A stretch of 64,000 nt of DNA from Candidatus Pacearchaeota archaeon (GTDB lineage: Archaea > Nanobdellota > Nanobdellia > Pacearchaeales > GW2011-AR1): positions 627,262-691,261 of the forward strand of contig JBAZXH010000001.1 of assembly GCA_041659945.1 (NCBI GenBank). The letters run 5' to 3'. The position numbers and the translations under genes were made by a program. Shown here piece after piece: positions 1 to 64,000 of this stretch (within the stretch, counting starts at the first letter, position 1; each line of letters starts with the position of its first letter). The notes under the pieces were generated by a model. That model was not told the origin of the DNA, made no database searches, and saw nothing but the letters and a program-made list of their open reading frames with translations.

Positions 1-857
1 ATTTTTATACTGGCAATCCAGTAAAAGGAGGAGTTAAAAAGGTTGTATGTGATCGTGTTCTGCCAAGTCTAGATGCAGAGGGGAAAAAAGAAATAATTGA
101 AGATTATCTTGCTTTGGCTGTAGGATGCATCAAAGGAGCTGATTATGAAGAAATAGAAGCTATTGCAGATCAGTATGGATTAAATGAATTTTTATTAAAA
201 ACATTAAGAAAAAGAGAACATCATCAGTGGGCAGCTAGGACAGCTGTGAAACTTGGAAGAAAAAAAGATGCTAGAGATCTTTTTTATGCAGCTGGAAATT
301 TTGATTCAGCAGCTGATAATACTGATGATCCTGTTAATAAGGCTACATTTTATCTTAGATCAGCTACTCAAATAGCAGATAGGAGATTTCAGCCAAGTCT
401 ATTTTTTGATCCTAAAAGGTATAATGCTGAAGTTGAGAAGATGCAACAAGCACTTGCTTTAGTTGGAGATAATGGAGCACAATTACAGGATACAACTTTT
501 ATTGGAGCTGCTAGAGGGCTTGTATCTAAACTTGTTGAAAAAGGAGATTTTTCAGAAGCATGCGCATTTATTAGAGATAGTGGTTTACCACGAGATAGGT
601 TTATAGAATTTGTTACAGATGAACATCTTGTAAGGGCAGAGACTGCTGGAGATTATGGTGGTTGTTGTTCTTTAGCAAGACTTCGTGGAGATGAAGCTGC
701 TGCAAGATCATATGCCTTATTGGCAGAACATAATGCTCCAAATTATACTCATCCACCTATAATGCCAACAGGTCTTGCTGATTTTATTTACACTCCTTCT
801 AAAAGTGGAGTACAGGTTGGTGCTGGTGAAGATGGAGATGAAGATATTCCTTTTTAA
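1..857 (+). CDS. hypothetical protein, 5' end outside window
   Basis: The frame is open from nt 3 with no stop until TAA at 855-857. The TTG at 114 in the ORF track is only the first possible start inside a longer frame. No motif recognised. Confidence 0.55.
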   Translation, partial: FYTGNPVKGGVKKVVCDRVLPSLDAEGKKEIIEDYLALAVGCIKGADYEEIEAIADQYGLNEFLLKTLRKREHHQWAARTAVKLGRKKDARDLFYAAGNFDSAADNTDDPVNKATFYLRSATQIADRRFQPSLFFDPKRYNAEVEKMQQALALVGDNGAQLQDTTFIGAARGLVSKLVEKGDFSEACAFIRDSGLPRDRFIEFVTDEHLVRAETAGDYGGCCSLARLRGDEAAARSYALLAEHNAPNYTHPPIMPTGLADFIYTPSKSGVQVGAGEDGDEDIPF

Positions 858-921
858 TTAATTTTTATTTTCAATAAAGTCGAACCGAAGAAAATAAATA
901 GTTCTTTGTATTAGGTTTTTA

Positions 922-1554
922 ATGCCTAAAGTTACTAAAAAGAAAGGTGATTTAAAAAAACTGAAAAAAGTAGAGGTTAGTTTGTCTTCTAAGTCAAATA
1001 AATCAAGCAAAGTTGAAGTTGCTGAAATTAAACGGCCTAGAGAAGAGGAATTTGATGAAGAAGATAATTTAAATAATTTTATTGGTTTTTTTGATCCTAG
1101 ATTACTTAGTGTTGGTAGTGGTGTATTGAGAGGGCCGGTTTTGGATTCGGAAAATAGATCTTTGGAAGGAAGTGTTGGAGGTGTGCAAAATGCTCCTGAA
1201 GCAGCAAATCTGGAAAAGGAAAAACAAGCGAATGTTAATCCTTATGTTACTAATTCTGGAATTGATTATACCATACGGCTAGGTCAAGACTTTACAATGC
1301 AGAATGCAAGAAAAAGACGAAACGATGATATGGATGAAACTGTTTTGACAGCTCGTAGAAAAAGAGAAGAAAGGGCTTTTATTCAACCAGAGGAAAGAGC
1401 TTTGAATGTTGGAGATTTTAGAAGAGAAATGACTCAGCAGGGAGGAAGTATGGGTGCAGATGAATATTCTAATTATGTTGTTGGAGCGGATAAACTACAG
1501 TATGAAAGTGGTCTGCCCTTTGAGCAAAAGGAAGAAAAGAGAAAAAGATTTTGA
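922..1554 (+). CDS. hypothetical Lys/Glu/Arg-rich protein
   Basis: 210-aa ORF with ATG start and a highly charged low-complexity N-terminus (KKKGDLKKLKK). No motif recognised. Confidence 0.5.
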   Translation: MPKVTKKKGDLKKLKKVEVSLSSKSNKSSKVEVAEIKRPREEEFDEEDNLNNFIGFFDPRLLSVGSGVLRGPVLDSENRSLEGSVGGVQNAPEAANLEKEKQANVNPYVTNSGIDYTIRLGQDFTMQNARKRRNDDMDETVLTARRKREERAFIQPEERALNVGDFRREMTQQGGSMGADEYSNYVVGADKLQYESGLPFEQKEEKRKRF

Positions 1555-1578
1555 GTTTTAACGAAGTTTATTAGACTA

Positions 1579-1728
1579 ATTTTGAAATCATACCATAACT
1601 GTTTGTGCTACGCAAAACATCCCTAATTTAAAGCTGTTTAATATATGCTAGAATATTATTACCTAGCTAACTTTTAACCTATAGAAGTTAAATGAGCAGA
1701 GCGAATGATTGTTTATTTATTTTCAATA
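1579..1728 (+). repeat. intergenic repeat family 1, copy A (left arm of an inverted pair)
   Basis: Aligns by hand to the reverse complement of 5074-5207 and partly to rc(28985-29085). Starts 24 nt after the stop of the 922..1554 gene. Confidence 0.75.
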
Positions 1729-1780
1729 CAAAAACATAAATATTTAAACTTAATTTTTTATCTATATACTAGAGGTGTAA

Positions 1781-3673
1781 ATGTCTTATCAATATTTTTA
1801 CGAAGGAGCATATTCTGCATTGGAACCTAAATATGGTGATTTATTTGTTGGTTATAGGTTACCTGCTGGAAGTTTAGGTGCTACTACAAGTGTACAAACT
1901 GCAAATCAGATAAAAGAAGTTAATAATTTATTAAATCAGGGAATGAGAAATATTGAAGTTTCCATGATCAGACCTGATGTTTTGGATATGATTCCTAAAC
2001 AGCATTTAAGAGAAATAAACAGACTCTCTAAATTAACTGGAACTGAAGGAGGAATTTCTTTACATGCTCCGATTATTGATCCATCAGGTTTTACAGAACA
2101 GGGATGGGAAGAGACAAATAGAGAAGCTGTTGAAAGACAGTTTATTGATATGTTAGATAAAGCACATGCATTGAGTCCTAATGGTCCTATGCCCGTAACA
2201 ATTCATGCTTCATCTATTCCAGGAACTGAAACAATTCCATTCGAGGAAAATGGTAAAATGGGTGAAAAAACACAAAAAATGATTGCAGTTAATAGAGAAA
2301 CCGGTCAGCTAATTCCTTTGATTAGGGAAAAAAGATATTATCCTGATAGGCCGGAGGAAAGTTTTGGAAAAATTTATGAACCCGAACAAGAGTTAGAAAT
2401 TGCAAATAGAAGTCATTGGGATAATAAACTTTCACAATTATTATTTTATAAGGATAGGGGAGATGAAATTTTAGACAAAGCTGATAAGTTGGCCCAGGGA
2501 TATGTTAATGAAGCAAAAAAAACTCAACAAATTCTTAGTAGTAATATCGACCCAGAAACCAAACAGCCGTTGACTGATGAACAAAAAAGACAATATGAAG
2601 AACAAATAGTGCAGCTAAAACAGACAGCTCAACTTGCTCCACAGTCTCAGTTACAAAATGCAATGTTGTACTTTGAAAACACTCAGCTAAGTACGAGCAG
2701 TCTTTTTAATGAGGCATATAAACTTGCAGATGAGGAAGGTAGAAAAAGATTAAAAAAAGTTTCTGATGTTTTCAAAAAAGACTTTTCTCAGGCTGTTGAC
2801 AGTAGTGGTCAGCTTAGAGATCCGGTAGCTTTTTCCAATGCTCTTCAGGGGTTAATTCAGAATATGAAATCGGAAACAACTTCCTCTGACCCCAGAGTTC
2901 ATATACCTCAAGTTTACAAACCTGTTGAGGAATTTGTTACAGAAAAAGCATCTCAGACAATTGGAAATACTGCGTTTAAATCTTATAAAAATTATGGTCC
3001 AAATGCTCCGATAATTTCCATTGAAAATCCCCCCTATGGAAGTGCGGTATCAAGAGCTAAGGATGTTGCAAAACTAATTGAAGAATCAAAAAAAGTTTTT
3101 ATTGAAAGAGCTAGAAAAGAGGGAATGAGCCAGGGTGAAGCTCAGAAAGCTGCTGATAGTGTAATTGGTGCTACATGGGATACATCTCACATAGCTATGA
3201 TGAGAAAACAAGGATTTGGTTCTGAACAATTGATTAAGGAAGCTAAGACAATTGCTCCGTTTGTTAAGCATGTTCATCTAAATGATAATTTTGGAAGTAG
3301 TCATACTGATTTGCCTGTTGGAATGGGTAATGTTCCAATTAAAGAGATTATGCAAGAGTTTGATAAAGTAGGATTTAAAGGACGGCGAGTTTTTGAGGGT
3401 GGGAATTTCTTTCAGCATTTTCAACAATCACCTCATAGCTATATGTTAGAAGCTTTTGGTTCTCCAGTTTATTCTACAGCACCAGATATTGGAGGAATGT
3501 TATATTGGAATCAAGGAGTTTTAGGTGGAGGAAATTATTTTTCAGGTATGGGCACTATGCTTCCAGATCAAAATTTTCAGATGTATGGATCAGGATTTTC
3601 AGGAATGCCTACTGAACTTGGAGGGCAAATGCAGCAGAGAGGCTCTAGAATGAGTGGTACTCCGATGGCATAG
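1781..3673 (+). CDS. xylose-isomerase-like TIM-barrel protein with large central insert and Gly/Met/Gln-rich tail
   Basis: C-terminal half has WDTSH...VKHVHLNDNFGSSHTDLPVGMGNVPIKEI...FEGG, typical of the sugar-phosphate isomerase/AP endonuclease 2 TIM-barrel fold. N-terminal half has LHAP and TIHAS strand motifs. About 250 aa of charged helical sequence lies between them. The tail is GGMLYWNQGVLGGGNYFSGMG... Confidence 0.6.
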   Translation: MSYQYFYEGAYSALEPKYGDLFVGYRLPAGSLGATTSVQTANQIKEVNNLLNQGMRNIEVSMIRPDVLDMIPKQHLREINRLSKLTGTEGGISLHAPIIDPSGFTEQGWEETNREAVERQFIDMLDKAHALSPNGPMPVTIHASSIPGTETIPFEENGKMGEKTQKMIAVNRETGQLIPLIREKRYYPDRPEESFGKIYEPEQELEIANRSHWDNKLSQLLFYKDRGDEILDKADKLAQGYVNEAKKTQQILSSNIDPETKQPLTDEQKRQYEEQIVQLKQTAQLAPQSQLQNAMLYFENTQLSTSSLFNEAYKLADEEGRKRLKKVSDVFKKDFSQAVDSSGQLRDPVAFSNALQGLIQNMKSETTSSDPRVHIPQVYKPVEEFVTEKASQTIGNTAFKSYKNYGPNAPIISIENPPYGSAVSRAKDVAKLIEESKKVFIERARKEGMSQGEAQKAADSVIGATWDTSHIAMMRKQGFGSEQLIKEAKTIAPFVKHVHLNDNFGSSHTDLPVGMGNVPIKEIMQEFDKVGFKGRRVFEGGNFFQHFQQSPHSYMLEAFGSPVYSTAPDIGGMLYWNQGVLGGGNYFSGMGTMLPDQNFQMYGSGFSGMPTELGGQMQQRGSRMSGTPMA

Positions 3674-3775
3674 CGAAGGACACCTTAGGTGCTCGAGAAG
3701 GATACCTTCTCGGCAAGTTCACTTTTAACAAAGATGAACTTTTCCTACCGCACTACCTTCCCTTATCAAGGAAAA
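3672..3775 (+). repeat. post-stop structured element (family 2, long form), shares core with tRNA-Gly intron
   Basis: Begins within the TAG stop. AGCGAAGGA (3672-3680) matches 20000-20008. The 21-mer TTTCCTACCGCACTACCTTCC (3741-3761) matches 20017-20037 exactly. Two internal hairpins at 3694-3712 (8 bp) and 3715-3741 (7 bp). Confidence 0.6.
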
Positions 3776-3836
3776 TTAAAAAAGAAAGTTTTAAAAGTAA
3801 AATTTACTTGAATAAAGTAGCAAAAAAGAGGATTAA

Positions 3837-4214
3837 ATGAAAAAGAAAACAATAGGGTGGATTCAAATAATTGTGGGAATAATAATTCCTATAATTGCAA
3901 TAAGTATTATGCTTTTTTATATTCCCAAGGAAACTGGAATCAGTGTTTTTTCAGATAAAAATAAATTACTTAATCGTTTACCTATTGTGACTGATACTTC
4001 AATACCAGAAATTCAAGATAGAGTAATTCCAGGGTTTAATGGCCTATCAAATGATACAAAAATGATTCTTAGATATGAAGACTGGAATTTACAATCTAAC
4101 TTATCTAATTCAATTAATTTAGTCAAACTTATTTCTGCATCTACAATAATCTTAACTTTAATTTTATCAATTATATTAATATTACAAGGATTAGCAAATA
4201 TTGCAGATAAATAA
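3837..4214 (+). CDS. small membrane protein
   Basis: 125 aa with hydrophobic segments at both the N- and C-terminus (IGWIQIIVGIIIPIIAISIMLFY; IILTLILSIILILQG). Confidence 0.5.
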   Translation: MKKKTIGWIQIIVGIIIPIIAISIMLFYIPKETGISVFSDKNKLLNRLPIVTDTSIPEIQDRVIPGFNGLSNDTKMILRYEDWNLQSNLSNSINLVKLISASTIILTLILSIILILQGLANIADK

Positions 4215-4215
4215 A

Positions 4216-5064
4216 ATGGCAAGCAAAAAAGGCAAGAAATCTAAAAAAGTAAATGTTGAAGAAAAAACTAAAAAGAATTTTCCAACATTAGATCTGAGAA
4301 GTGATCGGGAGATCGCAATGGATTTTGCTGTTAAAGTTTATAGGAAATTTGATAAATTAGTTAAGGCTATAGTTTTATTTGGATCATCTGCAAAAAATAC
4401 TGCTGTTTCGGGTTCTGATATTGATTTAGTTATTGTGGTTGATGATGCTTCAATTAATTGGGATCCTGAATTAATTACTTGGTATAGAGAAGAACTTGGA
4501 AAGATTGTTGAAGTTAATCCCTATAGAAAAGAGTTACATGTTAATACAATAAAAACAACAACATTTTGGAGTGATTTGCTAAAGGGTGATCCAATTATTT
4601 TGAATGTTTTGCGCTATGGAGAGGCTCTTATTGATGCGGCAGGATTTTTTAATCCAATAAAAGCTTTGCTTATTCAGGGTAGAATCAAGCCAACTCCCGA
4701 ATCAATTTATACTGCTTTGCAAAGAGCTCCAGAGCATTTAATGAGAAGTAAGATTGCTAAATTAAGTTCTATCGAAGGAGTTTATTGGTCAATACTTGAT
4801 TCAGCTCAGGCAGCTCTGATGTCTGTTAAACAAACTCCTGCTTCACCAGAACATATACCTCAAATGCTAAAAGAGATTTTTGTTGATGCTGGAGAGTTAA
4901 AAATGGATTATGTGTTGATGGTCAGAGATATTTATTTAGTACATAAAAGAATATTTCACGGAGAGATGAATAATATTAGTGGAAAAGAAATTGATGATTG
5001 GCAAGTAAAAGCTGAAGATTTTATTAATACAATGGTTGCTATAGTAAGGAAGAATATTAGTTAG
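4216..5064 (+). CDS. nucleotidyltransferase (pol-beta/MNT type) fused to a helical HEPN-like region
   Basis: LFGSSAKNTAVSGSDIDLVIVVDD is a GS...DxD NTase motif. Start moved to the ATG at 4216 (TAAAATG junction with the upstream gene). Paralogous to the core of 17008..18813. Confidence 0.7.
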   Translation: MASKKGKKSKKVNVEEKTKKNFPTLDLRSDREIAMDFAVKVYRKFDKLVKAIVLFGSSAKNTAVSGSDIDLVIVVDDASINWDPELITWYREELGKIVEVNPYRKELHVNTIKTTTFWSDLLKGDPIILNVLRYGEALIDAAGFFNPIKALLIQGRIKPTPESIYTALQRAPEHLMRSKIAKLSSIEGVYWSILDSAQAALMSVKQTPASPEHIPQMLKEIFVDAGELKMDYVLMVRDIYLVHKRIFHGEMNNISGKEIDDWQVKAEDFINTMVAIVRKNIS

Positions 5065-5073
5065 ATTTATTAA

Positions 5074-5207
5074 TTCTGAAAATATAAAGATAATCATTCG
5101 CATCTGCTCATTTAACTTCTGTAGGTTAAAATTAATAAGTAAATTAAACAGCTTTAAGCTAGGCAAGTTTTGCGACAGCACAAACAATTATTGTGTGATT
5201 TCAAAAT
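5074..5207 (-). repeat. intergenic repeat family 1, copy B (right arm of the inverted pair)
   Basis: The reverse complement aligns to 1579-1728. The outer end lies 4 nt from the ppsA stop codon. Confidence 0.75.
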
Positions 5208-5211
5208 AGAA

Positions 5212-7947
5212 TTAAAAAATATCCAGTATCTCATCAATATCATCTTCGTTTATTTCTTTTAACACCTCAACATCATCATCTTCACTTTTTTTGGATGTTG
5301 GTTTTTCTTCTGAATTAGAGATTTCCTCTTCTACAATATCACTTGAGTTATCTGAATAATCATCTGCTACATAGTTTGGCACTTCTTTTTTGTTATTTGC
5401 ATTATCTGGTTTTTCAGAGTTTAGTTCGTTTAGTAATTTTCTGTCTTTTAGTTCTTCATCTGAAATTTGAGGTAGTTCGGGTATTTCATCCAGTACACTT
5501 TCTTCTTCATTTTTATTTTCATTCTCATTCAGAGGTTCTTGTATACTTTCAAATTCTACATATTCTTTTTTTGTTTTATCAAATTTTGAATAATCTTTTT
5601 CTTTTGGTTTATTATTTTCATTTTTCTCTTTTTTAAAATCATTTTTTGGTTTTTGGAAATTTGTTTTTTCAACTTGGTTCTGATTTTGAGGATGAGAACT
5701 TTCTAGTTGAGAAACTAGAACAGAAACATCGTGTGCCGCATCGGCATTTACAGAAATACTCTTTATTCCGTTTTTAATTAGAAATTCAACCATTTGTTTA
5801 TTGCTTCCTGCTTGACCACAGATACTTGATTCTACATTATGTTCTTCACATGTTCTTAAAACTCTTTTTATTGCATTGGTTACTGCAGGGTGTAGTTCGT
5901 TGTAAATATACTGAACTTGTTCATTTCCACGATCAATTGCAAGAACATACTGTGTTAGATCATTTGTTCCGAAGCTAATAAAGTCAAGACCAACATCAAG
6001 TAAATTTTTAATTATCAAACAAGCAGCAGGAGTTTCAACCATAATTCCTCTTTTTATGTTGCTTAGTTTATCCATGCCTAATTCTTTTTCTAGTTTTTTG
6101 GTTTCAATTACTTCTTCTGGAGAAATAACTTGGGGCATCATTATACCAAAAGTTTTATGTGGGAACTTTTCAGCACAGTGTTTTATTGCATTTAATTCTG
6201 CTTTGAAAAGACTAGGATTTTTTAGAGAAAATCTTATTCCGTGCATGCCTAACATTGGATTAAGTTCTACTTGTTTTGGTGCACCATCTAGATGGGAAAA
6301 TTCATCTGATCTTATATCTGAAGTTCTTACCCATACTTCTTTAAAATGTTCAGCAATCTGTTCAATTCCTGTTTGAATTAATTTTGAGTATTCACTTTCT
6401 TTTCCTTCTTTTTGGAATTTTATTGGGTGTTTGCCAGATGAGGCAATTATTCCCTCTAGTCTTAGAAGTCCAACAGCTTCACAGCCGCTTTCAGCAGCCC
6501 GGTTTGCAAAGGCAGGTATGTCTACTATTACTTTTATTTTTGTTTTTGTTGGAACTATCTTTTTGATTTCAACTTTTTTAGATTCGGTAAAACCTTCATA
6601 AACTCTTCCATTGAAACCATCAACAGTTATAACTTGACCGTCTTTTAGTGTTTTGGTAGCTTTTTCTGTTCCCACAACTGCTGGAATGCCCATTTCACGG
6701 CTTACAATTGCGGCATGAGACGTAATTCCTCCTTCATCTGTTACAATTGCTGCAGCTCTTTGCATTGTAACAACCATATCAGGATTTGTCATTTCTGTAA
6801 CTAAAATGTCTCCCTTCTGAACTTTATTTAACTCATTTAGATTCATTATGATTTTTACTTTTCCAGAAGCTAGTCCGGGTGAGGCTCCTAAACCTGAAAG
6901 AATTATATCTCCTTTGACCTCAGTTTTTGATTCTTGGGCTTTGGTTGTTATTGGACGAGTCTGTACAATGTAAATATCTGCATCTTCAACCGAGAATTCA
7001 ATATCTTGGGGTTTGTCGTAATGTTCCTCTAGTTTCATTGCATAGTCAGCTAGACGTTTTATTTCTGAATCTTTTAGAACTTGTTCTTTACTTTTATTTG
7101 GTGTTAATTTAATTTGTTCGGTGTCTCCTTGCGAATTTCTAACTAGTGCAACTTTTTTTTCAGCAATTCTTTTATCTAGAATTTCTAAATCTCTTGAAAC
7201 TTCATAGTTATCTGGTTTTATCATTCCAGATACTATTCCCTCTCCTAAACCAAAAACAGCTTCAACCATTACACTTGTATCATTTTTTACCGGGTTTCTT
7301 GAGAACATAACACCTGACTTTTCTGAATCAATCATTTTTTGAACAACCACTGCCAGTGAGAACTTTTCTTTACTAAATCCACGTTTTTTTCTGTAGTATA
7401 TTGCTCGTGCTGTGAAAAGACTAGCAAATACTTTTTTAACAGCTTCTATAAGTTTTCTATTTCCTTTGATATTTAGATAGCTTTCTTGTTGGCCTGCAAA
7501 ACTTGAATCTGACAGGTCTTCTGTTGTTGCACTTGATCTTACTGCAACAAATATTGGTTCGCTACCATGTTTTAATATTCCTAGAGCATATCTTCCAGCC
7601 TGTTCAAGTGTTTTTTTATCAACACTTAGATCTTCATAGGCCTCAAGAATTTCTGCTGCAAGATCATCTGGTAGTTCTGCATTAACTATTGTTTGACGTA
7701 TTTCTTTAGCTTTACTTTCTAGTTCTTCTGTTTCATCAACATTAATACTGTCAAGAAGTTGGAATATTTTGTTTTTTATTCCAGATTTTTCAATAAAATG
7801 ATAGTAGGCTTTTGTTGTAACCACAAATGCTGGTGGGACTGGAAATTTTGAATTAAAAATCTCTGCTAAATTTGCTCCCTTTCCTCCAGCTATCGGACCA
7901 GAATTCTTGTTTAGTTCTGATAGCCAGCGGATAAATTCATTTGCCAC
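5212..7947 (-). CDS. ppsA: phosphoenolpyruvate synthase (pyruvate, water dikinase) with low-complexity C-terminal extension
   Basis: N-terminal GGKGANLAEI ATP-grasp region, central TSHAAIVSREMGIPAVVG phospho-His swivel domain, and C-terminal PEP-utilising TIM barrel (GTNDLTQY). The last ~155 aa are Lys/Glu/Asp/Asn-rich low complexity. Confidence 0.92.
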   Translation of the reverse strand: MANEFIRWLSELNKNSGPIAGGKGANLAEIFNSKFPVPPAFVVTTKAYYHFIEKSGIKNKIFQLLDSINVDETEELESKAKEIRQTIVNAELPDDLAAEILEAYEDLSVDKKTLEQAGRYALGILKHGSEPIFVAVRSSATTEDLSDSSFAGQQESYLNIKGNRKLIEAVKKVFASLFTARAIYYRKKRGFSKEKFSLAVVVQKMIDSEKSGVMFSRNPVKNDTSVMVEAVFGLGEGIVSGMIKPDNYEVSRDLEILDKRIAEKKVALVRNSQGDTEQIKLTPNKSKEQVLKDSEIKRLADYAMKLEEHYDKPQDIEFSVEDADIYIVQTRPITTKAQESKTEVKGDIILSGLGASPGLASGKVKIIMNLNELNKVQKGDILVTEMTNPDMVVTMQRAAAIVTDEGGITSHAAIVSREMGIPAVVGTEKATKTLKDGQVITVDGFNGRVYEGFTESKKVEIKKIVPTKTKIKVIVDIPAFANRAAESGCEAVGLLRLEGIIASSGKHPIKFQKEGKESEYSKLIQTGIEQIAEHFKEVWVRTSDIRSDEFSHLDGAPKQVELNPMLGMHGIRFSLKNPSLFKAELNAIKHCAEKFPHKTFGIMMPQVISPEEVIETKKLEKELGMDKLSNIKRGIMVETPAACLIIKNLLDVGLDFISFGTNDLTQYVLAIDRGNEQVQYIYNELHPAVTNAIKRVLRTCEEHNVESSICGQAGSNKQMVEFLIKNGIKSISVNADAAHDVSVLVSQLESSHPQNQNQVEKTNFQKPKNDFKKEKNENNKPKEKDYSKFDKTKKEYVEFESIQEPLNENENKNEEESVLDEIPELPQISDEELKDRKLLNELNSEKPDNANNKKEVPNYVADDYSDNSSDIVEEEISNSEEKPTSKKSEDDDVEVLKEINEDDIDEILDIF

Positions 7948-8089
7948 TTGTTCCTCTTTTTTATATTGTTTTTAGTTAGGAAAGTTAATAGATTTGGTTT
8001 AATAAACTTTATTATGGCGTAGAAGCGAAGTTATATTTGTGAAAGAGAGTATTAGGAATATTTAAAAGGCTTAGTATAGGGTAATTAAA

Positions 8090-8515
8090 ATGAAAAAAAT
8101 AGTTTTAAGTAAAGCAGAATGTGGAGATTTGGTTCCTCATTGGCCTGATCTTAGCAAAGAAAAGCTTGTTAAGTTATGGGGGAGAAACATTAGAAATAGT
8201 AGACACTCTTTTAGTCCTGAAAAAAGAGTTGTTGTTATTGATTGTTTTCCTATTTTAATTGATAATACGGGTTTTATCTTAAATGGTAAACATAGATCAG
8301 TTTATTGTTTTAGTCATTGGTTGGATGCAGGACTTGAGGCTTGCATTGTAGAAAATGAAAAAGATGTAAGATATCATATTCCTAAATGTTGTTATGGTGA
8401 AATGGGAGTCAGAGGGGTTCTGGATGCTATGGAAAAAAAGAACCCTTTAGTTCAATATTGCCATTCTATTGGAGTTTATACAATTAAAGATTTAGCCGGT
8501 TTGGTTAAACAGTAA
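8090..8515 (+). CDS. hypothetical protein (weak ParB/sulfiredoxin-like hint)
   Basis: 141 aa. FILNGKHRSVYC loosely resembles the DGHHR motif of ParB-like nucleases. This is not strong. Confidence 0.4.
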   Translation: MKKIVLSKAECGDLVPHWPDLSKEKLVKLWGRNIRNSRHSFSPEKRVVVIDCFPILIDNTGFILNGKHRSVYCFSHWLDAGLEACIVENEKDVRYHIPKCCYGEMGVRGVLDAMEKKNPLVQYCHSIGVYTIKDLAGLVKQ

Positions 8516-8561
8516 TTTTTGTTGCTGACAGCAAGATTTAAATAGTAGCTTACTAATAATT

Positions 8562-8903
8562 ATGTGTATGATAATTAGTAAGGAAGATATATTGAGAATA
8601 AACAAAGGATTTGGAGGAACATTAAGAAGTGACTCTAGTTTAGACTATGCTATAGACCTGCAGGAAAGTAAAAAACTTGGTCCGTATAAGAAGTTAGCCT
8701 ATCTTTTGAGGGCTATACTGGTAGATCATCCATTTTCAGATGCAAATAAAAGAACAGCTATGTATGTTTCATTGGAGTTTGCAAGTGAAAATAAAAAGCA
8801 AGTAAATAATGATATATTGTTACACCAGATTATTTCAATTGCAAAACAAAACATAATTGACATAAGAAATATAGAATGGAGAATGAAAAATGCAATCAGG
8901 TAA
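8562..8903 (+). CDS. doc: Doc (death-on-curing) family toxin, Fic fold
   Basis: HPFSDANKRTA matches the Doc-type Fic motif HxFx(D/N)(A/G)NKR. The size is typical at 113 aa. Confidence 0.8.
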   Translation: MCMIISKEDILRINKGFGGTLRSDSSLDYAIDLQESKKLGPYKKLAYLLRAILVDHPFSDANKRTAMYVSLEFASENKKQVNNDILLHQIISIAKQNIIDIRNIEWRMKNAIR

Positions 8904-9105
8904 AGAAGATAAAATATTGAAAAAATATAAAGAACTATTTGAAGCTCTTGAAAATTATGATAAAACAAGAGAGCTGCCATTTCAAAGAAAAAGAATAGAT
9001 ATCACTCTTTCAGTGAGAACTATAGACAAACTTAAGAGTATGAAACATAAAACAGGTAAGCCCGTATCCCAAATTATTGAAGAGTGTTTGAATAAGAATA
9101 ATTAA
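8890..9105 (+). CDS. ribbon-helix-helix (CopG-like) putative antitoxin
   Basis: 71 aa. RIDITLSVRTIDKLKSMKHKTGKPVSQIIEECL has a strand-helix-helix pattern. Overlaps the doc stop by 14 nt. Confidence 0.55.
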   Translation: MQSGKEDKILKKYKELFEALENYDKTRELPFQRKRIDITLSVRTIDKLKSMKHKTGKPVSQIIEECLNKNN

Positions 9106-9120
9106 TTTGATTTTAGTTAT

Positions 9121-9570
9121 TTATAGCTCAACAAATTCTGATTTAATCTGTTTTAGTGAGGTTGTAGAGATCATTTTTATGAATCCATATTTCTTAATTG
9201 ATGTTTTTACCCATTCATAATATTCATCAATATCCCTTGTTCTTAATTTAATTAATAGTTCATATTCCCCTGTACAAATATCAATGCTTTCAACCTTTTG
9301 GTCTTTTGCAATTTCTTTTGCAATTGTTTCTGGATCAGAGTAACTTTTTTTATCAAGGTTTATAAAAATATACACACAATGCCCCTCATTTATCTTTTTA
9401 TAATCAAAAACTGCTTTGTATGTCTTTATTACCTCATCTCGCTCTAGTTTTTTTATATTATAATGTATTGTTGTTGAAGGTTCTTTTAGTTTTATTGCTA
9501 TTCTTGCTATTTGTGGAGTACAATATCCTTGTTTAAAAAGTTCTATTATTTTTGGTGTTATATCTTTCAT
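9121..9570 (-). CDS. Lrp/AsnC family transcriptional regulator
   Basis: N-terminal HTH (CTPQIARIAIKLKEPSTTIHYNIKKLERDEVI) plus a C-terminal RAM-like alpha/beta domain. 149 aa. Confidence 0.75.
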   Translation of the reverse strand: MKDITPKIIELFKQGYCTPQIARIAIKLKEPSTTIHYNIKKLERDEVIKTYKAVFDYKKINEGHCVYIFINLDKKSYSDPETIAKEIAKDQKVESIDICTGEYELLIKLRTRDIDEYYEWVKTSIKKYGFIKMISTTSLKQIKSEFVEL

Positions 9571-9671
9571 TTTGTTATAAATTGAATAATATTCAACTAT
9601 TTATATACTTTTTGGTTATTATCTGAATAATCTACAATAAGATATATATAGACTCTTTTTTATCTGGCTTT

Positions 9672-10103
9672 ATGAAACAAAAAACAAAAATAAATACAAA
9701 TGGAACCAAAAGGCTAGCAATTCTGCTCGGGCTTGCAGGAGTAGATGGAGCAGTAGCTCTAGCCGCGGTTGCAGGACTTTTTACAATTGGAAATGCTTTG
9801 TTAATTGCAGTTTTATTTATGGCAGGGCCCGGAGCAATTACTCTTGCTGCTTTAATTGATGGTTCACTTAAGGAGAGAATGCTGAGTGCTCTTTTAGCAG
9901 GAGTTATTGCTACTTGTATAGTTATGCTTTCTGCAGGTTTTGGGCCTAAAATACTTGGGTTTGTTAATCTAAATGTACTAAGAGTTATTGGAGGAATTTC
10001 AATAGGGTTAGTTGCTTTGCTTGTTGCAGGTGTAAAAATTCCAAATAATTTACCATTAGGAGTTATGGCTACTGGTTTAGTTCTTAGTTTTATATTGAGG
10101 TAA
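9672..10103 (+). CDS. Gly/Ala-rich polytopic membrane protein
   Basis: 143 aa with about 4 hydrophobic segments. The opposite-strand ORF 9632..10138 is its shadow. SD-like AGGAGGG at 10106-10112 couples it to the next gene. Confidence 0.6.
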   Translation: MKQKTKINTNGTKRLAILLGLAGVDGAVALAAVAGLFTIGNALLIAVLFMAGPGAITLAALIDGSLKERMLSALLAGVIATCIVMLSAGFGPKILGFVNLNVLRVIGGISIGLVALLVAGVKIPNNLPLGVMATGLVLSFILR

Positions 10104-10117
10104 TTAGGAGGGCTAAA

Positions 10118-10573
10118 ATGAATGGATACTTTGTACATGCATTACTTGCTGAAGATAGAATAAGAACTCTTAAATGTGACTGTGAAAGATCTTTGCCAAG
10201 AATTCAAAGAGAGTTTGGTTTAGAGATAACACTGGATGAGGTATTTGAAAGAGTTTGGGCTCATAGAGATAGTTTAGAATTAGTTGAAAGATTTAATGAT
10301 GCTAAATTAACTGTTGAATCTTTGGGAAGAGATTTAGATTTATATAGAAACAATCCTGGTAGTGTTGTTGAAACTATTGGGTTTTCAGATAGGGCAAGTT
10401 CAATTGCGAAAAGTTTATCTGAATCTTACAGTAGACTTTTGGAGTTGAAAAATGAATTAAGAATTATAGGTGTTAATCCTGAAAATTGTTCTTTTCCTAA
10501 TACAATGTATGAATTATACAAATCTGCGAGTATGGTTGGGGAACAGACAGAGATGGAAATGGAGGACAAATAA
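10118..10573 (+). CDS. hypothetical protein (operon I)
   Basis: 151-aa ORF, with ATG 6 nt after AGGAGGG. No motif recognised. Confidence 0.55.
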   Translation: MNGYFVHALLAEDRIRTLKCDCERSLPRIQREFGLEITLDEVFERVWAHRDSLELVERFNDAKLTVESLGRDLDLYRNNPGSVVETIGFSDRASSIAKSLSESYSRLLELKNELRIIGVNPENCSFPNTMYELYKSASMVGEQTEMEMEDK

Positions 10574-10574
10574 A

Positions 10575-10943
10575 ATGGTAAAAAGTTTTTCTGAGCAAAA
10601 GAATCATTTGTGTATTTGTAATGATGAAGCTAATAATTACCAATTTATGGTGGCTAGAACTAGAAATCAACGTACAAATGATACAAGAATTTATGCAATA
10701 CCCTGTTTAGAAGTTGAGAGAGTGGTTGCTGAAAGAGAAGAAAATAAGAGTATAATTGCCTTTTTAGAAAGAGTTCATTTAGATCCAACTATTGAAGAAG
10801 CATATCTTTTAACTCAGGGCTGGAGAGATCTTTGTGAAGCTAAAGCTGCTTTGTTAAAGTATGGAGGAGTTTTAGTTAGAACTGTTTCAAGCAAACCTGT
10901 TTTAGAAGATTTAACAAGAAGTTTAATTGAAGGAAATAAATAA
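10575..10943 (+). CDS. hypothetical protein (operon I)
   Basis: Start moved to the ATG at 10575, which follows the upstream TAA at 10571-10573 (TAAAATG junction). The track start at 10470 would overlap the upstream gene by 104 nt. Confidence 0.5.
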   Translation: MVKSFSEQKNHLCICNDEANNYQFMVARTRNQRTNDTRIYAIPCLEVERVVAEREENKSIIAFLERVHLDPTIEEAYLLTQGWRDLCEAKAALLKYGGVLVRTVSSKPVLEDLTRSLIEGNK

Positions 10944-10944
10944 A

Positions 10945-11169
10945 ATGAAACAACAATCTGTGGAAGAATTGGTTAGACTTGCAAAAATATCTCTTTCTTG
11001 TGGAAGAGATAAAAAGTATTGGGTTTATGTTGATGAACTCCAGCTTCTTTTAGAAGCAGGAGCAAAATACTGCAAGAAAAATAGCTTTGAAAGTGATGAC
11101 AGATATACTCAAGAGGTTTTGTACGAAGGGATTATTTTTCAAACAGTTACAGAGCACAAATTGGATTAA
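10945..11169 (+). CDS. hypothetical small protein (operon I)
   Basis: ATG at 10945, one nt after the TAA at 10941-10943 (TAAAATG junction). 74 aa. Confidence 0.5.
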   Translation: MKQQSVEELVRLAKISLSCGRDKKYWVYVDELQLLLEAGAKYCKKNSFESDDRYTQEVLYEGIIFQTVTEHKLD

Positions 11170-11239
11170 ATTATAACTTACAAGTAGTTACAAATGGAAA
11201 GGTTTAAAAAGTGAAAAATGTCGGTAAATATGAGGTAAA

Positions 11240-11614
11240 ATGAAATCAGAATCAGTAAGACATAGATTAAATGTTAGGGCCACTCCCTTTCATTTAAAAA
11301 AATTTGTAGCATACAGAAGTGAACGTGAACATGTGTATGTTAGCTATGGCTTTATGACTCAAGATGGTTTGGAAGTTCCTTTTCATGAAACTGAGAATCA
11401 GTCAGTATATCAAATTAGAGTTTATGATAGAAATGGAGTATCAAGTCCGGGTGTAAAATCAGGTCCATATGTTACATTCTCAAGTACTGCTTTTCAAGCA
11501 TTAAGTAATGAGCATTTTGTTTTAGACTTGTTAAGAGAAATATCTAAAACAAAACCCCCTTTAGAAGAGTTAGAAGGTTTAATTGAAGAATCACTTGAAG
11601 GTATGGAAGATTAG
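11240..11614 (+). CDS. hypothetical protein (operon I)
   Basis: 124-aa ORF with GAGGT 5 nt upstream of the ATG. Confidence 0.5.
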   Translation: MKSESVRHRLNVRATPFHLKKFVAYRSEREHVYVSYGFMTQDGLEVPFHETENQSVYQIRVYDRNGVSSPGVKSGPYVTFSSTAFQALSNEHFVLDLLREISKTKPPLEELEGLIEESLEGMED

Positions 11615-11666
11615 TTAAGAAATATTAAAGTGAATATAAAGATTAAATAATGTTTGATAAAATAAA

Positions 11667-12152
11667 ATGGCAAAAAAGTATACTAGAGAAGAAATTGAAG
11701 GTTCAAGAAATTGGATGAGAAAAAATTGTTTTCCAAATGTTCAAGTTGATTTAGCTGAGGCTGGGCTTAGATTTGATTATTTTGTAATGCCTCAGAATCT
11801 TTGTCCTCAACTGCCTGATTTTGTTTATAGATGTACTGGAAGTCCTGAAGATGGATATGTTTTTGGAATTTCTGAAACTGTTCCTGAAATATTTAGACCA
11901 TTTGCAGTTGCACACGAGTTTATGGAATTTGGTCAAATTGGTTTGGACGTTAATGGTAGATGCTTGCAGGCTTTAGAAAAAGAAATTGAATTAGTTCCAG
12001 GTGATATTAGACCTGAATATATTAAAATGAGAAGAAGATTTTTTGATAATCTTGTTAAGTGGACTAGAGCTCAACCTGATTATGATCAATTAGATATTGT
12101 TGAATTTGAAGGAAGTTTGGCAAGATTAAATGAGCTTGTACGTGGGGAATAA
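11667..12152 (+). CDS. hypothetical protein with HExxE-like motif (operon I)
   Basis: 161 aa. AVAHEFMEF could be a degenerate metallopeptidase-type motif. This is unproven. Confidence 0.5.
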   Translation: MAKKYTREEIEGSRNWMRKNCFPNVQVDLAEAGLRFDYFVMPQNLCPQLPDFVYRCTGSPEDGYVFGISETVPEIFRPFAVAHEFMEFGQIGLDVNGRCLQALEKEIELVPGDIRPEYIKMRRRFFDNLVKWTRAQPDYDQLDIVEFEGSLARLNELVRGE

Positions 12153-12153
12153 A

Positions 12154-12897
12154 ATGGCAAAAAATAAGGTAATTAAGATTGCGAAAAGATTAGCTTTGGT
12201 TAGTTTAATTACTGCAGGTTTAGTTGGAGTTACTGTTGAAGTTGGACTAAGGATGAGAAATTATTTAGAAAGACCAGTAAACTACACTTTAATTCATGTT
12301 AAGCAGACTCATGCACTTAGACCAGAAGAATTTTCTCCAGCTTCAAGATTTGATAAATATAATGCTCAATGTAAAACATTAGACTCTTTAGAAGATGTTT
12401 TTAATTCAAATCCTATTGATGGATTTTATCCAGAAGGGGTTAGAACTGAAGATTGTGAAAAATATAATTCTGGACTTAGAGATTTGTCTGAAAGAATAGA
12501 AGATCCAGAATCAACTTCAATTTCAGTACTAAATGCTATTATTAATCCAACTGATAAAGTTCAATCTGCATTTGCACAAGCGCCTGCAGCCACAGTTTTT
12601 AGTTTAAGACATAACTTAGCTTGGAACCCTACTGGAACAAGAAGAATTAATGAAAAAGCATCAGCAGAAGTAAAAAGAGATCCTTATACAAATTCTCCAA
12701 TAGTTTATGGTGATAGAGAGGACTTTTTATTAAAACAAATTTCAAAAGATTATCCTGCTGGAGGAACTTTTTTAACTCTTTATGGTTCTAATCATGATTT
12801 CTCAGATAATGTTGACAGATGGAATGAAACACATCCAAAAAGAAAGATTTCTTTGGTTGTAGTTGATGGTAAGAATGTTGAGAGGAAAGCGAGATGA
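12154..12897 (+). CDS. N-terminally membrane-anchored hypothetical protein (operon I)
   Basis: ATG at 12154 follows the TAA at 12150-12152 (TAAAATG junction). Single N-terminal TM (LALVSLITAGLVGVTVEVGL). HVKQTH...EG...YGSNHDF is faintly TraB/Tiki/ChaN-like. Confidence 0.5.
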   Translation: MAKNKVIKIAKRLALVSLITAGLVGVTVEVGLRMRNYLERPVNYTLIHVKQTHALRPEEFSPASRFDKYNAQCKTLDSLEDVFNSNPIDGFYPEGVRTEDCEKYNSGLRDLSERIEDPESTSISVLNAIINPTDKVQSAFAQAPAATVFSLRHNLAWNPTGTRRINEKASAEVKRDPYTNSPIVYGDREDFLLKQISKDYPAGGTFLTLYGSNHDFSDNVDRWNETHPKRKISLVVVDGKNVERKAR

Positions 12898-14027
12898 GAA
12901 ATAATAATTCAATTGCAAGAAGAACCTTTTTAGGTTTATGTGGAGCTGGAGCTTTGAGTTCATTAGTTGGTTCATCTACTAGTTGTTCTAGGTCTAAGGC
13001 TTATACTTTAAAAGAACCAAACCAAGACGAACTTAGAGAGAGTGTTTTAATGTATTTAGCTCAGCCTAAATTTTCAGGTAAAGGATTTATGAGACAGATA
13101 AGTGGAACAGATGCTGAATTAAGGCTTTTTGATCTTCCTGAAAAGATGTTGTACTTTTCTATTCCAAATAGAGTTTTGAATCAGGGAAACTTTGAAGAGA
13201 CTATGGCAAAGTTAACACTAAATCTTCAAGGCGTAAGATTTGGCAAAACAGATGCAGATAAATTTTTTGGAGGCATTGGTGATCCAGTTTCTCTTGATGG
13301 TTATGTTTTAAATGTTCCTGAAACTTTTTTCTTTGGATTTCCTTCTGGAGATTTTAGAATTGATCCAAAGGGAGTTATATCTGTACCATTTCCTAGTGCA
13401 AATTATAATTTAAGTTTAAAAGAGCTTTATAATTTTCTTGATAATGCTAGCATATATGGTGGAAATTTGGTTTTTAATTCTGGACGAAATGAAAGAGGTT
13501 TAGTAGCTGGAGCTAATCACGGAGCTTTTGTTGCAAGAAAGGGAGAACCTTCGTTGGAAAGATTTGTCAGATCTTTAACAGATGGAATTTTATCTGGCGA
13601 AGAAAAAGCTCAAAGAGTTTTGGATTTTGTGACTGGTGAGGTGGCCTATGATCATAGTGAATCTGGATCAGGTACTGAGGTTTTGAAAAGACCAAATGAA
13701 GTTTTAATGACTGGAGGTTCTGATTGTAGTGGTAAGACTATTTTGTTAGCTTCGCTGTTAGAACAAACTGGAGTTAATTATTTAATCTTGTACCTGGCTG
13801 ATAGAAAGCATATAACAACTGCTGTTGAGGGTAATTTTAGAAATGAAAATGGACTTTCTTTTAAAATAAATGGAAAAGTCTATCATGCTGCTGAGGCTAC
13901 AACTCCACATTTTAGAATCGGAGAAACTGTTGTAGATACCCCCTGGTCTTCAAAAGATATTACTGGTTTTCAAAGACCCGGATCAGATGCTAGAGTTTAT
14001 AGTGCAAGAACCGGAGAAGCTTTGTAA
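12894..14027 (+). CDS. twin-arginine signal, transglutaminase-like cysteine peptidase-fold protein (operon I)
   Basis: N-terminal ARRTFLGLCGAGAL followed by SSTSC. C-terminal GGSDCSGKTILLASLLEQTGV...KHITTAVE matches the Cys...His core of the transglutaminase-like superfamily. ATGA overlap with the upstream gene. Confidence 0.6.
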   Translation: MRNNNSIARRTFLGLCGAGALSSLVGSSTSCSRSKAYTLKEPNQDELRESVLMYLAQPKFSGKGFMRQISGTDAELRLFDLPEKMLYFSIPNRVLNQGNFEETMAKLTLNLQGVRFGKTDADKFFGGIGDPVSLDGYVLNVPETFFFGFPSGDFRIDPKGVISVPFPSANYNLSLKELYNFLDNASIYGGNLVFNSGRNERGLVAGANHGAFVARKGEPSLERFVRSLTDGILSGEEKAQRVLDFVTGEVAYDHSESGSGTEVLKRPNEVLMTGGSDCSGKTILLASLLEQTGVNYLILYLADRKHITTAVEGNFRNENGLSFKINGKVYHAAEATTPHFRIGETVVDTPWSSKDITGFQRPGSDARVYSARTGEAL

Positions 14028-14094
14028 GATTTCTGTATTATATAAAAATTTAAATAAATCGTTTTATCATTGAAATTGATTAAAATGACAAAAA

Positions 14095-15300
14095 ATGAAC
14101 CTTTTGAAAAGGTTCCCAAACCTAGAAAGAAAAATGACAAAAAAGGCTTTTTTTCAGAGAAGAAGTGTTGCTGAAATTAGAGGATTAAATTGTGAGGTAG
14201 TTGATACTCCTGAAGGATTGGTGAGTAGAATAGAAAACTTAGATCCTGAAAATGAAGGGTTAATAATTGATGTAGGGCAGGTTCCATTAACTCATCCAAG
14301 TTTTACTAGTTTAACTTCTGATTTAGAATATGCCTCAAGAATGGCTTTAAGAGGAGTTAAAAGAAAAGGAGATAAAAGAGAGTTTATTTCATATGTGCCA
14401 ATTCAACAACCAAGGTCTGTTGAAAGTGCTATTGCCATATCAAGACAAAGACATTTACCTTTTAAATTAAGAAATAAATCTTTATTTGAAGCAATGAGAT
14501 CTATTCCTGAGGGAGAAAATTTTTATGTAGGGTATATGTTTTGGCCTATTCTTGGAAATAATAAATCTCCTATTTTAGTTCCCTATTGGGCGTTGTGTAA
14601 CGGAACAGTTCTTGATGCTTACTCTCAAAGAATTTGTAAAAAACTTCCTTTTAATAAAGATCATCCAGAACAAGCAGGAACAATTGTTGAGCGAAATTAT
14701 GCTCCGGAGTTTATTACAAGAGTTCCTTCAACAGAAGATGGAAAGGGAAGATATTTGGTTAAGTGGCATAATGTTCCAATACGATCAATTCGTGAGGATG
14801 ATAGGGCAGTAATTGGTTGGAGTACAAGACCTGCTTATGGGAGAGTTAGTGAGGGGGCTTTTGAAGAAAGAGAAGATTTGGCACCTATGCATGAGTTTTT
14901 TACTCAGATTAGTCACGAAGGAAGTCATAGAAGAGGAGAAAGCTTTGAGTTTACTTTAGTTGATCCACATGCATTTGCATCATGGAGTGAATTACTAAGA
15001 TTCAGTATGAGAGAGGGAGATTATTCTCCTTGGGATACGTCTCAATATGCACTTTTATCTAGACTGGATGCTGCATATTGGAATAAAGAGAATAATAATC
15101 TTTTAGTTAGAGAAAAAAATACTCAAGGAAATTATGTTTTTAAACACCCAAGAATTGATCAACTTTCTGTTTTGTTTGCAAGACATGTTGGAGCTAGAAT
15201 AAAACAGCTTTCACCAGGACAAGTTCAAGAAACAATGTACTGGGATCCAGAAAGAGACGGAAAGATAGGAAGATATCCAGTGTTACCTGGAGAAAAATAA
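14095..15300 (+). CDS. hypothetical protein
   Basis: 401-aa ORF with an alternative start at 14134. TATA-like TATAAAAATTTAAATA at about 14041 suggests it may have its own promoter. Confidence 0.5.
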   Translation: MNLLKRFPNLERKMTKKAFFQRRSVAEIRGLNCEVVDTPEGLVSRIENLDPENEGLIIDVGQVPLTHPSFTSLTSDLEYASRMALRGVKRKGDKREFISYVPIQQPRSVESAIAISRQRHLPFKLRNKSLFEAMRSIPEGENFYVGYMFWPILGNNKSPILVPYWALCNGTVLDAYSQRICKKLPFNKDHPEQAGTIVERNYAPEFITRVPSTEDGKGRYLVKWHNVPIRSIREDDRAVIGWSTRPAYGRVSEGAFEEREDLAPMHEFFTQISHEGSHRRGESFEFTLVDPHAFASWSELLRFSMREGDYSPWDTSQYALLSRLDAAYWNKENNNLLVREKNTQGNYVFKHPRIDQLSVLFARHVGARIKQLSPGQVQETMYWDPERDGKIGRYPVLPGEK

Positions 15301-15302
15301 TC

Positions 15303-15509
15303 TTATTCTACTTTTCTTTTTCTGTCTAGACCAAATAACACCAAACCTAGAACTATGAAAATAATACCAAAGCTTATACTTTTAAAAGAAGATATTTCTG
15401 TAACGCCTACTGCAGAACCCAAAATTCTCACTTGAGATGTTAACATTAAAAATATACCAAAAACTACTGAAACCAGACTTAGTACGCGGAAAAATACTTT
15501 TGATCTCAT
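15303..15509 (-). CDS. small two-TM membrane protein
   Basis: 68 aa with two hydrophobic helices and a basic C-terminus. Confidence 0.4.
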   Translation of the reverse strand: MRSKVFFRVLSLVSVVFGIFLMLTSQVRILGSAVGVTEISSFKSISFGIIFIVLGLVLFGLDRKRKVE

Positions 15510-15617
15510 ATTTTGGAGAATCCCCTGAAGTATATAAACTTTACTTTTGAGGTGAAACTTTTTCCTCCTAAAAAAATCTATCCTAAATTTTTTGGGAATC
15601 TAAAAACCCAAACCAAA

Positions 15618-16160
15618 TTATGCAGTGTTTTTTGATATTAAAAGTTGGGTTTTGCATGGTAATTTTGCTTTAACTCTACTTACAACTTCTTTTGCAATTC
15701 TTATTTGTTTGTCTCCAGAAGTAGCTACCAAGTATATTTCTTGGTTTTGCTTTACCATGGCAGCTCTACCTATTGATTTTCCAAATGAAGCTGACATTCC
15801 TGTCTGCATACGATCTGCTCCAGCACCAGTCAACATTTTATTTTCTCTTAGAACATGATGAGGATAAACTCTAACTTCAAAATAATAAAGTCCTTGCATT
15901 TGAGTTTCAAGGTTTCTTGAGATCCACTGTCTTGCAGCTTCTAAAGCATTATCTCTTATCTGAACATTTTCTTTGCTAACTAACCTTAGAATTGTGTCAA
16001 ATTTGTTAGCATCATAGTTCTTTCTATTTCCCATGTTAAACTTACTGATTTTTTGATTTGGAGCTGCCTTTATGAAGTTCTTTGATTTTTTCTTTGACTT
16101 TCTAGTATATGGTCTTGCATATCTTTTTGAGTAAGCTCCAGCTTTTCTTAGTGCTGCCAT
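15618..16160 (-). CDS. rpl10e: 50S ribosomal protein L10e (uL16)
   Basis: AGAYSKRYARPYTRKS...ISKFNMGN and the overall pattern are typical of archaeal/eukaryotic L10e. Confidence 0.9.
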   Translation of the reverse strand: MAALRKAGAYSKRYARPYTRKSKKKSKNFIKAAPNQKISKFNMGNRKNYDANKFDTILRLVSKENVQIRDNALEAARQWISRNLETQMQGLYYFEVRVYPHHVLRENKMLTGAGADRMQTGMSASFGKSIGRAAMVKQNQEIYLVATSGDKQIRIAKEVVSRVKAKLPCKTQLLISKNTA

Positions 16161-16161
16161 T

Positions 16162-16341
16162 TTATTTTGGTGCCTCCATTCTAGCTAGTTGAGAATATCT
16201 TTCTTGACAAGATCTTCCGCCTTCAATACAATCATATTCAGTTACAACCTGAAGATACTCAGAATCCAAACCACCTTCAATTACTCTTTGAGTTAAGTCT
16301 GCTCTTTTAGGGCAACCTCTTGCACAATCACAAACGGGCAT
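16162..16341 (-). CDS. unannotated 59-aa Cys-rich protein inside the r-protein operon
   Basis: Hand translation gives MPVCDCARGCPKRADLTQRVIEGGLDSEYLQVVTEYDCIEGGRSCQERYSQLARMEAPK. Its ATG is 1 nt after the L35Ae stop, and its TAA is 1 nt before the L10e ATG. It falls below the ORF-track length cutoff. Confidence 0.55.
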   Translation of the reverse strand: MPVCDCARGCPKRADLTQRVIEGGLDSEYLQVVTEYDCIEGGRSCQERYSQLARMEAPK

Positions 16342-16342
16342 T

Positions 16343-16606
16343 TTATGCTTTAACCTCCACTTCTGTGGTTAGAGCTTGTCCTGGAAGACCCTTTTCAAAT
16401 ATTGCTCTAACTAAACCATTATTTCCGTGAGCTCCGGCAATCTTACCACTAATTACTTTTTTGGTTTGTCCGGGTGAAGTCCATGTTACTTCTTTGCCGA
16501 CTAATTTTTCAGCTTCTTTACGTGTTTTTAGACCAACATCTATTAGAAAATGTCTTTCAGTTACTGTATGTCTACCACGTCTAAATTGTATAACTTTGCC
16601 TTTCAT
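16343..16606 (-). CDS. rpl35ae: 50S ribosomal protein L35Ae
   Basis: 87 aa. GKIAGAHGNNGLVRAIFEKGLPGQA is characteristic of L35Ae. Confidence 0.85.
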   Translation of the reverse strand: MKGKVIQFRRGRHTVTERHFLIDVGLKTRKEAEKLVGKEVTWTSPGQTKKVISGKIAGAHGNNGLVRAIFEKGLPGQALTTEVEVKA

Positions 16607-16688
16607 CTTGTGTATGTTTTATCCAGCAAAAGTGCGTTTAAAAACCTTTTTGTAACATGTTCTCATTCTCATAAATCCTTATAAGTAA

Positions 16689-16943
16689 GTGGATACTAGG
16701 AATATTATGTCCGCAGTAGATCCGGCAGACCTAATAGACTGCAGTGTGGGTGAATTAAAAGATCATCCAGAGCACCCCTTACGAGTTTTAATAAGGCAAT
16801 ATGTTATGGAGCATGAAGGTTATTCTTTGCCTATAGGTAAGATTCGGCAAGAGGATCTTGAGCTTATTCAAGTGGCAACTGATGCAGGATTTAATTATTT
16901 TTCGTTAGAAAAGGCTATTGATTGTGAATTAGAAAGAGTGTAA
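16689..16943 (+). CDS. hypothetical acidic protein
   Basis: 84-aa ORF with no motif recognised. Confidence 0.4.
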   Translation: MDTRNIMSAVDPADLIDCSVGELKDHPEHPLRVLIRQYVMEHEGYSLPIGKIRQEDLELIQVATDAGFNYFSLEKAIDCELERV

Positions 16944-17007
16944 TCTTAGAAAATAATCTCAAAGCATAAAGAATCTATGATTCTTTGGGCCTTGAAATCA
17001 TAGAAAA

Positions 17008-18813
17008 TTAAAAAATGATTTCAAAGTCACCTAATTCTTTTCTTAGAATATCAAAAACTTTATTGTTTGTTTTTACTTGAACTTTACCTTTTTGTTCAGC
17101 AACTGCTTTGTTTAGTTCTTCTATTGTTGAGTTTTCTAGTTTAGAAGTTATTTTTTTAATTATTAAACCTTGAATTAGAAAAGCACCATCCTCTGTGAAC
17201 ATTACTTCAGCTCTTTGCTTTTCTTTTTCACTTCCGTAAATAATTTGCATTCTTGATTTGTCAATTGCAACTAGATCACATCTTTGACCATAGTCAATTA
17301 GATGATTAATCAGGATTGTGGCATCTTTTCTTGCATTTTCAACATCGTTTTTATTAACTTTCCCTTTTTTAAATTCTTCAATTGCTTTTTCAACATCTTT
17401 TAAGATTGTTAACATTTTAAGAGGCATTTTTCCTTTTTTAACTAGTTCTTTATTAAATATTTCAATCAACTCTTTTCTAGATTTTTTACCAAAAAGATTT
17501 TCCAAAAGTGTGAAAACATCTTTTTCTATTTCTCCAATTGTTTTTCTTTGACTTATCTTTTCAATTTGTTCTCTTAATTTTTTCATTCGGTTTATGTAAT
17601 CTGTTGTGTCCTTTACTAGCTTGTCAACTGTTACGCCATCTATTTCGTTTATTTTGCCATGCTCATAATCTTTGTATATTTTGATTATATTGTCAAGGAT
17701 GTCTGCGTATTTCTTTTCAAGAACTTTTTCTTCAATAACAAAGGTTTTTTTGAAAATTTCAGCTGTATCTTTTGGTACAGGCGGAGGTAGACCGTATAGC
17801 ATTAGCAATGCCTGTGAGGGAGTTATTACACCCCAATAAATGTCTCCAACAACAATGTCTAGTAATCTTCTTTGAGCTGTTTTTTCTACCTTGTCTCCCA
17901 TTGACATAAACATATCAATTGCTTCTGGGGAAGGTTTTATTTTTCCCATTTTCAAAAGAAGTTTCCAAGGTATGAATGTTCCTCTATCATATAACGGAAT
18001 TCCGTCTCTGATAAAAGTAAACATAACTGGATGAGCATCTTTAACAGATTCCCAGAAATCAGTTAAAAGATAGATTTGAGGTTCTAGTTTATTTTTTGCT
18101 CCGGCAATTTCAGCTGCAGTTGTAAGATACTGGTAGATAATACTTCGTAATTTTTCTCTTAACTCTAAACGAGGCATTCTTTTAACATCTGTGTCATCTA
18201 TGATTATGAAAACATCAACATCACTTGTTTTTGTTGCTGTGCCCCTTACTACTGAACCCGCAATAACATAACTGCTAACATATTTTTCAAATTTTTTCAT
18301 AACTAAATTTTTATGGACTTCGGCAACTCTTAGAGCTCCCAAAAGGCCCTTATCAAATAAAGGATAGGACATGATTACTGCTGTACTCAGATCATATCTT
18401 GTGTCCATTAGAAAATTCCAAATATCAACTGGACTTATTACGTGAAACCATAACTTTGGTTTTGTTGTTTTTGTTTGTTCGGCTAATTCTTTTTTTATTT
18501 TTTGAGAATCTTTAAACTTTTCCTCAGGAATTATGACAACAATATGTTCTCTTTTATCATTTATTTCTGATTCTGGAATGTCTTCTTCTTCCTCAATTTT
18601 TGGAACAAATTGTGGAGCTATTAGACCTATTGCAATGGTAAATGGATATTTTTTCAGAATCATATCTTTTACTTTTTCAAGTTCATCTCTTTTCTTTTCC
18701 ATTTGCTTTTTTGCTTCTTCAGAAATCTCTGGCATTCCATCCTTTGAGATGTATTTCTTAACATTATTTATTTCTCCGCTAAGGCTTTTATCCTGGTTTT
18801 TTTGTTCTGCCAT
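17008..18813 (-). CDS. large nucleotidyltransferase-domain protein (NTase plus HEPN-like core with long charged extensions)
   Basis: AGSVVRGTATKTSDVDVFIIIDD NTase motif. The following ~170 aa align by eye with 4216..5064 (GKIKPSPEAI vs GRIKPTPESI). Confidence 0.65.
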   Translation of the reverse strand: MAEQKNQDKSLSGEINNVKKYISKDGMPEISEEAKKQMEKKRDELEKVKDMILKKYPFTIAIGLIAPQFVPKIEEEEDIPESEINDKREHIVVIIPEEKFKDSQKIKKELAEQTKTTKPKLWFHVISPVDIWNFLMDTRYDLSTAVIMSYPLFDKGLLGALRVAEVHKNLVMKKFEKYVSSYVIAGSVVRGTATKTSDVDVFIIIDDTDVKRMPRLELREKLRSIIYQYLTTAAEIAGAKNKLEPQIYLLTDFWESVKDAHPVMFTFIRDGIPLYDRGTFIPWKLLLKMGKIKPSPEAIDMFMSMGDKVEKTAQRRLLDIVVGDIYWGVITPSQALLMLYGLPPPVPKDTAEIFKKTFVIEEKVLEKKYADILDNIIKIYKDYEHGKINEIDGVTVDKLVKDTTDYINRMKKLREQIEKISQRKTIGEIEKDVFTLLENLFGKKSRKELIEIFNKELVKKGKMPLKMLTILKDVEKAIEEFKKGKVNKNDVENARKDATILINHLIDYGQRCDLVAIDKSRMQIIYGSEKEKQRAEVMFTEDGAFLIQGLIIKKITSKLENSTIEELNKAVAEQKGKVQVKTNNKVFDILRKELGDFEIIF

Positions 18814-18908
18814 TTTTGTTATTACTATATGTCCAGTAATTTAGACTTTATAAAACTAAGGATAAAATAGAGTTTATAAGGTTATTGGATTGAGAAAATT
18901 TCTTTTTA

Positions 18909-19106
18909 TTACATTCCTGTAGATTTTAGTAGACTATATACTAAAAATGCAGGCCATACAATTGCTTTTAAAATTCCTAGAACGCCCATCCAAAAACCTG
19001 TTGCGGTTGAAATATAATAAATTAATGCACCAATAAAACCTAATCCGTAAATTGCTCCACCGCAATGATGTCCACAGAATTTATGTTTCATCCATTTTTT
19101 ACTCAT
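18909..19106 (-). CDS. small membrane protein
   Basis: 65 aa with a CGHHCGG motif then two TM helices. Strong SD AGAGGAGGTG upstream. Confidence 0.5.
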   Translation of the reverse strand: MSKKWMKHKFCGHHCGGAIYGLGFIGALIYYISTATGFWMGVLGILKAIVWPAFLVYSLLKSTGM

Positions 19107-19180
19107 TCTTTTACACCTCCTCTAACTATTAATTGTTTTTCTCATATATAAAACTTTAGAAATTTAAAATAATTAAAATT

Positions 19181-19324
19181 TTACTTTCTTCTTGATTTTG
19201 TTGGTAAGAATCTTAGGAAATGAAGAAAATGAAGAAAGTTCAAATAATTCCAAGGGCTATAGACTCCTAAAAATCCTAAAAATCCTAGAAAACCTAAGAA
19301 ACCAAGATACTGTATTTTTTGCAT
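19181..19324 (-). CDS. candidate 47-aa hydrophobic repeat micropeptide
   Basis: Hand translation gives MQKIQYLGFLGFLGFLGFLGVYSPWNYLNFLHFLHFLRFLPTKSRRK. GAGGTGA lies 5 nt upstream of the ATG. It explains the 9-10 nt periodicity at 19266-19305. Confidence 0.35.
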   Translation of the reverse strand: MQKIQYLGFLGFLGFLGFLGVYSPWNYLNFLHFLHFLRFLPTKSRRK

Positions 19325-19389
19325 TTTTCACCTCTTAATTAATTTACATTAATTTTATATTTAAATCTTCTGATTTATGCAATTGCATA

Positions 19390-19460
19390 TGGCCCGTGGA
19401 GGAATCGGACCTCCGCCTTCTCGGTGTAAACGAGAGGGTCTACCATTAGCCTAACGGGCC
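19390..19460 (-). tRNA. tRNA-Val (UAC)
   Basis: The reverse complement folds as a cloverleaf. Acceptor GGCCCGT/ACGGGCC, anticodon stem TCTCG/CGAGA with loop TTTACAC, T arm GGAGG-TCCGATT-CCTCC, discriminator A. The D stem is imperfect. Confidence 0.85.
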
Positions 19461-19509
19461 ATTAATTAATTATAGGATTTTGGGTTAAAAAGGTTTCTAT
19501 TGTATGAAA

Positions 19510-19896
19510 TTAGTTTTTTCCGTGATCTTTTAATATTTCTGTTCTTTGTTTTAATCCGGGAATTTCTTTACCATCCATTATATGATCATACCAATCTCTT
19601 AGACTAATACCGGTTCCTTGTTGAAGGTTTGGTGGGAAAACGGTTGTAGAGTCTAGCATTTCTTCTACTGTTCTCTTACCTTCTTTAGAATTAAAATGAC
19701 ATTTATTCCAGTCTATTTCTTCGCTTTGAACTTCCATTTTACAGGGAGCATAGGCACAGGTAACTAATGAACATTGATTGCCACGAGAATCAACAAATAA
19801 TCTTTGGGATGAAACATAGTGCATTCCATAGAAAGGACATCTTGGTTCGGGTTTTAGAGCTAATTCCCCATGTATTATTATAAATGAACTTTCCAT
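19510..19896 (-). CDS. hypothetical Cys-rich protein
   Basis: Start set at the internal ATG (MESSF...). The longer track ORF would abut the tRNA-Gly 5' end at 19962/19963. Confidence 0.45.
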   Translation of the reverse strand: MESSFIIIHGELALKPEPRCPFYGMHYVSSQRLFVDSRGNQCSLVTCAYAPCKMEVQSEEIDWNKCHFNSKEGKRTVEEMLDSTTVFPPNLQQGTGISLRDWYDHIMDGKEIPGLKQRTEILKDHGKN

Positions 19897-19962
19897 TGAA
19901 TTTTCTAATTTGGTAGGTTTAATAATCTTTTTAAACACGCCTTTTATGTTATTATATAACAT

Positions 19963-20105
19963 GCGCTGGTAGTATAGTGGTTAGTATTCCTCGTTGCCAA
20001 GCGAAGGAAACCAAGGTTTCCTACCGCACTACCTTCCTTAAATGGAGGATAATTGCAGTAAAGTGCAAAGACGAGGAGACCCGGGTCCGACTCCCGGCTG
20101 GCGCA
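19963..20105 (+). tRNA. tRNA-Gly (GCC) with 71-nt intron at the canonical 37/38 position
   Basis: 5' exon is GCGCTGG-TA-GTAT-AGTGGTTA-GTAT-T-CCTCG-TTGCCA. 3' exon is A-CGAGG-AGAC-CCGGG-TCCGACT-CCCGG-CTGGCGC-A. Intron is 20000-20070. TTGC pairs with GCAA (20065-20068), flanked by 3-nt bulges CAA and AGA, as in a BHB motif. Confidence 0.8.
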
Positions 20106-20113
20106 TATTAAAC

Positions 20114-20842
20114 TTAAGGTAATATTGATACTTCAGTCCAGTATTTTAAATATTTTTTAATTAATTCTTCTATATCTTTATTATGCATTCTAACACAACC
20201 TCCACTTATTTTATGACCAATGCAATTGGGGTCGTTTGTTCCATGAATTGCCATTTGCAATCGGGGTTGTGGTGGGGTTGAATAAAATAATTCCTCAAAA
20301 GTTTTTCCTTCTATGAAACTTCTACTACTAGTATGTTGTTCACTAGATAATGTTGTTTTTTCAAAGGGCAATTTTTTTTGCTGAGCCATGAATTCAAAAA
20401 TTGCTCTCCATTTTTCTTCCATAAACCACTGCCAATCTCTTAAAACTTCTCCTGAATCTACCAGGTTTCTATAAGCTGTTAGATCTTCTAGTCGGGGATA
20501 TGTTAAAGCTATTATAGCTGAACCATATACTCCTGCGCCAGCATCTTCAAATGGATTACCTTGCTTGTGAGCAAGATAAAATGGGTAATACACTTGGTTT
20601 GAACGACTTATTAGTTTTGGATCTTTTTTTCCGTCTACTATATGGCTTACATTAAATTGGCCCTCCGGAGTTCTAAAGTCTTCTTCATAGAAGCGATTTT
20701 TTCCATCATCTCTTTCTCCAATAGCTATTGGAAAAGATCTACAAGGGGTTTTACCATCTAGTACTTTTAATGTGAATTCATGCTTAATGATTTCTATTCT
20801 ATGATCGACCATTTTCAATTTGGTGCTATTTAAAGAGATCAC
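20114..20842 (-). CDS. YkuD (L,D-transpeptidase catalytic) domain protein, no signal peptide, large insert
   Basis: N-terminal [15 protein letters not shown]...FPIAIGE...TPEGQFNV and C-terminal [29 protein letters not shown] match the YkuD HG...SxGC(I/V)R motif. An alternative start lies at 20812. Confidence 0.7.
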
Positions 20843-22433
20843 GATATTTTTCTTCGATATACCTTACATTAATTCCTTCATCTGGAGCTCCTCTTACTAG
20901 TCTACGTAGAGGTTTAACTCTATCTTTTTCGATTTCATAATCTGGGGACATTATTATCCATCCTTCTTTTTTAAGCCTAGCATAATCTGTATCTTTATGT
21001 GAGGCTACAAAAACTGTTGCTCTTGACTCTCTTAATTTTCTTAATATCATTTTGCCCATTACATGTCCAATTTCTGCGCCCGTTGAATCTAAAAATTCAT
21101 CTATAAAAATAGCATCTTTTTCTTTTGCTTGTCTAGCTATCTGATTAATTGCTCTAATTTCTGTTTCAAGTTTTCCAACACCTCCAGTATTTTGAGTGTT
21201 TCTATAGTAGTAGATTCTTTGATATGCTGGTAGTGTAACTGAATCTCCAAAAAGATCTACACCTAACTGTCCAAGAATAGAAGCTATGACAAGATTTTCA
21301 ATGAAAAAGCTTTTACTTCCACTATGTAGCCCAGCAATTAAAAATTTTCTTTCTCTTGAAGTTGTTTTAAAATCAATTGGTACATAACCTTCATCTTCAT
21401 CATACATTTGCCAGAAGTGCGTAGACATTAATTTTGGTGGAAAAAGTCTTCGAATATCGTAGTGGTCTCCAAATTTTGGAGTTGTTTGTGGAGGCATTAG
21501 ACAAATACCTCCCATTTCTTCCCTAATTGCTCTTTCAAGTTCTTCAGAACTACATTCATCAAGTCCCATTTCTCGTAGTTCTCTTTGTCCAAAAGCTTCC
21601 CTTGCTAAATTAAGATTATACCTTTGACATGCTTGTACAAATTTATCATAAAGGTCGTTTAATCTTAAAGGAAAAGCTATAGATTCAATGTTGCTTCTGA
21701 TATTTTCTTCTCCAGGTCTTACTCTTAGTTCTCCTTCAACATAATCAAATATTCTTCTTTTAAATCCAATACCTAATTCTTCTGCTATGTTAACGGCTTC
21801 TTCTTTAAGCTTTAATATTCCAGTACGATTAAGTCTATCAAGTACTGCAGAGATTGTTTTACTTTCAAACGAAGAAGTATCCAAAACCATGCCTTCTAAA
21901 GGCATTTTTGAAAGCATTCTCACTTGTCCGCCTGCAGTATCAATTGCAAATACACTTCCGCTTTCAATTGATTTTAATAACTCTAACATTCTTTTTAATT
22001 CTGAATCAAAACTATCTATTTTCGGAAGAATTTTTTGAACTTCTTCTATCCCTCTTAAACCTCCAAGGTCTGTTCTGGCTCTTTGAACTATTTCATAAAC
22101 AGCACTACAAAGATCAAGAAAACCTTCTTTAGATTGGTAGCTAGATGGAGCTCTAAATTGTTTTAAATAGGTGTCAAAAAATCTAGTTCTAAATCCTGGA
22201 GAATCAACTCTTCTGAAAAATTCTTGTCTTTCTCTAATATACCTTGGGTCAAAGCTAACCGCAACTGTTTTTTTTCCACTGCCTTTTTCTTCAATTTGTT
22301 TAAGAAGAGGTTCTCTGCTAAGAAGGTATTCAAGACTTAAAAGTATGGGTGTATCGGTTGTTGGAAATCCAATTAAGTTTACTCCTTCAGGATTGTGGGC
22401 AAAAATTTCTCCTATTGACCTAGTTCTAGTCAT
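20826..22433 (-). CDS. MutS-related ATPase (domain V-like) protein
   Basis: [28 protein letters not shown] is a degenerate Walker A (cf. GPNMGGKST...QIG). [15 protein letters not shown] resembles DE(L/I)GRGTS, and VFVASHKD resembles ATH. Confidence 0.65.
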
Positions 22434-22496
22434 TTACCTCTCTATTAAAAAGCAGTTAAAAAGATTTATATGTTGAAAATAAAACTGCTTTTAGAA

Positions 22497-22697
22497 TTAT
22501 AGTATTTTAGCATTTGAACGCTTTTGATAACACCTTGGGCAATATCCCGTTTCAATTATTGCTTGTTGCATTTCGGCGCTTTGAGCAATTAGATCATATA
22601 TTGTAATATCACTTAAATCTGGCCAAAGATTTCTGGCTTCTGATTCTTCTTCACAGATCATACATCTTAAAATTATTTCATATCCGTCAGAGTTCAT
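22497..22697 (-). CDS. small zinc-ribbon-like protein
   Basis: 66 aa with CMICEEE...CPRCYQ Cys pairs. Confidence 0.45.
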   Translation of the reverse strand: MNSDGYEIILRCMICEEESEARNLWPDLSDITIYDLIAQSAEMQQAIIETGYCPRCYQKRSNAKIL

Positions 22698-22770
22698 TTT
22701 GGTCGAGATTATAATCTAAGAATTATTGGGTTTATTAGATTATGGTTACTTTTCCTTTATTTTTAGATCT

Positions 22771-23370
22771 TTACTTACTCTTTTTTCCTTTAATTCTTCT
22801 AAGAGCTTCTCTAACTGTGTTTTCTGTTCTAACTGCTCTGCTGTCATGATATTGATTATTTAATGTGACTGCAATATCGTGATATTGTTGATTTTGATCA
22901 TCTCTCATTACCAATGTTAGAAGTAGTTCATCATCCATCCATGGAGTTCTTCCCCTGGATCTTGCACTTGCTCTTGCATTTTCACGATGATCTTTAGGAT
23001 CTAGTGATAAAAATCCTAACTTTTCATTTATTGTTCTTTTTGTACCATTGATTCTTGCATTTTTTCTGTTTCTTGCCGAGATTGTTGAATATTCTTCTAG
23101 AGGTATTAACCCCTTATAAGTTGGTCCGTTTATTGGATTATAATTTCCCTTTAGAGCATTTAACACTGCATTTTCGAGTACGCCCTGCGAAATGTTTTCT
23201 GGAAATATTCCTTTATATATTCCTGACATTGTAATTCCGTGAGCTATCATTCTGATACTTATTCCTGCTCGGTATGCACTTGATATTTCACGAGCTTTTT
23301 CTTGAATTGTTATTCCTAACCTTGTTGCATATCTTATTGAGCGAAATTGTTTATTTTTCTTTGTTGGCAT
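22771..23370 (-). CDS. hypothetical basic protein (possible HTH/Myb-like segments)
   Basis: 199-aa ORF. TPWMDDELLLTLVM...YHDIAVTLN is loosely SANT/Myb-like. Confidence 0.5.
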   Translation of the reverse strand: MPTKKNKQFRSIRYATRLGITIQEKAREISSAYRAGISIRMIAHGITMSGIYKGIFPENISQGVLENAVLNALKGNYNPINGPTYKGLIPLEEYSTISARNRKNARINGTKRTINEKLGFLSLDPKDHRENARASARSRGRTPWMDDELLLTLVMRDDQNQQYHDIAVTLNNQYHDSRAVRTENTVREALRRIKGKKSK

Positions 23371-23389
23371 TAAAATCTCTTTTTAGCAA

Positions 23390-23401
23390 GGTTTATAAAC
23401 C
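23390..23401. promoter_or_regulatory. palindromic TATA box shared by divergent leaderless genes
   Basis: GGTTTATAAACC is a perfect palindrome centred ~25.5 nt from the ATG at 23370 (minus strand) and ~28.5 nt from the ATG at 23424 (plus strand), in a 53-bp intergenic region. Confidence 0.45.
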
Positions 23402-23423
23402 TAGCGCTTAGAGTTTAGTTAAA

Positions 23424-23849
23424 ATGAAAGTTGATTTAACAAGAAAGGCCTATGAATCTAGATATGGAGAAAATCCTCTTTTTAGAGAGTTTGATGAAAC
23501 AGTTAGGACTATGGATGTTGAAGCAAAAGAGATTTTAGATGGATCGCTAGAGATGGATGTTGCAGGAGAGATTTTAATTTATGGAGTCTTAGCTAGAGAT
23601 CAGGTTGATGTAACAACTGCTGCAAAAGCAGCTGTAGCTTTTCCAAGTCCTATTCATTTTAATGGTTTTATTAACACTCAAGATTATTCTGATTGTTTGG
23701 TTACATATCAATTATTTAGACAAGGAGGGAAAAGCCCACTTGTTTCATTATTGCAAGTGGTTGAACAGTGTGATAAAAGAGGTATGCCAAAGAGTTTTTA
23801 TGAAGAAAGATGCCAAAAGTTTAGAGAGTTTGTTGAAGCAAAAGTGTAA
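23424..23849 (+). CDS. hypothetical protein
   Basis: 141-aa ORF with no motif recognised. Confidence 0.5.
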   Translation: MKVDLTRKAYESRYGENPLFREFDETVRTMDVEAKEILDGSLEMDVAGEILIYGVLARDQVDVTTAAKAAVAFPSPIHFNGFINTQDYSDCLVTYQLFRQGGKSPLVSLLQVVEQCDKRGMPKSFYEERCQKFREFVEAKV

Positions 23850-23852
23850 AGA

Positions 23853-24698
23853 CTAGGAAATTACTTTTGTTTCTGTTACATGTAATTCTTCTTTTAATTT
23901 TTCTTCTTCTAGAGCTAATTTTATTGCAGGTATGGCTCTTTTAGCAGCCATTCGTCCAATGTTAATAATTTCTTTGGCGTGTTGAAAATCAAATGTTCCT
24001 ACTTTAACATTTGGACGGATAACAATATCTGCTTGCCTTTCCTGTAGTCTTGAAAGTTCTCTTGTTTGAAAGTAGGATGCATAGTTGAGTACATTTATAA
24101 AATTAAAACTTTTTATTTTTTCACCCGGACTAGAGCCAACATTTACTGCAACTATCTTATGTTTTTTTGAGTATTTTTTTGCAACATCAACTGGTAGATT
24201 GTCTGTTACACCACCATCAACAAGAAGTGATTCTCCTTTTTGAAATGGTTTAAAAATTCCTGGAATTGATATGCTTGACCTTATGGCATCAAATAGTTCA
24301 CCCCGATCAAAAATTACCCTTCTTCCGTTAACAATATCAAAAGCAACTGCCACAAAGTGTTTTTTTAAATCTTCAATTTTTATTCCTTTAGTATATTCAC
24401 ATAATTTTGCATCTATTATCTTTGAATTAAACAAATGGGAAGCTGATGGTAGTGAAAATAATGATTTGAATATATCCCATTTTTTCATTTTTAGGAAAAA
24501 TTCTTTTGTTTCTTTTAGTTTTCCAGCACAGAACATTCCTCCAATCAGCGCTCCTGCACTTGTTCCAACAACTCTTTCTATTGGGATTCTATGTTCCTCT
24601 AAAACTTCTATTACTCCAATGTGTGCTAGACCTCTTGCTCCACCACCACCTAGTACAAGAGTTATTCCGCGTCTTTTTTTATGTTTTGTTTCAGTCAT
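23853..24698 (-). CDS. patatin-like phospholipase
   Basis: GGGGARGLAHIGV oxyanion motif, GTSAGALIG (GxSxG nucleophile) and VDGGVTDNLP (DGG catalytic Asp). Confidence 0.85.
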   Translation of the reverse strand: MTETKHKKRRGITLVLGGGGARGLAHIGVIEVLEEHRIPIERVVGTSAGALIGGMFCAGKLKETKEFFLKMKKWDIFKSLFSLPSASHLFNSKIIDAKLCEYTKGIKIEDLKKHFVAVAFDIVNGRRVIFDRGELFDAIRSSISIPGIFKPFQKGESLLVDGGVTDNLPVDVAKKYSKKHKIVAVNVGSSPGEKIKSFNFINVLNYASYFQTRELSRLQERQADIVIRPNVKVGTFDFQHAKEIINIGRMAAKRAIPAIKLALEEEKLKEELHVTETKVIS

Positions 24699-24993
24699 TT
24701 TACATTTTATGTATGGATTCTTTACTACTTAAAACCTTAAGATTTGTATTTACGCAATCTTCCTACTTCAGTTCGAGGGTATTAAATCAAATCTTGATGG
24801 TGCTCAAGAACCAGAATCGCAGGTTCTTGACATTAGGTATATTTACTTGTTTATTAATACTTGTGAAAAATCTCTAATTTCAAGATTGGAGTAAATTAGC
24901 TCGATTTTTCCCAGTTCTCCCAAAACATCACGCTTTATTGTGAATAAAACTCAGAGAGTTTTGTGATTTTTTTGTAAGAAAACTCACTAAGAA

Positions 24994-25584
24994 TTACATG
25001 CTGTCTCTACAGGCTTCGCAGAGATAACGACCATCTATTTTTGAGAGTAGATCATAGTTTCCGCATTCTTCACATGGAGCTTCATTGAAGATTCCACTCA
25101 TGGCTGACTTGCTTCTTTGTATTTTTTCACCCTCTTCTCTTATTTTTTCAAATTCTCTAGTTTCCTGAAAGATTGTTGGCATGAATTTAACCAGATCTTT
25201 TAGGGTTACATAGCCAATTAGACGATTGTTTGTAACAACCGGCATTCTTCTTAACTTCTTTTTATTCATCTTATCCAGAGCTTCACTTATGGTTGCTTCT
25301 GGGTGGATTATGTGAGCTTTTGAGGTGGCAACGTCTTTGGCTTGTATTTTATCGATTTCACCACCTTTTTTTGTTAGAGCCCAGATGATATCCTTTTCAG
25401 TTATGAGGCCTTTAAGTTGGTCTCCTTCTTTGAGAACCAAACTTCCCACACGACTTTTAGCCATTTTTTTAGCACAGTCTAAAATAGATGTCTCTGGTGA
25501 AACATATACAAAATTACGTGTCATAACATCACCTACTCTTATTTTGAGATGTTCTACATGCTCATTATTTTCTTGATTTTCCAT
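24994..25584 (-). CDS. CBS-domain pair protein with C-terminal zinc ribbon
   Basis: Two CBS repeats (VGDVMTRNFVYV...; VATSKAHIIHPEATI...RRMPVV) and CEECGN...CEAC at the C-terminus. Confidence 0.8.
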   Translation of the reverse strand: MENQENNEHVEHLKIRVGDVMTRNFVYVSPETSILDCAKKMAKSRVGSLVLKEGDQLKGLITEKDIIWALTKKGGEIDKIQAKDVATSKAHIIHPEATISEALDKMNKKKLRRMPVVTNNRLIGYVTLKDLVKFMPTIFQETREFEKIREEGEKIQRSKSAMSGIFNEAPCEECGNYDLLSKIDGRYLCEACRDSM

Positions 25585-25631
25585 GTTAAATTCAAGGGCT
25601 CGAAGTTTATATAGGTTTTGAAGCTCAAAAC

Positions 25632-25877
25632 CTATTGATTTAGTATCTCTTTTAATTTATAATAAAATTGTTCTATATCTTTAGAATCCCACAGAATTTC
25701 TAACTCTTTATTTTTAAATATCAAGGCTTTGCCTTTTTCACTTAAATTCCATCTGTATTCAATAACTCCATTATCTAGTTTTACAGGAATTAGATTAATA
25801 ACTGATAGCCCTTGCAATAGACAGAGAAATTTCCTAGTCTCTGTTTTCTTTCCATCTATGAACCATGTTGCAGTCAT
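25632..25877 (-). CDS. hypothetical small protein
   Basis: 81-aa ORF, possibly winged-helix-like. Weak call. Confidence 0.4.
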   Translation of the reverse strand: MTATWFIDGKKTETRKFLCLLQGLSVINLIPVKLDNGVIEYRWNLSEKGKALIFKNKELEILWDSKDIEQFYYKLKEILNQ

Positions 25878-26010
25878 ATTTTTTATAATAAAGTAGACTT
25901 AATAATCTTTCTTGTTTTATCAGTTGTATTTTTTTTAAAGCTGGAATTAGCTATTTTCTTTTTAATTCCACTATATAAAAGTTTAAAAATAAAAAATAGA
26001 TAATAATTTT

Positions 26011-26646
26011 ATGAAATATCATTGTTTAGTTGATGAAGTTAAAGCAATAAGAGATTTGCCCGATGAAGTATCTTTGAGCAGGCCTGAAGCCTATAAACAG
26101 GTAATTGAAGGGTATAGACCTAAAAGTGGAGTTTTAAGACAAAGATTAGATAAGGGAGTAATGGTTGTTAGCGAGTTTGATGCTTTGGCTGAAAGAGTTG
26201 GAGGATTGAAAGCCCTGCATCCAAATAGATATGATGAAGAAACTTTTAAAAGACTTAGAGATATGAGAGTAATTATTGGAGGTGATTTTGGGCCTTATTC
26301 TAGTGCAGATTCTTTAATTATAAATCCTGTTGGTAGTGGAGGAATTCTTGCATTTTGTTTTGAGACAGCATATCTTTCAGCTGTTGGACTTAGAGGAATA
26401 TCAAGAATTGGTAGAAGAGCAGTTGCAAATTTTACTGATGATTTGGATAAAGAAAAGCGTTTGAGACAATTAGGTATAACTAGAAGAGATTTTTTAAAAG
26501 GAAGTTTAGGAACTGCTGCTCTTGGAGGGGTTAGTGGAGGATTTTTAGGCGGATTTGCTTCATTGGGTTTAATAAATAACATAAGTGTGAAAAGAGAATT
26601 AGCAGTGTTGGTGGACGATGTAGTAAAAGAAGCTTATGGAATTTAA
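26011..26646 (+). CDS. hypothetical protein with internal twin-arginine-like motif and C-terminal hydrophobic segment
   Basis: 211 aa. ITRRDFLKGSLGTAALGG sits at about residue 155, followed by GGFLGGFASLGLI. Confidence 0.5.
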   Translation: MKYHCLVDEVKAIRDLPDEVSLSRPEAYKQVIEGYRPKSGVLRQRLDKGVMVVSEFDALAERVGGLKALHPNRYDEETFKRLRDMRVIIGGDFGPYSSADSLIINPVGSGGILAFCFETAYLSAVGLRGISRIGRRAVANFTDDLDKEKRLRQLGITRRDFLKGSLGTAALGGVSGGFLGGFASLGLINNISVKRELAVLVDDVVKEAYGI

Positions 26647-26706
26647 AATTTTTCTTTTTAATTCTACTATATAAATCTTTAAAAGTTTATTATATCTTAA
26701 GCAATC

Positions 26707-26919
26707 ATGAAATCAAAATCAGGACTTGAAAATAAAACAGCCACTAAATTTACTCAAGTTGTTGATCAATTTCAACAATATATTCAAGAAAAAAGTAATT
26801 TGGAGCATTATTTTACAAATTTAGTTAGAATTACTTTAGGTATACCTATAATTAATTATCAAGTTATTTCACACAAAAATGCTCTTGTTCATTCTTCTCC
26901 ATATCACAGGATAATATAA
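26707..26919 (+). CDS. hypothetical small protein
   Basis: 70-aa ORF behind a duplicated promoter-like motif (26650-26685). Confidence 0.3.
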   Translation: MKSKSGLENKTATKFTQVVDQFQQYIQEKSNLEHYFTNLVRITLGIPIINYQVISHKNALVHSSPYHRII

Positions 26920-27247
26920 AATATTATAAAGATTTTCTCTAATCTTCATCACATAAATCTTTAAAAATTTGAAGTTATGTTCATGTTTATGGCAGACAGT
27001 ACAAAAGAAAGAAAAAAAGATATAAAAGAAGTAGGTTTAGGAGAGCTAGTTAGCAGAATTATTGATCTTAATATTATAACTCATGACAATGGAGGCATTA
27101 TAAAATAAGGCTCTACTGATGCTCATGATTTAAGTGAAGCTAATTTAGTGAACGAACAAAAGTTGGGTATAATGTATGAAGAGATTCAGAGAAGGGATGA
27201 AGCATTAAGAGCTCAAGGATTTTATTAGTAATTAAATAAAAAACAAA

Positions 27248-28870
27248 ATGACCGATTCAAAACCAGTTTACATATCACCTGAAAATGTTCAGCGAATGCT
27301 TGGACAGGATGCTCAGAGAAATAATATTCTAGCTGCACGAATAGTTGCAGATACTGTGAAAACTACACTTGGGCCTAAAGGCATGGATAAGATGCTTGTT
27401 GATGCTAGCGGAAATGTTGTGATTACAAATGATGGCGTTACAATTCTTGAGGAAATGGAAATTGAACATCCGGCAGCAAAGATGATGGTGGAAATTGCAA
27501 AAACTCAGGAAAATGAAGTTGGTGATGGTACAACAACTGCAGTTATGATTGCAGGAAAATTGCTTGAAAATGCTGAAAAATTACTTGATAAGAAAATTCA
27601 TCCGACCGTTATAACTAAAGGTTATCAGTTGGCTGCTGAAAAGTCAATTGATTTTTTAAATCAAATTGGAACTAGAATCACAACTGATGATAATTTAACT
27701 TTGAGACAAATTGCAATAACATCAATGACCGGAAAGAGTGTTGAAAATGTTAAGGAAAAATTTGCAGATATTATTGTTGACTCTGTTAAACTTATTGAGG
27801 ATATGGGACAGATTGACTTGGATAATATTAAGATAGAAAAAATTAAGGGAGATGGAACAAAAGATACTGAGCTAGTTTCAGGAATTGTTTTGGATGCTGA
27901 AAAACTTAATATTGATATGCCAAAAACTGTTGAAAATGCGAGAATTGCTTTGCTTGATTTTGCACTTGAACTTAGAAATCCGGAAATTGAAACAAAGATA
28001 AGTATTTCCACACCTGAACAGTTACGGGGTTTTGTTGATTCTGAGGAAAAAATGCTAAAAGAAATGATTGAGGTTGTTAAAAAATCCGGAGCAAATGTTG
28101 TTTTTTGTCAAAAGGGAATTGATGATGTTGCACAGTATTATTTAACTAAAGCTAGAATTTATGCTTGTAGAAGAGTTGCCAGAAGTGATATGGAAAAATT
28201 ATCAATGGCTACTGGAGGAAAAATAGTTAGTAATTTAAGTGAGTTAAATAATGAAGACCTGGGAAGTTCTAAGAGTGTTGAAGAAATAAAAAAAGGGGGA
28301 AATGCTATGACTTATGTAAGAGGATGTTTGAATCCTAAAGCAATAACAATAATTGTGCGTGGAGGAAGTGATCATGTGATTGATGAAACAGAAAGAGCTA
28401 TTAGAGACGGTTTAGGTGATGTGAGTGCGGTTTTGAAAGATGGGATGGTTGTTGCTGGTGGGGGGGCTGTTGAAATTGAGCTGGCTAAACGACTAAGAGA
28501 ATTTTCACAAAGTTTGAATGGAAGGGAACAACTTGCTGTGGAAGAATTTGCCAGTGCACTTGAGTGTATTCCAATTACACTTGCAGAAAACGCAGGATTA
28601 GATCCAATTGATATGTTAACTGATTTGAAAGCTCAGCATGATAAGGGAAATAAAAATGTTGGTTTGAATTTATTTACCGGAAAGGTTGAAGATACTTTTG
28701 TTGCAGGTATCATTGAACCGCTGAGAATTAAAACCCAGGCAATTAGCTCATCATCTGAAGTTGCAACAATGATTTTGAGAATCGATGATGTTATTGCTAG
28801 CAATGGCAAGAAAAATGCAAGAGAGAATAAGTTTGGGGGAATGCAAAATCCTATGATGGGGTATGATTAA
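27248..28870 (+). CDS. ths: thermosome subunit (group II chaperonin)
   Basis: [43 protein letters not shown] and a C-terminal GGMQNPMMG tail are classic thermosome/CCT motifs. Confidence 0.95.
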
Positions 28871-28920
28871 CTGCTTAAGACACCTAACGGTTTCTTGAAA
28901 CATCAACTTCCCTTAATAAT
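28871..28920 (+). repeat. post-stop element (family 2, short form)
   Basis: Directly follows the thermosome TAA. CTTAAGACACCTAACGGTTTCTT...AACTTCCCTTAATAA aligns by eye with 3674-3692 plus 3753-3775, and with the tRNA-Gly intron core. Confidence 0.45.
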
Positions 28921-28984
28921 TTTTAAAGTATCACCCTCCTTTTAATAGTTTGAAAATCTGTAAACAATTGTTCATATATATCCA

Positions 28985-29085
28985 CATCACTTCTGTAAGT
29001 TTAATTTAAACATTTAATCTTGACTTAACCACTTTAAGCTTTGAATTTTGTGTTAACATAAATTCCTATGGTATGCTTTCAAATA
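28985..29085 (-). repeat. intergenic repeat family 1, copy C (more diverged)
   Basis: TATGGTATGCTTTCAAAT (29068-29084) vs rc(1579-1597) TATGGTATGATTTCAAAAT. ACTTCTGTAAGTTTAA and CTTTAAGCT blocks are shared with copy B. It ends ~5 nt from the stop of 29090..29581. Confidence 0.55.
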
Positions 29086-29089
29086 TATT

Positions 29090-29581
29090 TTAACATCTAG
29101 ACTCACTTTTTATCTTGCTTATGATGTTTGTGGTTGAGCTGTTTGTTTCTGCTGGAAGAATTGCAATTTTGCCATTATAACTTTCAACTATTTTTCTTTC
29201 ATCCTGATTAATTGTATCTAAATTATAATCTCCGCCTTTGGCATAGACTTCTGGTTTTAATTCTTCTAGGTATTTGGTTGGATGGGCTTCTGAGAAGATG
29301 ATAACTTTGTCAACACATTCTAGAGCTGCAATTAGCTCAGCTCTTTCACTTTCAGAAACTATTGGACGTGAAGGACCTTTAATTTCTCTGATTGAAGAAT
29401 CACTGTTAATTCCAACTATAAGCAAATCTCCGCAGGCCTTTGCTTTTTGCAGATATCTAATGTGCCCTACGTGGAGTATGTCAAAACATCCGTTTGTCCA
29501 AACTACTTTTTTATCTGGATTAGAATTCTTGAAATTTTCAATATCTTTTTTTAGCTGTTCTAGATCTTTTATTTTATTCAT
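29090..29581 (-). CDS. cytidylyltransferase-family nucleotidyltransferase (RfaE domain II / heptose-1-P adenylyltransferase-like)
   Basis: VVWTNGCFDILHVGHIRYLQKAK (HxGH motif) and IVGINSDSSIR. Confidence 0.8.
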   Translation of the reverse strand: MNKIKDLEQLKKDIENFKNSNPDKKVVWTNGCFDILHVGHIRYLQKAKACGDLLIVGINSDSSIREIKGPSRPIVSESERAELIAALECVDKVIIFSEAHPTKYLEELKPEVYAKGGDYNLDTINQDERKIVESYNGKIAILPAETNSSTTNIISKIKSESRC

Positions 29582-29628
29582 AGATCTAGAAGTTAGATGG
29601 GATTTTTAAACACTTTTGAAGTTCCAGT

Positions 29629-30459
29629 TTACATTAACCTCGTTTCAAGAAGTTCGAATTTAACTGGAAGATTTGGATTGCCTTCTCTTTCATAGCCTGA
29701 TTGTGCTACAATTTTTGGAGGTTGAAATCTATTTTGTTTTAGAATTTCTTGTAGAACATCAAACTTCCCAAGAGTTGTTGAAAATCCAATTAGTAAATTT
29801 CCATTATCTCCTAGATAGCTTGTGCATTGTTCACCAAATCTTCTTAAATTTTTATAACCTGGATCCCACACTGCTTGATGTAGAAGATCTAACTTTCCCT
29901 GTTCACCCCAATCTCCAAAGGGTATATTCCAAAAAATAGTATTATATCCATTTCCGGGAAGAGTATCAAAAAGATCTGATTCATAGACATCTGAACAATT
30001 GCCTTCTGGATCGTGAAGCAATCTATTAATCCTTGTGTTTCTAACTGCTATTGGATTAATGTCTGCAGCATGAACTGTAAATGAACTTCCAATTGGATGC
30101 TTTTTATTTGGAACTCTCATACTTCTTTTTATAACTTCACAGGTTACAACGCCAGTTCCACAACCCATTTCTAGAAAACCACCAAGTTCTACGTATTGAA
30201 CTCGCTTTGGAACTTCTTTTGCAAAGAAGGCAGTATCCTGAAAATAAGTTGGAGGAAAAACTCCAGGCATTACAACATACTGTATGCCATTTATCCATCC
30301 CATATAGGGCTCTTTTTCTTTTTGACTTTTTGAAAGAACTCTTGCAGTTCCCATCATTAATCTTCTGTAGGTTGCTTCATCAGAGGGCAATGTTGTAAAT
30401 TGTGCTCCTTCGTTTGCCTTTACTCCTAGATATCTTGTGATAACATGTATACTTTTCAT
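29629..30459 (-). CDS. HemK/RsmC-like SAM-dependent N-methyltransferase (operon III)
   Basis: VMPGVFPP, LEMGCGTGVV (motif I) and WNIPFG (an NPPY-type variant). Start set at the ATG at 30459, giving an ATGA overlap with the upstream stop. Confidence 0.65.
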   Translation of the reverse strand: MKSIHVITRYLGVKANEGAQFTTLPSDEATYRRLMMGTARVLSKSQKEKEPYMGWINGIQYVVMPGVFPPTYFQDTAFFAKEVPKRVQYVELGGFLEMGCGTGVVTCEVIKRSMRVPNKKHPIGSSFTVHAADINPIAVRNTRINRLLHDPEGNCSDVYESDLFDTLPGNGYNTIFWNIPFGDWGEQGKLDLLHQAVWDPGYKNLRRFGEQCTSYLGDNGNLLIGFSTTLGKFDVLQEILKQNRFQPPKIVAQSGYEREGNPNLPVKFELLETRLM

Positions 30460-30755
30460 TTTAGTTTTTCTTCTAAACAATTTAATACACGTGACCAGAA
30501 TTCAGGTGTTGCCTTTTCATTTGGGCTATTTTGACCACAGTCTATTAATGGCCATTTATATTCTGAATAAGCTATAATGGGGTGTGTTAGAGAATCATGA
30601 TGATGAGTAGAAGTTGCTAACACTACAGGTAATCCTAGCTGATCAGCTAATTCAGCAACTAAAATTCCTAGAGGTTGATTTGCTTCATCTTTTTCAATTG
30701 CTGTTCTTAGATCAGTATAATAATCTTTTGGAGCAGTAGCTTCGCGGTAGATCAT
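30456..30755 (-). CDS. hypothetical protein, possibly the C-terminal half of a receiver-like fold (operon III)
   Basis: 99 aa. LPVVLATSTHHHD (beta4 plus Thr/Ser-like) and AYSEYKWPL (beta5 Lys-like). Confidence 0.45.
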   Translation of the reverse strand: MIYREATAPKDYYTDLRTAIEKDEANQPLGILVAELADQLGLPVVLATSTHHHDSLTHPIIAYSEYKWPLIDCGQNSPNEKATPEFWSRVLNCLEEKLK

Positions 30756-30772
30756 ACCTAAAGTATTTCTTG

Positions 30773-31216
30773 CTATGGCTGTTGATGCTTCGTTTCCAAG
30801 GGTATCACTATTTTTTTAATTGCTCTAAATGTTGGATTTTCCTCACAATTTCCAGCATTATGTATAAAATATGCTCTTGCAATTTTTCTTAATTCCGGAT
30901 CGAGAGTTATTATTGCTCCTAATTTTTCAAGAGTTTCTAAAACTCTCATTTCTGTTTTGTCTGATCTTTGCATTCTATCAACTAATTCTAATCCTGAAGT
31001 TTTTGTTCCGCTACCAGTTATTTCTGGAAAGAAACAATCAGTAATTACTCCATTAAATCCTGAGGGAGTTCTAGCTAATAGTGCTTCGTGAGCCTGAAGA
31101 TAATCTTGAGCGTGTCTTAGTTGATAACCTCTTCCTTGAAGACATTCAATTGCTGCAGTTGAATAGTCAGTATTGTCCTCAACTAGTAAAATTCTTTTTT
31201 CTGCTTGCTCGGTCAT
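30773..31216 (-). CDS. CheY-like receiver-related protein (operon III)
   Basis: KRILLVEDN (beta1, acidic pair) and NGVITDCFFPE (beta3 Asp). The rest is atypical. Confidence 0.5.
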   Translation of the reverse strand: MTEQAEKRILLVEDNTDYSTAAIECLQGRGYQLRHAQDYLQAHEALLARTPSGFNGVITDCFFPEITGSGTKTSGLELVDRMQRSDKTEMRVLETLEKLGAIITLDPELRKIARAYFIHNAGNCEENPTFRAIKKIVIPLETKHQQP

Positions 31217-32595
31217 TTTCTAGGACCTCCAAATACGCATTGTAAACCAGTATATATACTTGTATTATGATCTTTTCCAATTCCTTGTGAAATTCCAAGT
31301 TGAGCTTCTAGATTATTACGGTGAGCGTAAAAATTTAATCCAACAGTGTCTTTAGATGCAGAAGCATTGTTTGTTGTATTACTTGTTGTAAAATCATGCT
31401 TTCCAAATCCGCTTATTCCTATTTGAGTATTTTTTTCAGGGTGAAACATATATCCAATTTCAGCTCTGATGCATCCACTTTCAGTTCCTTGATTATTTTG
31501 AAGATTTGCATCTAATCCTAGTACAAATCCTTCTTTAGAACGCATTGTTAATGGAACTCTTCCAAGTGTTAGAGCATATGGAAGTACTGTGTTTTCTGAA
31601 TATAATCCCTCATCTGAGGTTGAGTTATTCGTTAACCAACAAAATGGTATGTCTTTTCCTAGTGTAGGATTTTGAGCTAAGATTCCATGAAACTCTACAT
31701 TACTTGTATCTCTTTCTTCATTTCGATCATATCTTGCAAAGATTCTTGTGCCCCACTTTTCTTTTTCTCCAACATGACCATAATTTGCAGCTATACTTTT
31801 TGTTGTTGAATCATCAGCTTCTTGACTTAATCTTAGAGCTAAACCTAGTTGATCTGTTGCAGTTGGTAAATATCTTACTTTTGCTAAGAAGTGATTTGTT
31901 GTTCCTTCACTTGTTCTAACTGTATCAAAACCACCACCAATGTCTAATTTATCATTTTTCCAATCTCCGTAAATTCCTAAATGAGCTGAATCATTGTCTG
32001 TTGTTTCTCTTTCAGTGTATGGAAATACATGGTCTTTTTTATCACCAGCTATCTTTGCAGGTATTACTAATTCTTTTTTTACTAGCTTTGTTTCTTTTGA
32101 GTCTAATTTATCTCCCATTAAAATGAGTGTATAATCATTTTCATTTACAAAATATTCAGCTCCAATACCATTTGCTTCACTAGAATTTGTTAATCCATTT
32201 GTTGTTTTTTCAACGCCGAATAAAGTCAGTTTATCATTTAATCCCGTTACTTTTTTAAGTGGAATTTGAACTCCTGCTTCTAGACAGTTTACATCTGTTC
32301 CATTTTCTCTTCCAGTTGTTTGAATTATTCTTGCAGATTCAAAATATCTTGTCCACATATCATTTGGATCGAAGCTTTTGGGAGCAATTCCAACAGTTGT
32401 TGTTAGCAAGCTTGTTTGATTGCCACCTAAATATTCAGTTCCAACTCTTCCAGTAAATAGCCTTTGAGGTTTGACTTCTTCGATTTTCGCAGGAGAGGTT
32501 ATATCATCTGCAGCACTAATCCCTGTTGTTAATCCTGTTAAAACTACAGCTGCTCCTGCCAATGCTTTTTTTAATGTTGAACGTATGTTTGTCAT
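31213..32595 (-). CDS. secreted protein with beta-barrel-like amphipathic strand periodicity (operon III)
   Basis: Signal peptide KKALAGAAVVLTGLTTGISA|ADD. Many short alternating strands occur (GIGAEYFV, HLGIYGDW, LGLALRLSQ, GTRIFARYD, CIRAEIGYMF, VGLNFYAHR, SIYTGLQCVF). ATGA overlap with the downstream gene. Confidence 0.55.
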   Translation of the reverse strand: MTNIRSTLKKALAGAAVVLTGLTTGISAADDITSPAKIEEVKPQRLFTGRVGTEYLGGNQTSLLTTTVGIAPKSFDPNDMWTRYFESARIIQTTGRENGTDVNCLEAGVQIPLKKVTGLNDKLTLFGVEKTTNGLTNSSEANGIGAEYFVNENDYTLILMGDKLDSKETKLVKKELVIPAKIAGDKKDHVFPYTERETTDNDSAHLGIYGDWKNDKLDIGGGFDTVRTSEGTTNHFLAKVRYLPTATDQLGLALRLSQEADDSTTKSIAANYGHVGEKEKWGTRIFARYDRNEERDTSNVEFHGILAQNPTLGKDIPFCWLTNNSTSDEGLYSENTVLPYALTLGRVPLTMRSKEGFVLGLDANLQNNQGTESGCIRAEIGYMFHPEKNTQIGISGFGKHDFTTSNTTNNASASKDTVGLNFYAHRNNLEAQLGISQGIGKDHNTSIYTGLQCVFGGPRK

Positions 32596-32818
32596 TTTGT
32601 TTTCCTGGGCTGTTAAGCGCGATGCTTCATAACATTGATTTTATATAGTACTTTACCCTGAAATATCCGGTAGTTACTATTAAAGTAATTTTAAATCAAT
32701 TTATTTTTAACCGCTTATTTGTTAATGATTCATTCTCCTTTTAAACCTTTTGATGTGATGTAACTTGATGATAGTAACGACTAGGAAAGTTTATAAGCTG
32801 GACTTTTTGTAAGATAAA

Positions 32819-33808
32819 ATGGAAGATAATATTGTTATTGAGCTGACGTTAGATTGTGATAAGTTTTGCAGGCATTGTTTTCGTAGTTGTGGTATGACTC
32901 GAAAGCATGAAGAATCTGAAATGGAATTTCCAACTCTTACTCGGATATTGGATGAGGTTATTTGGACAAATGAACATCGGAATTTTAGAAAGATTAAAAG
33001 TGCTAATCTAACTGGTGGAGAACCAATTATTTGGGGCAGGAAAGAACATACAATTGGTGACGGAGTTAGAGCTGTTTTTAAAAGAGGGTTAAAACCAAGA
33101 ATTATAACCAGTAGTACTTGTCCGGGCGATAAGTTGTTTGATAGATATGTGAGTGGAGTTGAAAGTTTAGAAGGAGTTGGAGTGTTTGATGTTTTTCATA
33201 GTTTTAATCTATACATGATTGGTGAAGGTAATGAAACAGATAAAGGAAGAAGAATTGAAGATCGTTTAACTTTTACTATTCCTTTGTTTGATAATCTTTT
33301 TGGAGAAGATAGGCATTTGGGATTTCTTGGAGTTTATGATGCAAAAAATAGAGAAGAAACTTTAACTAGATTTCATGAGTTTATGAAAGGACTTGGTTTG
33401 AAAATGGTTAAAAGTCAGAGCACTCGAGATTGGGAAAAAAAGTCAGAGCAAGGGAAGAAAGTATGGTTTATTTATAGAGATGGTTCAAGAACTGCTGATG
33501 GAGAATTTTATCCAATAAAAAGTTGTGCGGGTCATGCAAAGGCAAATAATTTACAACCTGTTGCAATAAAAACACAATGTTATGTTTTAGATGGTGTTGG
33601 AATAAGACCAACAGTTGCTTGGGATGGGAAAGTTTATCCGTGTTGGGAAGAACATTTTCCAAGTACAAGACCACTTGGAAATCTTCACCAAGAACATTTA
33701 GCTACAATTTTGGGAAGAGAAAGAGCTTATCTTGAAGATTTAAGAGAACGGATAAAAAGAGGCTATGATAAGGGTACAGATATTTGTAAATTTTGTACAG
33801 AAAAATAG
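32819..33808 (+). CDS. radical SAM enzyme with Cys-rich C-terminus
   Basis: CDKFCRHC is the CX3CX2C motif at residues 13-20. NLTGGEP is a GGE-type SAM motif. C-terminal cysteines (CYVLDG...YPCW...ICKFC) are SPASM/twitch-like. Confidence 0.7.
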   Translation: MEDNIVIELTLDCDKFCRHCFRSCGMTRKHEESEMEFPTLTRILDEVIWTNEHRNFRKIKSANLTGGEPIIWGRKEHTIGDGVRAVFKRGLKPRIITSSTCPGDKLFDRYVSGVESLEGVGVFDVFHSFNLYMIGEGNETDKGRRIEDRLTFTIPLFDNLFGEDRHLGFLGVYDAKNREETLTRFHEFMKGLGLKMVKSQSTRDWEKKSEQGKKVWFIYRDGSRTADGEFYPIKSCAGHAKANNLQPVAIKTQCYVLDGVGIRPTVAWDGKVYPCWEEHFPSTRPLGNLHQEHLATILGRERAYLEDLRERIKRGYDKGTDICKFCTEK

Positions 33809-34363
33809 TTATTTTTTAAGATTTGAAAAACTAACAATCAGCTCTTTTTGACGAACTTCTGGATGAAATAAAACTCCGTAGATTGGTTTGATTTTATGCT
33901 TAAATGATTGGGGGCAGCTGTCTGCTTGGGCATAAACATTAAACTGTTTATTTAATTCTGGATAGAGGCCATGAAGATTATATACTTCATGCTTTCCTTT
34001 TTTTAAGCTTAGAAAATCGTTGTTAAATTGAACATTTATCAATCCAATTTGCTTTTTTTCTTTTAGTTGACTATTAAATATTAAACCAACTATCTCGGCT
34101 CCGGCACATATACCTAAAACTGGTTTGTTTGTTGTTTTTATCCAATTAAATTTAGCTAGGTTTTCTTTTTTCAAAAAGTCATTGTCAGCTAAACTTGTTC
34201 CTGAGATTATTATTTTTTCGGCTTTAGTCAGGTCACTTTTGTTTATGTTTGTGTAGTGTTTTGTAAGGAAAGAGATGTTATTTTCCATTAGAATACTTTC
34301 AATTGGTCTTACAAATTCCAGTTCGTGAAGGGAATTTTTACAGGTTGAAATTATAAGTATCAT
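33809..34363 (-). CDS. class I glutamine amidotransferase (GMP synthase subunit A-like)
   Basis: PVLGICAGAEIVG nucleophile elbow and GVLFHPEV His/Glu motif. Confidence 0.75.
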   Translation of the reverse strand: MILIISTCKNSLHELEFVRPIESILMENNISFLTKHYTNINKSDLTKAEKIIISGTSLADNDFLKKENLAKFNWIKTTNKPVLGICAGAEIVGLIFNSQLKEKKQIGLINVQFNNDFLSLKKGKHEVYNLHGLYPELNKQFNVYAQADSCPQSFKHKIKPIYGVLFHPEVRQKELIVSFSNLKK

Positions 34364-34398
34364 AACTAATTAATTTAAAAGGTGTTTATAAAACTAGA

Positions 34399-34644
34399 CT
34401 AATCTTTATTATTTAGATAACTTTCAGCAGCATGTTTAGAACCATAGAAGAATAGCACTTGTTTTGGAGTTGTGATACTTTTATCTATTTCTTCTGCAAC
34501 AATTTCTGCGTGATTTCTTCCCCAAGATTGTTCTGCCTGTGATATCTCACACCTAGAAATTAAGTATCCACTAACATTGCTAAAAATTAGGCTAAATGTT
34601 GCTAGGCAAATAAGAGCCAATAGGTTTTCCTGTGATGCTTTCAT
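34399..34644 (-). CDS. small N-terminally anchored hypothetical protein
   Basis: 81 aa with an N-terminal hydrophobic segment (LLALICLATFSLIF). Confidence 0.4.
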   Translation of the reverse strand: MKASQENLLALICLATFSLIFSNVSGYLISRCEISQAEQSWGRNHAEIVAEEIDKSITTPKQVLFFYGSKHAAESYLNNKD

Positions 34645-34704
34645 TAACTTTTCTTATATTAAGGGTTTATAAGTTTTTTCTTAGAATCAAGATGTATAAA
34701 CATA

Positions 34705-35814
34705 TTATACAGTTATTCCCTCAGTTCTTAATTCTAATGCTAGCTCTCTTACTTTTAGTCTAGCTCTCATATCAACCTTACCTGCAACATCTAACTGGGC
34801 TTTTATAATTTGATCAAATACAGGTTTTGGTTCTGGAAGGCACCTAAAAACTTGAATAACATAACCCCATTCATCTTCATCAGATGCACAATATCTCAAT
34901 CTTTCCCCCAATGCTTCATGAACATAGGGTGATGAACCTAGATATTTAGCAACCAATGGATCTGCTAATCTTTTTTCATAGTCATTATCTTTTTCTGAAG
35001 GAAATCTAAGATCACAATCATCATCTCTTGAAATTGCAACATTAACGTAGGGAGCTACAAGTTTTTCGATATCTGTTTCAGTTATACTGGCTAATTGTTT
35101 AGATTCTTCAAGTTTTCTAAGAAAAGCCAAATATATGTCAACTGCTCCATCTGAAAGAAGTATTAAGTCTGGATGCAAGTTTAATTCTCCTGAAGTTATT
35201 GTTGCATTTCTATAGAGAATATCAAAACCCTTTCTAAAGAATTTTGGATCTATCTCATCAAAATGATTAGCTAGTATGTCTTCAACAGTTGCATAAGAGC
35301 TAATATCTCCGAAGTATGGCTTTAAATCTGGTATTGTTTCCCAAAGAGTTAGATTATGCAATCTTTTTATAAATTCAGTGGTTAAACACGGACTAAACCT
35401 TGAATCTCTAGTTACCATTTGTTGTCGTAAAAGTTTGTGGCCGTATTTTGACCCTATCTCATTTCTTTTTGATTTTGGAGAGAGAACTGCTAAATTAATG
35501 CTAATGTCAAAAAGTTCTTGTATTTCTTCTGGCGAGAATGTTTTGTTTGCTCGGTTTGTTCTTATTGTTGTATCATTTGGAGTATCTGGGTATCCATCAA
35601 GTTGCCCAAGAATATGCCAGAATCTTCCATCTTTTATGTCATCTAATAAAGCTGCAAGACAATCTTGTGCAATACCTCCTTCTTGTATTGATCTAAGCAT
35701 ATGTTGATGAGACCCAATAAATGCATCTGCCTGCTGAACCACTAATTCCTGAGAAGATAATAAATCTGCAGGCGTTGAATCGGGATATAAATTTAATCTA
35801 AATTGTTCCATCAA
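34705..35814 (-). CDS. hypothetical protein
   Basis: 369-aa ORF with no motif recognised. Confidence 0.5.
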   Translation of the reverse strand: MMEQFRLNLYPDSTPADLLSSQELVVQQADAFIGSHQHMLRSIQEGGIAQDCLAALLDDIKDGRFWHILGQLDGYPDTPNDTTIRTNRANKTFSPEEIQELFDISINLAVLSPKSKRNEIGSKYGHKLLRQQMVTRDSRFSPCLTTEFIKRLHNLTLWETIPDLKPYFGDISSYATVEDILANHFDEIDPKFFRKGFDILYRNATITSGELNLHPDLILLSDGAVDIYLAFLRKLEESKQLASITETDIEKLVAPYVNVAISRDDDCDLRFPSEKDNDYEKRLADPLVAKYLGSSPYVHEALGERLRYCASDEDEWGYVIQVFRCLPEPKPVFDQIIKAQLDVAGKVDMRARLKVRELALELRTEGITV

Positions 35815-35833
35815 GAAGTATATTTTAACTGTT

Positions 35834-36592
35834 TTAAAGAATTTCTATACCAATTGGACAGTGATCAGAACCTTTATCTCGTGTTAGAATGAAAGACTCT
35901 TTTAATTTATCTTGGAGTTTTTTTGTTATGAAAATATAATCTATTCTCCAACCAAGGTTTCTTTCTCTTGCTTCAAAGGCGTAGGGCCACCAGGTGTACC
36001 AGTCTTTTTGAGTTAGATGTTGTGATCTAAAAGTATCTATGAAACCTAGATTAACCATACTCTTTATTATGTCTCTTTCTTCCTGGGTAAACATTATATT
36101 ATTTTTGTTTTGCTTTGGTCTTGCAAGATCAATGTCCTCTCTTGCAATGTTGAAATCTCCAACTAGAATGACTTTTTGATCTTTTAGCTTAGTTAGGTAT
36201 TTGATTAGAGCTTTGTAGACATCTATTTTATATCTTAAATTTTCTTTTTTTCTTCCTCCGTGTGGAATGTAGATATTAATTAGAATAAAATCACTAAAGT
36301 CTAAGCGTAAAAATCTTCCTTCTTTGTCAAATCTTTTTAGTCCTAGGACATTTTCAACAAACTTTGGTTTTTCTTTTGTAAACACAGCAACTCCAGAATA
36401 GCCTACTTCATCGGCAAAATTAAAATAGGTATTGTAACCTTTTAGTTTTTTAAATTCATCTCTAAGGCGGTCTTCTGTTACTTTTATTTCTTGCAAACAG
36501 ATGATTTCAGGCGAGTTTTGTTCTAGCCAGCTTAGAAAACCCTTTCTTTCAATCGATCTTAAGCCGTTTACATTCCAAGATATTATTTTCAT
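35834..36592 (-). CDS. xth: exodeoxyribonuclease III (AP endonuclease)
   Basis: MKIISWNVNGLRS, CLQEIK, GDFNIA, WRIDYIF and SDHCP. Confidence 0.9.
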   Translation of the reverse strand: MKIISWNVNGLRSIERKGFLSWLEQNSPEIICLQEIKVTEDRLRDEFKKLKGYNTYFNFADEVGYSGVAVFTKEKPKFVENVLGLKRFDKEGRFLRLDFSDFILINIYIPHGGRKKENLRYKIDVYKALIKYLTKLKDQKVILVGDFNIAREDIDLARPKQNKNNIMFTQEERDIIKSMVNLGFIDTFRSQHLTQKDWYTWWPYAFEARERNLGWRIDYIFITKKLQDKLKESFILTRDKGSDHCPIGIEIL

Positions 36593-37092
36593 TTTGTTTC
36601 CTTATTTAAATGTTTAATAATCTCTTTAACTATTCCTATGGGAGTTTTACTGTTTGTGTCTATAATAGTTCCATAATCAAAAGTAGATACAAGATTAAAA
36701 ACTTCTTTTGTTGCTTGTTCTCCTAAATTATTCTTTCTTGTTTTGTCCCTTTTAATACATTCATTTAAATCAGCTTTCAATGTGAAAATAGAATGTTTAA
36801 AATTAATATTTTTTATTAAATCTTCAATTTGTTCTTTATGATAAAAGTTGCCATCAATGATGATGTTTTTATTCTTTGATAAAGATTCTTTAAATTTTGG
36901 AATCATTAGTTTATCTGCTTTTAAAAATTTATTTAGAGGTATCCATTTCTCTCCCAATATGTAATCTAATCCTAATTCTTTCATGACTTTATCAAAGTGA
37001 ATAACTTTGGCATTAATCTTATTTGATAATACTTTAGCGACTGTTGATTTCCCAACACCTGCAGGTCCTCTTATTATTATAAAGTAATTCAT
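36589..37092 (-). CDS. P-loop kinase-like ATPase
   Basis: IIIRGPAGVGKSTVAKVL Walker A. 167 aa, similar in size and pattern to nucleotide-kinase-like proteins. Confidence 0.6.
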   Translation of the reverse strand: MNYFIIIRGPAGVGKSTVAKVLSNKINAKVIHFDKVMKELGLDYILGEKWIPLNKFLKADKLMIPKFKESLSKNKNIIIDGNFYHKEQIEDLIKNINFKHSIFTLKADLNECIKRDKTRKNNLGEQATKEVFNLVSTFDYGTIIDTNSKTPIGIVKEIIKHLNKETK

Positions 37093-37097
37093 TTTGT

Positions 37098-37817
37098 TTA
37101 TCCTAATTCTATTTCGATTTTATGAGAGTTTTTTTCACCAGAAGCTTCAATTGATTTGATTTCCAGAGGTTTTTTGAAGAGAGGGCAGTTTAGTACAAAT
37201 GTTTCAAATTCTCCGCCTTCACCTGCCGGATTTATTTTATATTTTACTTGCAGTTTTTTAACATCTTCAATGAACTTTTCATCTATTTTTCTGCCTAACC
37301 AGGATTCATCCAGAGGATAGGCAAAAACTCCAATAATAATCACTTCAAATTTGTTTTTTACCAGCTCTTTTAGATATTCTATTTGGTTTCTTTGCCAAAG
37401 AGGATTAAAACATTCTAGATTAAGTTCGTCACAGATTTTTTGAATTCTGGAAGCTTGATAAACTGATTCTATTGCCCCGGTAACAATGCAATTTATTTTG
37501 TATTTTTTAATTGCCTTTTTAATTGCCTTTTTAAGATCTTCTAGTTCTAGTTCTTTTTTTCCTTTTGTTGACTGCATTATTATTGGGATATCCATATTTT
37601 TTGCTTGATATTCGACCTTGGAAATTGAAGGGGTGTGAAACATGTAACTTTCTTTGTTTTCTGAGATCAGAGAAATTAAACATGTTAGTTCATAACCTTC
37701 TTTTTTAGCTAGATAGGCAGCATAGCATGAATCTTTTCCTCCACTAAATAAAACTCCACATTTCATTTTTATTTTATTGCTTTTTTTGTTAGTCATTTTT
37801 TGAGTTTTATCTTTCAT
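37098..37817 (-). CDS. ATP-pyrophosphatase, diphthine-ammonia ligase (Dph6/MJ0570-like)
   Basis: CGVLFSGGKDSCYAAYLAKKEGYEL is the SGGKDS PP-loop. GAIESVYQ and NPAGEGGEFETFV are typical of the family. Confidence 0.7.
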   Translation of the reverse strand: MKDKTQKMTNKKSNKIKMKCGVLFSGGKDSCYAAYLAKKEGYELTCLISLISENKESYMFHTPSISKVEYQAKNMDIPIIMQSTKGKKELELEDLKKAIKKAIKKYKINCIVTGAIESVYQASRIQKICDELNLECFNPLWQRNQIEYLKELVKNKFEVIIIGVFAYPLDESWLGRKIDEKFIEDVKKLQVKYKINPAGEGGEFETFVLNCPLFKKPLEIKSIEASGEKNSHKIEIELG

Positions 37818-37974
37818 ATTTTTATCTTTTTATCTCTCTTTTTAATAGGCTTATACAGTTTAAATTTTCTCGCATAAACTTTTTGTTTAAATACTTATCT
37901 ATAAAATACTATAAGATATAAAGCTTTTTAAATTGACTTTTGTATCTGCTTGTTGGTGAGGATGTAATGTAAAG

Positions 37975-39441
37975 ATGACACAAGTAAGAGTAGGAACAAA
38001 TAAAGGTGGAGTAAGAACATATAGTTCTTTAAAAGAAATTCATCCCTCTCAATTGAGCAGGGCATACCCTTCAATTGAGGGTTTGGCTAATCATCATAGG
38101 GAGGAGGCTATTAAATTTGGGGATTCTTATATGAGATTTTTGAGTAGATCCTATGTGCCATGGGATGTTGTTAGAAATGTTGGTATTATGGTAAACGCTA
38201 AAAGGTCTCTTAGAGATCAGCTTACATTTATTCCTCATAAAAATGGTTCAGCCTTTGCATTAATTAGACCAGGTAAAAAACCAATTCTTGATAAGGATAA
38301 AGTTCATGGTGTGAGAGTATTATATACTCATACTGATGCTCCTTGTTTAGCTGCAAAAGTTAATCCTGCTTGTATGGAATGGGATCCAGATTTAAGAGAT
38401 ATGCATCTTGGTGTTGAGATTGATACTTTTGGTTATGGAGGTATTTCTCCACACCAGTGGGCTCCAGAATCATTAGATGGAAGAGGTAAATTCTTCTTTG
38501 TTGATAGTCTTGGAAGGAGAAAAATAAAATTTTTTCATTTAGATGGTTGTTGCCCAGATAGATCTGCCCATACAGATATGAGACGAAGAGAAGAAGTCGA
38601 AGATGCATTTAAGGAGGATAATCTTAATGTTGATACTGGTCTAAAAAGTTATGAAGAGCTACGTAAAGCTATTGGTTTAAGGGCTAATACTGATTTTGCA
38701 GCGGTAGAATTATATTTTGTTCCTCGTACTCGTCCGCATATATTAGGGCCAAGGTTTATTACGGGTTATAGGCATGATGATACTTGCTGTGTTTTTTCAG
38801 CAGTAAGAGCTTTACTTGATTCTAGAACTCCTGAACTTACAACTATTGTTTTAGGTTTTGATAAAGAAGAAGTTGGTAGCAAAGGTCCTGGAGGAGCAGG
38901 AGACAAATTTTTTGAAAGAGTGCTTTATGATACCTTAGTAAATCAAGGAGTTATTAGATCAACTAGAGATATGACTCAGGGTCTTTTTGATGATATTGCT
39001 TCGAAATCTCTAGCATTTGATGCTGATGTTGATGTAGGTTCGTCATATATTGAATTAGAGGACGGTGAAACTCCCAGGCATATTGATAAATTCAATGTTG
39101 CTAAACTCGGGTATGGTGTTTATATTAATGCTTATAGAGATCAGCTTGAGGGGGATTGTGTAGATCCGGCTCTTGTTGGAATAACTATGGCTTGTTTAGG
39201 AAATGCAAAAGTAATAACCCAACAAACAGGATCACCTCTTAAAGCGGATTTTGGGGGAGTTCCTTCAATGAATGAGTTTTTTGTTGCTAGAGGATTTAAT
39301 ACAATTAATGTAGGAATCCCGGTTGCAGCATTACATAGTCCTAACGAAATTTTATGTAGGGGGGATCTTTATGGAGCTTATAGAGCATATATGACTCTTC
39401 TTGAAGATAAAATATTTTTTAAAGATTTAGATCAGTTTTAA
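37975..39441 (+). CDS. M18-family (aspartyl) aminopeptidase-like
   Basis: YTHTDAPCL (cf. HTDSPCL), FDKEEVGS and VAALHSPNE. Confidence 0.65.
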   Translation: MTQVRVGTNKGGVRTYSSLKEIHPSQLSRAYPSIEGLANHHREEAIKFGDSYMRFLSRSYVPWDVVRNVGIMVNAKRSLRDQLTFIPHKNGSAFALIRPGKKPILDKDKVHGVRVLYTHTDAPCLAAKVNPACMEWDPDLRDMHLGVEIDTFGYGGISPHQWAPESLDGRGKFFFVDSLGRRKIKFFHLDGCCPDRSAHTDMRRREEVEDAFKEDNLNVDTGLKSYEELRKAIGLRANTDFAAVELYFVPRTRPHILGPRFITGYRHDDTCCVFSAVRALLDSRTPELTTIVLGFDKEEVGSKGPGGAGDKFFERVLYDTLVNQGVIRSTRDMTQGLFDDIASKSLAFDADVDVGSSYIELEDGETPRHIDKFNVAKLGYGVYINAYRDQLEGDCVDPALVGITMACLGNAKVITQQTGSPLKADFGGVPSMNEFFVARGFNTINVGIPVAALHSPNEILCRGDLYGAYRAYMTLLEDKIFFKDLDQF

Positions 39442-39449
39442 TAAATAAT

Positions 39450-40379
39450 TTACATTCTCTCTAGCACAGAAATTCTTTTAGAAATTGGAGGATGAGTTGA
39501 AAACATATTTTCTACATTTTCTTTTGTAAAAGGATTTGAGATGAATAACGAGGCAGTTACTTTGCTAACTTTGCTGGCTTCTTCTCTTGTGAGAGGTTCA
39601 TTTTCAGCTTTTATTTTTTTAAGAGCACTGATTAAACCAGTTGGTCTTCTTGTAAATTTAACTGCACTTGCATCAGCAGTATATTCTCTTTTTCTTGAAA
39701 TTGATAGCTGAACAAGATAAACAAGAATTGGAGCTAAAATTGCTAGCACAATTCCGATTATCATGAATATTGCATTTCCTCTATCATTATCTCCTCCACT
39801 ATCTCTGCCTCCACTAAACCATAGTGTTCTTAAAAATATTTCAGAAATAATTGCAATCATTCCTACTAGCACAGCAACCAGAGTCATGAATCTAATGTCA
39901 AAATTTGCAACGTGACTCATTTCGTGGGCTATAACTCCTTCTAATTCTTCTTTGTTTAATTTATCTAGGGAACCTGTTGTTACACAGACAACAGCATGTT
40001 TTGGATCTCTACCAGTTGCAAAGGCGTTTATCTGTGGGTTTTGCATAACATAAACTTGAGGCATTGGCATTCCAGATGCTAGGGACATTGATTCAACTGA
40101 ATTGTACAAAGATCGATACTTTGTTGGATCTGCTTTAACTGCATTGACTGAAGCTAGAGCGATTTTATCTGAATAATAATATCCCAGCCAGATGTATAAA
40201 ATTGAAATAATAATTGCAGCGATCATAATTAGGGTAAAATATGCTGGTCCAACAATAAAACCAATTAGATAACCTAGAGCTAGTAAAACTGCTAGAATTA
40301 TGATTATTAAAAAAACAGAGTTTCTTTTATTTCTTGCAATTTGGTCGTAAAATAGAACTCTACCTTGGTCTTTTACCAT
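39450..40379 (-). CDS. htpX: HtpX-type M48 membrane metalloprotease
   Basis: VIAHEMSHVANFD (HExxH), four TM segments and STHPPISKRI at the C-terminus. Confidence 0.88.
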   Translation of the reverse strand: MVKDQGRVLFYDQIARNKRNSVFLIIIILAVLLALGYLIGFIVGPAYFTLIMIAAIIISILYIWLGYYYSDKIALASVNAVKADPTKYRSLYNSVESMSLASGMPMPQVYVMQNPQINAFATGRDPKHAVVCVTTGSLDKLNKEELEGVIAHEMSHVANFDIRFMTLVAVLVGMIAIISEIFLRTLWFSGGRDSGGDNDRGNAIFMIIGIVLAILAPILVYLVQLSISRKREYTADASAVKFTRRPTGLISALKKIKAENEPLTREEASKVSKVTASLFISNPFTKENVENMFSTHPPISKRISVLERM

Positions 40380-40439
40380 GATTAGATTAGCTTGTTTTGG
40401 TTTATAAAAGTTTATAAAGTTACTTCCTGAAAAGGTTTT

Positions 40440-40997
40440 ATGAAATTTATTCCTAATGTAGGTGCAATAGTAGGTAATCGTCCTCCATCAATAAATGTAC
40501 CTTGCGTTAATAATGGGTATGTTTTGCCCTTTCCTGTTAGACCTACTCGTAGAGGAAGAAATGGAAAAGGAGATCCTTTGGTTTTTTTATATAGTGAAAG
40601 AGACAAAAGGCACCTTATTGGAATCATTAAGGACTTAAATCCTATTGAATTAAGTTCAAGTTTAGGAACAGACTATGAGTTAATCGTTCGCGGTGAACCT
40701 TCAGACGAAGAAGATGGATTAGTTTATTTAGATCGTGTTGTTTGTAAAAGAGACCAGTTATATTTGGATGTTAGAGCATTTGATGATGTAAATGGTTGTT
40801 TTTTATCTAGGTTTTCAGGTTATCAAGCTAGAATTGATACAGAAGATGTTGATGGAGCATTTGAAGTCTCAGAAGGAGATTATGTTTTTGGTTTTGTGTA
40901 TGAATTGGGAGAAAGACATAATTTTTTTAAATTGACTCCATTTAGTTTAGTGGATAATGAAACTTTTCGTTTAAATAAAGATAGAATTTTTAGATAG
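40440..40997 (+). CDS. hypothetical protein
   Basis: 185-aa ORF. The opposite-strand ORF 40412..40627 is judged spurious. Confidence 0.45.
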   Translation: MKFIPNVGAIVGNRPPSINVPCVNNGYVLPFPVRPTRRGRNGKGDPLVFLYSERDKRHLIGIIKDLNPIELSSSLGTDYELIVRGEPSDEEDGLVYLDRVVCKRDQLYLDVRAFDDVNGCFLSRFSGYQARIDTEDVDGAFEVSEGDYVFGFVYELGERHNFFKLTPFSLVDNETFRLNKDRIFR

Positions 40998-41022
40998 TAA
41001 ATAATTATTGGGCATCTAATAA

Positions 41023-41583
41023 CTAGAACTTAACCTTAATAGGCTTTCTTTCTTCTTCTGAGATTTCTATGAAAGGTCTTTCTTTAACACTAAATAACTT
41101 AGCAAAGATATTTCCTGGAAAGACTTTTATTGAATTGTTAAAGTCTAGGATTGTATCATTGTAGTATTGTCTTGAGTAGGCTACCTTATCTTCAGTTGCT
41201 GCTAGTTCTTGCTGTAGTTGTATAAAATTTTCATTTGCTCTTAATTGAGGATAATTTTCAGCTAGAGCAAATATTGATTTTAGTGCACTTTCTAATCTAT
41301 CATCGGCTTTAATTCTTGCAGGTAAATCCTTTGCCCCAAGCAAAGCTTTTCTTGCATTTGTAACTTCAATCATGATCTCTTTTTCATGTTTCGCATATCC
41401 CTTTACAGTTTCTATTAAATTAGGAATAAGATCTGCTCTTCTTTTTAATTGAACATCAATTTGAGCTAGAGAATTATCTATTCTATTGCCCTTAACTACA
41501 AATTTGTTGTAGTAGGACATAAATATAATTACAATTATAAGAATTATTGCTATAGGAATTAACCAAAGTAACCAAGCTACCAT
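41023..41583 (-). CDS. lemA: LemA family protein
   Basis: N-terminal TM then YNKFV...QIDVQLKRRADLIPNLIETVKGYAKHE. Confidence 0.85.
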   Translation of the reverse strand: MVAWLLWLIPIAIILIIVIIFMSYYNKFVVKGNRIDNSLAQIDVQLKRRADLIPNLIETVKGYAKHEKEIMIEVTNARKALLGAKDLPARIKADDRLESALKSIFALAENYPQLRANENFIQLQQELAATEDKVAYSRQYYNDTILDFNNSIKVFPGNIFAKLFSVKERPFIEISEEERKPIKVKF

Positions 41584-41704
41584 AAACTAAATAGCAAGAA
41601 TGTATTTATAAATCTATTGATAGATACCTCTTGTTAATATCTTATTAAAAAATTAAAAAATAGACGCGGCTTTAAGTATAAAAAATTTTAAATTAAATAA
41701 AAAT

Positions 41705-41923
41705 TTATCTCCTTTTTCTTCTGGTAACAGCTCTTGGCACTGCTGGTCGCTTATTAGACATTAGGTATTGTATTAAATGTCCTATTATCGCTAGAACTAT
41801 TGCTAAAACTGTTAGTTTCCAACTGAACATAAACGAACCATATAATAATAATAAACCTGCAATTATATGTAAAACAGTATTGTATATGTTTTTATGCCAG
41901 TTACACATTTTTCCGAAACACAT
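41705..41923 (-). CDS. small membrane protein
   Basis: 72 aa with two TM helices and a basic tail. Confidence 0.4.
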   Translation of the reverse strand: MCFGKMCNWHKNIYNTVLHIIAGLLLLYGSFMFSWKLTVLAIVLAIIGHLIQYLMSNKRPAVPRAVTRRKRR

Positions 41924-42056
41924 TTTTAACCTCCTTTCAACCTCTCTTTTATTATTACATTTAAGTTTTTGATGTTTAAAAGGTTTGTCATCTGACTTGA
42001 GTTGTGAAAAAATGATAGTTGAATAGGTTTTTAAATTGAATATTCTTTAATTATTT

Positions 42057-42746
42057 ATGAATGGGGGGAGATTGATTTTTATTTTAGTAATTTCTTTATT
42101 CCTAATTTTAAATGTAAATGCTCATCAACCAAGATTAGTTTTTGATAACAGTAGTAGTGCACAAACACCATTCCCAGTTTATAATCCTGAAGTTTCTCAG
42201 GCATTTTATGGAGAGTTGAAAGGAAATCCGGATTATTATTCTATTGATTCAAATTCTACATTTCAGCTTTATTTAGGAATTTTATCTCCAGTAATTTCTA
42301 ATACTACAATAAATTTTTCAGCTGAGGTTTATTTTAATAACAATTTGATTTATTCGCTTAATGGAAATGATTTTAATTGGAGTGTTTTTTATGAAGAATT
42401 TGGAGGAGATAATTATTTTAAAGGTCCAGAATTTGACCGGCAAGTTATAGCGGGAAGTTATCTTGTAAAGGTTTCAGGAAAGGATAATCAGGGAAAGTAT
42501 GTTTTAGCTGTTGGAAAAAAAGAGAAATTTCCGTTGGGTGAAATGATTCATACAGTTGTTTCTTTACCGAAACTTAAGAAAGACTTTTTTGGAAAATCAG
42601 TTTTAACTTCTTATTTTAATATTCTTGGTTTTTTCATGCTTGTTTTTGTTATAATCTTTCTTGCAATACTTTTAGTTGTTGTTCTTATCATAGGTAAACT
42701 AAAAGAGTCTTTACAAAAGAACAAATGTAGTTCTAATAGAAATTAA
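42057..42746 (+). CDS. secreted, C-terminally anchored hypothetical protein
   Basis: Signal peptide ending VNA|HQPR, so the mature N-terminus would be His. C-terminal TM LVFVIIFLAILLVVVLII. Confidence 0.5.
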   Translation: MNGGRLIFILVISLFLILNVNAHQPRLVFDNSSSAQTPFPVYNPEVSQAFYGELKGNPDYYSIDSNSTFQLYLGILSPVISNTTINFSAEVYFNNNLIYSLNGNDFNWSVFYEEFGGDNYFKGPEFDRQVIAGSYLVKVSGKDNQGKYVLAVGKKEKFPLGEMIHTVVSLPKLKKDFFGKSVLTSYFNILGFFMLVFVIIFLAILLVVVLIIGKLKESLQKNKCSSNRN

Positions 42747-42748
42747 TT

Positions 42749-43867
42749 TTACCTAATACTTTTATATCCGCCGTCAACTCCACCCTTTGAAAGAACTATC
42801 TGCCAAAGTTGTATATTCCTTGCTCTAAATGCTCCAGCACAGGATAGAAGAAAATAATTCCACATTCGTTTGAATCTTTCACTATATTTACCTTTTAGTT
42901 TTGGCCAGCCTTTGTTAAAGTTATCATGCCAGGCTAGTAATGTCTTATCATAGTCTGTTCCAAAGTTGTGCCAATCTTCTAAAATGAATATACCCTTTAT
43001 TGCTTTAGTTATTAAATGAGCGGATGGTAGTGAACCTTCTGGAAAAATATATTTATTCATCCAAGGGTCTGTTCCACCTCCACGGTTTTTTGTTCCAATT
43101 GTGTGGAGTAGGAAAATACCTTTGTCAACAAGGCAACGATTTACTACCTTCATGTATTTTCTATAATTTTTTGATCCGACATGTTCAAACATTCCTAGAG
43201 AAACAATTCTATCAAACTTTTCATCTAAATCTGCATAGTCTTGCAGCCGGATTTCTATTGGCAAACCTTTGCAAACTTCTTTTGCAAGATCAACTTGTTC
43301 TTTTGAAACGGTGATGCCTACACCAGTTACTCCATAATTTTCTACGGCATATTTTAAAAATCCTCCCCAGCCGCAACCAATGTCTAGGATCTTCATTCCG
43401 CGTTTTAAACCTAATTTTTCACATGTTAGTTTTAATTTATCTTCCTGAGCCTGATCTAGCGTTTTTGCGTTTTTCCAATATCCGCAGGTGTATATCATTC
43501 TTTTATCAAGCATTATTGAAAAAAGATCATTACCTGTGTCATAGTGCTTTTCTCCTATTTCAAATGCTTTTTTTCTTTGGGCATTTGTTATTTTTGCTTT
43601 TACAACTAGCCAAATAAGCTGAGGGTTTTTAATTTTCTTTTCTAAATGTGCTCTAAGAACTTTGTCAATAAATTGATCGACGGCTTTACACTCCCACCAG
43701 CCATCCATGTAAGCTTCTCCTAGGCCTAGTGTACCTTGAGAAAAAACTCTTTTGAATGTTTTATTATTGTGAATTTGTATATCCCAATCTTTTTTTCCGT
43801 TTACTTCAATATCAGCTAATTTTAGTATTTCTCTACCAAGTTTTTCATAATTGCTTTCTTTTACCAT
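42749..43867 (-). CDS. cfa: cyclopropane-fatty-acyl-phospholipid synthase family methyltransferase
   Basis: GEAYMDGWW, HYDTGNDLF, ILDIGCGWGGF and SLGMFEHVG. Confidence 0.85.
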   Translation of the reverse strand: MVKESNYEKLGREILKLADIEVNGKKDWDIQIHNNKTFKRVFSQGTLGLGEAYMDGWWECKAVDQFIDKVLRAHLEKKIKNPQLIWLVVKAKITNAQRKKAFEIGEKHYDTGNDLFSIMLDKRMIYTCGYWKNAKTLDQAQEDKLKLTCEKLGLKRGMKILDIGCGWGGFLKYAVENYGVTGVGITVSKEQVDLAKEVCKGLPIEIRLQDYADLDEKFDRIVSLGMFEHVGSKNYRKYMKVVNRCLVDKGIFLLHTIGTKNRGGGTDPWMNKYIFPEGSLPSAHLITKAIKGIFILEDWHNFGTDYDKTLLAWHDNFNKGWPKLKGKYSERFKRMWNYFLLSCAGAFRARNIQLWQIVLSKGGVDGGYKSIR

Positions 43868-43924
43868 TTAAAATACTGGTAATTAGTTATTATAAAGTTT
43901 TTTGTTTAGAAGTAGCTATAATAA

Positions 43925-45271
43925 TTAATTTCTTCGTGATCTTTTATATGGTCTATTATGATTGTCTCTTGAACTCTCTCGTGAGTTTCCTCTTGAGTTT
44001 CCTCTAAATCCCCCTGAACTTCTTCTAAATCCTCTTGGGGAACTTCTTTCCATCCATTGTATTCTTACAGGAGCTATTTCTGGAGTTTCTTCGTTTTTTA
44101 TGCTTAGATCTCTATTTTTTAGAACATTTCCAAAGTTTTCATAATCTCTACTGGCTACTATATTTATTACTTTTCCTTCATTTCCAGCTCTTGCAGTTCT
44201 ACCAATTCTATGAAGATATTCTTTGCTTTCTGGAGGCATATCATAGTTGTAAACATGAGAAACTCCTTGGATATCAAGTCCTCTTGCAGCTACATCGGTA
44301 CAGATTAATATTTGAAATTTTTTACTGTTAAATTTTTCCATTATTTGACTTCTTTTTTCCTGTGAAAAACCACCGTGAATTGGAAGTGCATCAATTCCGT
44401 GAGATGTTAGATTGTTTGCTATAAAATCAACGTTTCTTCTTGTGTTGCAGAAGACCATAACAAGTTTTGCCACTTCTTTTTCCAGAAGATGCTTTAACAG
44501 AGCATATTTTAGATTATCACTTATGTCATAGTATACTTGAGTTAGTTTTGTTGGATCTACATATTGCTCTGCTGAAATTTCAACAGGATTATTCATGAAT
44601 CCCTTGGCAAGTCTTATGATATCCTGGGACATCGTTGCAGAGAAAAGCAAGCTTTGCTTCTTTTTTGGACAGTTCATTATTATTTTTTCAACATCTCTTT
44701 TAAAACCCATGTCTAACATTCGGTCAGCCTCATCTAGAACAAGGATGTTTAGTCTTGAAAGATTAATTGTGTTCCTTGCTATGTGGTCGAGTATTCTTCC
44801 GGGAGTTCCTACAACAACATCTGCGTATTGGAGATCTTTTATTTGTCGGTTTATTGGAACACCCCCATATACAGAGATTATTTTTAATGAATTATACTTT
44901 GCAAAGATATTTAGTGCTCTTGCAATTTGTTCAGCAAGTTCTCTTGTTGGTGCAAGAATCAGTGATTGAACTCCAAAGTTTTTCTTAGTATTTTGAAGAA
45001 TAACCGAACCAAATGCTAGTGTTTTTCCAGAACCTGTTGAGGCTGTTGCTATAACATCTTTTCCTTGTAATATTGTGGGTATTGATTTTATTTGTATTTC
45101 ACTTGGTTCTTCAAATCCTTCTTCTTTAATGACATTTAAAAGAGATTCACAGATGCCTAGTTCTTTAAAACTGCAAGTTTCAGCTTGTTCTGGCTCTGAC
45201 TGATAGTCTTCATTTATATCTTCATTTATTAAAATATTTTTAGTTTCCATTTTATAGTTAAATAAATACAT
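43925..45271 (-). CDS. DEAD-box ATP-dependent RNA helicase
   Basis: ASTGSGKT, PTRELA, DEAD, SAT and HRIGRTARAG, with an Arg/Ser/Gly-rich tail. Confidence 0.92.
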   Translation of the reverse strand: MYLFNYKMETKNILINEDINEDYQSEPEQAETCSFKELGICESLLNVIKEEGFEEPSEIQIKSIPTILQGKDVIATASTGSGKTLAFGSVILQNTKKNFGVQSLILAPTRELAEQIARALNIFAKYNSLKIISVYGGVPINRQIKDLQYADVVVGTPGRILDHIARNTINLSRLNILVLDEADRMLDMGFKRDVEKIIMNCPKKKQSLLFSATMSQDIIRLAKGFMNNPVEISAEQYVDPTKLTQVYYDISDNLKYALLKHLLEKEVAKLVMVFCNTRRNVDFIANNLTSHGIDALPIHGGFSQEKRSQIMEKFNSKKFQILICTDVAARGLDIQGVSHVYNYDMPPESKEYLHRIGRTARAGNEGKVINIVASRDYENFGNVLKNRDLSIKNEETPEIAPVRIQWMERSSPRGFRRSSGGFRGNSRGNSRESSRDNHNRPYKRSRRN

Positions 45272-45485
45272 TCAAAAATCAAAAAACCAAGTAATTGGTT
45301 TTAGGAAGAAAAAGCATTGTTTTTCTTTGACATTTTATTAATTATACTTAATTACACTAAAACTCCACTTGGAAGGGAGTTTATAAACCTTTGCTATTTG
45401 CCCTCCAAAACGTGAAATAAAGTAGTATTTAATCCTACAGCATACATCTATATAGTCGAGATACTTTGATATAATGGAGTAAAAA

Positions 45486-45674
45486 ATGAATAAAAAAGGA
45501 GTTACAAGCTGGTTAATTTGGGCAATAATCTTTTTGATAGTAGCTATAGTTGCTGGAGTATTGGGATTTGGCCTTATTTCAGGAGTCTCATATACAATTG
45601 CTAAATGGTTAGCTATAATCTTTGTAGTATTATTCATAATTGCAGTAATAGCTCATACAATAAAAAGAGCTTAG
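45486..45674 (+). CDS. small membrane protein (UPF0391/DUF1328-like)
   Basis: 62 aa with two TM helices. The pattern [14 protein letters not shown] is typical of that family. Confidence 0.55.
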
Positions 45675-45698
45675 GTATTTATTCTAATCTTAAATAAA

Positions 45699-45908
45699 AT
45701 GAAAAAATATACAATAATAATTGGAGCAGTTGGAATCGTTATCTTAATCTTGCTTATATGGGGATTAATTGGAAGTTCAAAGGCTGCTGAAATAGGGATT
45801 AACTGTGATTTTGGACTGGGTAATGATGGAAGTGTATTTTGCTGGAAATGGCATCAAAATATAATTGGAGATGTTGGAGATACAATAAATCAAATTTTTG
45901 GTAAATAA
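45699..45908 (+). CDS. small secreted/anchored protein
   Basis: 69 aa with an N-terminal hydrophobic segment. Confidence 0.4.
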   Translation: MKKYTIIIGAVGIVILILLIWGLIGSSKAAEIGINCDFGLGNDGSVFCWKWHQNIIGDVGDTINQIFGK

Positions 45909-45909
45909 A

Positions 45910-46395
45910 ATGGAACAAACAAAAGAAGATAAATTGGATGAAATAAAACACTGCATAAATCAGGAAGATAGTTTATACTGCATACATAGAAATGATGCAG
46001 AGGCATTTGAAAGAGAAAGTGAGATAGAAGGAAAGGGTACAATACCTATAATGACTTATGGAGATTATATAATATATCTAAAAGCTGTTTGTTCCGAACT
46101 TCCAAACATTCCTCTGAATAAGTTTAATTATACTTCAGGAACATTTGAGAAAAAATGGGGGCCCGATCATAAAACTATTGTTTTAACGCCAAATCACTCA
46201 AGTGTTAGAAAGGTTGAGATAGAGATTCAGGGAATAGATATTCATAAGATGAGATTACTGCCTGATAAAACTGGCGATGTTATTGAAGATATGGCTAAGA
46301 TAAAAATAACAAGACATTATAGATTTGCTGAAGGGGATTCTGAAAACAAAGAAGATTCTGTTGAAGCATCTCCTGGCGAAACTGAAGCTAGATAA
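45910..46395 (+). CDS. hypothetical protein
   Basis: ATG at 45910, one nt after the TAA at 45906-45908 (TAAAATG junction). Confidence 0.45.
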   Translation: MEQTKEDKLDEIKHCINQEDSLYCIHRNDAEAFERESEIEGKGTIPIMTYGDYIIYLKAVCSELPNIPLNKFNYTSGTFEKKWGPDHKTIVLTPNHSSVRKVEIEIQGIDIHKMRLLPDKTGDVIEDMAKIKITRHYRFAEGDSENKEDSVEASPGETEAR

Positions 46396-46497
46396 TTTTA
46401 GCTTATTTTTTCACATAAATTTATGTTAATGTTAACCTAATGCTTAACTCCTTAACATTTTAGTTATCTTTATAACTTTCAATTAATAATTAGTATT

Positions 46498-47088
46498 ATG
46501 TCTAATCTTCCTAAAACAGTGTATGCAAAAACAATAGAAGAATGGCGAGCATGGCTTCAAAAGAATCATGGGAAAGAAAATAAAATTGGTTTTATAAGAT
46601 ACAAAAAACATACTGGGAAGCCAAGTCTGACACATATGGAAGCTATGAAAGAAGCAATCTGTTTTGGATGGATTGATACAACAATAAATCGGTTAGATGA
46701 TGAAAAATATATTATTAATTTTGCAAAGAGGAATAAGAATAGTAAATGGAGTAATAATACCTTAAGCTACGCAAAAGAATTAATAAAACAAGGGAAGATG
46801 TCTCCTGCAGGATTAGAGGCATATAAACATGGTCTTTCAAAACCAACTCATGATTTTGGAATTCCTAATAATCCTCAAACTCCTAATGATCTTATGAGAG
46901 CTTTAAAGCAAATAAAAGCAGACAAAAATTTCGAGTTATTTCCTCCTTCTTATAAACGTGCTTTATTAAGGTGGCTTCTTAGAGCTAAACTTCCTGAAAC
47001 AAGAAAAAGAAGAATAAATGCAATTGTTAACTTAGCAAAAAATAACGATAAAACTGCTTTTTATACTAAAAAGGATAAATTATCTTAA
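46498..47088 (+). CDS. YdeI/OmpD-associated family protein
   Basis: WRAWLQKNH...EAICFGWIDT...KNSKWS pattern, recalled from the YdeI family. Confidence 0.55.
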   Translation: MSNLPKTVYAKTIEEWRAWLQKNHGKENKIGFIRYKKHTGKPSLTHMEAMKEAICFGWIDTTINRLDDEKYIINFAKRNKNSKWSNNTLSYAKELIKQGKMSPAGLEAYKHGLSKPTHDFGIPNNPQTPNDLMRALKQIKADKNFELFPPSYKRALLRWLLRAKLPETRKRRINAIVNLAKNNDKTAFYTKKDKLS

Positions 47089-47095
47089 TTTGCTT

Positions 47096-47115
47096 AATCC
47101 TAAGGATTAAAGCCC
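47096..47115. repeat. att-like repeat R1 (degenerate)
   Basis: AATCCTAAGGATTAAAGCCC vs R2/R4 AATCCTAA(G/A)GATTAACGCCC. Contains the palindrome AATCCTAAGGATT. Confidence 0.5.
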
Positions 47116-47164
47116 AACAATTTGCTCGCAGTAGATTAATAAATCTCCTTTTCTTAATATTTTA

Positions 47165-47332
47165 ATGGATAAAAAAACATTACATATAATTCAGTTTATA
47201 GTAGGAATTGTTTTAGCGTTAACTAGCGTAGTTTTAATGTTTTTTGGAGTTTTTCCATTACCTGCTAGAATTACAATAGGTATTATTGGCATTGGTTTAA
47301 TTGCAACATCAAAGTTTAGATTGCTAAAATAG
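47165..47332 (+). CDS. candidate 55-aa two-TM membrane peptide
   Basis: Hand translation gives MDKKTLHIIQFIVGIVLALTSVVLMFFGVFPLPARITIGIIGIGLIATSKFRLLK. It lies exactly between R1 and R2. Confidence 0.35.
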   Translation: MDKKTLHIIQFIVGIVLALTSVVLMFFGVFPLPARITIGIIGIGLIATSKFRLLK

Positions 47333-47358
47333 AATCCTAAGGATTAACGCCCCCACGA
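47333..47358. repeat. att-like repeat R2 (copy of the tRNA-Arg 3' end plus its downstream flank)
   Basis: AATCCTAAGGATTAACGCCCCCACGA matches 48311-48336 at 25 of 26 positions. The last 11 nt correspond to the tRNA-Arg discriminator, acceptor 3' strand and start of the T stem. Confidence 0.7.
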
Positions 47359-47464
47359 TACGTATCACACTTTTTATGATACTTTTTGTTACAAATTGTG
47401 TTACACAAAATGTAATAGATTAGGTTACTGGTTTAACGCCCCTACATATTATAATAGAATTGAA

Positions 47465-48217
47465 TTATTGAAGTTCCATTTCATCAAAATTATAAATTAT
47501 CTTTTTGTCTAAATCATAATGCGAAGCATAAAAAGGAAATTCTTTATTTTGAGGTAATATCTTTTTCTTCCATTGGTATATATCTGCCTTCAAAGGAGGT
47601 CCTGGGTAAGCAATCAACCTAAAATTATCTTTTTTAACAAGTGTTTTTGGAAATTCTATTCCTTTTTGTCTAATAATATGCCCTACAGCTATTTCTTCAA
47701 TTATAAAATTAATATTCGCTTCATCCTCTCTTCTATCTTTTAATACTTCAATAAGTAATTTGTGAAATTCTTTATCTTCTTTATCGAGTTTTTTTAATTT
47801 TTCATAGTAAATTGGAAAATCTTGTGAGTTAAGAATGATGTAGTCCCAAGGAACAAAATGTATTGCTTGAGGCATATACTTTCTCTTTTTTATAACAAGG
47901 TTTCTTATTGCATTACTGTGGCTTATCATCTGCCCATTTGTCTTTTTTCTTATTTCTAAAGCAGGGCTATTGTCATTATAATAAAGTCCATTGGTATATA
48001 AAAAAATAGCATCAAGACCAAGCACAGTTATTTTCTTCTCAAAGAATTCAAGCCATTTGTAACACTCTTCAGCATTTTGAGCATTACCAATTCTACTCAT
48101 AGATAATGGAAAAACAACATAACCATCAGTTGGTAATTGGTTAAGATCATGAAGTTCTTTTTTAATTCCCATAGAAGATAAGAGAATATTCTCTTTATAA
48201 ATTTGTCTCGAGTTCAA
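47465..48217 (-). CDS. hypothetical protein with cyclodipeptide-synthase-like motif spacing (tentative)
   Basis: The track ORF starts at TTG. The first ATG (48172) sits ~25 nt downstream of a TTTATAAA box (48194-48201). FPLSMS...NFIIEEIA...LIAYPGPP resembles the Ser / (Y)xxxE / Y-P landmarks of CDPS enzymes, recalled from memory. Confidence 0.5.
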   Translation of the reverse strand: MNSRQIYKENILLSSMGIKKELHDLNQLPTDGYVVFPLSMSRIGNAQNAEECYKWLEFFEKKITVLGLDAIFLYTNGLYYNDNSPALEIRKKTNGQMISHSNAIRNLVIKKRKYMPQAIHFVPWDYIILNSQDFPIYYEKLKKLDKEDKEFHKLLIEVLKDRREDEANINFIIEEIAVGHIIRQKGIEFPKTLVKKDNFRLIAYPGPPLKADIYQWKKKILPQNKEFPFYASHYDLDKKIIYNFDEMELQ

Positions 48218-48310
48218 CTCCCTTCCGAAGCGTTAAACTTTTTGGTAATACTCTCCTCCGCAGCGTTGCACTATTTTCATCAGAAGTTATTCGGTTTATG
48301 TAGATAAGTT

Positions 48311-48336
48311 AATCCTAAAGATTAACGCCCCCACGA
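48311..48336. repeat. att-like repeat R4 at the tRNA-Arg 3' end
   Basis: AATCCTAAAGATTAACGCCCCCACGA overlaps tRNA-Arg nt 48326-48336. Confidence 0.7.
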
Positions 48337-48399
48337 GGATTTGAACCTCGGTTACAGAGTCCGCAACCCTGCGTTCTATCCAGGCTGAACTACGGGGGC
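48326..48399 (-). tRNA. tRNA-Arg (GCG)
   Basis: The reverse complement reads GCCCCCG-TA-GTTC-AGCCTGGAT-AGAAC-G-CAGGG-TTGCGGA-CTCTG-TAAC-CGAGG-TTCAAAT-CCTCG-TGGGGGC-G. Confidence 0.9.
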
Positions 48400-48481
48400 A
48401 TGAACAAGATTGTCTTCCTTTGATAATTTAATAAGATATATAAAGTCTGTTGACATTACTTTAAGTATAGAGGGGTTAAAA

Positions 48482-48688
48482 ATGGATCATACAAAAATAA
48501 AAAATTCGCTTAAGAATTTAAGAAGAGCATTAAAAGATGAGATTAAGCAAGAGCATCTTTATACTAAAGCTGCAGAAGTAGCAAAATCAGATAATCTGTC
48601 TAGTGCAGCTGAATTCTTTAGAAATGCGGCAAAAGATGAAAAAAGGCATGCAAACGAAATTGAGATTTTACTTAAGTCTTTGATTTAA
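48482..48688 (+). CDS. small ferritin-like/rubrerythrin-type helical protein
   Basis: Start at the ATG at 48482, after GAGGGG. EIKQEHLY...AKDEKRHANEIE contains E...ExxH metal-ligand spacing. Confidence 0.5.
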   Translation: MDHTKIKNSLKNLRRALKDEIKQEHLYTKAAEVAKSDNLSSAAEFFRNAAKDEKRHANEIEILLKSLI

Positions 48689-48753
48689 TTTAAGATTTCG
48701 ATTAGAGTCGTAGTTATGGCAAGTTTTAAAAGATTCTGAATACCGTTTATTTA

Positions 48754-49665
48754 ATGGTAAGTAAATTTACGCTTTTAGTTATTCTTCCAATAGTAATTAT
48801 TTTGGTTTCGTTTGTAGCTTTTGTTTTATTAGTAGTTCCAGGCATTCAAGCTGTTGGAGGAGATGTCACTGTTTTTGGAGCTCATAGAGGTAACTCTCTT
48901 AATTTTACTGAAAATACTATACCTGCTTTTGAAGATGCGGCAAAAAATGAAAAGTATAAATTTATAGAATTTGACATAATGTATACTAAAGATAAGCAGA
49001 TAGTTGTTCATCACGATAATTCTTTATTAAGACTTCAGAAAAAGCCTCAATTGATTGAGCGACTTGATTATGAAGAACTTGAAAATATAAGTAACTATCA
49101 TATCCCCCTTTATTCAGAAGTTATGAACATAACTACTGGGAAAAAACCCTTGAATATAGAAATAAAGTCTCATGGAAACAAAACAGATGATGAAAAAATT
49201 GCAGATTATATTATTGGTGATTTAAAAAATCGAGGAATTTTAGATTCTACTTTAATTAGTTCAATATCAAGCGATGTTTTGAAATATATTAGTGAGAATT
49301 ATCCAGACGTTGAAACAGGAAAGATTTATTATATTGCACCAGGAACGTTTGTAGATAGTAACGAGTTTATTCAAGAGTTTTATGATGAACTTGACAAGAC
49401 GGGAGCAGATTATTTAATGATACATGGAACTAATCTTAGAAATTATGATTCTTTAAAAAAATTAAAACCTGATAAAAAATTTCTTGTTGTTTGGTATTTT
49501 ACTGATGAAATGTATGTTTTACAGCCCCAAGAAAAAAGCTGGATATTTAATCTAAAATCATCATTGGATAGGCTTGAGGGAGTAAAAAAAGGTTTACAGG
49601 GAGAACTTAGTACTTCTCAAGGAGGAACCGGTGGAAAGACCAAAGAATGTATTTGGTGGTGTTAA
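48754..49665 (+). CDS. membrane-anchored glycerophosphodiester phosphodiesterase
   Basis: FGAHRGNS, ENTIPAFEDA, FIEFDIMYTKDKQIVVHHDNSL and an N-terminal TM. Confidence 0.8.
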   Translation: MVSKFTLLVILPIVIILVSFVAFVLLVVPGIQAVGGDVTVFGAHRGNSLNFTENTIPAFEDAAKNEKYKFIEFDIMYTKDKQIVVHHDNSLLRLQKKPQLIERLDYEELENISNYHIPLYSEVMNITTGKKPLNIEIKSHGNKTDDEKIADYIIGDLKNRGILDSTLISSISSDVLKYISENYPDVETGKIYYIAPGTFVDSNEFIQEFYDELDKTGADYLMIHGTNLRNYDSLKKLKPDKKFLVVWYFTDEMYVLQPQEKSWIFNLKSSLDRLEGVKKGLQGELSTSQGGTGGKTKECIWWC

Positions 49666-49889
49666 GAATTTTTACTTCAATTAAACTTGAAGGCATAGTT
49701 GCATTTAAAAAGCAAATTTTGCTTTAAGAGTAATGAAAGACAAAAAACTTAAATTTATTATTGCATTTTTAATACTTTTACTAAGCTTAGTCATCGTTTT
49801 AAAGGGAAGAATATAGCCTATCTATTTTGTTAATTACATAGTAATACTAGAATAGTTAAATTTATATAATCTAGAGCTGAAAAAATTAT

Positions 49890-50150
49890 ATGAAAAGAGA
49901 AAATATCAAACTTATCGTCGCTATTACCCTTTTATTGATTGGAGTGGTACTTGTGTTTAGTCAGGCAACAATTCAACATGAAGCTATGAAGATTTTGTAT
50001 AAGGGTTCTGGAGCCAGTATTTCTAGCGTTAAGGTGTTACAGGTTCTTTTTGATGAAACTTATTTTAGAAGAATTTTAATGGGTCAGATGAAAACAGTTG
50101 TTGGTTGGTTTGATATAAACTTACTTTTACAGAAAATTCCTTATGCCTAG
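49890..50150 (+). CDS. hypothetical small membrane protein
   Basis: 86-aa ORF with an N-terminal TM. Confidence 0.3.
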   Translation: MKRENIKLIVAITLLLIGVVLVFSQATIQHEAMKILYKGSGASISSVKVLQVLFDETYFRRILMGQMKTVVGWFDINLLLQKIPYA

Positions 50151-50452
50151 GATTTTAGGATTTTGTTTAGCTTAATCACTAAATCATCAATTTGTTTCTT
50201 GGTCATTCCGTGCACTAAACAGCCCTGTTCTAGCGTTTCGTAGGCAGCTACGCCGCAGCCAAAACAATGAAGTCCATTTTCAAACATTATTTTACTCATT
50301 TCATAGTATTTCTCTGGATTAATTGACATTACTTCTGAAATCAACATCTTTTTGTTTACTTCTCTTATATGCCCTTTAACTTCTTTATGTAGAACCTTTT
50401 TTGATTTTAGACTAACCTTTTTTGATACCCTCTTTTTTATTTGTTTTTTCAT
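50147..50452 (-). CDS. DUF1858-type (hybrid-cluster-protein-associated redox disulfide) domain protein
   Basis: ISEVMSINPEKYYEM...GLHCFGCGVAAYETLEQG. Confidence 0.6.
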   Translation of the reverse strand: MKKQIKKRVSKKVSLKSKKVLHKEVKGHIREVNKKMLISEVMSINPEKYYEMSKIMFENGLHCFGCGVAAYETLEQGCLVHGMTKKQIDDLVIKLNKILKS

Positions 50453-50453
50453 T

Positions 50454-51080
50454 TTATCCCTCTTTTATAGCTTCTTTGTAAAGTTGTTCAACCTTACTCC
50501 AATTAACTATATTCCAAAGTGCTGAGATATAATCAGCTCGTTTGTTTTTATACTTTATGTAATATGCATGTTCCCAAACATCTAATGTTAAAATTGGAAT
50601 TTTTCCTTCAGATAGAGGAGTATTTTGATTTGGCAGAGTGAGTATTTCAAGTCTTTCATTGTCTAGGACTAGCCATGCCCAGCCACTTGCAAAGTGATTT
50701 AGGGCTGCAGCAGAGAATTTTTCTTTAAAGCTCTCAAAACTGCCAAACTTGTTTTCTATTGCTGTTAATAACTCTCCTGTTGGTTTTAGCTTGTTTTGTG
50801 CTTGTTTTGTGGGGCATAGAATTTCCCAAAATAAGTTATGATTCACATATCCTCCACCGTGATTTATTACGGCAGTTCTTATGTGTCCGGGAATTTCGTG
50901 TGTATTCTGTAGTAGTTCAAATATATCTAAATCTTCCACAGCTGAATCCTTTAGTGCAGAATTTAGTTTGTCAGTATATGTTTGGTGATGTTTATCATGA
51001 TGAAGTTTTACTGTTTCTTCATCCATCCAAGGTTCTAGAGAATCGTATTCATATGGTAGTGCTGGTAGGGTGTAAATCAT
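50454..51080 (-). CDS. sod: Fe/Mn superoxide dismutase
   Basis: LPYEYDSLEP, HHDKHH, NHGGGYVNH and DVWEHAYY. Confidence 0.95.
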   Translation of the reverse strand: MIYTLPALPYEYDSLEPWMDEETVKLHHDKHHQTYTDKLNSALKDSAVEDLDIFELLQNTHEIPGHIRTAVINHGGGYVNHNLFWEILCPTKQAQNKLKPTGELLTAIENKFGSFESFKEKFSAAALNHFASGWAWLVLDNERLEILTLPNQNTPLSEGKIPILTLDVWEHAYYIKYKNKRADYISALWNIVNWSKVEQLYKEAIKEG

Positions 51081-51277
51081 AAATTATTAAGGTGTAAAAA
51101 CTATATAAACCCTATGAAAATATACTATATTTTCTTGGTCTCATAAAACCAAAATCCAAAGTTTTATGATTATGATGAAAGTGAACCTGACTAAATTAGG
51201 ATGTATGTATTTTTCACTCCTTATGGCCAATGAAAATTCTTAGATAGCTTTATATATCCATATTTTTTATAGGCCCT

Positions 51278-51592
51278 ATGAGAGCTAGAATTAAGAAGGG
51301 ACATTCTAGGGGTGTTCTTAGAGTGGAAGCTAGCGGAGAAATTAAAGAAGTTCTTGCAAATGAAGATGTTTTGAATATGAATCGGGAAGTTATTTCTGTA
51401 TGTTTTAGAGGTCGTGAATCATCAGGAATTATAGATTTTAGTCATGAAGAAATTGAAAAGCTTTATAATTCAATTAAGAAAAAGGATGATCTAATAAAAG
51501 GAATCAAAACACTTGTTGATGCTGAAAAAGAGATTGATAAGGAAATTGAGAACCATAAAATTAAAAGAACTTTAAAGAAAAAAAGAAGGTGA
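51278..51592 (+). CDS. hypothetical protein
   Basis: 104-aa ORF with a basic C-terminus. Confidence 0.4.
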   Translation: MRARIKKGHSRGVLRVEASGEIKEVLANEDVLNMNREVISVCFRGRESSGIIDFSHEEIEKLYNSIKKKDDLIKGIKTLVDAEKEIDKEIENHKIKRTLKKKRR

Positions 51593-51593
51593 T

Positions 51594-52538
51594 TTACTTT
51601 TCTTCTTCATAGATCTCTACATGCTCATTTGTTATATATTCATATGCTGAGTATGCTGCTAGACAGCCGGTTGATGTGGCAATTATAACTTGTTTGAAAG
51701 GAATATCTGCAACATCTCCTGCAACAAAGAATCCGGGTATATTTGTTTTCATTGTTTTGTCTGCAATTATTTCCCCCTTTGTGTTGAGTTTTACTCCAAG
51801 CTTCTTTATTGTGTCTGTTAAAGGAATATGCCCAACATCTATGAATATTCCATCTAATTCTAATTCATTTGAACCATTATACGTTCTGTTTAGTTTTATC
51901 TTTTTTACTTTTTTGTCTCCAAGAATTTCAATGATTTGTGCGTGATTAATAATTTCTATTTTTTTATTAGCTTTAATTCTTTCATAGGTTATTGGTTCGG
52001 GGTGAATATCTTCTTTTCGGGCTATAATGTAAACTTTACTTGCTATGTTTGCCATGACTAGCGCATCTTTTCCTGCACTTGCTCCACTTCCTACAACTGC
52101 TACAATTTTATTTTTGTAAAAATTACCATCACAGACAGCACAGTAGTGAACTCCTTTACAAGTAAACTCTTCTTCTCCTGGAACGTTTAGTTTTTTCCAT
52201 TCTGTTCCGGTAGCATAGATAACTGTTTTTGCTTCGTATTCTTCCTTTCCTACACTAAGAATAAATTTATTTCCTTTTCTTTCTATATCATCTACATTTT
52301 TATGTACAAATTTTACTTTAAATGATGTTGCGTGTTCTTTTATTTTTTCAGATAATTCCATTCCAGTTATTGACTTAAATCCTGGGTAGTTTTCTATAAT
52401 GTCTGTTTTTGTTACAATGCCGCCTGGAAACGGATCAAAAACTAGGGCATCAAGTTCAAATCTTAGAGCATATATTGCTGCAGAAAGGCCAGCTGGTCCG
52501 CCACCAATAATTGCTATGTCTGTTTTATTTTCAGTCAT
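51594..52538 (-). CDS. trxB: thioredoxin reductase
   Basis: IIGGGPAGLSAA, CAVCDG redox-active disulfide, VVGSGASAG and FVAGDV. Confidence 0.9.
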   Translation of the reverse strand: MTENKTDIAIIGGGPAGLSAAIYALRFELDALVFDPFPGGIVTKTDIIENYPGFKSITGMELSEKIKEHATSFKVKFVHKNVDDIERKGNKFILSVGKEEYEAKTVIYATGTEWKKLNVPGEEEFTCKGVHYCAVCDGNFYKNKIVAVVGSGASAGKDALVMANIASKVYIIARKEDIHPEPITYERIKANKKIEIINHAQIIEILGDKKVKKIKLNRTYNGSNELELDGIFIDVGHIPLTDTIKKLGVKLNTKGEIIADKTMKTNIPGFFVAGDVADIPFKQVIIATSTGCLAAYSAYEYITNEHVEIYEEEK

Positions 52539-52642
52539 TTTAGATTCACCTTTTTGTATATTAGAGATATTTAATTGGGATATTTAAAGTTAGTTGTTTG
52601 AGTTTACAATATGTTTTTAAACCCCGTATTTTATAGAGTGAT

Positions 52643-53053
52643 ATGGAGAGTCCTGTAGCTACTATAAGAGTAAGTGAATTTTATGAAGATTTAGCACTAG
52701 CTCTTAGAAGATTCAGCCCCGATTTTATTCAAAGTCCAAGTGTTTTAGGAAATACAAGGCAATTTTGGTTATATAATGATTCAGAACATTATTTAATGAC
52801 TACTTCTCAACAAGCAGGAAAGGTTTTAATTCCTCAGGGTTATAACTGTATAGTTGCGGTTTCTTCTTTTGATTCTGCTTTAAATGATCATTTATTAGAA
52901 GAGGTTAGTTTAAGAACTGGAATTAATTTAAGAACAGCTCCCAAAGCATTAGAAAGAATGTCTAGTATGAATAATCCTATGTTTTTGTTGTGTGAAATTG
53001 AGGGTAAGAAGAGATTTACTGAGATGTTAAGTTCATTGTCTATAAGGCATTGA
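52643..53053 (+). CDS. hypothetical protein
   Basis: 136-aa ORF with no motif recognised. Confidence 0.45.
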   Translation: MESPVATIRVSEFYEDLALALRRFSPDFIQSPSVLGNTRQFWLYNDSEHYLMTTSQQAGKVLIPQGYNCIVAVSSFDSALNDHLLEEVSLRTGINLRTAPKALERMSSMNNPMFLLCEIEGKKRFTEMLSSLSIRH

Positions 53054-53665
53054 TCATTTTTTCCTAGAGACTAGCAGACCTTTGTCTATTTTTAGCAAAG
53101 TTGTACTGTAATTTGGATTGTTTTTTACATAGTCAACATAATCTTTCAGAAGTTCTTTGTGGCTTAGGATATTGTCTGCTACGACTATTGCGTTTTTGTT
53201 TAGGAATTTTTCGAGTTTTTTTAGATAAATTAGATAATTATGTTTATCTGCATCTATGAACAGAAAATCAACTTTTTTATTCCAATTTTTCAGAGCATCA
53301 TCAATGTAGGATGTTATTGTTTGTATGTTTGCTAGTTTTGCTTTTTTAAAAAAGGTATTTGCTATTTCATGCTCTTTTTTTGAAAGGTCTATGGTGTAGA
53401 CAAATCCTTTATAGCTTTCACTCGCCTTAGCTAACCATAGTGTTGAATAGCCAATGCAAGTTCCAAGTTCAAGGATTGTTTTTGGTCGGTTTTTTTCTAC
53501 TAGTTTATATAGAACTTCTGCTGTTTTTCTTGAAACTGATGGGAATTCAATGATTTTTCCAATTGGCCAGTATTTTTCATATTCTTTTGTAGCTCCTTGA
53601 GTTGCAAAGGTTTTTTGAACTGATTCTATTTCTTTTATTACCTTGAGGAAATCTTTGTCTAACAT
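53054..53665 (-). CDS. class I SAM-dependent O-methyltransferase (caffeoyl-CoA OMT/YrrM-like)
   Basis: ILELGTCIGYSTLWLA and FLFIDADKHNY. Confidence 0.75.
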   Translation of the reverse strand: MLDKDFLKVIKEIESVQKTFATQGATKEYEKYWPIGKIIEFPSVSRKTAEVLYKLVEKNRPKTILELGTCIGYSTLWLAKASESYKGFVYTIDLSKKEHEIANTFFKKAKLANIQTITSYIDDALKNWNKKVDFLFIDADKHNYLIYLKKLEKFLNKNAIVVADNILSHKELLKDYVDYVKNNPNYSTTLLKIDKGLLVSRKK

Positions 53666-53717
53666 AATATTTTACTAGAGAATAAAGATTTATAATCTTT
53701 CTTAGAGTGTTTAATTT

Positions 53718-54482
53718 ATGGTATTTATAGATGTACATTGCCACATTGATAGGTATAGTGATGAGGAAATTGTAGAGATAATCGGAAGAGCAAAGAAAGA
53801 AGGAGTTGGGATTATGATAAATAATGGAAATACAGTTGAGGCTGATCGAAAGAATCTAGAGCTGGCTGGAATGTATCCTCAGGTTAAGGCTGCTCTTGGA
53901 ATTCACCCAATAGATTACAATCTATATACTGATGAGGAAATTAAAGAAGAGATTAGATTTATCAAAAAAAACAAAGAGAAGATTGTTGCTGTTGGAGAAG
54001 TTGGTTTTGATTTAAAAGAAGCGGTGGTTGATTTTGACAGACAGAAAAAAGTATTTTTTGAATGGATGAAACTTGCAAGTGAAATAGATAAACCAATAAT
54101 AATCCACTCTCGAAAGGCTGAAAAGGAAGCTGTTGAGATTGTTGATGAATTTGCTAAAAATCATAAAATTAAAGTTTTGATGCACTGTTTTTCTGGTAAT
54201 ATGAAGTTGGTCGATAAAATAAGAGATAATGGTTGGTTTTTTAGTATACCTGCTAGCATTAAGCATTCTACACATTTTCAGGAGGTTGTTAAAAGAGTTC
54301 CAATTAGTCAGTTGTTTTGTGAAACTGACTCCCCATTTTTACATCCAGATAAGGAAAGAAATAATGAACCTGCTCTGGTTATTGAAGCCTATAAAAAGAT
54401 TTCTGAAATAAAAGGAATAAGCTTGAATGAAGTTGAAAAACAAATTGAGGAAAACTATAGAAAGTTTTTTAATGATCGATAA
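53718..54482 (+). CDS. tatD: TatD family metal-dependent hydrolase/DNase
   Basis: FIDVHCHI, VGEVGFD, IIHSR, HCFSG and ETDSPF. Confidence 0.88.
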   Translation: MVFIDVHCHIDRYSDEEIVEIIGRAKKEGVGIMINNGNTVEADRKNLELAGMYPQVKAALGIHPIDYNLYTDEEIKEEIRFIKKNKEKIVAVGEVGFDLKEAVVDFDRQKKVFFEWMKLASEIDKPIIIHSRKAEKEAVEIVDEFAKNHKIKVLMHCFSGNMKLVDKIRDNGWFFSIPASIKHSTHFQEVVKRVPISQLFCETDSPFLHPDKERNNEPALVIEAYKKISEIKGISLNEVEKQIEENYRKFFNDR

Positions 54483-54509
54483 ACTAAAGATTTGAGTTAA
54501 AAGATTAAG

Positions 54510-55280
54510 ATGATAAAGAAGAATACAAGTGAAGATAAACTAAAAAAAGGTAATCAGTATTATGATCGATTTTCAGGAGTTTTAGGTAAGTATTATAACT
54601 TGCGTTCACTAGCAATGTCTTATCATGAGGAATTTCAAAATGTGGTTAAGGAAACATTAGCTCGGTTCGCCGATAATCATCCTAAATTACAAGAATTGAA
54701 GGTGTTAGAGATTGGTACGGGAACAGGTATAACTTCTATTCGAATTTTGGAAGCAAATTCAAGAATTAAACTTATCACTGTTGATGTTGATGAAAAATTA
54801 ATAGAAAAGGCTAAACAGGTATTAGTTGGCTTTGATGGGCGAATAGAATTTATTCATAAAGATATTTTATCAGTTCTGCAAGTTATGAATGACAGGTCTA
54901 TTGATGCTATGGCTTCAGCATTAACAATTCATAATTTTCCTACTGATTATCGAAATCAAATGATGAAGGAACTGGCGAGAGTCTTAAAGGAAGAGGGTTT
55001 GTTTGTTAATGCTGATAAATATGCTTTTGATGATCCAGAGGCTCATGTAAATAGTTTGAAAGAGCAAATAGACTCATTTGACATCTTTGATAAGATGGAT
55101 ATTCCTGAAGTTGATATTCTAGCATTAAAACAAGGATGGATAAAACACTATCAAGATGATGAAAAAACAAAAATTACTGAACAGGAACAAATAAAAATGC
55201 TTGAAGAATTAGGATTTAAAGATATTAAAGTTATTTTTAGAAAAAGTATGGAAGCTGTAATTACTGCGATAAAGAAGTAA
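54510..55280 (+). CDS. class I SAM-dependent methyltransferase
   Basis: VLEIGTGTGITS motif I. Confidence 0.7.
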   Translation: MIKKNTSEDKLKKGNQYYDRFSGVLGKYYNLRSLAMSYHEEFQNVVKETLARFADNHPKLQELKVLEIGTGTGITSIRILEANSRIKLITVDVDEKLIEKAKQVLVGFDGRIEFIHKDILSVLQVMNDRSIDAMASALTIHNFPTDYRNQMMKELARVLKEEGLFVNADKYAFDDPEAHVNSLKEQIDSFDIFDKMDIPEVDILALKQGWIKHYQDDEKTKITEQEQIKMLEELGFKDIKVIFRKSMEAVITAIKK

Positions 55281-55361
55281 TATAGTTGTGAAAAATTCTT
55301 TCGTAAGCTTTATAAATGATAAGTACTTTTTGCATTTGTAAATAGTAGTAATAACTTAAAA

Positions 55362-55979
55362 ATGGTCGATAAAATTAAAATTAAACCTGTGAAGGAAACT
55401 AAAGAATCTAAAGATATGAAGAAGCTTGAAGAATTATTAATTCAAGTGGGGTTAAGAATTGCTAAAAGAGGCGAAGGAGCTCTTTTTGTAATCGGAGATG
55501 TGGAGTATAAAACTTTGATTAAACAACAGGTTCCATCATTTAATGCTTTGAATAATCCAAAATTGCTTGAATCTCTAGCTTTGATGGATGGTGCTGTTCT
55601 TTTGGATAAGAAAGGAATGGTTAAAGCCTATGGGATTATGGTTAAGAGTAAAAAAGCGTTTAAGAATTTTGGAACTAGGCATAGTGCGGGTTTGTCTGCT
55701 TCCTATAACGGAAATACATCTATTATAATTTCTGAAGAAGACAGAAAGATTAGGATTATGAAAAATGGAAAGATGGTTATGCAAATAGATGCCCTTCAGA
55801 AAAATGTTGAAAAATCTGTTCCTGAAGTTGTTCATATTCTTGAGTCTCTTGGTGCTGGAACTGTTGGAACCATTGGAACAAGCTTGTTAGTTCCTGCCTT
55901 GGGAATTGCATTTTTGCCAGGAGTTGTTTTATTTGGAAGCGCTTATTATTTGGCAAAGTTACTTAGAAATAGAAAGTAA
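55362..55979 (+). CDS. diadenylate cyclase (DAC/DisA_N) domain protein with C-terminal TM anchor
   Basis: GEGALFVIG, MDGAVLLDKKG (DGA motif) and FGTRHSAGLSAS...IIISEEDRKIRIMKNG (RHR-type motif, here RHS). Hydrophobic tail is LLVPALGIAFLPGVVLFGSAYYL. Confidence 0.7.
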   Translation: MVDKIKIKPVKETKESKDMKKLEELLIQVGLRIAKRGEGALFVIGDVEYKTLIKQQVPSFNALNNPKLLESLALMDGAVLLDKKGMVKAYGIMVKSKKAFKNFGTRHSAGLSASYNGNTSIIISEEDRKIRIMKNGKMVMQIDALQKNVEKSVPEVVHILESLGAGTVGTIGTSLLVPALGIAFLPGVVLFGSAYYLAKLLRNRK

Positions 55980-55986
55980 TTTGTTT

Positions 55987-56286
55987 TTATCTTTTGCTTG
56001 GATTGAATTCTTTAATAATCCTCAATAATTTATCGCCCGCCTCTGCCATTGGTTCAAGTATTGGACTTAACTGGCCAATACCATAAACAAATCCTAGAGC
56101 TAGATCTTTGACTTTTTGATCAGTTATTTCGGTCTCATTTATTCCTCTAACATGAGTTAATGATAGGTACATTCTGTCTGGATCTAAATCTCTGAGAACT
56201 GGGCCATAACTTTCTCTAAAATTATCACATCCTAATATATCATTTAGTTCTCTTTCAAATGCATCATTGAATTCTTGGCGATTCAT
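55987..56286 (-). CDS. hypothetical acidic protein
   Basis: 99-aa ORF with no motif recognised. Confidence 0.4.
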   Translation of the reverse strand: MNRQEFNDAFERELNDILGCDNFRESYGPVLRDLDPDRMYLSLTHVRGINETEITDQKVKDLALGFVYGIGQLSPILEPMAEAGDKLLRIIKEFNPSKR

Positions 56287-56387
56287 GTTTTTTGTAGGTT
56301 TTTGTGTATTTATATATGTTTCTCTTTTATAGTATAAATCTATCTTTCAAAAGATTTATAAACCTACTTAACTATTGTTAACTCAAG

Positions 56388-57563
56388 ATGAAAAAACAAT
56401 TTTATTTTGATAATGCAGCAACGACTAAGGTTGATCCCATTGTTGTGAATGAAATGAAAAAATATTTTTTAGATAGTTATGGAAATGCTTCTTCAATTCA
56501 TAGTGTTGGAGAGGAAGCTAGGAAAGCTCTTGATAAAGCTAGAGAAATAATTGCTAGGTCAATAAATGTTTTGCCTAAGGAGATTATATTTACTTCAAGC
56601 GGAACTGAATCAAATAATTTTGTAGTTAAAGGACTTGCTTTCACCTATCCTGAAAAGAAACATATAATTACAACTAAAATAGAGCATGATTGTATTCTTA
56701 ATGCTTGTAAATGGCTTGAAAGACATCAAGGATATAAAATAACTTATTTAGATGTTGATAAGGAAGGGTTTGTGGATATTAATCAGCTGAAGAATTCAAT
56801 AACTGAAAATACTCTTTTAGTTTCAGTTATTCATGGAAATAATGAAATGGGAACAATACAAGATTTGAGTAAAATTGCTGAGATATGTCATAGTAAGGGA
56901 GTTTTTTTTCATAGTGATGCCTGCCAGAGTTATACAAAGACATTTATTGATGTTAAAAAGCAGGGCATTGATTTGTTGACTTTAAATTCACATAAGATTC
57001 ATGGTCCTAAGGGAGTTGGTGCACTTTATATTAAGTCTGGAATTAAAATTGTTCCTCTTTTGCATGGTGGAGGCCAGGAATTTAATAAAAGATCTAGCAC
57101 TGAAAATATTCCGGGAATTGTTGGCTTTTCAAAGGCTGTTTCAATTGCTTTTTCAGCTGTGGGTAAAAAGGGGGTAGCTGAGATGACGAAGTTAAGAGAT
57201 TATATGATAAAAAAGTTGCTTGAAGTTCCTGAATCAAGATTAAATGGTGCTAGAGGAAAAGATAGATTATGTAATAATATTAATATTTCCTTTGCTAAGA
57301 TAGAGGGAGAATCAATAGCTGCAATGTTAAATTTAAAGGGAATTTGTGTTTCTACTGGAAGTGCATGCAGTTCAAAAAGTCTTGATCCGAGTCATGTTAT
57401 AATGGCCATTGAAAGCAATCCAGAAAGAGCTCACGGATCAATAAGATACTCGATAAGCAAATATACAAAAAAAAGTGAAATTGATTATGTTATTAGTGAG
57501 ACAAAAAAAGTTGTTGAACAACTGAGAAAGATATCTCCTTTAACTAAAAAATTACCAAATTAA
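56388..57563 (+). CDS. nifS: cysteine desulfurase (NifS/IscS type)
   Basis: YFDNAATT, SSGTESNN, NSHKIHGPKGVG (PLP Lys) and STGSACSS (active-site Cys). A TTTATAAA box lies 26 nt upstream of the ATG. Confidence 0.92.
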   Translation: MKKQFYFDNAATTKVDPIVVNEMKKYFLDSYGNASSIHSVGEEARKALDKAREIIARSINVLPKEIIFTSSGTESNNFVVKGLAFTYPEKKHIITTKIEHDCILNACKWLERHQGYKITYLDVDKEGFVDINQLKNSITENTLLVSVIHGNNEMGTIQDLSKIAEICHSKGVFFHSDACQSYTKTFIDVKKQGIDLLTLNSHKIHGPKGVGALYIKSGIKIVPLLHGGGQEFNKRSSTENIPGIVGFSKAVSIAFSAVGKKGVAEMTKLRDYMIKKLLEVPESRLNGARGKDRLCNNINISFAKIEGESIAAMLNLKGICVSTGSACSSKSLDPSHVIMAIESNPERAHGSIRYSISKYTKKSEIDYVISETKKVVEQLRKISPLTKKLPN

Positions 57564-57590
57564 ACTAACCTAAATTAAAATAAACATAAA

Positions 57591-57962
57591 ATGTACTCAA
57601 AAAAAGTAATGGCCCGGTTTACAAAACCAAAATTTGCAAGAGAAATGAAAGATGCAGATGCAGTTGGAGAAGTTGGAAATGTTAAGTGTGGAGATATTAT
57701 GAGAGTTTACATAAAGGTAAAAGACAATAAAATAAAAGACATAAGTTTCATGACCTATGGTTGTGTTGCAGCAATCGCTTCTTCTGATTATCTGTGTGAA
57801 ATTGCTAAAGGTAAGACCTTGGCTCAGGCAGCTAAGATAACTAGTAGAGATGTTATCAAAGTGATGGGGGACGTTCCACAGATAAAGATCCACTGTTCTG
57901 TACTTGCGCAGGATGCTTTGAAAAAAGCTATTGAGAATTATAAGAAGATTAATAATCAATAG
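57591..57962 (+). CDS. nifU: Fe-S cluster scaffold NifU/IscU
   Basis: VGNVKCGDIM, YGCVAAIASS and KIHCSVLA, the three scaffold cysteines. Confidence 0.88.
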   Translation: MYSKKVMARFTKPKFAREMKDADAVGEVGNVKCGDIMRVYIKVKDNKIKDISFMTYGCVAAIASSDYLCEIAKGKTLAQAAKITSRDVIKVMGDVPQIKIHCSVLAQDALKKAIENYKKINNQ

Positions 57963-58000
57963 TAATAATTCATAACTCTTATAAATGGAAAATTTAACTA

Positions 58001-58642
58001 ATGAAAATGGAATCAAATAAAGATAAGTTACCTATTTGTTGTAGCCCTAATGTTAATAGTGATAAATCAAAAGGAATCAAACAGGGAATTTTCTATGGAT
58101 TAATTCCACATGCAGGATGTATAGCCTTTATAGTCTTAAGTGTATTAGGTATGACTTTTGCAGCATCTATATTTAAGCCATTATTAATGAAATCATATTT
58201 CTTTTATGCTATGATTGGTTTATCTTTAGTATTTGCTACATTATCTGCTGGTTTTTATTTAAGAAAAAATAAAAGTCTTTCATTTAAGGGGATTAAAGGA
58301 CATAAATCTTATTTGTTAATCATGTATGGTATTACTATTGGTGTTGCTTTAGTATTATACTTTTTTATTTTCCCAATGGTTGTTGGAGCTACTATTAACA
58401 TGTCTGGAAGTGCTGTTAAAGATTTGGATAGTTATCAAAGCGTTACTTTACAGGTAGCTATTCCATGTAGTGGTCATGGTCCTTTGATAGTTGAAGAAGT
58501 AAAGAAAGTTGATGGAGTAATTGATGTTAAGTTTAAAGATCCAAATATCTTTCAAGTATTTTATGATTCTTCTAAAACAGATAAGCAAAAAATAGAATCA
58601 ATTTCTATTTTTAATGAATATAAAGCAAAAGAGGTAAATTAA
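58001..58642 (+). CDS. polytopic membrane protein with C-terminal ferredoxin-fold (HMA-like, no CxxC) domain
   Basis: N-terminal PICCSP, 4-5 TM segments, and C-terminal VTLQVAIPCSGHGPLIVEEVKKVDGVIDVKF. Confidence 0.45.
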   Translation: MKMESNKDKLPICCSPNVNSDKSKGIKQGIFYGLIPHAGCIAFIVLSVLGMTFAASIFKPLLMKSYFFYAMIGLSLVFATLSAGFYLRKNKSLSFKGIKGHKSYLLIMYGITIGVALVLYFFIFPMVVGATINMSGSAVKDLDSYQSVTLQVAIPCSGHGPLIVEEVKKVDGVIDVKFKDPNIFQVFYDSSKTDKQKIESISIFNEYKAKEVN

Positions 58643-58643
58643 C

Positions 58644-58982
58644 ATGAGAATGTGGTTAGTTAAGCCTAGTTTAATGTGTAATCAACATTTACTTGGTGAA
58701 CATGTAGAAATGCATATGTTTGTTGGAACCATTAATAGAGGCAAATCAATTGAAGGATATATTAAGAGGGGTTTAGTTGAAACAAGTCTAATTGAAAAAA
58801 GACATAAGGATCTAGCCATCGAATTAAAAAAGAGGGGTTTTAATCATAAATCAAATTTACCAAAATTTAATATTAAGTCCTATGGCAATGTTGATAAAAA
58901 CCTTAGTTTGATTGAATTAAAAAAAAGGTGCGTTAAATGTAAAAGTAGAATAGTAAATAATAGAGGCATTTTAGATGAATAA
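58644..58982 (+). CDS. pyrimidine-dimer DNA glycosylase (T4 endonuclease V/DenV-like)
   Basis: SLMCNQHLLGEHVEMHMFVG vs T4 DenV ELADQHLMAEYRELPRVFG, and IEKRHKDLAIELKKRGFNHK vs [20 protein letters not shown]. The T4 sequences are recalled from memory. Confidence 0.55.
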   Translation: MRMWLVKPSLMCNQHLLGEHVEMHMFVGTINRGKSIEGYIKRGLVETSLIEKRHKDLAIELKKRGFNHKSNLPKFNIKSYGNVDKNLSLIELKKRCVKCKSRIVNNRGILDE

Positions 58983-59211
58983 AATTTTAATGATATTGAT
59001 TGTATTGCCTTTGATGGCTGCATTTTTAGTTGCATCTGTGGCTGCGCAGAACTATAATTGTTTTGGTGGAGGAATGATGTCTGGTTTTTATGGCAGTTAT
59101 GGAATTGGTATGATGATACTTGCTTGGATTCTTTATGCTTTATTTATTGTTTTGGTTGGTGCAGGAATTTATTGGTTGATAAAGTCTGCAAATAAACATA
59201 AATCTAAATAA
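58975..59211 (+). CDS. small membrane protein
   Basis: 78 aa with a signal/TM at the N-terminus and a second TM. Confidence 0.4.
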   Translation: MNKILMILIVLPLMAAFLVASVAAQNYNCFGGGMMSGFYGSYGIGMMILAWILYALFIVLVGAGIYWLIKSANKHKSK

Positions 59212-59232
59212 ATCTTTTACATTTATTATAAG

Positions 59233-59847
59233 ATGGCAAAAAATCTAATATCCAAAAATGAAAAGTTCTTTGATTTTATTTCTCAGTATTATAACTCTTT
59301 TTCTGGGGGAAATTCTCTTAAGATTTATAATAAAATGATTAAGGTTCTTGACATTAAGGATAAATCGAAAGTCTTAGATGCTGGTTGTGGGACAGGAAAT
59401 CTTTTATATTTTTTGTATAAAAGAAACAGAAATATTAGCCTTTATGGTATTGATGTATCTAGTAAAATGTTGAGCTTTGCCAGGGAAAAGTTTGACAGGG
59501 CAAAAGTCACCATTGAACTAAAAAAAGAGAGTGTTGAAAATATTTCGTTTAATGCTGGATTTTTTGATTTTGTTTTTAGTGTTGATGCTTTTCATCACTA
59601 TTCAAATCCTTTTGCAGCCTTTAAGAAGTTTTATTATGTTTTGAAGAAAGGCGGAAAATTGGCAATTATTGATTTTGATTTCGGAATGATTGGTAATAAA
59701 ATATTTCACTATCTTGAACCTGGAAATAAAAAAGGTTATTCAAAAAAAGAAATTTATAATTTTTATGTAGAAAATGGATTTGGTAATATTAAACAGTATA
59801 AGCTTGGTTGGTTTAGTTGGCTTACGATTGGAACCAAGCTTAAATAA
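59233..59847 (+). CDS. class I SAM-dependent methyltransferase (type 11)
   Basis: VLDAGCGTGNLL motif I. Confidence 0.7.
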   Translation: MAKNLISKNEKFFDFISQYYNSFSGGNSLKIYNKMIKVLDIKDKSKVLDAGCGTGNLLYFLYKRNRNISLYGIDVSSKMLSFAREKFDRAKVTIELKKESVENISFNAGFFDFVFSVDAFHHYSNPFAAFKKFYYVLKKGGKLAIIDFDFGMIGNKIFHYLEPGNKKGYSKKEIYNFYVENGFGNIKQYKLGWFSWLTIGTKLK

Positions 59848-60071
59848 TGATCATGAAAAAAATAAAACTAACAATTGAAGGAATGCATTGTGCTAGCTGC
59901 GCTTCTAATGCAGAACGAGCTCTGAAGAAAGTTAAAGGGGTTAGGGAAGTTTCTGTAAGTGTTATGACAAAGAAAGGTTTTGTTGAGGCTGAAGATGATG
60001 TCTCTAAAGAAGATATGAAAAGAGCTGTGGCAAAGGCAGGATATAAAGTGGTTAATGTTGAAGAAAATTAG
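59847..60071 (+). CDS. copZ: copper chaperone, HMA domain
   Basis: LTIEGMHCASCA (GMxCxxC). TAATG overlap with the upstream stop. Confidence 0.82.
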   Translation: MIMKKIKLTIEGMHCASCASNAERALKKVKGVREVSVSVMTKKGFVEAEDDVSKEDMKRAVAKAGYKVVNVEEN

Positions 60072-60083
60072 GTATTTATAATT

Positions 60084-62051
60084 ATGAAGCACAAAAAGAA
60101 ATACAAAGAATCTCCTGAAGAAGCGGAAATGAGGAGTTGGAAAAGGAAACTCTTAGCTAGTTGGATCTTTGTTATACCTCTTGTTATCTTAATGTTATCA
60201 GATAGACTTTTTGGTATTCAACTTTTAGGTGAAACTTTGATGACAATTGTAGCACTTATTCTTTCTTTTCCAGTAATTTTTATTTTTGGTTTTGAAACTC
60301 AAAAACAAGGATTAAGAGGATTTTGGAGATTTTATTTTAGTATGGATTCTTTAATTGCTTTGGGTACAGTTGTAGCTTATCTTACTGGAATTTTAAGTCT
60401 TTTTAGTATTACCAGTGATTATTCTGGCGTTAGTGCAATGATTATGGCTTTTTTTGTTACGGGTAAATATGTAGAGTCAATTGCTAAAGGAAAGGCAAGT
60501 CAGGAAATAAAAAAATTACTTCAATTGGGTGCAAAGAAAGCAAGAGTAGTGGTTGATGGTAAGGAAGTTGAAATTGAAATTTCAAAATTACAAGTGGGTG
60601 ATATGATGGTTGTTAAGCCGGGAGAAAAAATACCAACTGATGGAGTTGTTGTAAAAGGTGAAAGTGCTGTTGATGAAAGTATGATAACTGGAGAAAGTTT
60701 GCCAGTTGAAAAATCAAAAAATGATTTGGTTATTGGTTCAACTATCAATCAGGATGGAATCATTTATATTCGGGCAACTAAAATTGGAAAGGATACTTTT
60801 TTGGCCCATATAATTAACCTAGTTGAAGAAGCTCAGGGCACTAAGGTTCCGATACAAAAGGTTGCAGATAAAATAACTTCCATATTTGTTCCAGCAATTT
60901 TAGTTTTAGCTTTGATTACCTTTTTTTCATGGTGGTATTTTGCACATGATTTAAGTAGATCGATAAGTGTGGCAATTTCTGTATTGGTTATAGCGTGTCC
61001 GTGTGCTCTTGGTCTTGCAACACCAACTGCCCTGATGGTTGGTTCGGGAATTGGAGCTAAGAATGGAATATTGATACGAAAGGGAGAGGCAATACAAACG
61101 ATGAAGGAAATTAAAGTGATTGTTTTGGATAAAACTGGAACAATAACTAAAGGAAGGCCAGAAGTTAGAGAGATTTATTCTAAAATTAATGAAAATGATT
61201 TGATGCAGATTGTTTTAAGTTTAGAAAGATTGAGCGAACATCCGATTGCTAGATCAATTGTTGAATATGCAAAAATGAAAAATATTACTAAACATTTTGA
61301 AGTTGGAAAATTTAAAATTTTAAGAGGTAGAGGGCTTGAGGGAATTGTAAATAAAAAACAGATTATAATTGGAAATCAAACTCTGATGAGAGAAAGAAAA
61401 ATATCTCTGGCAGGTTTTGAAAGTAAAATTAATGCTTTTGAATCTCAGGGATATACGGTAATGATTGTTGTTGAAACTAATAAAATTTTAGGAATTATTG
61501 CCATTGCTGATGCGATCAAAGAGGATTCTGTCAGAGCAATAAAGTATCTTCAAAAAGAAGGTTATAAAATAATTATGATAACTGGAGATAATTTAGCAAC
61601 AGCTAAAGCTATTGCAAATCAAGCAGGAATTAAAGAAGTTATTGCAAATGTTTTGCCTGAAGAAAAAGCACAAAAAATTGTGGATCTTCAGAATAAATCA
61701 AAAGGAAGATTTATGATTGCTTTTGTTGGTGATGGTATTAATGATGCTCCGGCACTTAAACAGGCTAATGTGGGTTTTGCAATTGGAACTGGCACAGACA
61801 TTGCAATAGAAGCTGGAGATATTGTTTTGGTAAATGGTTCTCTAAGAGGTTTGGTTAAATCAATAAATCTTTCAAAAGCAACTTTTAAAAAAATAAAACA
61901 AAATTTATTTTGGGCTTTTGCGTATAATGTTGTTGCAATACCAATTGCAGTGGCAGGTATTTTACATCCAGTTATAGCTGAGATAGCAATGGCAACTTCA
62001 TCAATAACTGTTGTAACAAATGCATTGCTATTGAAGAAAGTTAAGATTTAA
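60084..62051 (+). CDS. copA: copper-translocating P1B-type ATPase (no N-terminal HMA domain)
   Basis: [27 protein letters not shown] and GDGINDAP. Confidence 0.92.
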
Positions 62052-62131
62052 CTTTTATCGAGAACATTTGATTTTTATAATTTATCACCGAAATATTTAA
62101 ATAGTTACATGATTAGTAAATTTCCTAATAT

Positions 62132-62178
62132 ATACAATTAAGTGTATAATAAAAAAGAGGGTATACAACCTGTTGTAT
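62132..62178. promoter_or_regulatory. two candidate NrdR boxes 31 bp apart
   Basis: ATACAATTAAGTGTAT (62132-62147) and ATACAACCTGTTGTAT (62163-62178) are 16-bp palindromes. Each matches 11 of 16 positions of the bacterial NrdR-box consensus as I recall it (acaCwAtATaTwGtgt). They lie directly upstream of the nrdR ATG. Confidence 0.4.
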
Positions 62179-62189
62179 GTCGCACAATC

Positions 62190-62627
62190 ATGATTTGTCC
62201 ATTTTGTCAGCACAATGAAACAAAGGTAACTGATAAGAGAGAGTCAACTAATTCAACAACTAGAAGGAGAAGAGAGTGTTTGAAATGTGAAAAAAGATTT
62301 ACAACATATGAAAAGGTTGAACCAATTGAAAGATATGTTGTTAAAAAAGATGGTAGAAGAGAGCCGTTTAACCGAGATAAGATATTTTTAGGAATTGTTA
62401 AGGCTTGTGAAAAGAGAAATGTTGGATATGATCAAATTGAAAAGATTGTTCGAACTATTGAAGAAAACGTGATGAAAGCTGAAAAAGAAATTTCAACTAA
62501 AAAAATTGGAGAGTCTATTATGAAACAACTAAAAACTATTGATAAGGTAGCATACATACGTTTTGCTTCAGTTTACAAAGATTTTCATGATATTGATGAT
62601 TTTAAAACTGCAATAGAGCAGGCTTAA
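62190..62627 (+). CDS. nrdR: transcriptional repressor NrdR
   Basis: MICPFCQHNETKVTDKRES...RRRRECLKCEKRFTTYE zinc ribbon followed by an ATP-cone. Start set at the ATG at 62190 rather than the GTG at 62142. Confidence 0.85.
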   Translation: MICPFCQHNETKVTDKRESTNSTTRRRRECLKCEKRFTTYEKVEPIERYVVKKDGRREPFNRDKIFLGIVKACEKRNVGYDQIEKIVRTIEENVMKAEKEISTKKIGESIMKQLKTIDKVAYIRFASVYKDFHDIDDFKTAIEQA

Positions 62628-62652
62628 AAAATAAAATAAAAAAGAAGAAAAC

Positions 62653-64000
62653 ATGGTTACTAAACTTCGTAAGCGTGATGGAAGCGTTGTGCTTTTTCAA
62701 AAAGATAAGATAGCTGAGGCTATATGGAAAGCAGTTAAGGCTGTTGGAGGTACAGATAGATCTAGAGCCGATTATCTTGGGGATCTTGTTGTTAAAAAAA
62801 TAAATGAAATGTATGATGAGAATAGTATTCCGGATGTGGAAGTTGTTCAGGATTTAGTTGAAAAGGTTTTGATTGAAGCAGGACATGCTAAAACTGCAAA
62901 GGCCTATATTCTTTACAGACAGAGTCATAGAGAACTAAGGGACATTAAGGGGCTTTTTGATACAATTGAAGCTGTTGATGATTATTTGAGCCTAAATGAC
63001 TGGATGGTTAAAGAAAATTCTAATATGGGTTTTTCTCTTCAGGGATTGAATAATTACATTGCTACAAAAATAATTTCTAACTACTGGATGAGACGTATTT
63101 ATCCTGAGGCAATTAGAAATGCCCATGAGAATGCAGATATTCATGTTCATGATCTTGGCACCCTTGGGGCCTACTGCGTTGGCTGGGATTTGAAAGATCT
63201 TTTAATGACGGGTTTTAAGGGAGTTAGAGGAAAGGTTGAGTGTACTCCTCCAAAGCATTTGAGAACTGCTCTGGGACAGGCAGTTAACTTTTTTTATACG
63301 CTTCAGGGAGAGACTGCAGGAGCACAGGCCTTTTCAAATTTTGATTCTTTATTAGCTCCATTTATTAGATATGATAATCTTAGCTACAAGGAAGTTAAGC
63401 AGGCTATTCAGGAGTTTTTATTTGGTTTGGCTGTACCAACAAGGGTGGGATTTCAAACGCCCTTTACAAATGTTACACTTGATTTGAAAGTTCCAGAGTA
63501 TATGAAAGACGAACATGTGATTATTGGCGGTGTTCCACAAAAGGAAACTTACAAAGAATTTCAAAAAGAAATGGATATGTTTAACAAAGCATTTGCTGAA
63601 GGTATGATTGCTGGTGATGCTTCAGGGAGAGTTTTTACTTTTCCGATACCAACCTACAACATAACAAAAGATTTTGATTGGGAGAACCCAGAGTATAACT
63701 TAATATGGGAAATGACTGCTAAGTATGGGATTCCTTATTTTTCAAATTTTATTAATTCAGATATGAAACCTGAGGATGCTAGAAGTATGTGCTGTCGTTT
63801 AAGATTAGATCAAAAAGAATTAAGAAAACGTGGAGGGGGTTTGTTTGGTGCTAATCCTCAGACCGGATCGATTGGTGTTGTTACAGTTAATCTTCCTAGA
63901 CTTGGATTTGTATCGGCTAATGAAGAAGACTTTTTCAAAAGACTGGGAAATTTAATGGAGTTGGCTAAGGAAAGTCTTGAGATTAAAAGAAAAAATCTTG
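62653..64000 (+). CDS. nrdD: anaerobic ribonucleoside-triphosphate reductase (class III), 3' end outside window
   Basis: My own translation shows an N-terminal ATP-cone (VTKLRKRDGSVVLFQKDKI), then YWMRRIYPEAI, IHVHDLG, FTFPIPTYN, YFSNFINSDM and SMCCRLRLD. The frame is open to the window end. Confidence 0.9.
   Translation, partial: MVTKLRKRDGSVVLFQKDKIAEAIWKAVKAVGGTDRSRADYLGDLVVKKINEMYDENSIPDVEVVQDLVEKVLIEAGHAKTAKAYILYRQSHRELRDIKGLFDTIEAVDDYLSLNDWMVKENSNMGFSLQGLNNYIATKIISNYWMRRIYPEAIRNAHENADIHVHDLGTLGAYCVGWDLKDLLMTGFKGVRGKVECTPPKHLRTALGQAVNFFYTLQGETAGAQAFSNFDSLLAPFIRYDNLSYKEVKQAIQEFLFGLAVPTRVGFQTPFTNVTLDLKVPEYMKDEHVIIGGVPQKETYKEFQKEMDMFNKAFAEGMIAGDASGRVFTFPIPTYNITKDFDWENPEYNLIWEMTAKYGIPYFSNFINSDMKPEDARSMCCRLRLDQKELRKRGGGLFGANPQTGSIGVVTVNLPRLGFVSANEEDFFKRLGNLMELAKESLEIKRKNL

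Follow-up and report, generated by a model that had tools for sequence, protein, structure and literature searches.

Inverted repeat arms around three genes are old copies of a short, dispersed intergenic repeat in a Pacearchaeota genome

A short non-coding repeat is present in old copies, at least three in number, between genes of a Pacearchaeota (DPANN) archaeon, and two of them form the inverted arms that enclose three genes. In the window, i.e., the whole 64-kb stretch of DNA that was analyzed, the left arm (c1) is at positions 1579..1728 on the plus strand (~150 nt) and the right arm (c2) is at 5074..5207 on the minus strand (~131-134 nt). The third copy (c3), which is solo, diverged and full-length, is at 28947..29086 on the minus strand. 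The genes between the arms belong to an ancient conserved neighborhood, thus the arms represent an ordinary dispersed repeat and not the borders of a mobile or invertible cassette. The inverted pairing of c1 and c2 is best read as incidental, and defines no mobile, composite or invertible unit.

In a MAFFT alignment the left arm and the reverse-complemented right arm run collinearly from end to end, with identity in 112 of 140 aligned columns (80%) and a longest exact match of 18 nt. This confirms the inverted repeats that a preliminary description had read by eye. The hand counts given there are reproduced: about 8 substitutions and 1 indel in the outer block (8 and 1 by MAFFT), 1 substitution and 1 indel in the inner block, and an unrelated center of 29 vs 12 nt between the blocks that appears as a central indel. 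Within the window, blastn pairs 1579-1725 with 5207-5077 at an E value of 4e-26, far beyond chance. A repeat search of the window finds the outer arm pairs 1579-1609/5177-5207 (90%) and 1611-1645/5140-5174 (86%) and the inner pairs 1672-1700/5103-5131 (97%) and 1701-1725/5077-5101 (84%), all collinear. Between the arms are three ORFs, 1781-3673, 3837-4214 and 4216-5064, all on the plus strand as first described.

The gene to the left of c1 (922..1554, +) encodes a 210-aa protein with the C-terminal tail ...GLPFEQKEEKRKRF, and is an ortholog of a gene of ~170-230 aa, "LPFE", that in most relatives directly precedes the TIM-barrel gene. c1 sits in the 226-nt spacer between these two genes, 24 nt past the stop codon of the 210-aa gene, and ends 52 nt before the ATG of the TIM-barrel gene. 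The latter (1781..3673, +) encodes a 630-aa xylose-isomerase-like TIM-barrel protein (PF01261) that is conserved in Pacearchaeota; of 8000 scored candidates, 778 are homologs at E ≤ 0.001, the closest of them 59% identical. Outside c1 and 31 nt before this ATG is a candidate archaeal TATA-like box, TATTTAAAC (1742..1750, +), which from its sequence and position is likely that of the TIM-barrel gene; the motif is similar to ATTTAAAAAC, found upstream of NTase genes in relatives. Scans for bacterial-type promoters and terminators are uninformative, the host being an archaeon. The second enclosed gene, a 125-aa predicted membrane ORF (3837..4214, +), is an ORFan that has no database match except itself and is not present in relatives; it is the only lineage-specific gene among those enclosed. 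The third (4216..5064, +) encodes a 282-aa nucleotidyltransferase (NTase, PF01909). On the right is ppsA (PEP synthase, 911 aa; 5212..7947, −), convergent with the cluster both here and in relatives. The 147-nt spacer between NTase and ppsA consists almost wholly of c2, which starts 4 nt past the ppsA stop codon.

Repeats of ~140 nt in inverted orientation around 3.4 kb have the geometry of a composite or inverted-repeat-flanked mobile cassette, or of crossover sites that would invert a phase-variable three-gene segment, and both possibilities had been raised when the arms were first described. However, the order LPFE protein (~200 aa), TIM barrel, NTase and convergent ppsA recurs across Pacearchaeota and is ancestral. 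In 66 of 70 loci the TIM-barrel gene is followed by the NTase gene, ppsA is found in 16 loci, and joint conservation of the TIM-NTase pair, of LPFE upstream of it and of ppsA convergent with it is at odds with a composite transposon. Ancestral order and orientation thus hold for the TIM-barrel and NTase genes between the arms and for the gene on each flank. The preliminary description had held that its proposal would be undermined if relatives without the repeats had these genes at the corresponding site; such an arrangement is found for two of the genes, the 125-aa ORF being absent from the relatives. A Pfam scan of 29 ORFs, inside the segment and nearby, reveals no recombinase or transposase domain, in accord with the initial reading of the region, and no base differs across the region between the assemblies ENA ERZ27249449 and Logan SRR18595301, in which the segment has the same orientation. 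In addition, the arms are only 80% identical, share no exact match above 18 nt, and have an unpaired third copy. A cassette or an invertible segment is thereby already largely refuted, and we find it scarcely credible.

In the closest relatives the spacer between the LPFE and TIM-barrel genes is 27-36 nt vs 226 nt here, and subtraction of the 150 nt of c1 from the latter leaves a spacer of normal length. These relatives are 55-59% identical at the protein level, a distance at which an empty site at c1 would not align base for base. The NTase-ppsA interval is variable among relatives; a gene of ~190 aa that they carry there has been lost here. Possible remnants of this gene in the arms were sought with tblastn, and no similarity was detected.

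The third copy was found by nhmmer when c1 and c2 were the sole input to the model (E 1.9e-4, model positions 7-154). It is 65% identical to c1 and 63% identical to c2, and its position elsewhere in the genome shows that the arms belong to a dispersed family and do not constitute a pair. This corrects the earlier picture of c1 and c2 as a unique pair. c3 is located in the convergent spacer between a thermosome gene (27248-28870, +) and a cytidylyltransferase-like gene (29090-29581, −), and starts ~3-7 nt past the stop codon of the latter. It is 24 kb from c1 and c2 and unpaired, so that three collinear full-length copies are present in the 80 kb examined (~10% of the genome; the contig is 832 kb). 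The unit boundaries are identical in c1, c2 and c3, and the substitutions among them are scattered over the whole length, as drift would give. All three are strictly intergenic and adjoin stop codons, starting 3-24 nt past the stop of a gene on the same strand.

These features bear on a further possibility, that the arms arose as a local inverted duplication during a rearrangement, e.g., the event that removed the ~190-aa gene between NTase and ppsA, with no mobile element involved. c1 and c2 are 3.4 kb apart and more similar to each other (80%) than to c3 (63-65%), and the interval in question is one that varies and has lost a gene, all of which would suit such an event. However, c3 is full-length, has the same two ends, and lies in an unrelated spacer 24 kb away, which calls for the dispersal of a discrete unit; with boundaries the same in three of three copies, we hold a local duplication to be very unlikely.

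Probably, then, the arms belong to a small and old repeat family whose non-coding members, 130-150 nt long, lie between genes and are non-autonomous, dispersed, MITE-like and decayed. Each copy would have inserted, or been copied, into the spacer that follows a housekeeping gene at its 3′ end, a position at which a compact genome tolerates insertions, and the copies would then have drifted. By chance c1 and c2 would have come to flank an ancient conserved gene cluster in opposite orientation, and if so their inverted geometry is incidental. Dispersal was presumably transposition-like rather than by another duplication process, and the copies may now be without function. Two independent insertions of a 3′-flank element, one of the original suggestions, fit the solo copy 24 kb off, the position of the copies in spacers at gene 3′ ends and the 27-36-nt spacers of relatives. 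These same observations fit another of the suggestions, that of a MITE pair, which is nonetheless weakened by the lack of terminal inverted repeats (TIRs) and of a demonstrable target-site duplication (TSD).

MITEs are defined here as small (50-800 bp), non-coding elements with no transposase (PMC11602168). The three copies are 131-150 nt in length, with stop codons in every frame and no transposase within, and are dispersed in the genome in both orientations, in all of which they resemble prokaryotic MITEs. Their ends, ATTTTGAAATCA...ATTTTCA, are less typical. TIRs of at least 10 bp are absent from c1-c3, where a MITE should have at least 10-15 bp, and the two ends have in common only TTTGAAA / TTTTCA(A), 6-7 nt. 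When the first 35 nt are aligned locally with the last 35 nt in reverse complement, the best scores are 7, 9 and 7 for the three copies, with p = 0.43, 0.06 and 0.74 in comparison with shuffled ends. For each copy, the dinucleotide TA can be positioned at or close to both ends, but it is uninformative because the DNA is 32% G+C, and with element ends that are not base-exact no clear TSD is readable. The missing TIRs of ≥10 bp, the ambiguity of any TSD and the lack of a partner transposase in the 29 Pfam-scanned ORFs were counted against the MITE-like reading. No parent IS was identified, and the copies are strongly diverged (63-80% identical), unlike recently active MITE families.

The repeat shares features with two other classes of elements. 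Like the palindrome-associated elements derived from IS200/IS605 (PATEs), it has no TIR or TSD and carries a subterminal hairpin near the 5′ end. Unlike PATEs, which have hairpins at both ends and a conserved 5′ target tetra- or pentanucleotide, it has no conserved 3′ hairpin, its 5′ flanks differ (ACTA, TTCT, ATAT) with no conserved 4-5-nt target, and no TnpA/TnpB is found in the Pfam-scanned ORFs. Bacterial REP/BIME repeats are likewise short, intergenic, hairpin-bearing and located at gene 3′ ends. However, the present repeat measures 130-150 nt, where a REP-type unit would be a GC-rich palindrome of ~35 nt, there are three copies in 80 kb, and no RAYT-type transposase was found.

The subterminal hairpin, TGTTTGTGC-TAC-GCAAAACA (1600..1619, + in c1), is the only secondary-structure element kept in c1, c2 and c3 according to folds, RNAalifold and reading of the alignment, and displays one compensatory C-G to U-A change in c3. 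Together with copy starts 3-24 nt past stop codons, it leaves room for a functional 3′-end module: rather than selfish DNA, the repeat may be a lineage-specific terminator, a 3′-UTR element or a family of small RNA genes. The T-run ATTTTGAAA at the start of the copies and their T-rich 3′ end are consistent with such a role, as are hairpin-bearing modules in six long spacers of the closest relative (locus L003), one of them marginally similar to c1 and c2. However, folds of whole single copies are no better than those of shuffled sequences (sense strand z −0.8 to −1.7), RNAalifold with two or three sequences gives no supporting covariation, the covariation term being unfavorable, and c3 has lost a second hairpin. 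The orientation bias is without weight, since c2 and c3 each lie between convergent genes and would follow a gene on either strand. The element is also missing from most genes in the window. A functional module of this kind is therefore considered unlikely. The narrower proposal, that the repeat is a Pacearchaeota-specific 3′-end module (terminator, 3′-UTR or small RNA) built around the subterminal hairpin and distant kin of the L003 modular repeats, is in our judgment distinctly doubtful.

Known structured RNA families were considered separately and rejected. Rfam 15 at gathering thresholds detects three tRNAs only in the whole window, and permissive Rfam scans of c1-c3 reach at best 15-21 bits vs gathering thresholds of 42-88, so that no match approaches a gathering score; folds and covariation do not support such a family either. 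The idea that relatives share a conserved structured RNA 3′ of the TIM-barrel gene was also tried, and does not hold generally (median z −0.5, 83 loci).

Other Pacearchaeota loci have their own, unrelated families of ~150-nt intergenic repeats. Locus L031 displays an inverted pair with termini AGTATCTCC/GGAGATACT around the ~200-aa gene, a true TIR-bearing MITE pair, so that MITEs of equal size are clear in sibling loci. Direct repeat pairs are found at L039 and L057. At L003, modular repeats that include a hairpin occupy six of six long spacers, in a mosaic that resembles BIMEs. One L003 module is collinear with c1 and c2 in MAFFT, with a score that none of 300 shuffles reach; this is uncorrected for ~18 tests and marginal. 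No link between the repeat family and L003 is found by nhmmer, which gives E 43 with the c1+c2 model and nothing at E ≤ 5 with the three-copy model, and this also counts against a shared functional module.

Searches of larger collections did not add copies. An 18-nt core gives 16 single hits among GTDB representative genomes, all in unrelated bacteria. This is close to the chance expectation, and the matches stop at 18-21 nt. A 22-nt core has 0 matches in JGI metagenomes, although the DNA collections scanned apparently do not include the source genome. Matches of three arm blocks in IMG/VR are absent or non-extending, and blastn of the arms against PLSDB plasmids and INPHARED phages finds nothing.

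High densities of MITEs have been reported for some DPANN genomes in a published census (PMC11602168), and the repeat described here is one more short dispersed intergenic family in a DPANN genome, which carries little weight alone. Were it a 3′-end module after all, it would stand for a class of intergenic regulatory repeats that has not been described before in DPANN archaea. A by-product of the analysis is a very stable Pacearchaeota neighborhood of LPFE, TIM-barrel and nucleotidyltransferase genes, often with convergent ppsA. The locus also shows that genes enclosed by a conspicuous pair of inverted repeats do not necessarily form a unit that moves or switches. Repeats of ~150 nt recur in intergenic regions across the clade as different, unrelated families, and are open to a systematic survey.

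The left arm (c1, 1579-1728, plus strand) and the right arm (c2, 5074-5207, minus strand) form an inverted repeat, which repeat search, MAFFT and blastn all place where the preliminary description had it. The repeat search resolves four collinear arm pairs, 1579-1725 vs. 5077-5207, with a complementarity of 84-97%, and blastn gives an E value of 4e-26 inside the window, whose G+C content is 32%. This composition and a tRNA intron of 73 nt (see below) fit an archaeal origin. A MAFFT alignment of c1 with the reverse complement of c2 reproduces the earlier hand counts, i.e., 8 substitutions and 1 indel in the outer block and 1 substitution and 1 indel in the inner block; 29 vs. 12 nt of unrelated sequence separate the two blocks, as had been counted. 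The arms enclose the three plus strand open reading frames originally listed: a TIM-barrel gene (1781-3673), a 125-aa ORF (3837-4214) and an NTase gene (4216-5064).

An invertible segment had been one of the readings offered for this arrangement. Identity between c1 and c2 is 112/140 aligned columns (80%), and the longest exact run common to both is only 18 nt; thus homologous inversion between them is unlikely. The Logan assembly of SRR18595301 is base-for-base identical to the window over the 9.6 kb common to both, in the same orientation, and the 630-aa TIM-barrel protein is encoded on the 832,568-bp ENA contig ERZ27249449 k141_293002. The reported absence of a recombinase or transposase holds for the 29 ORFs scanned, in which no such domain was detected. 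Relatives of the arm were not found in plasmid, phage or IMG/VR collections.

The arms had been taken as the borders of a cassette, but the TIM barrel-NTase order and its flanks are conserved in relatives. For the TIM-barrel protein, 778 of the 8000 candidates scored are homologs at E ≤ 0.001; most of these belong to Pacearchaeota and other DPANN archaea, and the best of them is only 59% identical. The gene order in the nearest relatives is TGT, ~200-aa protein, TIM barrel, NTase, (at least one gene) and convergent ppsA. Among the 70 loci with enough downstream sequence, a co-oriented NTase ortholog follows the TIM-barrel gene in 66, and 16 have a convergent ppsA 1.7-5.4 kb downstream of it. 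The gene upstream of the TIM barrel usually ends in an LPFE...K-rich tail, as does that of the 210-aa protein in the window (922-1554). L003, L005 and L107, the closest three relatives with the ~200-aa gene upstream, have 27-36 nt of spacer before the TIM-barrel gene vs. 226 nt in the window, of which 150 nt are c1. The 125-aa ORF, with no homologs among 5.8 billion protein clusters, is the sole lineage-specific gene of the enclosed set. The arms therefore occupy spacers of a conserved chromosomal neighbourhood and are not the borders of imported cargo; the supposed "cassette" reflects ancestral synteny.

Several features of this neighbourhood were observed in addition. A very stable Pacearchaeota trio (window 922-5064; loci L003, L005 and L026-L111) comprises a protein of ~170-230 aa whose C terminus carries an LPFE...K/R tail, followed by a split xylose-isomerase-like TIM-barrel protein (~600 aa) and an NTase (~280 aa). 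The convergent ppsA that often follows has a long acidic C-terminal tail ending in ...LDIF. Just past ppsA, at 8562-9105 of the window, a 113-aa ORF of the Fic/DOC family is overlapped by a small 71-aa ORF whose ribbon-helix-helix (CopG-like) match is weak and below threshold; the two may be a toxin-antitoxin-like pair. Precomputed Pfam hits place an intein, with a homing-endonuclease domain of the LAGLIDADG type, in the MCM helicase gene that lies upstream of the window on its contig (L001, 1-2131).

Nor do the arms form an exclusive pair. A profile made from c1 and c2 alone detects a third full-length copy, c3 (28947-29086, minus strand), with an E value of 1.9e-4 and a match to model positions 7-154. 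Its ends, (T)ATTTGAAA ... ATTTTCAAA, are shared with the arms, and its identity is 65% to c1 and 63% to c2. It is found solitary in the convergent spacer between a thermosome gene and a cytidylyltransferase-like gene. A three-copy profile revealed no further copies in 80 kb, i.e., the window and 8 kb on each side. We read c1, c2 and c3 as decayed copies belonging to one non-autonomous dispersed repeat. They would have entered spacers at the 3′ ends of genes, places where a compact genome tolerates extra DNA, and the greater similarity of c1 and c2 suggests that one was copied locally from the other. Just beyond c1, the candidate TATTTAAAC (1742-1750) is, judged from its sequence, likely the TATA-like box of the TIM-barrel gene.

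The main rival explanation is a functional 3′-end RNA or terminator module. The copies adjoin stop codons and a hairpin is conserved: the 5′ subterminal hairpin (1600-1619 in c1) is the only element retained in all copies, and it shows a single compensatory change, C-G to U-A, in c3. However, positive statistical support for such a module is absent. Whole-copy folds of c1, c2 and c3 are no better than shuffles, the RNAalifold covariation term is unfavourable for both two- and three-copy alignments, and none of the copies reached the threshold of any Rfam family, whether the whole window was searched or each copy was scanned permissively.

A separate folded stretch is found behind the TIM-barrel gene. 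Window 3672-3762 (plus strand) starts at the AG of the TAG stop codon, exceeds the adjacent sequence in G+C content and forms a junction of three hairpins on folding (MFE -31.9 kcal/mol, z -3.1, equalled by 0/200 shuffles). Both of its ends, AGCGAAGGA at the 5′ end and TTTCCTACCGCACTACCTTCC (21/21 nt), are shared with the 73-nt intron of a tRNA-Gly(GCC) gene 16 kb away (19963-20105, plus strand); neither sequence occurs a third time in the window, and the number expected by chance is 0. The stretch 3672-3762 is not bordered by tRNA exons, and the element is absent from IMG/VR and from the 121 loci left once copies of this genome region are set aside. It has the look of a tRNA-intron-like RNA element that was copied into the 3′ flank of an mRNA, or of a copy made in the opposite direction.

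Of 89 sequences compared with themselves, i.e., 88 related loci and the window, 24 contain one repeat pair or more. An inverted pair of 169 nt in L031 (128-295 and 1095-1263, 86% identical, with matching termini AGTATCTCC/GGAGATACT) brackets a ~200-aa gene that adjoins the TIM-barrel gene. Direct pairs of ~150 nt are present in L039 (3429-3571 and 5858-5998), each directly upstream of a different gene, and in L057 (4937-5089 and 10224-10377, 98% identical). The pairs of these three other Pacearchaeota loci (~150-170 nt) are intergenic and lie beside the same TIM-barrel gene as in the window. In the closest relative, L003 (GCA_041643095.1), modular mosaic repeats are found in 6/6 long spacers and in both orientations (2480-2654, 3638-3842, 4921-5184, 7153-7364, 9768-10047 and 11457-11745), an organisation like that of BIMEs. 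Each has the hairpin AAATTTTTC...GAAAAATTT, with the pattern AAATTT(T/C)TC-loop-GA(A/G)AAATTT, plus other common blocks. These families are unrelated in sequence to that of the window, with the possible exception of one L003 spacer, whose marginal collinear similarity to the window repeat has a score that 0/300 shuffles reach, uncorrected for ~18 tests, and is not significant by nhmmer.

According to a published census (PMC11602168), MITEs are dense in some DPANN genomes; its definition of a MITE asks for TIRs no shorter than 10-15 bp together with a TSD of 2-10 bp. The terminal inverted repeats of the three window copies are not significant (p = 0.43, 0.06 and 0.74), and a TA duplication is indistinguishable from background; it is on the TIRs that strict membership fails. 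The window repeat is a short dispersed MITE-like intergenic repeat.

What the first reader, a model, noticed from the sequence alone, without database searches (positions are those of the whole stretch)
3672..3775. Core of the tRNA-Gly intron recurs immediately after the stop codons of two protein genes
The 71-nt tRNA-Gly intron (20000-20070) starts AGCGAAGGA and contains TTTCCTACCGCACTACCTTCC. Both strings occur after the 630-aa gene: AGCGAAGGA at 3672-3680, overlapping its TAG, and the exact 21-mer at 3741-3761. They are separated there by ~55 extra nt that form two clean hairpins (3694-3712 and 3715-3741). A shorter, more diverged version (28871-28920) directly follows the thermosome TAA. 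Each copy can close a 5-bp long-range helix between its 5' end and the C/T-rich 3' block (GAAGG/CCTTC, or TTAAG/CTTAA in the thermosome copy). The partners are not at strictly aligned positions, so I do not count this as covariation. Possible readings are intron-derived mobile sequence, a shared recognition module for the splicing endonuclease or another RNA-binding factor acting on mRNA 3' ends, or a common ancestor element captured by the tRNA gene.
Basis: seen in the sequence. Interest (0 to 1): 0.7.

Follow-up and report, generated by a model that had tools for sequence, protein, structure and literature searches.

The report
Mobile tRNA-intron module beside stop codons
The repeated sequence is a highly conserved ~40-base module that starts the introns of many tRNA genes in Pacearchaeota-type DPANN archaea, and stray copies of it have landed exactly at the stop codons of protein genes, which gives a rare view of how archaeal tRNA introns spread.

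Summary
The 21-mer and the 9-mer each occur only at 3672-3761 and in the tRNA-Gly intron (0 and 0.16 expected by chance). The copy after the thermosome gene is real but decayed (33/45 identity; simulated maximum 29).

The repeat is not peculiar to this window. An 18-mer from its core occurs in 16 Pacearchaeota/Woesearchaeota/Nanoarchaeota species genomes, several times per genome. About 70% of those copies form the first ~40 nt of position-37/38 introns, in tRNAs for at least 10 amino acids.

The module is A-GCG-A/C-AGGA(A/C)ACC, a loop, then GGUUUCCUACCGC-ACUACCUUCC. It starts at the 5' splice site. Each intron's variable 3' end supplies the 4-bp central helix of the bulge-helix-bulge motif. 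The usual inner helix is missing in these introns, so the module probably replaces it.

A minority of copies lie outside introns:
- overlapping in-frame TAG stops (this 630-aa gene, rpoB, apgM and others);
- in tRNA 5' leaders.

The two ectopic window copies are lineage-specific insertions. Four of four orthologous loci lack each one. Neither has a 3' splice partner.

The rpoB copy, in contrast, is kept intact across lineages whose synonymous sites are saturated.

I found no Rfam family or paper describing the module. I class it as a new variant of translocatable archaeal tRNA introns.

The parts
19963..20105 (+). tRNA-Gly(GCC) gene interrupted at position 37/38
   Evidence: Rfam tRNA 42 bits; aragorn with introns
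20000..20070 (+). 71-nt bulge-helix-bulge intron. The central helix is UUGC (nt 32-35) paired with GCAA (intron nt n-5 to n-2), and the 3' exon starts at 20071
   Evidence: 9/9 pairs in the splice-site scan; central helix 4/4 and inner helix 2/4
20000..20037 (+). Canonical copy of the conserved intron 5' module (AGCGAAGGAAACC-AA-GGTTTCCTACCGCACTACCTTCC)
   Evidence: Model R1, 66 bits, E 2e-21; fold shows GCG/CGC plus AGGAAAC/GUUUCCU
3672..3761 (+). Ectopic ('solo') module copy 1. The 5' half is at 3672-3684 and the 3' half at 3741-3761, split by an apical-loop insertion
   Evidence: Model R1, end to end, 46.3 bits, E 1.4e-13; exact 9-mer and 21-mer; absent from 4/4 orthologous loci
3685..3740 (+). 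~55-nt insertion in the module's apical loop, forming hairpins at 3681-3691, 3693-3713 and 3715-3741
   Evidence: RNA fold z = -3.1. Comparable apical-loop expansions occur in L014 tRNA-Val and in the second module of L036 tRNA-Trp
3762..3777 (+). Trailing part of the insert (CTTATCAAGG...). From about 3790 the sequence is orthologous to the native promoter/SD region of the next gene
   Evidence: Comparison with L066, which lacks the module; the YUURA motif after the tail is common in the family
1781..3673 (+). 630-aa TIM-barrel-domain protein gene whose TAG (3671-3673) overlaps the module start (TA|GCG)
   Evidence: ORF list; Pfam AP_endonuc_2; orthologues end ...SGTPMA with TAA or TGA and no module
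28872..28916 (+). Decayed module copy starting 2 nt after the thermosome TAA. The hairpin GACACCTAACGGTTTC is intact and the 18-mer core is degraded
   Evidence: 33/45 ungapped identity to the subtype consensus against a simulated maximum of 29; model R1 14.5 bits for the hairpin only; absent from 4/4 orthologous thermosome loci
27248..28870 (+). Thermosome (Cpn60/TCP-1) gene preceding the decayed copy
   Evidence: Homologues named thermosome, PF00118

Best explanation
The element at 3672-3775 is a stray copy of a ~40-45-nt cassette. In Pacearchaeota/Woesearchaeota-type DPANN archaea this cassette forms the 5' end of the canonical (37/38) introns of many different tRNA genes.

How it sits in a pre-tRNA:
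- The cassette starts at the 5' splice site or 1 nt after it.
- It folds into a hairpin closed by GCG/CGC and AGGA/UCCU. The apical loop can be 3 nt or more than 50 nt.
- An invariant single-stranded tail, ACUACCUUCC, follows the hairpin.
- Each intron's own variable 3' end pairs with anticodon-loop nt 32-35 to make the 4-bp central helix of the bulge-helix-bulge motif.

Inferred step: the cassette hairpin takes the place of the missing inner helix (h'). It presents the 5' cleavage site to the lineage's broad-specificity splicing endonuclease. This makes it a portable 'half intron' that needs only a few tRNA-specific bases to work.

The cassette is gained and lost between tRNA genes. It occasionally inserts elsewhere in transcribed DNA, typically directly after ...TA, so that its first G completes a TAG stop.

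The two window copies next to protein genes are such lineage-specific insertions. They cannot be spliced because they have no 3' partner. One is already decaying. They are most likely neutral or at most mildly useful 3'-UTR hairpins.

Shown: family membership, structure outline, splice geometry, lineage-specific insertion, decay.
Inferred: the role as an h' substitute, the mobility mechanism, and the neutrality of the ectopic copies.
For: Distribution. The 18-mer CCTACCGCACTACCTTCC hits 33 loci in 16 archaeal species-representative genomes, with up to 7 exact copies in one 857-kb genome. It also hits 6 scattered bacterial loci, which look like chance. Twenty-four of those loci are tRNA introns, covering Gly, Arg, Val, Leu, Phe, Ser, Thr, Glu, Trp, Ile, Lys and an Ala variant. 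The module is always at the intron's first 1-2 nt, and the 3' parts are unrelated.

Conservation. tRNA-Gly(GCC) introns from five species share the module but not the rest of the intron.

Structure. Pairing is 92% with two compensatory pairs, for example L025 GAAGAAAACC/GGTTTTCT. All large insertions fall in the apical loop.

Splice geometry. The central helix is intact in all introns (3.8/4 pairs). The inner helix is at random level in 24 module introns (1.4/4) against 2.7/4 in 9 module-less introns.

Turnover. tRNA-Val(TAC) has no intron in the window but carries a module intron in L004, L014 and L038. tRNA-Lys and tRNA-Trp vary in the same way.

Ectopic copies. The module is absent after the stop codon in 4/4 orthologues of the 630-aa gene, whose C-terminus and coding DNA are otherwise conserved. 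It is also absent in 4/4 thermosome orthologues. The thermosome copy is degenerate. Neither ectopic copy has a BHB partner beyond the random level.

Literature. DPANN alpha4 endonucleases with the L3 loop are associated with more disrupted tRNA genes (PMC5829648). tRNA introns that move between tRNAs are known in Thermoproteales (PMC4090602).
Against: The sequence conservation of the 3' strand and tail is far stronger than a mere helix substitute requires. That points to a sequence-specific partner that I could not identify.

The rpoB-stop copy is intact in three lineages whose third-codon identity is only 0.37-0.39. This argues that at least some ectopic copies are maintained by selection and are not neutral.

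Three of four independent ORF-adjacent copies found without bias overlap the stop codon exactly. Random insertion followed by tolerance does not fully explain that.

The inner-helix comparison rests on small samples that are partly non-independent. Ascertainment by an exact 18-mer inflates the apparent conservation.

No RNA data were available.
Confidence: 0.5

Rival explanations
1. The module is a portable RNA signal that is also used on mRNAs. The factor that recognises it in pre-tRNAs (the splicing endonuclease or a module-binding protein) would act at the start of the 3' UTR. It would cut the transcript at or next to the stop codon, or block 3'-to-5' decay. This would punctuate operons such as rpoB-rpoA1 and define the 3' ends of highly expressed mRNAs such as the thermosome.
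For: In-frame TAG overlap with the module start occurs in the 630-aa gene, rpoB (three species), an apgM-like gene, a 131-aa gene and L062. All these copies are in sense orientation. The rpoB copy is 39-41/45 identical between lineages with saturated synonymous sites, and the differences lie only in the apical loop. The host genes include very highly expressed ones.
Against: Both window insertions are absent from all close orthologues. The thermosome copy has lost the invariant 18-mer. There is no BHB partner. Cutting at the intron-equivalent site (U|AG or UA|G) would destroy the stop codon. Several copies are not next to an ORF end at all (L008, L018, L040 and the tRNA leaders). Gene conversion from the many intron copies could also keep the rpoB copy intact.
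Confidence: 0.3
2. It is a DNA-level miniature mobile element comparable to bacterial REP/MITE hairpin repeats. An unidentified transposase or recombinase would insert it 3' of a short target (…TA). tRNA introns would simply be the safest landing sites.
For: It is tiny and has a hairpin. It is found just after stop codons and between operon genes. There are tandem partial duplications (L009, L018, L036, L052). There are exact 15-17-bp duplications of the upstream target in the tRNA-Ser and tRNA-Lys leader copies. The junction is often ATA|G.
Against: The 5' end coincides with the RNA splice site in 24 or more introns whose preceding bases differ (CCA, GAAG, CGG, UUA and others). That is an RNA-defined boundary, not a DNA-defined one. 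There are no terminal inverted repeats. ORF-adjacent copies show no significant target duplication. No antisense copies were seen. No transposase was identified. An insertion alone would not supply the tRNA-specific 3' complement needed for splicing.
Confidence: 0.12
3. The two long copies (3672 and 20000) are attachment-site repeats left by an integrated element, or copy 1 is a decayed partial tRNA-Gly gene.
For: They are direct repeats 16.3 kb apart and one lies in a tRNA gene. On first inspection the flanks of copy 1 resembled the tRNA exons.
Against: The upstream flank is conserved coding sequence in orthologues that lack the module, and the downstream flank is orthologous to L066's promoter region. 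The interval carries housekeeping genes such as pyruvate phosphate dikinase. The same module occurs in dozens of unrelated loci.
Confidence: 0.03

Closest known systems
Translocatable ('transposing') BHB tRNA introns of Thermoproteales (Fujishima et al. 2010, as summarised in PMC4090602 and PMC10714607)
   Same: Near-identical intron sequence is shared by tRNA genes of different identity. This implies intron gain by copying between tRNA genes. The mechanism is unknown. It is linked to a splicing endonuclease with relaxed specificity.
   Different: Here the lineage is DPANN (Pacearchaeota/Woesearchaeota). Only the 5' ~40 nt is shared, and it is conserved across species. The copies sit at the canonical 37/38 site rather than mostly at non-canonical sites. 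Copies also occur outside tRNA genes, at ORF stop codons and in tRNA leaders.
Leader sequences of split and tri-split tRNA genes (Nanoarchaeum equitans, Caldivirga maquilingensis; PMC4390854)
   Same: Intron-derived sequence serves as a pairing scaffold. L024 carries only the 3' half of the module, followed by a tRNA 3' half and preceded by a TATA-like box. Apical-loop expansions look like intermediates towards such a split.
   Different: The window copies are not attached to any tRNA half. No matching 5' half was located.
Bacterial REP elements (short hairpin repeats after stop codons; from my own knowledge, not tested here)
   Same: Both are ~35-45-nt hairpin repeats. Both are multi-copy, lie just downstream of stop codons or between operon genes, and are sometimes tandem.
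   Different: REPs are extragenic DNA repeats mobilised by RAYT transposases. This module is mainly an intron component with an RNA-defined 5' end, and no transposase is known for it.
Functional RNAs hosted in archaeal tRNA introns (the box C/D guide in the tRNA-Trp intron; from my own knowledge)
   Same: Part of an intron is conserved for a reason beyond being removed.
   Different: No C/D boxes and no K-turn could be drawn. The module is shared by many tRNAs rather than belonging to one.

Membership tests
Archaeal BHB tRNA intron (applied to 20000-20070) | Interrupts a tRNA gene, classically between nt 37 and 38 | tested here: met
   Rfam tRNA hit spanning 19963-20105; aragorn intron call; anticodon loop UUGCCA|intron|A
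Archaeal BHB tRNA intron (applied to 20000-20070) | 4-bp central helix flanked by two 3-nt bulges that carry the splice sites, with outer and inner helices | tested here: inconclusive
   Outer helix 5/5 and central helix 4/4. The inner helix is only 2/4, so the motif is relaxed, with the module hairpin following the 5' bulge.
Archaeal BHB tRNA intron (applied to 20000-20070) | Cleaved by the splicing endonuclease and ligated by RtcB | not testable with these tools
   No RNA or enzyme data were available
Archaeal BHB intron (applied to the ectopic copies 3672-3775 and 28872-28916) | A downstream partner able to form the central and outer helices with the 5' flank | tested here: not met
   Copy 1 reaches at best 7/9 pairs within 400 nt, where random positions mostly reach 8/9. 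The thermosome copy is within the null range.
The conserved DPANN intron 5' module (family defined here, model R1) | GCG...CGC-closed hairpin (AGGAAACC/GGUUUCCU) followed by the ACUACCUUCC tail | tested here: met
   tRNA-Gly copy 66 bits; copy 1 46.3 bits end to end. The thermosome copy meets it only partly: hairpin 14.5 bits, 33/45 identity.
Translocatable tRNA introns (Thermoproteales type) | The same intron sequence in tRNA genes of different identity, with presence or absence varying between related species | tested here: met
   The module occurs in introns of tRNAs for at least 10 amino acids. tRNA-Val(TAC) has no intron in the window but carries a module intron in L004, L014 and L038.
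REP/MITE-type DNA repeats | Terminal inverted repeats or target-site duplication, both orientations, and an associated transposase | tested here: not met
   ORF-adjacent copies show no significant target duplication. Only the tRNA-leader copies show a 15-17-bp duplication. All copies are in sense orientation. No transposase was searched for genome-wide.
Any Rfam family | A match to a curated covariance model | tested here: not met
   Only tRNA reaches the gathering score in the window. At 3600-3900 there is only a chance-level wcaG hit, E 0.57.

The most novel reading that the evidence does not exclude
The module is a self-contained recognition and cleavage signal. The splicing endonuclease, or a dedicated module-binding protein, would cut at its 5' edge wherever it is transcribed. 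Copies fused to stop codons (rpoB|rpoA1, thermosome, this 630-aa gene) would then punctuate mRNAs, an archaeal counterpart of mitochondrial tRNA punctuation or MALAT1/mascRNA 3'-end formation. A related reading is that the precise ...UA|GCG and tRNA-A14|GCG junctions record RNA-level ligation of excised introns onto cleaved RNAs, followed by copying back into DNA. That would be a mechanism for archaeal intron mobility.
Probability: 0.15. Interest if true: 0.85.

Novelty: new variant of a known kind. Interest (0 to 1): 0.64.

Why it matters
How archaeal tRNA introns spread between genes has been unknown since 'intron transposition' was inferred in Thermoproteales. This family helps in three ways:
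- It has a sharply defined, strongly conserved cassette.
- It offers many filled and empty sites in related genomes.
- Its ectopic insertions have base-precise junctions at stop codons and at tRNA position 14.

Together these turn the question into something testable. The sequence conservation also predicts a sequence-specific partner, either the endonuclease's L3 loop or another protein.

On the practical side, long module-bearing introns (105-181 nt in tRNA-Val and tRNA-Trp) may explain tRNAs reported as 'missing' from Nanobdellota genomes.

If the mRNA copies turn out to be processed, that would be a new mode of archaeal mRNA 3'-end formation.

Tried and rejected
1. Chance or low-complexity k-mer. 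Rejected.

2. Copy 1 as a decayed tRNA-Gly gene or att site. The flank similarities disappeared once orthologues showed that the upstream flank is conserved coding DNA and the downstream flank is native promoter.

3. Stop-codon readthrough or a recoding signal. In-frame stops follow within 5-14 codons in the window copy and in L023 (by reading).

4. Ectopic copies as true introns. No BHB partner.

5. Complementarity to, or mimicry of, the 16S rRNA 3' end. I used a universal consensus recalled from memory, because no rRNA is present in any locus. Duplex energy against shuffles gave p of about 0.03-0.14, post hoc, so I dropped it.

6. K-turn, box C/D, H/ACA, hammerhead and ORB-like motifs. None could be drawn by eye. 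Rfam has nothing.

7. No covariation.

8. A viral or plasmid vector. The 16-mer hits in IMG/VR score 14-24 bits and lack the module.

9. Target-site duplication at ORF-adjacent copies. Not significant; the best case is L060 at p = 0.02.

10. The 125-aa ORF downstream of copy 1 as cargo. It is absent from the orthologous loci, but nothing links it to the module.

11. Literature. Four full-text searches found no description of this module.
Full report
**Observation.** The exact 21-mer TTTCCTACCGCACTACCTTCC occurs at 3741-3761 and 20017-20037. It occurs nowhere else in the window, even allowing 3 mismatches, and no shuffle produced a match. AGCGAAGGA occurs only at 3672 and 20000 (0.16 expected). 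The second site lies in a tRNA-Gly(GCC) gene (19963-20105) with a 71-nt intron between nt 37 and 38. The first site overlaps the TAG of a 630-aa ORF.

**It is a family, not a window curiosity.** I scanned one genome per prokaryotic species for the 18-mer core. This returned 39 loci. Thirty-three lie in 16 Pacearchaeota, Woesearchaeota or Nanoarchaeota MAGs, with several copies per genome: 7 exact copies in one 857-kb contig, and 5 each in two others. Six lie in scattered bacteria. I estimate that an 18-mer should hit 596 Gb by chance on the order of ten times, which accounts for those six.
- Listing the contexts and running aragorn with introns allowed shows that 24 of the archaeal loci are tRNA introns.
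- These cover Gly, Arg, Val, Leu, Phe, Ser, Thr, Glu, Trp, Ile, Lys and an Ala variant.
- In every case the module occupies the first ~40 nt of the intron: (A)GCG-A/C-AGGA-A/C-ACC, a loop, GGTTTCCTACCGC, then ACTACCTTCC.
- The rest of each intron is unrelated.
- A covariance model built from 24 copies (A1/R1) scores true members at 46-67 bits, including window copy 1 end to end at 46.3 bits.
- The bacterial and viral chance hits reach only 14-26 bits.
- The window's source is a Pacearchaeota MAG that is not itself in the scanned genome set.

**Anatomy.** The predicted fold is a hairpin closed by GCG/CGC and AGGAAACC/GGUUUCCU, followed by a single-stranded tail.
- Across the family it is 92% paired and shows two compensatory pairs, for example L025 tRNA-Ala GAAGAAAACC...GGTTTTCT.
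- The best structural evidence is that all large length changes fall in the apical loop: window copy 1, L014 tRNA-Val, and the second module in L036 tRNA-Trp.
- In introns the tail usually pairs with a variable downstream segment, in different registers (by inspection). Pairing therefore does not explain why the tail sequence is invariant.
- The apparent invariance of the 3' half is inflated, because I found the copies with an exact 18-mer. 'Bystander' copies do vary: L025 Ala, L038 Val, the L064 leader copy and the thermosome copy.

**Relation to splicing.** For 33 intron-containing tRNAs I placed the splice sites from the anticodon position.
- The 4-bp central helix (nt 32-35 paired with intron nt n-5 to n-2) is present in essentially all of them (3.8/4 pairs).
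- In the window tRNA-Gly it is UUGC/GCAA, and the 3' exon starts at 20071.
- The inner helix expected after the 5' bulge is at random level in the 24 module introns (1.4/4) against 2.7/4 in the 9 module-less introns.
- The module therefore begins exactly where h' should begin, and I infer that its GCG/CGC-closed hairpin stands in for h'.
- This fits published evidence that DPANN alpha4 endonucleases carrying the L3 loop go with more disrupted tRNA genes (PMC5829648).
- This is an inference from small, partly non-independent samples.

**Turnover.** The same tRNA can carry the module intron or lack it, depending on the species.
- tRNA-Val(TAC) has no intron in the window but a module intron in L004, L014 and L038.
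- tRNA-Lys(TTT) has a module intron in L056, a module-less intron in L023, and no intron in L064.
- tRNA-Trp ranges from no intron to a 181-nt intron with two tandem modules.
- This is the pattern described for 'translocatable' introns in Thermoproteales (PMC4090602 and PMC10714607).

**Copies outside introns.** In the unbiased genome scan about 9 of 33 archaeal loci are not ordinary introns.
- L023 and L035 follow rpoB, and L009 follows a 131-aa ORF. In all three, as in the window's 630-aa gene, an in-frame TAG is formed by the host ...TA plus the module's first G.
- A metagenome scan biased to a preceding T added another rpoB case (L060), an apgM-like gene (L065) and L062.
- L033, L034, L054, L058, L061 and L064 carry the module in the 5' leader of intronless tRNA-Ser or tRNA-Lys. 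There it is preceded by an exact duplicate of tRNA nt 1-14/15.
- L024 has only the 3' half of the module, followed by a tRNA 3' half.
- L008, L018 and L040 are intergenic.

**The window's ectopic copies are insertions.**
- Four orthologues of the 630-aa TIM-barrel protein (53-59% identity) keep the C-terminal ...SGTPMA codons, which are almost identical DNA in L068. They end in TAA or TGA, have 38-56-nt spacers (280 nt in L066), and have no module.
- The apparent tRNA-like similarity of copy 1's flanks is therefore coincidence. The upstream flank is conserved coding sequence. The downstream flank (from about 3790) is orthologous to L066's promoter/SD region.
- Four thermosome orthologues (76-82% identity) likewise lack any module.
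- The thermosome copy is nevertheless genuine: 33/45 ungapped identity to the 'GACACCTAACGG' subtype consensus against a simulated maximum of 29. It has lost the invariant core, so it is decaying.
- Neither ectopic copy has a downstream partner for a BHB beyond what random positions achieve, while the tRNA-Gly control scores 9/9. They cannot be spliced.

**A complication.** The rpoB copy is not decaying. Between L023 and L035/L060, third-codon identity in the last 600 nt of rpoB is 0.37-0.39, which is saturated. The module is still 39-41/45 identical, and all differences are in the apical loop. Either selection or gene conversion from the many intron copies maintains it. Together with the recurrent exact overlap of the stop codon, this keeps open a real function on mRNAs. 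I give that rival 0.3.

**Mechanism of spread.** The 5' boundary coincides with the RNA splice site whatever bases precede it, so the boundary is defined at the RNA level or by function, not by a DNA target. ORF-adjacent copies show no significant target duplication. Only the tRNA-leader copies do. A REP/MITE-like DNA element therefore seems less likely (0.12). An RNA-mediated route, in which excised intron is joined to cleaved RNA ends and then copied back into DNA, would explain the UA|GCG and A14|GCG junctions. It is pure speculation without evidence of a reverse transcriptase.

**Known or new.** Rfam has no matching family. Four full-text searches found the general concepts: intron transposition in Thermoproteales, split-tRNA leaders, and EndA diversity in DPANN. 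None described this module. I class it as a new variant of a known kind.

**Verdict.**
- 'Intron-derived mobile sequence' is supported.
- The splicing-signal role on mRNAs is untested.
- The long-range helix is unsupported.

Noticed in passing
window 47096-47121, 47333-47358, 48311-48336 (tRNA-Arg at 48325-48400, minus strand): The last 11 nt of tRNA-Arg(GCG) plus a 15-nt palindromic flank (AATCCTAAGGATTAACGCCCCCACGA) recur about 1 kb away at 96% identity and again at 73% identity. They bracket a ~950-bp segment with a 250-aa ORF (no Pfam hit) and a 55-aa membrane ORF. This looks like att-type repeats from one or two small insertions at the tRNA 3' end.
   Followed up: partly
L033 6084-6255, L034 33-195, L054, L058, L061, L064 60-215 (tRNA-Ser); L064 6507-6665 (tRNA-Lys): Intronless tRNA-Ser and tRNA-Lys genes are preceded by this arrangement: a duplicate of tRNA nt 1-14/15, the module, then a ~35-nt spacer. 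The duplicate changes together with the tRNA between species. In the Lys case it pairs with the spacer, enclosing the module in its own stem. The origin and processing are unexplained.
   Followed up: partly
L024 about 6180-6310 (minus strand): Only the 3' half of the module (GTTTCTTTCCTACCGCACTACCTTCC) is present. It is preceded by a TATA-like TTTTTAAA about 22 nt upstream and followed by a tRNA 3' half. This is a candidate split tRNA gene whose halves would pair through the module stem. The 5' half was not located.
   Followed up: no
L036 6192-6444 (tRNA-Trp, 181-nt intron); L014 1044-1220 (tRNA-Val, 105-nt intron): These are very long module introns. The Trp intron holds two tandem modules, the second with a ~60-nt apical expansion. 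Such genes may escape standard tRNA finders. A 2026 preprint reports order-specific 'missing' Trp and Val tRNAs in complete Nanobdellota genomes.
   Followed up: no
L005 about 1400-1420, L006 about 7650-7670, L052 715-735, L059; partial in L003 and L008: A second shared motif, (TT)GGCTCAAGGCTGA, follows the module in several introns and in one ectopic copy. This suggests the introns are built from more than one reusable block.
   Followed up: no
L009 1800-1940 (minus strand); L018 about 1290-1400; L052/L059: There are tandem partial duplications of the module. L009 has a ~50-nt unit beginning CCTACCGCACTACCTTCC repeated about 2.5 times. L018 has 1.5 copies including 16 nt of upstream flank.
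   Followed up: no
window 3837-4214: A 125-aa predicted membrane ORF sits between copy 1 and the NTP_transf_2 gene. It has no counterpart in four orthologous loci and no Pfam hit. It starts at the position where the nucleotidyltransferase gene starts in L066.
   Followed up: partly
window 1781-3673 and homologues P0002-P0120: The 630-aa protein (AP_endonuc_2/TIM-barrel domain at 424-539, Gly/Met/Gln-rich tail) belongs to a large uncharacterised family. There are 778 hits at E <= 1e-20. The named hits are mostly Pacearchaeota/Nanoarchaeota, and in the four loci examined the gene is syntenic with a nucleotidyltransferase gene.
   Followed up: no

Follow-up and report, generated by a model that had tools for sequence, protein, structure and literature searches.

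A 64,000-nucleotide window (the whole stretch of DNA analysed, to which all coordinates refer) from a tiny DPANN archaeon genome of the Pacearchaeota type carries nine genes packed on one strand at 9672-15300. The question is whether such packing reflects a common function or only a common place. The initial annotation read the genes as one translationally coupled operon with envelope-associated members and a possible role at the surface or in host interaction. The reading favored here, with a probability of roughly 0.6, is that at least four modules with no relation to each other accreted on one strand in the spacer between the PEP synthase and rpl10e genes, as a mosaic specific to this strain.

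The gene array and its composition

All nine open reading frames are present on the plus strand: g1 (9672-10103, 143 aa), g2 (10118-10573, 151 aa), g3 (10575-10943, 122 aa), g4 (10945-11169, 74 aa), g5 (11240-11614, 124 aa), g6 (11667-12152, 161 aa, with the motif AHEFMEF), g7 (12154-12897, 247 aa and not 248 as first given), g8 (12894-14027, 377 aa, with ARRTFLG) and g9 (14095-15300, 401 aa as an open reading frame). The g9 frame stands, while its start was moved: ATG 14134 is the most likely one because every homologue starts there, which leaves a protein of 388 aa (14134-15300, MTKKAFF...). The g8-g9 gap is therefore 106 nt (14028-14133), the preceding gaps being 14, 1, 1, 70, 52, 1 and -4 nt. 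Shared strand and short or overlapping junctions give g1-g9 the layout of an operon; they are closely packed in one direction and probably co-expressed. The described junctions were recovered, namely a Shine-Dalgarno (SD) sequence AGGAGG 6 nt upstream of g2, TAAAATG stop-start junctions at 10571, 10941 and 12150, and an ATGA overlap at 12894. TAAAATG is also found upstream of g5 and g6. Genome-wide, TAAA precedes 97 of 798 long open reading frames and 54 TAAAATG stop-start couplings occur; the motif is thus a general start context that signals tight packing and no special signal.

The products are indeed poor in Lys, Asn and Ile (15% together in g2-g9 versus a genome mean of 24%) and rich in Arg (7.5% versus 4%), and GC3 is not raised (0.16 versus 0.21). 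As judged by hydropathy, the envelope features claimed for the array hold for g1, g7 and g8 only. No hydrophobic segment was found in g2-g6 or g9, and six of the nine appear to be cytosolic proteins.

A species-specific insertion between PPS and rpl10e

The array lies in a block of about 7.3 kb (about 7950-15300; 7948-15302 from flank to flank), flanked on the left by the PEP synthase gene (PPS, 5212-7947, minus strand) and on the right by a TM68 gene (15303-15509, minus) and rpl10e (L10e, 15618-16160, minus). The distance between PPS and L10e is 7.7 kb here versus 0.1-1.9 kb in the 13 other species of the genus in which both lie on one contig, and five genomes, G001 and G010 among them, show the empty arrangement PPS-TM68-L10e-L35Ae. 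Within the genus, this species alone carries the insertion, and the PPS-L10e spacing reveals a presence/absence polymorphism at a fixed site. Its left part (8090-9105, plus) comprises a 141-aa unknown, a Doc/Fic toxin gene (8562-8903, plus; Pfam Fic 8e-07, above cut-off) and an overlapping RHH protein gene (8890-9105, plus; RHH_1 0.0038, below cut-off). This toxin-antitoxin-type pair sits inside the same insertion as g1-g9.

The rightmost gene, g9, belongs to a DPANN-restricted family. No nuclease or DNA-binding signature and no PADLOC match were detected in it, and its predicted structure (pLDDT 87.5) has no fold match in the PDB. The homologues are patchily distributed within one genus at 22-60% identity and usually stand upstream of HTH/nuclease-like partners. 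These partners carry HTH arrays (Pfam HTH_23, HTH_19, HTH_3), weak NucS_C and HNH matches and, in alignments with motifs picked by eye, invariant D...E-x-K and E...D...E-W-H; with PADLOC they gave weak HNH and HTH matches only. The partners are absent from the present window, and neither paralogues nor the g9 partner family were found in the genome. At one locus, IS630-type transposase fragments accompany the g9 homologue. In many genomes the homologues share a chromosomal neighborhood (PPS, TM68, L10e, a GTPase, AP-endonuclease-2 and a nucleotidyltransferase), consistent with a variable region inherited vertically; in G013, too, a g9-family gene lies between L10e and PPS. The g8-g9 spacer (plus strand) was characterized by alignment with L056, a contig of 2 kb belonging to a close relative, and by its repeats and TATA-like boxes. 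It holds an AT-rich promoter-like stretch (ATAAAAATTTAAATAAAT...TTTATCATTGAAAT), conserved in L056, and a hairpin insertion of about 50 nt (14096-14130) between duplicated AAAATGACAAAAAA.

The whole 7.3 kb block, from the 141-aa gene through the Doc/RHH pair and the Lrp-type regulator described below to g9, could be a decayed integrated mobile element or a conflict/defense island. In such a block g9, and perhaps g2, would be leftovers of a nuclease-associated system, and the toxin-antitoxin pair would stabilize the whole. The clean insertion relative to 13 congeners, the Doc/RHH pair, the patchiness and the HTH/nuclease-like company of the g9 family, the transposase fragments and the non-native amino-acid bias all speak for it. 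Against it, the block contains no integrase-type Pfam domain and no relaxase-, replication- or capsid-type family match, and neither flanking terminal (att-like) repeats nor a tRNA or Rfam family in or beside it were found. No PHROG match reached a meaningful level, PADLOC gave nothing better than E=0.04 for g1-g9, and no relatives of g2, g3, g5, g7 or g9 were found on viral contigs. The GC and GC3 of the block are not foreign to the genome, the regulator and g1 form a cellular pair conserved across families, and g9 homologues keep their chromosomal neighborhood. With no integrase, att repeats, tRNA target or structural or replication genes found, a recognizable prophage or mobile element is not supported, and neither is a known anti-phage defense system, no member having a PADLOC profile match. 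The decayed form of this explanation is judged unlikely.

Distribution and identity of the genes

The order of the genes is not kept across independent lineages, a result that largely undoes the proposal of a conserved cluster. A concatenated g1-g7 query against 101 + 401 genomes returned single scattered homologues, never two per locus. Recurring linkage is limited to g6-g8-g9 on L056, where order, junction style and spacer are the same and g6 is joined directly to g8 without g7, and to g2-g9 in G010, where g2 and a g9-family gene lie within a collinear Lrp...g2-g9...TM68-family frame. Part of the cluster thus predates this genome. Save on L056 and, for g2, in G010, g9 homologues never lie beside homologues of g1-g8. 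A single functional operon is not borne out: homologues of g6, g8 and g9 sit in other contexts and g1 belongs with Lrp.

This Lrp/AsnC-type regulator gene (9121-9570, minus; Pfam AsnC_trans_reg 4.7e-07) is divergent from g1 across a spacer (9571-9671) in which TATA-like boxes precede the g1 ATG by 27-29 nt. No SD was found upstream of g1, whose start would be of the leaderless type. The g1 product has about four transmembrane segments by hydropathy. A search of about 500 genomes of the class gave homologues (34-58% identity) in six others, and in five of these six Lrp adjoins the g1 homologue. Counting the present window, the adjacency is found in six genomes of several families, and Lrp and g1 are a conserved regulator-membrane protein pair. 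Within the genus, Lrp orthologues occur only in G001 and G010, away from PPS/L10e (on a separate contig and about 60 kb off, respectively). No Pfam family was found for g1. Its weak matches, to NAAT (E=0.03) and, for one homologue, to DUF5794 (E=0.003), are both far below cut-off, and assignment to a known transporter family is not supported.

The next four products are soluble. The acidic g2 protein, whose gene has a GGAGG SD, has a single homologue (45% identity), encoded in G010 directly upstream of the distant g9-family gene. g3 and g4 are small orphans with TAAAATG junctions, and g5 is an orphan with a GAGGT SD behind the 70-nt gap. No family match was found for g2, g3 or g4, and a search of the class (about 500 genomes) gave no convincing relatives of g3, g4 or g5.

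A TATA-like box lies 25-32 nt before the ATG of g6, which has no SD. The g6 family is widespread and uncharacterized (at least 263 cluster representatives at E<=1e-3), with near-invariant E84 and E87 in an H-E-x-x-E-F motif. The g6 model (pLDDT 97, pTM 0.91) comprises an N-terminal helix, a four-strand sheet and a four-helix bundle. It has neither a sequence match nor a fold match in the PDB (best Foldseek E=0.17), and the folds of g6 and g9 are predicted with high confidence to be unlike any solved structure. Elsewhere, g6 homologues stand alone or in other company; the closest neighbor a primase-like and an RNA polymerase subunit-like gene (by eye), or have an archaemetzincin-like gene downstream. 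The g7 product has one N-terminal transmembrane segment (about residues 9-33, by hydropathy). A search of 5.8 billion proteins gave no homologue. Across about 500 genomes it has only two remote relatives, a lipobox protein of 318 aa in G205 and a protein in G144, with which it shares the motifs LxHxxQxH, RED and YGxxH(D/N)xxDNxxxWN. Because of the elements HxxxxH, RED and GxxH, TIKI/TraB/ChaN-type metallohydrolases were considered. This candidate found no support, as neither g7 nor its G205 relative has a Pfam match at E<=1 and no PDB profile match was obtained.

The transglutaminase-like Cys-His core recognized early in g8 is supported by invariant residues (D277-C278, H306, E334) and by its homologues, more than 325 in number, many of which at 40-52% identity carry precomputed PF01841; g8 itself scores 4.4e-4 (20.9 bits, cut-off 23) against this profile, Transglut_core. 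The N-terminal 220 or so residues form a conserved domain without family assignment, and sequence searches detected no solved structure. The family includes members annotated Bacteroidia, Ignavibacteriae and Dadabacteria. The Tat-like motif IARRTFLGLCGAGALSSLVG is present and matches the S/T-R-R-x-F-L-K type before a hydrophobic stretch; it recurs in two homologues, P0014 and P0126, the latter annotated Dadabacteria. Neither TatA nor TatC (PF02416, PF00902) was found in the genome, an assembly estimated to be 87% complete; the controls gave matches in 11 of the 14 genomes. Of 16 homologues inspected, 14 have a Sec-type lipoprotein signal that lacks RR, and the reading of g8 as a Tat substrate is not supported. 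Cys31, where the h-region of the signal ends, is near-invariant in the family (...GMPGC, ...ASGC, ...LTGC, ...FIAC in homologues). The lipobox of g8 itself, SSTSC, is atypical, and the protein is probably lipid-anchored at Cys31.

A dedicated, co-transcribed and translationally coupled envelope or host-interaction operon would place g1, g7 and g8 at the membrane or surface, with g2-g6 assisting them from the cytosol as chaperones, regulators or assembly factors. The tight junctions, the ATGA coupling of g7 to g8, three envelope-type proteins, the g6-g8 adjacency repeated on L056 and the compositional bias common to all products argue for this. However, no envelope member has conserved synteny: g8 homologues are stand-alone in all four unrelated contexts inspected (one annotated Bacteroidia bacterium), g1 is linked to Lrp rather than to g2-g8, g7 is missing where g6-g8-g9 recur, and g6 stands alone among housekeeping-looking genes (by eye) in another lineage. 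Six of nine products have no export signal and no Tat pathway was found. A surface role is plausible for g7 and g8 only, and the dedicated operon is distinctly improbable. A chimeric join in the metagenome-assembled genome, foreign to the PPS-rpl10e site, would agree with a four-contig, incomplete assembly and a block unique within the genus, but is hardly credible given that the block is embedded in a contig of 764 kb, fits the genome in GC, third codon position and TAAAATG style and holds one copy of a 35-nt module that is specific to this genome and occurs in it five times, and that G013 also has a g9-family gene between L10e and PPS.

Proposed organization and known systems

For the mosaic, we infer the following transcription units and activities. 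The first module would be the Lrp/AsnC regulator with divergent g1, most likely a transporter of small molecules (amino-acid-type) under the control of that regulator. The second would comprise g2-g5, small acidic cytosolic proteins of which g2 is elsewhere tied to the g9 family; they are probably carried on the g1 transcript, because g2, g3 and g5 have an SD and g1 a leaderless-type start. The third, g6-g7-g8, probably has its own TATA-like start before g6. There, g6 would be a cytosolic protein whose helical bundle bears ExxE and g7 would be membrane-anchored. As no Tat machinery was found, g8 would be exported by Sec, then lipid-anchored at Cys31; its fold family suggests a thiol hydrolase or transamidase that would use Cys278, His306 and Glu334 to attack peptide or isopeptide bonds at the cell surface. 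The fourth module would be g9 alone, with a conserved promoter to itself; its family evolves fast, and the partners usual for that family would have been lost here. The protein is probably DNA-directed, because its relatives precede multi-HTH proteins with PD-(D/E)xK-, NucS- and HNH-like motifs. Several points weigh against the mosaic: the operon-like packing seen at the three TAAAATG junctions, each 1 nt, and at the ATGA overlap, co-expression that may mirror a shared role in this organism, an amino-acid bias that could mean a common origin, and the linkages on L056 and in G010.

Some Lrp/AsnC regulators are encoded divergently from small membrane exporters under their control, for instance Lrp-brnFE in Corynebacterium glutamicum. 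Here, likewise, a Lrp/AsnC gene adjoins that of a small polytopic membrane protein in six genomes; unlike those exporters, g1 has no transporter family match, and its regulation and substrate are putative. The block resembles genomic islands with toxin-antitoxin modules in being a discrete insertion with patchy genes, a Doc/RHH pair and orphans, and differs from such islands and variable regions in having no integrase, tRNA target, flanking repeats or GC deviation. The partners of g9 homologues have features of restriction-type or mobile modules combining HTH with PD-(D/E)xK, NucS-like or HNH nucleases, whereas neither a nuclease nor a DNA-binding signature is seen in g9, whose partners are missing here. 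The g8 core resembles the transglutaminase-like cysteine protease superfamily (Makarova, Aravind & Koonin 1999, as cited in PMC10117817) in its invariant Cys (SDCSGK), His (HI.VAV) and third acidic residue; it departs from it in scoring below the Pfam cut-off, in having Glu334 for the Asp of the classical Cys-His-Asp triad and in its extra N-terminal domain. Transglutaminase-domain proteins have been proposed to cross-link or recycle archaeal walls outside the cell, and the phage pseudomurein protein PeiW is an endoisopeptidase (PMC10117817). Like many archaeal members of the superfamily, g8 is predicted to be exported.

A nine-gene array in an insertion beside PEP synthase

The initial annotation had read positions 9672-15300 as one translationally coupled operon linked to the cell envelope. 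The array itself was confirmed. Nine plus-strand ORFs (g1 to g9) fill the interval, with an AGGAGG motif 6 nt upstream of g2 (10118-10573), TAAAATG stop-start junctions at 10571, 10941 and 12150 and an ATGA overlap at 12894. The interpretation was only partly supported, as conserved gene order largely failed: a concatenated g1-g7 query, run first on 101 relatives and then on 401 genomes of the class, retrieved isolated homologues only, never two per locus. The reading that we prefer, with a probability of roughly 0.6, is a strain-specific mosaic island. It would bring together the Lrp-g1 pair, small orphan proteins, a group of g6, g7 and g8 that includes one exported enzyme of transglutaminase-like type, and a g9 gene without its partners.

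The PEP synthase (PPS) and ribosomal protein L10e genes were searched in 20 other species of the genus. They are 7.7 kb apart here versus 0.1-1.9 kb in the 13 genomes, the only ones counted, that carry both on a single contig. In one relative (G004), the PEP synthase gene directly abuts a small TM68-family gene and rpl10e, and four "empty" sites have the order PPS-TM68-(0 to 2 genes)-L10e-L35Ae. These short gaps and empty sites in congeners imply an insertion from about 7948 to 15302. Apart from g1-g9, it carries a Doc/Fic toxin gene (Pfam Fic, 8e-07) that an RHH-like gene overlaps on the downstream side, both preceded by the gene of a 141-aa Cys-rich unknown (8090-9105 altogether), and an Lrp/AsnC regulator gene (9121-9570, minus strand). 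The TM68-family small membrane protein (15303-15509, minus strand) measures 67-74 aa, with longer forms in certain genomes, and constantly accompanies PPS and rpl10e; several genomes also have a member of this family close to g9-family genes (loci L011, L013, L017, L019, L043 and L065-L068 carry the family).

The sequence TAAAATG also stands in front of g5 and g6. It is a habit of the whole genome: TAAA precedes the first ATG in 97 of 798 long ORFs, and TAAAATG couples a stop to a start 54 times. The packing of the array is best read as a product of genome compaction and this start style, not of shared function. TATA-like boxes lie 27-29 nt upstream of the ATG of g1 (9672-10103), which has no SD. 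SD cores precede g2, g3, g5 and g8. For g6 (11667-12152), no SD is present and a TATA-like box lies 25-32 nt upstream. The g8-g9 spacer contains an AT-rich TATA-like stretch that is more conserved in a relative than the adjoining coding sequence, so that g9 very probably has its own promoter. Taken together, these signals suggest three predicted transcription units, g1-g5, g6-g8 and g9.

Hydropathy profiles indicated about four transmembrane segments in g1, and a single N-terminal one in g7; g2-g6 and g9 showed none. The unusual composition claimed for the products holds, with K+N+I at 15% in g2-g9 against a genome mean of 24% and Arg at 7.5% against 4%. GC is ordinary (0.34). The products of 10118-15300 are thus Arg-rich and Lys/Asn/Ile-poor although GC3 is slightly below the genome mean (0.16 vs 0.21), so that synonymous sites do not follow the bias seen in the amino acids. 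Pfam, NCBIfam, PHROGs and PADLOC searches with all nine proteins returned nothing usable but a sub-threshold Transglut_core match of g8, and no paralogue of any member was found elsewhere in the genome.

Separate histories of the members

Homologues of g1 were found in six genomes (34-58% identity), in five of which the orthologue of the window's Lrp gene adjoins them; Lrp-g1 is a conserved pair in its own right. This association of a regulator and a membrane protein, conserved across Nanoarchaeia-type genomes, is a lead worth following. Only two other species of the genus possess Lrp, and in both it lies away from PPS/L10e, on a separate contig in G001 and about 60 kb off in G010. For g3, g4 and g5, no convincing relative was found among the 101 relatives and the 401 genomes of the class.

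An exhaustive search with g6 retrieved 263 cluster representatives (E<=1e-3). Its nearest homologues, at 52-57% identity, stand by themselves: one lies between primase-like and RNA-polymerase-subunit-like genes, as read by eye, another precedes an unrelated set including an archaemetzincin-like protein, and the genomes G002 and G076 offer further differing contexts. The predicted fold comprises an N-terminal helix, a four-strand sheet and a four-helix bundle. The nearly invariant E84 and E87 are located on the first bundle helix and could, at a guess, mark a metal or ligand site. The HEFMEF sequence was ruled out as a metalloprotease HExxH motif because its His varies and invariance is confined to E84 and E87. 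A 144-aa gene of G010 was likewise discarded as a cryptic g6 relative (hhalign probability of 1%).

No homologue of g7 (12154-12897) was detected in a search of 5.8 billion proteins. The class yielded two remote relatives that share with g7 the motifs LxHxxQxH, RED and YGxxH(D/N)xxDNxxxWN; one of the two is a lipobox protein of 318 aa.

Profile searches of the PDB with the families of g6, g7, g8, g9 and the two partner families of g9 gave no real match. The g9 model is confident and without PDB counterpart. The designation "new fold" for g6 and g9 is provisional, as these predicted models were judged against the PDB only and in whole-chain searches. With confident models and no solved-structure match, the g6 (at least 263 clusters) and g9 families are good targets for structural genomics.

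The g9 family and its nuclease-like partners

The g9 start is most likely at 14134 (MTKKAFF...), where all homologues start. Eleven homologues share 42-61% identity and distant ones occur in G004, G010, G013 and G020; the family was seen only in such DPANN genomes and metagenomes, one g9-bearing relative being deposited as "Candidatus Woesearchaeota archaeon". The HEGSH sequence of g9 was rejected as a zincin motif since it is missing from homologue P0011 and from the distant homologues. At seven loci, the g9 homologue is followed by one or two large proteins (340-610 aa) of two related partner families (partner genes lie at L013 11151-13535; L015 11162-12508; L017 6006-12572; L019 7488-9317; L043 4592-7223; L061 2614-5632). 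The partners contain HTH arrays and show weak NucS_C and HNH matches. The first family joins N-terminal HTH arrays to a C-terminal domain of about 190 aa with an invariant E...D-F...E-W-H-P, and the second has an invariant D...E-V-K (also D...E-x-K, read by eye). By eye, both motifs look PD-(D/E)xK-like. Neither family has a PDB or PADLOC match and this genome contains no partner-family gene. The g9 loci share a neighbourhood of PPS, TM68, L10e, GTPase, AP-endonuclease-2 and nucleotidyltransferase genes; in G013, the g9-family gene stands alone between L10e and PPS.

A module of about 35 nt (TGAACCTTTTGAAAAGGTTCCCAAACCTAGAAAGA) with a 19-nt palindrome (GAACCTTTTGAAAAGGTTC) precedes g9 (14082-14144, core 14096-14130). 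It sits between two copies of AAAATGACAAAAAA, so that the g9 start codon is duplicated. In an alignment, a close relative represented by the contig L056 lacks exactly these ~50 nt. The core AAAGGTTYCCAAACCTA is present in five copies in this genome versus none for the control. One of these copies lies ahead of an rpS13-like gene, where the start is likewise duplicated on either side of it (AAAAATGGCAGAAAAT). Seven further genomes of the genus have between 1 and 8 copies. The module resembles either a miniature insertion element, whose target duplication of 14-17 nt takes in the ATG, or a shared 5'-leader element.

A decayed mobile or defence element, for which the toxin gene and the nuclease-like partners might speak, is a possible but doubtful origin for the whole insertion. 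In and around it, no tRNA, Rfam family, integrase-type domain or terminal repeats were detected, and no convincing att-like repeats surround the block. Relatives of g2, g3, g5, g7 and g9 on viral contigs were also searched, and none was found. Divergence in the wide alignments A1 and A2 was too high for pattern scans. We only tentatively propose that the g9 family is the signature component of an undescribed, DPANN-restricted DNA-conflict or mobile module, in which g9 would be joined by one or two nuclease-like multi-HTH partners and in some cases preceded by a g2-like gene, at a hypervariable site beside PEP synthase/rpl10e. The window would then hold a partner-less copy that recruited g6, g7 and g8 and in whose leader the start-codon-duplicating mini-element recently landed.

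Recurrent linkage and the predicted export of g8

Two loci are the main evidence against purely random co-location and leave a genuine envelope operon a low probability. On L056 (2 kb, ENA ERZ27250200), the end of a g6 homologue is followed by TAAAATG, a g8 homologue with 75% identity, an RR motif and the lipobox LSIGC, then the same spacer and a g9 homologue, with no g7 between the g6 and g8 homologues. In G010, a g2 homologue (45% identity) lies directly upstream of the distant g9-family gene, and the order Lrp...g2-g9-partners...TM68-family is collinear with the window. These linkages indicate that g2, g6, g8 and g9 are long-standing neighbours in the lineage; g7 is so a later addition to the cluster, as probably are g3-g5. 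Against the isolated homologues retrieved elsewhere, an envelope operon is nevertheless unlikely. An assembly artefact is hardly credible. The window occupies 627262-691261 of a 764-kb contig in a four-contig assembly of 1.04 Mb, and archaeal L10e and L35Ae genes flank the site.

Tat export of g8 (12894-14027) did not hold up. Its ARRTFLG motif formally matches, but neither TatC (PF00902) nor TatA (PF02416) was detected in the genome assembly, estimated to be 87% complete, the controls being positive in 11 of 14 reference genomes. Of the 16 homologues inspected, 14 begin with a Sec-type lipoprotein signal of the ordinary kind, closed by a conserved Cys. Within the family, the twin-arginine motif (12894-12990; P0014, P0126) is confined to g8, its closest relative and one Dadabacteria member, the signals of all others being of the plain lipoprotein type; the motif may have been left behind by transfer from an organism that uses Tat.

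The mosaic island alters no major concept. It does caution annotators that tight, coupled arrays in reduced DPANN genomes need not be functional systems. Its most valuable by-products are two families without structural relatives and the association of g9 with nuclease-like partners. The g8-type family is itself large (more than 325 homologues, annotated as Woesearchaeota-type archaea, Bacteroidia, Ignavibacteriae, Dadabacteria and Pyrinomonadaceae bacteria), and the four contexts inspected were all unrelated and stand-alone. Exported, with a lipobox and annotated as DPANN or bacterial, its members are candidates for peptide processing at the cell surface or host envelope. The invariant D277-C278, H306 and E334 fit the transglutaminase-like thiol-enzyme superfamily, and g8 is predicted to be a Sec-exported surface hydrolase or transamidase, probably lipid-anchored. 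Enzymes proposed to act in extracellular cross-linking or recycling belong to this superfamily, as does the phage endoisopeptidase PeiW (PMC10117817).
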